Positions 1 through 10,902 of a DNA stretch of 10,902 bases are shown one piece after another. The first letter of the stretch is position 1. The number at the start of each line of letters is the position of its first letter. The stretch is taken from the NCBI GenBank assembly GCA_048622675.1, contig JBMCUI010000053.1:1-10902 (forward strand). The letters are read 5' to 3'. The notes under the pieces were generated by a model. That model was given only the letters and a program-made list of their open reading frames with translations. It did no database searches and was not told the DNA's origin. Origin of the DNA: Spirochaetota bacterium. GTDB taxonomy: Bacteria > Spirochaetota > B62-G9 > DRHN01. The position numbers were made by a program, and so were the translations under genes.

Positions 1-438
1 GTTCTGGATAACAACTACAGAAAGCAGAAAGAAAGGGCTGTACTTAACCGAAGGCTGGAGGTAAGAAAAAGTGTGCTTCAGACCAGGCAGAAATGGATGG
101 ACAAAGCTTTTTCTAAAGCCTATCAGCGCCTGATAGACCAGCCCCTTTCCGAATACAGCGATTGCGTGAAAAGTTTGATCAGCAAGGTCTCCTCCAGCCA
201 GGATGAACAGGTGGTTTTTGGGACCAAGGGGGAGGATGATTTTCTAAAAAATTTGATTGACGAGCTCAACAGGGAGAAGGGAGCAGGTTTCAGCCTTGCC
301 CCGGAACGGGGTAATTTTTCCTGGGGCTTTACTTTGAGAAAAGGTAAAGTTGAAACAAACATGTCTATCAACAGCCTTTTCCGGTATAAACGAGATGATT
401 TGGAACAAAAAGCCTGGGAGCTGCTCAATGCTGAGTGA
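1..438 (+). CDS. atpE: A/V-type ATP synthase subunit E (5'-truncated by window edge; C-terminal ~146 aa present)
   Basis: Open frame runs from position 1 with no upstream stop, reaching TGA at 436-438. It lies first in a conserved E-C-F-A-B-D rotary ATPase cluster. The charged, coiled-coil-type sequence fits a peripheral-stalk subunit E. The call rests mainly on position and size. Confidence 0.7.
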   Translation, partial: VLDNNYRKQKERAVLNRRLEVRKSVLQTRQKWMDKAFSKAYQRLIDQPLSEYSDCVKSLISKVSSSQDEQVVFGTKGEDDFLKNLIDELNREKGAGFSLAPERGNFSWGFTLRKGKVETNMSINSLFRYKRDDLEQKAWELLNAE

Positions 439-1441
439 TGCCCGGTTCGACGGAAATACGGGATACGCATATTCTGTGGCAAGAGTACGGGCCATGGAGA
501 CAAGGCTGCTCAATGAGGGAGATATCAACACCCTTCTGTCAGCCTCTCCAGAACGGTTTTTTTCACATCTCATAGAAATTGCCGGTATAACCGGAAGCCA
601 CTCATCTTCACCGGATGTGGTCCTTCAGGAGCTGGAAGAGTCTTTTACAGCAACACTGTACACGGTAAAATCATTAATTCTGGAAGACGAGCCGAAAAGA
701 CTTGTTTCTTTGAAATACGATTATGAACTTTTGAAACTAATTGCCAGGGAACAAAAAGGATGGCAGGTTGAAGCTTCAGAGAATATATGGAAGCGTTCAA
801 ATTATGACTATGCTGTGCTGAAGGAACTCCTGGAAGCGGGGAAGGCCGGAGACACGGGTGAAGTGATGCTGAGAACATATCGGTCTATTATGGCAGAAGG
901 GGAGCTTACCAGGCACCAGATCGATCGGAGCTGTGATTATGCGTATTATTCTGAGGCATTCAAACTTCTGCAGGACTATTCCAATCAATTCATTACTGAA
1001 TATTTTATAAGGGAAGTAGATATTCGCAATATCCTGACAGCCCTTAGACTTAAAGCCAGAGAGGTAAACAGGGGCGAATACAGACAGAGATTTATTCCGT
1101 TCGGGAGTATAGATCTTTCCTACCTGCTGGAGAGTTTTGATTTAAATCTGGATGGATTTGCCCAGAGTATTGCATTTTCACCGTTTGCTAAATCATTGCT
1201 CAGAGTAGAAAAAAAAGAAAATCTTGAAGATCAGATAACCCAGCTTGAGGGAGTGCTGAAAGGCGAGCAGATAAAGTATCTAAAAGACAGCGTATTTATT
1301 ACATTTGGTATAGAGCCGGTCCTGGCTTATCTTTTTTTAAAGGAAAGAGAGCTAATTGCACTTCGCACCATACTTAAAGGCAGAGAATCGGGACTGGGTG
1401 CAGAAGAAATCCAACCTTATGTGAGAGAGCTGTATGGCTAG
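428..1441 (+). CDS. atpC: A/V-type ATP synthase subunit C (V0 d-subunit homologue), 337 aa
   Basis: N-terminus 'MLSDARFDGNTGYAYSVARVRAMETRLL' matches the conserved YxYxNARVRAMExRLL start of V/A-ATPase subunit C/d. GGGAG lies 8 nt upstream of ATG 428, giving an 11-nt overlap with the atpE stop. The ORF-track start at 350 lies inside atpE and has no SD, so 428 is preferred. Size is typical for the family (~340-360 aa). Confidence 0.85.
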   Translation: MLSDARFDGNTGYAYSVARVRAMETRLLNEGDINTLLSASPERFFSHLIEIAGITGSHSSSPDVVLQELEESFTATLYTVKSLILEDEPKRLVSLKYDYELLKLIAREQKGWQVEASENIWKRSNYDYAVLKELLEAGKAGDTGEVMLRTYRSIMAEGELTRHQIDRSCDYAYYSEAFKLLQDYSNQFITEYFIREVDIRNILTALRLKAREVNRGEYRQRFIPFGSIDLSYLLESFDLNLDGFAQSIAFSPFAKSLLRVEKKENLEDQITQLEGVLKGEQIKYLKDSVFITFGIEPVLAYLFLKERELIALRTILKGRESGLGAEEIQPYVRELYG

Positions 1442-1751
1442 TATAGCAGTTGTAGGAAAAAACAGAACCCTCCTGGGGTTTAAACCGTATGGGGTGGATG
1501 TATACTTTTATCAGGAAAAAGAAGATATAAGCGAGTGGTTCAGCTCAATAGTAAAAAAAGGTTATACCCTTATAATGGTCTCTGAGGCCGTCGCCGATGA
1601 GCTCAGCCAGGAGATTGATCAGCTGTGGCAAAAAGAGCTTCCGGTGATACTGACGATTAAAGGGTTGAAAGGACCCACCGGTACGTCTTTTGACCGTTTG
1701 AGGAAGCTTGTCATAAGAGCAATAGGTACTGATATATTCAGGGAGAGTTAA
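1434..1751 (+). CDS. atpF: A/V-type ATP synthase subunit F, 105 aa
   Basis: ATG overlaps the atpC stop (ATGGCTAG), which suggests translational coupling. The 105-aa product '[24 protein letters not shown]...' matches the subunit F pattern (IAVIGD..V.GF.LAG). It sits between C and A. Confidence 0.85.
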
Positions 1752-1752
1752 C

Positions 1753-3528
1753 ATGGATGGAGAGGGTAAAATCATAAGAGTTGCCGGACCACTGGTAGTG
1801 GCTACCGGAATGCCCCATGCAAAGATCTACGATGTAGTGCGGGTAAGCGAGCAAGAATTGATGGGAGAGATTATAGAAATGAGAGGCGATCGGGCTTCCA
1901 TTCAGGTTTATGAAGAAACCGGAGGGCTGGGTGTAGGAGAACCGGTGTATCCCACTGGAAGGCCTCTCTCAGTAGAGCTGGGCCCGGGACTGATAGAATC
2001 TATTTACGATGGTGTACAGAGGCCTCTTGACATTATAAGGGAGCAGGTGGGAGACCGTATTACCAGGGGAGTAGACCTTCCTGCTCTTTCCAGAGAGAAG
2101 AAATGGGATTTTAAGCCCAGAGTAAACAAGGGTGATAAGGTAAGCGCAGGAGATATCCTTGGAGTTGTAAAAGAAACGGTTTTGATAGAGCACAAGATTA
2201 TGGTGACGCCGGATGTTGCTGGAGAGGTGAAATCAATTGAAAAAGGAGAACATCTGGTAACAGATACCATTGCAGTGATCGAGACAGAGGAAGGGGAGCA
2301 GAAAGAGATTAATATGATAACCGAATGGCCGGTAAGAAAACCTCGTCCGGTCAGGCAGAGACTCGCACCTGATGAGCCTCTGGCTACAGGGCAGAGGGTA
2401 ATTGATGCCTTTTTCCCTATAAGCAAGGGGGGCACTGCCTGCGTACCCGGACCATTTGGAAGCGGGAAGACGGTGGTCCAGCACCAGCTTGCTAAATGGG
2501 CTGATGCACAAATTGTCATCTACGTAGGATGCGGGGAGCGGGGAAACGAAATGACCGATGTACTCATGGAGTTCCCTGAACTCAAAGACCCCCGTACCGG
2601 AGAGCCTCTGATGAAAAGAACAGTGCTGCTGGCCAACACATCCAACATGCCGGTAGCTGCCAGAGAGGCATCAGTATACACCGGGATTACTATAGCCGAG
2701 TATTTCCGGGATATGGGCTATTCGGTAGCCCTGATGGCGGACTCTACCTCCAGATGGGCGGAGGCAATGAGGGAGATGTCGGGAAGACTGGAGGAAATGC
2801 CAGGTGAAGAAGGTTACCCGGCGTATATGGGGACCCGAATTGCAGAGTTTTACGAGAGGGCCGGTAAAACTGTATGCCTTGGGAATGATAACAGAGTGGG
2901 GGCCCTGAGTGTAGTGGGTGCTGTTTCTCCTCCTGGAGGAGACCTTTCAGACCCTGTGGTCCAGGCTACCCTGAGGGTGGTAAAGGTATTCTGGTCTCTT
3001 GAAGACAGGCTGGCATACAGAAGGCACTTTCCCGCTATCTACTGGCTTACCAGCTACTCATTGTATACCGACAACCTGAGGGATTACTTCACTGAAAACC
3101 TGGGAAAAAAATGGGTGGAAAATATTAATAAGTCCATGAGCATTCTTCAGCAGGAATCGGAACTACAGGAAATTGTCCGTCTGGTGGGACTGGAAGCCCT
3201 GTCCCCTGAAAACCGCCTGGTAATGGAAGTAGCCCGGTCTATCAGGGAGGACTTTCTGCACCAGAATGCTTTTGATGAGGTTGATACATTTACTTCCTAC
3301 AATAAGATGGCAAGGATGCTCGAATTAATTATGTACTTCCATGACCTGGCAAAGGATGCACTTGAAAACAATGTGGACACCCTTGACATTGCATCACTGG
3401 AGGTGAGAGAAAAGATTTCCAGGTCCAGGTTTATTCCCGAGGACAAACTTGATCAATTTGATGATATAACAAAACAGATCGAAGAGAGCTTCGATCAATT
3501 GAAAAAGAAAGTGTTAACGGAGGCATAA
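1753..3528 (+). CDS. atpA: A/V-type ATP synthase catalytic subunit A, 591 aa
   Basis: Walker A P-loop 'GPFGSGKT' is present. The N-terminal beta-barrel '[14 protein letters not shown]...YDVVRV' and '[20 protein letters not shown]' are hallmark motifs of the A subunit. GGGAGAG SD lies 6-7 nt upstream. No intein insertion; length is normal. Confidence 0.95.
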
Positions 3529-4971
3529 ATGATAAAGGAGTACAATACAGTTCGAGAGATCGTAGGCCCTCTTATGCTGGTCGGAGAGGTGGAAGGGGTA
3601 ACTTACGAAGAACTGGTTGAGATAGAGTTGCCCGGTGGAGAGACCAGAAATGGAAGGGTCCTGGAGGTAAACGGAGATAAAGCTCTGGTCCAGTTGTTTG
3701 AAGGAACAATCGGTGTCAATGTCTATGACACTACAGTCAGGTTCAAAGGAAAAGGAATGGAGCTGGACGTCTCAGAAGATATAATGGGAAGAATATTTGA
3801 TGGTCAGGGCCGGCCTGTTGACCAAGGCCCCAAGATTATTCCGGAAAAAAGACTTAACATAGGCTCAGCCCCCATTAATCCCTATGCCAGGGACTATCCC
3901 TCCGAGTTTATTCAGACCGGTATATCGACCATTGATGGACTGAATACTCTGGTCAGAGGCCAGAAGCTGCCCATCTTTTCAGGAACCGGTCTTCCTCATG
4001 CCCAGATGGCTGCCCAGATAGCCAGACAGGCAAAGGTACTGGCAACCGGTGAAGAATTTGCGGTGGTATTTGCCGCTATGGGAATAACATTTGAGGAAGC
4101 ACAGTACTTTGTACAGGACTTTCAAAAGACCGGGGCTATAGAGAGGTCTGTGCTTTTTGTAAACCTGGCTTCCGACCCAGCTGTTGAGAGGATAGCCACT
4201 CCCAGGCTGGCTTTAACTGCAGCAGAGTATATGGCATTTGAAAAAGATATGCATGTGCTGGTTATACTGACAGATATGACCAACTACTGCGAGGCATTGA
4301 GGGAGGTGTCTGCAGCGCGCCAGGAAGTCCCTGGCAGACGAGGATATCCAGGGTACCTGTACACAGACCTGGCATCGATTTATGAGAGAGCGGGCAGAAT
4401 ACGGGATAAAAAAGGTTCTATTACCCAGATCCCTATTCTCTCCATGCCGGAGGATGATAAAACCCATCCCATTCCAGACCTTACCGGATATATTACTGAG
4501 GGCCAGCTGGTGCTCTCCAGGGCCACTCACCGGCGTGGAATTTATCCTCCTGTTGATGTGCTTCAATCACTTTCGCGTCTGAAAGACAAGGGAATCGGGG
4601 CCGGAAAAACCCGCAAAGACCATGCAGATGTGTTCAACCAGTTGTTTGCAGCTTATTCCAATGGTCTTGAAGCCAGAGAACTTGAAGTAATACTCGGTGA
4701 AGCTGCACTTTCTGAAACTGATAAAATATACTACCGTTTTGCAGAAACATTTGAGAAGAGGTACATTGCTCAGCAGCCCACCGAGGAGAGGAGTATTGAA
4801 CAGACTCTTGATCTGGGCTGGGAGCTTCTTTCCACCTTGCCCACATCAGAATTGAAGAGGATAAGACCGGAGTTTATCGAAGAGTTTCTTGCCAAATATA
4901 AGAAAGAAAAAAAGCCGGAAGAAGAGAAAGCAGAAGAACAAAAAGAAAAAGAGGCGGAAGAGGTTTCCTGA
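3529..4971 (+). CDS. atpB: A/V-type ATP synthase subunit B (non-catalytic), 480 aa, with ~25-aa Lys/Glu-rich C-terminal tail
   Basis: ATG abuts the atpA TAA, with GGAGG 7 nt upstream. Conserved B-subunit motifs '[20 protein letters not shown]' and '[18 protein letters not shown]' are present in place of a canonical P-loop. The tail '[25 protein letters not shown]' extends past the usual end of the family. Confidence 0.95.
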
Positions 4972-5068
4972 TCAACATGAATACCGGTTGATAGCCGGGG
5001 CAGGCCGCCTGCAGCGGCGAATCGTTACAAACTTACTTTGAAGCAAAAAAGGTCCAGGGGGAGGATGA

Positions 5069-5701
5069 ATGAAACTGGATGTAAATCCAACCAGAATGGA
5101 GCTTCAGAGACTCAAACGAAGACTGGAGCTTGCCCAGAGGGGCCACAAACTCCTGAAGGACAAACAGGACGAACTGGTCAGAAATTTCCTTGATATTATC
5201 GATGAAACCAAAAATTTAAGGATCAAAGCTGACAAAGAAATACAGTCAGTATACCAGAGCTATTCAGTAGCGGAGGGGGTGGTGGGAGGAGCAGCTATGG
5301 AGAGCCTTTTTTCTGTACCCGGAGCACAAACACAGGTTACCTCTACCACCAGATCAGTTATGGCGCTGAAGATTCCCAAGTTTTCAGTGGTAATAAAGGG
5401 CGATCCATACGATTATGGTGATGCTGCAAGCTCTGTACTGGTGGACCGCAGTGTCAGGATGTATGGCAGCTTGCTTAAAACACTTCTTAAACTGGCAGAG
5501 CTTGAAAAGACCTCCATACTGCTGGCACAGGAGATAGAAAGAACCCGCAGAAGGGTCAATGCACTTGAATATGTGCTCATTCCCAATATAAAGGAAACGG
5601 TAAAGTATATAAGTATGAAGCTGGAAGAAAGGGAGAGGGAAAATCTCACCCGTATTATGAAGGTCAAGGCTATGATAGAAGAAAAGCGAGGTGCTTCATA
5701 A
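5069..5701 (+). CDS. atpD: A/V-type ATP synthase subunit D (central rotor stalk), 210 aa
   Basis: 'MKLDVNPTRMELQRLKRRLELAQRGHKLLKDKQDELV' is the canonical subunit D N-terminus. GGGGGAGG SD lies 7 nt upstream. Last gene of the cluster; a T-run follows the stop. Confidence 0.93.
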   Translation: MKLDVNPTRMELQRLKRRLELAQRGHKLLKDKQDELVRNFLDIIDETKNLRIKADKEIQSVYQSYSVAEGVVGGAAMESLFSVPGAQTQVTSTTRSVMALKIPKFSVVIKGDPYDYGDAASSVLVDRSVRMYGSLLKTLLKLAELEKTSILLAQEIERTRRRVNALEYVLIPNIKETVKYISMKLEERERENLTRIMKVKAMIEEKRGAS

Positions 5702-5794
5702 ATTTTATCTGAATGCCGAAAAAAGCAGCAGTAAACACTGGCCACAACTTTTGATGTAAAAAAGCAAAACCTACCAGCAGTTATATAAAAAATA

Positions 5795-6541
5795 TCACCA
5801 GGTTGGGGGGGAGGTGGTTACCACCTCCAGCCAGGGCCCATCCGGCACGTCCTTGAAGTCTACAAACTTCCAGCTTGTGTAATCGTTGTCTTCCATTCCC
5901 AGGTATTGGAAGCAGGCTGGAGATATATCCAGTCCTACCCCCCCGTTTCGTTTATTTTTGGGCCTTTTTTTGCCGAATACATATTCCCAGTCATCTACTT
6001 CAAATGGCCCCACATCCTCCCACTGAGCGTAGCATACCTTTCCCCGGTAGATGATCCTGATCCACCTGTTTTTACAGTAGGATATTGGAGTAAACACGTA
6101 ACTGTGATTTATTTTTTTTGCCCAGGGGATAATTTCCAGCACCTGCTGTTTATGGTCCTGGTGCTGTATATCGTTATAGGGCAGGGCGCAGTAGAAGGGA
6201 TTTTCTTCCGGGTAGAAGTCTGCCGGAAAGTATCCGTTTCTTTTATCAGGGTGGTCTACTCCACCGTAAGACTCTATCCAGTGTTCCGTCCATGCACTGG
6301 AGCCGTTGTCCAGTACCCCTGACCTGGTAACATCATGCTGTCCAATGTAAAAATAGGTGGTCTTTATGTCACGGTGAACATAATACTCTGGGACCCGTTT
6401 GTTGTCTTCTCCGGGCCCGGGTAGTTTTGATGGGGATTGAGAAGGTTTTTGCTGGGTTGTTTTTACCAAGCTCCTGCATGAAACTACCACCATAAGAACT
6501 GCCGCTACCATCAAGAAGTTCTGCACCAGGGTTCTTAGCAT
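5795..6541 (-). CDS. Secreted putative lipoprotein, 248 aa, with a Trp/Tyr/Asp-rich domain; possible RlpA/expansin-like double-psi beta-barrel
   Basis: GGGAGG SD lies 6 nt upstream of the ATG (minus strand). The N-terminus 'MLRTLVQNFLMVAAVLMVVVSC' is a signal peptide with a lipobox-like VVSC, followed by a Pro/Ser/Gln-rich linker. The C-terminal half 'NRWIRIIYRGKVCYAQWEDVGPF...GGVGLDISPACFQYLG...KFVD' resembles the RlpA/DPBB pattern (V.V.DRGPF...IDLS.AA..LG...V.V), judged from memory only. Confidence 0.6.
   Translation of the reverse strand: MLRTLVQNFLMVAAVLMVVVSCRSLVKTTQQKPSQSPSKLPGPGEDNKRVPEYYVHRDIKTTYFYIGQHDVTRSGVLDNGSSAWTEHWIESYGGVDHPDKRNGYFPADFYPEENPFYCALPYNDIQHQDHKQQVLEIIPWAKKINHSYVFTPISYCKNRWIRIIYRGKVCYAQWEDVGPFEVDDWEYVFGKKRPKNKRNGGVGLDISPACFQYLGMEDNDYTSWKFVDFKDVPDGPWLEVVTTSPPTW
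5810..5828. terminator. GC-rich hairpin GGAGGTGG-TTA-CCACCTCC at the convergent atpD / lipoprotein gene junction; possible bidirectional termination or RNA-stability element
   Basis: Perfect 8-bp stem with a 3-nt loop. It lies inside the last codons of the minus-strand lipoprotein gene. On the minus strand it is followed by a C-run, then ATTTTTTAT. On the plus strand a T-run sits just after the atpD stop at 5702-5708. Confidence 0.25.
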
Positions 6542-6942
6542 TCTTTTCCTCCCGCATTGTGAACTGTTCTTTACCTGCTTTCTGGAACTTTATCCAGAGA
6601 TATTTGCATCAATAGTTTATGAGCTGAAATGCACCTTTTAGATAAAGGAAGGAGATACACGCGGATACACCAGAATATAATAGGTAAAATCATGCAGGCA
6701 AAGAATAATTTACCTGGACTTGTCTGACTATGTTTTTTCTCAATCAAACCAATAATTATTTTCCATAATCTGATACTCATTAATTGAAATAGGTCAATTT
6801 TCATTTGACCACAGAAGACATGCGCTTTATTGTAATTATTAAAATACTGGGAGGAGAAGGCGGAGTATTGATATTTTTAATATCCGAAGGTAACGTATAG
6901 ATAACAGCTGAAAATACACCATAGATTAAGGGGGGTAAAAAA
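6542..6942. promoter_or_regulatory. ~400-bp AT-rich divergent intergenic/promoter region between the lipoprotein gene (-) and the encapsulin operon (+)
   Basis: AT content is much higher than the flanking coding DNA. The flanking genes are divergently oriented. AT-rich TATA-like stretches occur at ~6867-6886 and ~6893-6909. The minus-strand 77-aa ORF at 6571..6804 was considered and set aside. Confidence 0.5.
6792..6810. promoter_or_regulatory. Perfect inverted repeat GGTCAA-N7-TTGACC; candidate operator for a dimeric transcription factor
   Basis: 6-bp arms at 6792-6797 and 6805-6810 are exact reverse complements across a 7-nt AT spacer. The site lies ~135 bp upstream of the ferritin-like cargo gene start. 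Confidence 0.35.
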
Positions 6943-7317
6943 ATGCCGGAGTTTGTGAATCCTTTCAGTGGTTTGGTACCTGAACGGAAGATGAACAAAG
7001 AGGAGTTGATTCGGGCTATACGGATGAACCTGGCTGCAGAACACGAGGCGGTGCATCAGTACATGGCCCATGCTCAGGCCACGGATGATGCTCTTGCCAG
7101 GAAGGTATTGATTGACATAGCCGATGAAGAGCGGGTGCATATAGGTGAATTCCAGAGGCTTCTTCAGATTTTAACAGGCGATGAAGAGAAAATGCTGGAA
7201 GAGGGAGCAAACGAGGTGGAAGAAATGATAGAGGAGATTAACAGTGATAAAGCTGGTAATTCAGCCTCTTCCAATGAAAAACCTGACAGTGATACAACCA
7301 TAGGTGATTTGAAGTAG
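6943..7317 (+). CDS. Encapsulated ferritin-like protein (Flp/EncFtn-type cargo) with C-terminal encapsulin-targeting peptide, 124 aa
   Basis: SD 'AAGGGGGG' precedes the ATG, which is the first ATG after an in-frame TAG. Two ExxH motifs ('EHEAVHQY' and 'EERVHIGEF') spaced ~30 aa apart are typical of the di-iron ferroxidase site of encapsulated ferritins. An acidic/Ser-rich flexible linker ('EEGANEVEEMIEEINSDKAGNSASSNEKPDSD') is followed by the terminal 'TTIGDLK'. That terminus matches family-1 cargo-loading peptides (cf. T. maritima Flp 'GGDLGIRK' and the '..IGSLK' type). The gene lies immediately upstream of the shell gene. Confidence 0.8.
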   Translation: MPEFVNPFSGLVPERKMNKEELIRAIRMNLAAEHEAVHQYMAHAQATDDALARKVLIDIADEERVHIGEFQRLLQILTGDEEKMLEEGANEVEEMIEEINSDKAGNSASSNEKPDSDTTIGDLK

Positions 7318-7376
7318 TTTGGGCAGAGGTTTCTGGCAGTCCAGAATCAATTTTATTAAAACCGAGGAGGTAGTGT

Positions 7377-8165
7377 ATGGGCAACAAGTATATTGGCAGA
7401 GAGGATGCCCCTCTTGAGGAAAAGATATGGGAAATGCTGCAAAAAACTATGATTGAGTCTGCAAAAAGTGTTCTTTCAGGAAGGCGAATACTTCATGTAG
7501 AGGGGCCGTACGGTTTTGGGGTCAGCTCAGTGCATGTTGAAGACTATGAGGTTGAACCTGGGGTTATATCCAGCAGGTCTTTGCCCATGGTACATATTCA
7601 TAAAAGCTTTTCTGTTCCCAAGAGGCAGCTTGCCGCATATGAGGACCAGGGAGTTATGCCTCCGGTAAAAGAAGCAGCTCAGACCGCCAGGGAGTGTGCT
7701 TTTATGGAAGATGGGCTGATATTTCATGGTAAAAAGGACCTGCCAGGGCTTTTACATACCAGGGGCGTGAACAAGATAAGTCTTTCCCCCTGGGAGCAGG
7801 TAGGAAACGCTGCTAACGATATTATTAAGTGCATCACCAAGCTTGACTCAATGGGGTTTCACGGGCCTTATTCACTGGCGCTGTCTCCGGAACGCTACAA
7901 CATGCTGTACCGGATATATGAACGGGGTAGTATGAGCGAAATAGAACACCTCAAAAGTATTGTGAAAGAGGGAATATTCAAGGCCCCGGTACTGAAAAAC
8001 GGGGGTGTCATGGTCTGTCCTGTGCCACACATGACCTCCATTACTCTGGGACAGGATATGCAGATTGGATTTATAGGGCCTACAGCAGACGAAATGGAGT
8101 TTTATATATCTGAGAGTATTGCCCTGAACCTGCAACTGCCCCAGGCTGTTTGTATACTGGAATAA
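7377..8165 (+). CDS. Family 1 encapsulin nanocompartment shell protein (HK97 fold, linocin M18-like), 262 aa
   Basis: GAGGAGGT SD lies 8 nt upstream. The protein aligns by eye along its length with T. maritima encapsulin. 'LEEKIWEMLQKTMIESAKSVLSGRRILHVEGPYGFGVSSVHVEDYEV' corresponds to '[47 protein letters not shown]'. 'GFHGPYSLALSPERYNML' corresponds to 'GIEGPYTLVINTDRWINFL'. The C-terminal 'LGQDMQIGFIGP...' corresponds to 'LGQDLSIGYEDR...'. Length is typical (~265 aa). Confidence 0.88.
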   Translation: MGNKYIGREDAPLEEKIWEMLQKTMIESAKSVLSGRRILHVEGPYGFGVSSVHVEDYEVEPGVISSRSLPMVHIHKSFSVPKRQLAAYEDQGVMPPVKEAAQTARECAFMEDGLIFHGKKDLPGLLHTRGVNKISLSPWEQVGNAANDIIKCITKLDSMGFHGPYSLALSPERYNMLYRIYERGSMSEIEHLKSIVKEGIFKAPVLKNGGVMVCPVPHMTSITLGQDMQIGFIGPTADEMEFYISESIALNLQLPQAVCILE

Positions 8166-8195
8166 CTCAGGAAATGTTATGGTTCTGGGGGTATT

Positions 8196-10902
8196 TTACC
8201 ATATCATTTTTTTAAGTGTGTTCTGAAGCACCCCTCCGTTGCGGTAATACTCCAGCTCAAACGGGGTGTCAATCCGGGCCCTCACTTTGAAGCTGAAAGA
8301 AGGTTTTTCCTGGGCTGGGTCATTGTGGACAGTTACTTTTAGTTCCTGGGCTGGAGTTTTCACCGGACCTATTGTGTACACTTCTTTTCCGCTTAAACCC
8401 AGGGTGGAGGCATTTTCTTTTTCCATGAACTGAAGGGGCAGCACCCCCATTCCCACCAGGTTGCTGCGGTGTATACGTTCAAAGCTTTCAGCTATCACTG
8501 CTTTTACTCCCAGAAGTGCTGTTCCTTTGGCAGCCCAGTCCCTGGAGCTTCCTGTTCCATATTCCCTGCTGGCGATGATTATCAGGGGGGTTTGGTCGCC
8601 CTGGTATTTCACGGCAGCATCGAATACAGAGGTTTCCTCTCCGGTGGGTAAATAGATAGTATACCCTCCTTCCAGGTATCCCACCAGTTTGTTCCTTATC
8701 CTGATGTTTGCGAAACTCCCTCTTGCCATCACCTGGTGGTTCCCTCTTCTGGCCCCGTAGGTATTGAAGTCTTCAGGTTCCACCCCCTGTTCCATAAGCC
8801 ACCTGCCGGCAGGGCTTTGTTGGCTGATGGCACCTGCAGGGGATAGATGGTCAGTTGTGACAGTGTCTCCCAGCAACAGGAGAACACGGGCGTTCTCTAT
8901 TTTTCCTTTACAAAGGGGGGCTTCTAAATCATCAAAGAAGGGAGGCTTCCGGATATAGGTGGAGCTGGCATTCCAGGAGTAGACCTTTCCAGAAGGTGCA
9001 CTTAGCTGGTCCCACATCCGGTTTCCACAGAGCGCCCGGGAGTATTCCTCCTGATAAAGATCGGTGTGAAGATATGTATTTTGCAATGATTCGATTTCAT
9101 CACTGGAAGGCCAGATATCATTCAGGTAAACCCCCTTTCCGTTTGGATCAAATCCCAGAGGCTGGCGGGAAAGGTCGATGTTCATGGTCCCGGCAATGGC
9201 ATATGCCACCACCAGGGGAGGAGAAGCAAGATAGTTTGCCTTTACCAGGGAGTGAATCCGTCCTTCAAAGTTGCGGTTTGCTGAAACCACTGAAGCTACC
9301 ACCAGGTTTTTTCCTTCAACTTCTTTTTTCACCAGGGGGCCGAGCTCTCCGCTGTTTCCGATACAGGTGGTGCACCCATAGCCCACCACGTGGAATCCAA
9401 GGGCTTCCAGGTATCCAAGCAGACCGGAGTTTCTGAGATATCTGGTTACTACTCTGGAGCCCGGTGCCAGACTGGTCTTAACATACCACACCGGCCGGAC
9501 TCCCAGCTCGACTGCCTTTTTTGCCATCAGTGCGGCTGCAAATATAACCGATGGGTTGGAAGTATTGGTGCAGCTGGTTATGGCAGCTATTACCACGCTG
9601 CCGTGAGTAAGCTCAGCATGTTTACTTTGCTCTGGGCCTTCTGGGAAGCTGTCCTGATAAACATTATTTGTGTTATAGTTTACACTTCCAGCTTGTTTGT
9701 GTTCTACGGTTTTTGAGTGCTTTTGCGGGTGTTCTTTTTTAATCATTTCCGTAAACTTTGTTTTTGCTTTGTGTAAGGGAATATAATCATGAGGGCGTTT
9801 GGGCCCGGCTATACAGGGGGAGACCTCTCCCATATCCAGCTCCACTATCTGGTTGTACAAAGGTTGAGGTGAGTCTTTGCCCCTGAAAAGTCCCTGGGCT
9901 TTAGTGTACGCTTCTACCAGACTTACCTGCTGGTCTTCTCTGCCGGTAGTGGTCAGGTAGGAGAGGGTAGTCCGGTCCACCGGGAAAAAGGTGACAGTAG
10001 CACCATATTCAGGGCACATGTTCGATACAGTGGCCCTGTCCGCCAGGCTCAGTGTATCCACTCCCGGCCCAAAAACCTCTATCATCTTTCCTACCACCCC
10101 TTTTTTTCTAAGCAGTCTGGTTATGGTCAGCACCAGGTCTGTTGCAGTTGTACCCTCCGGGAGCCTGCCATCCAGTCTGAGTCCAATGACCTGGGGAAAG
10201 GGGATGTACACAGGCACTCCCAGCAGGGCTGCCTCGGCTTCTATTCCTCCTACTCCCCATCCCAGCACTCCCAGCCCGTTTATCATGGTGGTGTGGGAGT
10301 CAGTTCCAAGAAGAGTGTCGGGAAATGCCACCGGTTTATTATTTTGGTTGTCCGTGCGGACTACTTGTGCAAGATACTCCAGGTTTACCTGATGGATTAT
10401 ACCTGTACCTGGAGGAATCACCCGAAAATTACTGAAAGCATCAGAGCCCCATTTGAGAAAACGGTACCTTTCAGCGTTTCTCTCATACTCCAGCCGGGTA
10501 TTGCATTCCGGTGCCCTGAGGGTACCGTAACAGTCCACCTGGATGGAGTGGTCAATTACCAGGTCTACCGGAATACAGGGGTTTATGGTATCCGGGTCCA
10601 TGTTGTAACGGGCTACAGCATCTCTCATGGAGGCCAGGTCAACCACTGCCGGAACTCCGGTAAAGTCCTGCATGATGATTCGCGATGGCAGAAAAGGGAT
10701 CTCTTTCCCGGGGTTGTTATGTTGAGTTTCTTTTCCGGACCGGCTGTTGTCCTTTGAATTATCAATTTCTTGCACCCATGGTCCCAGCAGCAGTATGTGT
10801 TCTTCCTTAATCAGACTGCCGTCTGCTTGTCTTAACATGGACTCCAGCAGCACTCTTATTAAGAAAGGCAGCCTGGAGATATCTATACTGTAGTGTTTTT
10901 CC
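8196..10902 (-). CDS. acnA: Aconitate hydratase A (aconitase; [4Fe-4S] enzyme), N-terminus beyond window end
   Basis: The minus-strand frame is open to the window edge: '...EKHYSIDISRLPFLIRVLLESMLRQ' continues upstream of the GTG the ORF track uses as start. Conserved AcnA blocks are present: 'IIMQDFTGVPAVVDLASMRDA', the Cys ligand regions 'ITSCTNTSNP' and 'GCTTCIGNSG', and 'SANRNFEGR'. At least ~900 aa are present. TAA stop at 8196-8198. Confidence 0.92.
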   Translation of the reverse strand, partial: EKHYSIDISRLPFLIRVLLESMLRQADGSLIKEEHILLLGPWVQEIDNSKDNSRSGKETQHNNPGKEIPFLPSRIIMQDFTGVPAVVDLASMRDAVARYNMDPDTINPCIPVDLVIDHSIQVDCYGTLRAPECNTRLEYERNAERYRFLKWGSDAFSNFRVIPPGTGIIHQVNLEYLAQVVRTDNQNNKPVAFPDTLLGTDSHTTMINGLGVLGWGVGGIEAEAALLGVPVYIPFPQVIGLRLDGRLPEGTTATDLVLTITRLLRKKGVVGKMIEVFGPGVDTLSLADRATVSNMCPEYGATVTFFPVDRTTLSYLTTTGREDQQVSLVEAYTKAQGLFRGKDSPQPLYNQIVELDMGEVSPCIAGPKRPHDYIPLHKAKTKFTEMIKKEHPQKHSKTVEHKQAGSVNYNTNNVYQDSFPEGPEQSKHAELTHGSVVIAAITSCTNTSNPSVIFAAALMAKKAVELGVRPVWYVKTSLAPGSRVVTRYLRNSGLLGYLEALGFHVVGYGCTTCIGNSGELGPLVKKEVEGKNLVVASVVSANRNFEGRIHSLVKANYLASPPLVVAYAIAGTMNIDLSRQPLGFDPNGKGVYLNDIWPSSDEIESLQNTYLHTDLYQEEYSRALCGNRMWDQLSAPSGKVYSWNASSTYIRKPPFFDDLEAPLCKGKIENARVLLLLGDTVTTDHLSPAGAISQQSPAGRWLMEQGVEPEDFNTYGARRGNHQVMARGSFANIRIRNKLVGYLEGGYTIYLPTGEETSVFDAAVKYQGDQTPLIIIASREYGTGSSRDWAAKGTALLGVKAVIAESFERIHRSNLVGMGVLPLQFMEKENASTLGLSGKEVYTIGPVKTPAQELKVTVHNDPAQEKPSFSFKVRARIDTPFELEYYRNGGVLQNTLKKMIW

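Follow-up and report, generated by a model that had tools for sequence, protein, structure and literature searches.

The closest described systems come from M. xanthus, T. maritima, Q. thermotolerans, Bacillus methanolicus, P. furiosus, R. rubrum and H. ochraceum. In M. xanthus, the family 1 shell protein EncA forms T=3 shells and it is accompanied by several cargo proteins, EncB, EncC and EncD, some of which are encoded away from the shell gene (structures 4pt2, 7s20, 7s2t, 7s8t and 7s5c for EncA with EncB/EncC). The T. maritima encapsulin (maritimacin; 3dkt/7kq5) has 265 amino acids, and the gene of its cargo Flp lies upstream of the shell gene in a two-gene layout. The T=4 shell of Q. thermotolerans (6nj8) and the B. 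methanolicus shell (9fy6) form iron-storage compartments from 282-aa subunits with a long E-loop; the cargo of the Q. thermotolerans type is IMEF, a four-helix bundle without ExxH motif that is found in Firmicutes only (PMC11202242). In P. furiosus, the shell protein carries the ferritin domain of EncFtn as an N-terminal fusion (2e0z, 5n5e), and this domain therefore has neither linker nor peptide. The EncFtn proteins from R. rubrum and H. ochraceum (5da5, 5n5f) serve as the biochemical references. For R. rubrum EncFtn, ferroxidase roles were assigned to E32 in helix 1 and to E62 and H65 of an ExxH motif in helix 2, with Y39 located nearby (PMC11202242). In family 1 shells the helix at the N-terminus, together with the P-domain, builds the binding site for the targeting peptide (PMC11664910), and in EncA the side chains of R28, R34, D38, D213 and D243 touch the peptide (PMC10402063). 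The published targeting consensus is L(F)-X1-V(I)-X2-X3-L(I), in which X1 is G, T or S and X2X3 is GS or GT, and for the T. maritima peptide the minimal motif is another one, LXI(L)X (PMC11202242).

The window analyzed here is a whole contig of 10,902 nucleotides (10.9 kb) from a spirochaete metagenome-assembled genome. Two of its genes constitute, with high confidence, a family 1 (classical) encapsulin operon whose cargo protein is of the EncFtn (FLP-TP) class. A preliminary description of this DNA had proposed an encapsulin operon consisting of a ferritin-like cargo and a family 1 shell, and this is borne out by matches above the cut-offs of PF04454, NF041155 and NF058679 and by structure models that match EncFtn and HK97 encapsulin structures. 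The open reading frames lie where it had placed them and all motifs it quoted are present, i.e., E35-A-V-H38, E63-R-V-H66, the acidic/Ser-rich tail and TIGDLK in the cargo as well as VEGPYG, HGPYSL and LGQDMQIG in the shell. The cargo gene (6943..7317, + strand, ATG start) encodes a 124-aa encapsulated ferritin-like protein, which is EncB/EncC-like, and the shell gene (7377..8165, + strand, ATG start) encodes a 262-aa family 1 shell protein with HK97 fold. Both genes are located on the same strand and are separated by 59 nt. The layout with the cargo upstream is shared with T. maritima; the single, directly upstream cargo differs from M. xanthus with its several, partly distant cargos, and the separate genes with predicted peptide-mediated loading differ from the P. 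furiosus fusion. A Shine-Dalgarno-like sequence, AAGGGGGG (6928..6935, + strand), is found 7 nt 5' of the cargo ATG, and the Shine-Dalgarno sequence GAGGAGG (7364..7370, + strand) 6 nt 5' of the shell ATG. Both start codons are supported because the N-termini, MPEFVNPFSG in the cargo and M-x-NKY..RED in the shell, are conserved in the alignments of the homologues. An independent Logan assembly of SRR21542050 has the identical gene order.

About 110 nt 5' of the cargo start there is a promoter-like site with a weak match to the consensus (TTGACC, 17-nt spacer, TATTGT; 6805..6833, + strand), which alone is not significant, because two such sites were observed between positions 6500 and 8300 compared to 3.4 expected from shuffles. 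Its -10 hexamer overlaps with a PerR/Fur-type 7-1-7 inverted-repeat-like box, TTGTAATTATTAAAA (6830..6844, + strand). This box, which has two mismatches, is the sole match in the window to TTATAATNATTATAA, which we take to be the B. subtilis PerR box consensus, when up to two mismatches are allowed; 0.06 matches per window are expected and 11 of 200 shuffles contained at least one. No comparable box was found 5' of the cargo gene in 80 related loci, and the sequence is a weak lead toward a candidate PerR/Fur operator. Rfam families reached the gathering score nowhere in the window, including the 400-nt upstream region. A hairpin between the two genes (7331-7346) was considered as attenuator or processing site and was rejected: the 66-nt intergenic RNA has a z-score of 0.48 and 140 of 200 shuffles fold as well or better.

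The shell protein matches the Pfam family PF04454 (Linocin_M18) with 226 bits (cut-off 24.3, E=6e-67) over model positions 2-253 of 253 and the NCBIfam equivalog NF041155 (encap_f1) with 219.2 bits (cut-off 100) over positions 2-261 of 261. The exact protein is also named family 1 encapsulin at NCBI. Its PDB sequence matches comprise 37 encapsulins, of which 6nj8 is the best (4.7e-40), and the best 50 Foldseek matches in the PDB of its AF2 model (pLDDT 87.1, pTM 0.85) are all encapsulin shells, with TM-scores of 0.77-0.85 and E-values down to 1.5e-27. The similarity to the T. maritima encapsulin postulated earlier was confirmed in a MAFFT alignment with a reference identical to 3dkt_A, in which VEGPYG, HGPYSL and LGQDMQIG align with the T. 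maritima motifs (VEGPYG, GPY[ST]L and LGQD[LM].IG); the two proteins share the HK97 fold (TM 0.83-0.84). The closest solved shells by both sequence and Foldseek rank are those from Q. thermotolerans and B. methanolicus. Among 5.8 billion proteins, the closest shell shares 55% identity. In the absence of close relatives, the function in this lineage has to be extrapolated from distant homologues.

The N-terminal helix with its adjoining segment (residues 15-40; 7419..7496, + strand; helices 15-30 and 35-38 in the AF2 model), which includes K30, R36 and H40, would build the predicted peptide pocket together with the P-domain. In the alignment, the peptide-contacting EncA residues R28/R34/D38/D213/D243 correspond to K30/R36/H40/E198/D227. 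Four of the five are identical or conservatively replaced, the exception being D38, which is His40 in the window, and the clade shows no variation at R36 and D227.

The cargo protein passes the NCBIfam model NF058679 (EncB_fam) over its full length with 123.8 bits at a cut-off of 90, while the older model TIGR04535 (ferrit_encaps) scores 91.3 bits and stays under its cut-off of 125. Thus both profile searches called for in the preliminary description gave the outcome it expected, with the 262-aa protein matching Linocin_M18 and the 124-aa protein matching an encapsulin ferritin-like family. Judged by its profile scores, the cargo is assigned to the EncB/EncC-like branch and not to the branch underlying TIGR04535. 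Among PDB entries, its sequence is matched best by M. xanthus EncC (7s8t, 9.4e-14) and P. furiosus EncFtn (5n5e, 2.8e-12), and in a family profile search with the cargo homologues EncC was the best solved relative (E=3e-19) and EncB was also matched. The likeness to EncC begins at the N-terminal NPF..LVP.RKM, continues over both helices and includes the C-terminal peptide. In total, the cargo has ~3,000 homologues. The EncFtn proteins of R. rubrum and H. ochraceum were detected neither by phmmer nor by the family profile at E<=1e-3. They are among the Foldseek matches of the cargo model: with only ~20% identity to the window cargo, they share the half-ferritin fold (target-normalised TM 0.63-0.73) and the spacing of the ligands. 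The AF2 model has a mean pLDDT of 81, exceeding 90 across two long helices, and shows a ferritin-like helical domain at residues 19-105 (6997..7257, + strand) with helices 19-46, 50-78 and 80-105. Nearly all of its best 50 Foldseek matches in the PDB are encapsulated ferritins, originating from six organisms, and the top structural match is the P. furiosus protein. According to this model, the cargo is a half-ferritin in which the metal site would require dimerisation.

The putative ferroxidase ligands were mapped by ungapped alignment to P. furiosus EncFtn (5n5e) with an offset of 1, in which E, Y and ExxH are conserved. They would be E33 (7039-7041), E63 (7129-7131) and H66 (7138-7140), with Y40 (7060-7062) nearby, all on the + strand. 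These four residues do not vary among 28 homologues and their spacing is identical to that of E32/Y39/E62/H65. Both ExxH motifs had been regarded as ferroxidase motifs; this holds for E63xxH66, which is canonical and would act together with E33 in the predicted site, but not for E35xxH38, which is clade-specific, invariant in the clade and outside of the described ferroxidase centre. Helix 1 is rich in histidines in the window cargo (EHEAVH..YMAH) and in the clade (E-H-E-x-x-H..Y..H), in contrast to M. xanthus EncC, which has ELDAIN. The protein is named 'Rubrerythrin' at NCBI, by which it is under-annotated; the proper name should be encapsulin-associated ferritin-like (EncFtn) cargo protein.

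The ferritin-like domain is followed by a D/E/S/N-rich linker (residues ~105-117; 7255..7293, + strand), which differs in length and sequence among the cargo homologues. By this variability and by a pLDDT <50 at residues 105-124 of the AF2 model it fits the disordered C-terminal domain of 10-40 aa described for FLP-TPs (PMC11202242). The protein ends in the predicted targeting (cargo-loading) peptide T118-T-I-G-D-L-K124 (7294..7314, + strand; TIGDLK at 7297-7314). The pattern T-[IV]-G-x-[LM]-[KR] forms the C-terminal end in 117 of 120 cargo homologues, and TTIGDLK aligns with the structurally resolved EncC peptide LTVGSLR, from which it differs by the absence of the first Leu, i.e., the anchor of the P1 pocket, and by Asp in place of Ser. 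Compared to the published consensus, it fits at X1 (T), at V/I (I), at X2 (G) and at the final L; a Thr replaces the first L/F and an Asp occupies X3. This Asp at position 122 is rare (Ser in 111 of the 117 relatives), while the absence of the first L/F anchor is shared by the clade-wide T-[IV]-G-S-L-[KR]. The proposal that TIGDLK is a known family 1 peptide is thereby supported as far as conservation is concerned, but it is off the described form at the anchor and at the Asp.

What these data directly support is the family membership of the two proteins, their predicted folds, the conserved metal ligands and peptide, and the cargo-then-shell order. For the steps beyond, i.e., assembly, loading, ferroxidase activity and mineralisation, we infer a mechanism from the homologues in R. 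rubrum, H. ochraceum, T. maritima, M. xanthus and P. furiosus. By analogy, the 124-aa protein would form antiparallel dimers with a symmetric di-iron ferroxidase centre at the interface, to which each chain would contribute E33, E63 and H66, and five dimers would assemble into a ring-shaped decamer. The disordered linker of ~13-20 residues would present TTIGDLK, and the cargo would be enclosed during assembly of the icosahedral shell from 60 (or 180/240) subunits. Fe2+ would enter through the shell pores and would be oxidised by the cargo with O2 or H2O2, resulting in a ferric mineral inside the shell.

An alignment-based scan of reference genomes revealed 80 related loci in at least six phyla, while a single-sequence scan of the reference genomes with the shell found no relatives. 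In 80 of 80 loci the cargo gene is located directly 5' of the shell gene on the same strand, and in all of them the EncFtn gene ends in a peptide of the T-[IV]-G-S-L-[KR] type. Among the recurrent neighbors in these loci are genes for superoxide reductase (25 loci), rubrerythrin-like, 1-Cys peroxiredoxin, DJ-1/PfpI, flavodiiron and VIT1-family proteins. As superoxide reductase, peroxiredoxin, rubrerythrin-like and flavodiiron proteins are included, a role in oxidative stress is supported, and in this anaerobe-associated clade the compartment likely acts in removing Fenton-active iron and oxidant under oxygen exposure, in addition to storing iron. The clade occurs in Chloroflexota, Thermotogota, methanogens and Atribacterota and, with the window, in Spirochaetota. 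Pseudothermotoga species carry an encapsulin of this clade and not the T. maritima type. No characterised clade member was found among the top-ranked encapsulin literature on Anaerolinea, Methanothrix, Pseudothermotoga and others, and no solved structure of this compact short-E-loop clade was among the PDB matches obtained here.

The preliminary description had expected a T=1 shell of ~20-24 nm. Under the same identification, the compartment might instead be a T=3 or T=4 particle of 32-42 nm, i.e., a high-capacity iron store rather than a ~24 nm T=1 shell, which we regard as possible though rather doubtful. The shell sequence is nearer to the Q. thermotolerans (T=4; 35% identity, 4.7e-40) and M. 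xanthus EncA shells (T=3; 32%, 6.7e-35) than to the T. maritima shell (T=1), to which the match is much weaker (26.5%, 4e-16); the Foldseek matches of the model are headed by T=4 and T=3 shells, and the closest relative of the cargo, EncC, is packaged in a T=3 shell. The length of 262 aa, however, is that of a T=1 shell, and the E-loop beta-hairpin (residues ~51-70; 7527..7586, + strand; strands 51-60 and 63-70 in the AF2 model) is unusually short, in the multiple sequence alignment 16 residues shorter than in Q. thermotolerans and M. xanthus and ~8 residues shorter than even in T. maritima. Structure comparison was rejected as a test of the T number, as the TM-scores of T=1 and of T=3/T=4 shells overlap fully (0.80-0.85 in both groups). 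Furthermore, the T number follows the E-loop's conformation and can be shifted by the cargo as well as by point mutations in EncA (PMC11664910; PMC10402063), and the Foldseek matches include EncA entries of the T=1, the T=3 and the T=4 form. Sequence and model comparisons speak neither for nor against T=1; the expectation agrees with the subunit length and the short E-loop but not with the kinship of the shell sequence. A different question is if the 124-aa protein is cargo at all. It could be a free cytosolic di-iron protein of the rubrerythrin/Mn-catalase type that is not loaded, with an Asp-containing tail that may no longer bind. The NCBI name and the Pfam matches to Mn_catalase (24.2 vs 27) and Rubrerythrin (20.8 vs 22.8) point in this direction, as do the two off-consensus positions of the peptide and the existence of EncFtn-family members without peptide, e.g., P0238 in Methanothrix. 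Yet both Pfam matches are below the gathering thresholds and cover half of each domain, a 124-aa protein with two long helices is a half-ferritin that would require dimerisation, the encapsulin-cargo model NF058679 is passed, and linker, peptide and shell adjacency are all intact. The two other loci with G-[D/N]-[LM] variants of the peptide, L087 and L015, moreover still pair the cargo with a shell that bears the same rare loop change as the shell of the window. Considering this, an unloaded di-iron protein is highly improbable.

As encapsulins and phage capsids, which have the HK97 fold in common, are often mistaken for one another (PMC8346489), the 262-aa protein could also represent a decayed HK97-type prophage's major capsid protein, next to an unrelated small upstream gene. 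A mobile origin would fit the observation that three related contigs from spirochaetes, in which the V-ATPase operon is otherwise conserved, lack the pair downstream of it. The probability of this reading is close to negligible, given that the equivalog threshold of NF041155 for family 1 shells is reached, that the best structural and sequence matches are all encapsulins and no phage capsids, that no terminase, portal, protease, scaffold or tail genes are present within the 10.9-kb window, that an EncFtn with targeting peptide is located upstream in 80 of 80 related loci and that the GC content of the pair (0.44-0.49) is not anomalous compared to the flanks (0.45-0.52). For the same reason of indistinct composition, a recent horizontal acquisition was rejected; the patchy distribution and the discordant nearest relatives suggest horizontal transfer that is not recent. 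The other open reading frames of the contig encode V/A-ATPase subunits, one uncharacterised lipoprotein-like protein and an aconitase. The aconitase gene lies convergent to the pair at a distance of 30 nt, the V-ATPase operon ends ~1.2 kb upstream, and an oppositely oriented gene lies between this operon and the encapsulin pair. Aconitase is an oxidant-sensitive 4Fe-4S enzyme. Its adjacency, together with that of the ATPase operon, could argue for a functional coupling, in which the encapsulin would protect aconitase or supply it with iron, or for a co-regulation with the V-type ATPase. However, aconitase, V-ATPase subunits and the 248-aa open reading frame are absent within 6 kb in all 80 related encapsulin loci, and in the three related contigs from spirochaetes the V-ATPase operon is retained and followed by three different downstream regions, without encapsulin. 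As the aconitase gene is on the opposite strand and an oppositely oriented gene intervenes before the V-ATPase operon, there is no shared transcript. Such a coupling is therefore very unlikely and, by this comparison of loci, the location beside ATPase and aconitase looks coincidental. The 'unexpected location' beside a bioenergetic operon and an Fe-S enzyme, emphasized in the preliminary description, did not hold up as a feature of the system, as 0 of the 80 related loci show it.

The gene pair is thus best described as an encapsulin operon of a system type that is well described, ordinary and already catalogued. The main value of the finding is in annotation, i.e., the renaming of the cargo from "Rubrerythrin", and it extends a clade otherwise met here in Chloroflexota, Thermotogota and methanogens by a member from a spirochaete MAG. 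One feature sets the window apart within this clade. The loop after the P-domain helix of the shell contains Pro95-Pro96 (7659..7664, + strand), a rare state at a site where the clade consensus is Leu-Asp/Asn. Pro-Pro is found in 3 of 82 shell/cargo pairs, and these are exactly the three in which the peptide has G-[D/N]-[LM] instead of G-S-L, a count made per pair, in which pairs may share descent. Since the shells of L087 and L015 retain both the pairing and the rare loop change, it is suggested that the interaction of peptide and shell was kept and not lost. A further-reaching reading would place the window in a structurally uncharacterised, anaerobe-widespread branch of family 1, with shells of 262-263 aa, the shortest E-loop compared, T=3/T=4 kinship and the additional His-rich motif in helix 1, of which a sub-lineage would have recoded the interface of peptide (G-S-L to G-[D/N]-L) and shell (Leu-Asp to Pro-Pro); taken as a whole, we consider this reading unlikely. 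The Asp/Asn peptide together with the Pro-Pro loop could mark a determinant of cargo-loading specificity, which, like the T number of the short-E-loop clade, may be of interest to encapsulin engineers. If the recoding is true and compensatory, it would be a naturally occurring pair with orthogonal cargo loading, and an unexpected geometry of assembly might be met in the clade.

The gene pair is well supported as a family 1 Flp/EncFtn encapsulin system, as identified in the preliminary description, whose two-ORF layout proved exact in its coordinates and in all quoted motifs. The cargo gene (6943..7317, forward strand) encodes 124 aa and the shell gene (7377..8165, forward strand) 262 aa; they are separated by 59 nt, both are preceded by a Shine-Dalgarno-like sequence and their start codons are supported by N-terminal conservation among homologues. 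The stretch comprises one contig of 10,902 bp in full, from a metagenome-assembled genome that NCBI lists as "Spirochaetota bacterium"; since run SRR21542050, assembled independently in Logan, shows the identical gene order, the arrangement is not a chimera.

The 262-aa protein is a family 1 encapsulin shell. It returned the expected Pfam family PF04454 (Linocin_M18, "Encapsulating protein for peroxidase") as an end-to-end match (E=6e-67) and scored 219 bits against the NCBIfam equivalog NF041155 ("family 1 encapsulin nanocompartment shell protein"; cut-off 100). By sequence search it matched 37 distinct solved encapsulin sequences, with the shells of Q. thermotolerans (6nj8, 4.7e-40) and M. 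xanthus (EncA, 6.7e-35) as best matches and T. maritima at 4e-16. From 94 homologues a confident AlphaFold2 model was obtained (pLDDT 87.1, pTM 0.85), which contains the N-terminal helix, the beta-hairpin E-loop and P- and A-domain elements; in a Foldseek search against the PDB its best 50 matches were encapsulin shells throughout (TM 0.77-0.85). The NCBI record for the identical protein already carries the name of a family 1 encapsulin shell protein.

The 124-aa protein is well supported as a ferritin-like encapsulin cargo. It passes NCBIfam NF058679 (123.8 bits, cut-off 90) and lies under the cut-off of the older model TIGR04535 (91 vs 125 bits); its Pfam matches to Mn_catalase and Rubrerythrin are both under the gathering thresholds, which accounts for the vague NCBI name "Rubrerythrin". 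Among solved structures it is most closely related to EncC of M. xanthus and to the EncFtn domain of P. furiosus. In the AlphaFold2 model two long helices (19-46 and 50-78) and a third helix (80-105) are followed by a disordered tail from residue 105, the architecture described for encapsulated ferritins of the FLP-TP targeting-peptide class (PMC11202242). Almost every structural neighbour is an encapsulated ferritin; among them are the reference proteins of R. rubrum and H. ochraceum, which the structural comparison reached where sequence search alone had not. Three homologues of the cargo family, P0238 (Methanothrix; 71 contigs), P0185 and P0222, have a helical domain 72-76% identical and lack linker and targeting peptide; they resemble the 's-FLP' class, the encapsulation status of which is debated.

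An ungapped alignment with P. furiosus EncFtn, offset by one residue, places cargo E33/Y40/E63/H66, invariant in 28 homologues, on E32/Y39/E62/H65. In R. rubrum EncFtn, iron coordination in the ferroxidase centre was traced by mutagenesis to E32, E62 and H65 (PMC11202242). The two ExxH motifs taken earlier as the di-iron site are both present, but they do not together form the ferroxidase set, as an EncFtn monomer contributes one Glu and one ExxH and the full site spans the dimer interface. The other motif, E35-x-x-H38, is invariant or nearly so across the cargo clade together with H34 and H43. Residues 33-43 of helix 1 (7039-7071) lie in a clade-invariant His-rich stretch, A-A-E-H-E-A-[VI]-H-x-Y-M-A-H, whereas EncC and P. 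furiosus EncFtn have E-L-D-A-I-N-L-Y opposite it, with D/N in place of E35 and H38. E35, H38 and H43 are outside the described ferroxidase centre.

The C-terminal TIGDLK, previously said to match known cargo-loading peptides, is a conserved motif, with T-[IV]-G-x-[LM]-[KR] ending 117 of the best 120 cargo homologues, mostly with one residue after it; 111 of them have Ser at position x and two, this protein included, have Asp. A family-profile alignment places it on the EncC peptide LTVGSLR, which was resolved bound to EncA with Val in P2 and the second Leu in P3, both hydrophobic pockets, and with ionic contacts of the terminal basic residue (PMC10402063). In T-T-I-G-D-L-K the anchors I, L and K are kept, but the first Leu (P1 anchor) is missing, as in the whole clade, so that the published consensus L(F)-X1-V(I)-X2-X3-L(I) is fitted only in part. 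The EncA contact side chains R28, R34, D38, D213 and D243 correspond to K30, R36, H40, E198 and D227 of the shell, two being identical and clade-invariant, two conservatively replaced and one different.

Cargo D122 (7306-7308), third from last in the peptide, belongs to a variant G-[D/N]-[LM] that replaces G-S-L. Shell Pro95-Pro96 (7659-7664; consensus Leu-Asp/Asn) occurs in three of 82 cargo/shell pairs, namely this one and those of the related loci L087 (pair at 3001-4199) and L015 (shell at 5995-6792), and these are exactly the pairs with Asp/Asn for Ser in the peptide (3/3 vs 0/79). The Pro-Pro loop aligns 3-4 residues past EncA N105, the backbone of which touches the peptide from the neighbouring protomer (PMC10402063). 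The naive odds of the coincidence are about 1 in 90,000, and it could reflect real co-evolution of the cargo-loading interface. However, the three shells, about 47% identical to one another, cluster in a neighbour-joining tree, if weakly (bootstrap 43/200), and the co-occurrence may therefore be a single ancestral event.

Regarding the T number, the icosahedral size class, for which the preliminary description predicted T=1, the evidence pulls both ways, and T=1 is only slightly favoured. Shell identity is 35% to T=4, 32% to T=3 and 26.5% to the T=1 shell of T. maritima (sequence verified), while the shell is compact: its E-loop lacks 16 residues relative to T=3/T=4 shells and about 8 relative to T. 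maritima. Foldseek TM-scores fail to separate the T classes. The T number was ascribed to E-loop conformation, and EncA takes the T=1, T=3 or T=4 form according to cargo and pore mutations (PMC11664910, PMC10402063).

An alignment-based scan with one genome per species returned 80 related encapsulin loci, from bacteria (Anaerolineae, Dehalococcoidales, Thermoflexales, Pseudothermotoga, Atribacterota, Bipolaricaulota, a Deltaproteobacteria MAG) and from methanogens (Methanothrix, Methanoregula, Methanosphaerula, Methanolinea). Each of the 80 has, directly before the shell gene and in the same orientation, an EncFtn gene that encodes the C-terminal motif. Recurring neighbours are superoxide reductase (25 loci), ferritin-like/rubrerythrin proteins, 1-Cys peroxiredoxin, DJ-1/PfpI, flavodiiron protein and a cytochrome-b5/VIT1 protein. 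Such genes make up the equipment of anaerobes against oxidative stress, which supports a role in detoxifying iron and oxidants. The location beside a bioenergetic operon and aconitase, regarded before as unexpected, is best read as coincidence; none of the 80 loci has a V-ATPase subunit, aconitase or the 248-aa ORF nearby. The five Pseudothermotoga/Thermotogota loci (L020, L024, L026, L028, L033) carry encapsulins of the clade described here (48-52% identical), unlike the classic T. maritima type (26.5%); Thermotogota thus harbour two family 1 EncFtn systems that differ considerably.

For the V-ATPase A subunit, all of the closest named relatives (74-75% identity) belong to Spirochaetota. The three related spirochaete contigs all lack an encapsulin downstream of the full V-ATPase operon, each having a different downstream region. 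The nearest shell relatives are only 53-55% identical, with no spirochaete among those bearing organism names. This indicates a patchy distribution, a known trait of family 1 systems (PMC8346489), and the pair was probably acquired by an old horizontal transfer; its GC content shows no sign of recent acquisition.

Upstream of the cargo gene the only promoter-like site is weak (6805-6833), and its -10 element is overlapped by a PerR/Fur-like 7-1-7 inverted repeat, TTGTAATTATTAAAA (6830-6844), the sole match in the window at ≤2 mismatches to the consensus of the B. subtilis PerR box (0.06 expected). As a putative operator this box is only a lead, because the spacer around it is AT-rich and none of the 80 related loci has a counterpart. 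An intergenic hairpin was dismissed, as it folds no better than random, and no Rfam family is present in the window. The 248-aa ORF divergent from the encapsulin pair (5795-6541, reverse strand) has a lipoprotein-like N-terminus (...AAVLMVVVSC) and no Pfam/NCBIfam match even with the limit relaxed to E≤10; neither the 80 loci nor the three spirochaete contigs contain a homologue. Aconitase (AcnA; 8196-10902, reverse strand) has a frame open to the contig end and profile alignments beginning at about model position 46, hence the gene is truncated at that edge and the GTG 'start' that the ORF finder put at 10853 is an artefact. The contig opens inside the V/A-type ATPase operon (1-438, forward strand), where a 121-aa ORF (73-438) shares 55-60% identity with the C-terminal portion of subunit E in the related spirochaete contigs; their full operon reads I-K-E-C-F-A-B-D, so the operon here is truncated 5'. 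Subunit B ends in a low-complexity Lys/Glu-rich tail (4900-4971) and has 480 aa with it, compared to 466-468 aa in those three contigs.

Taken together, the system is new and uncharacterised within a well-known kind, and the source record already annotates it in part. The co-variation of peptide and shell loop may mark a specificity switch.
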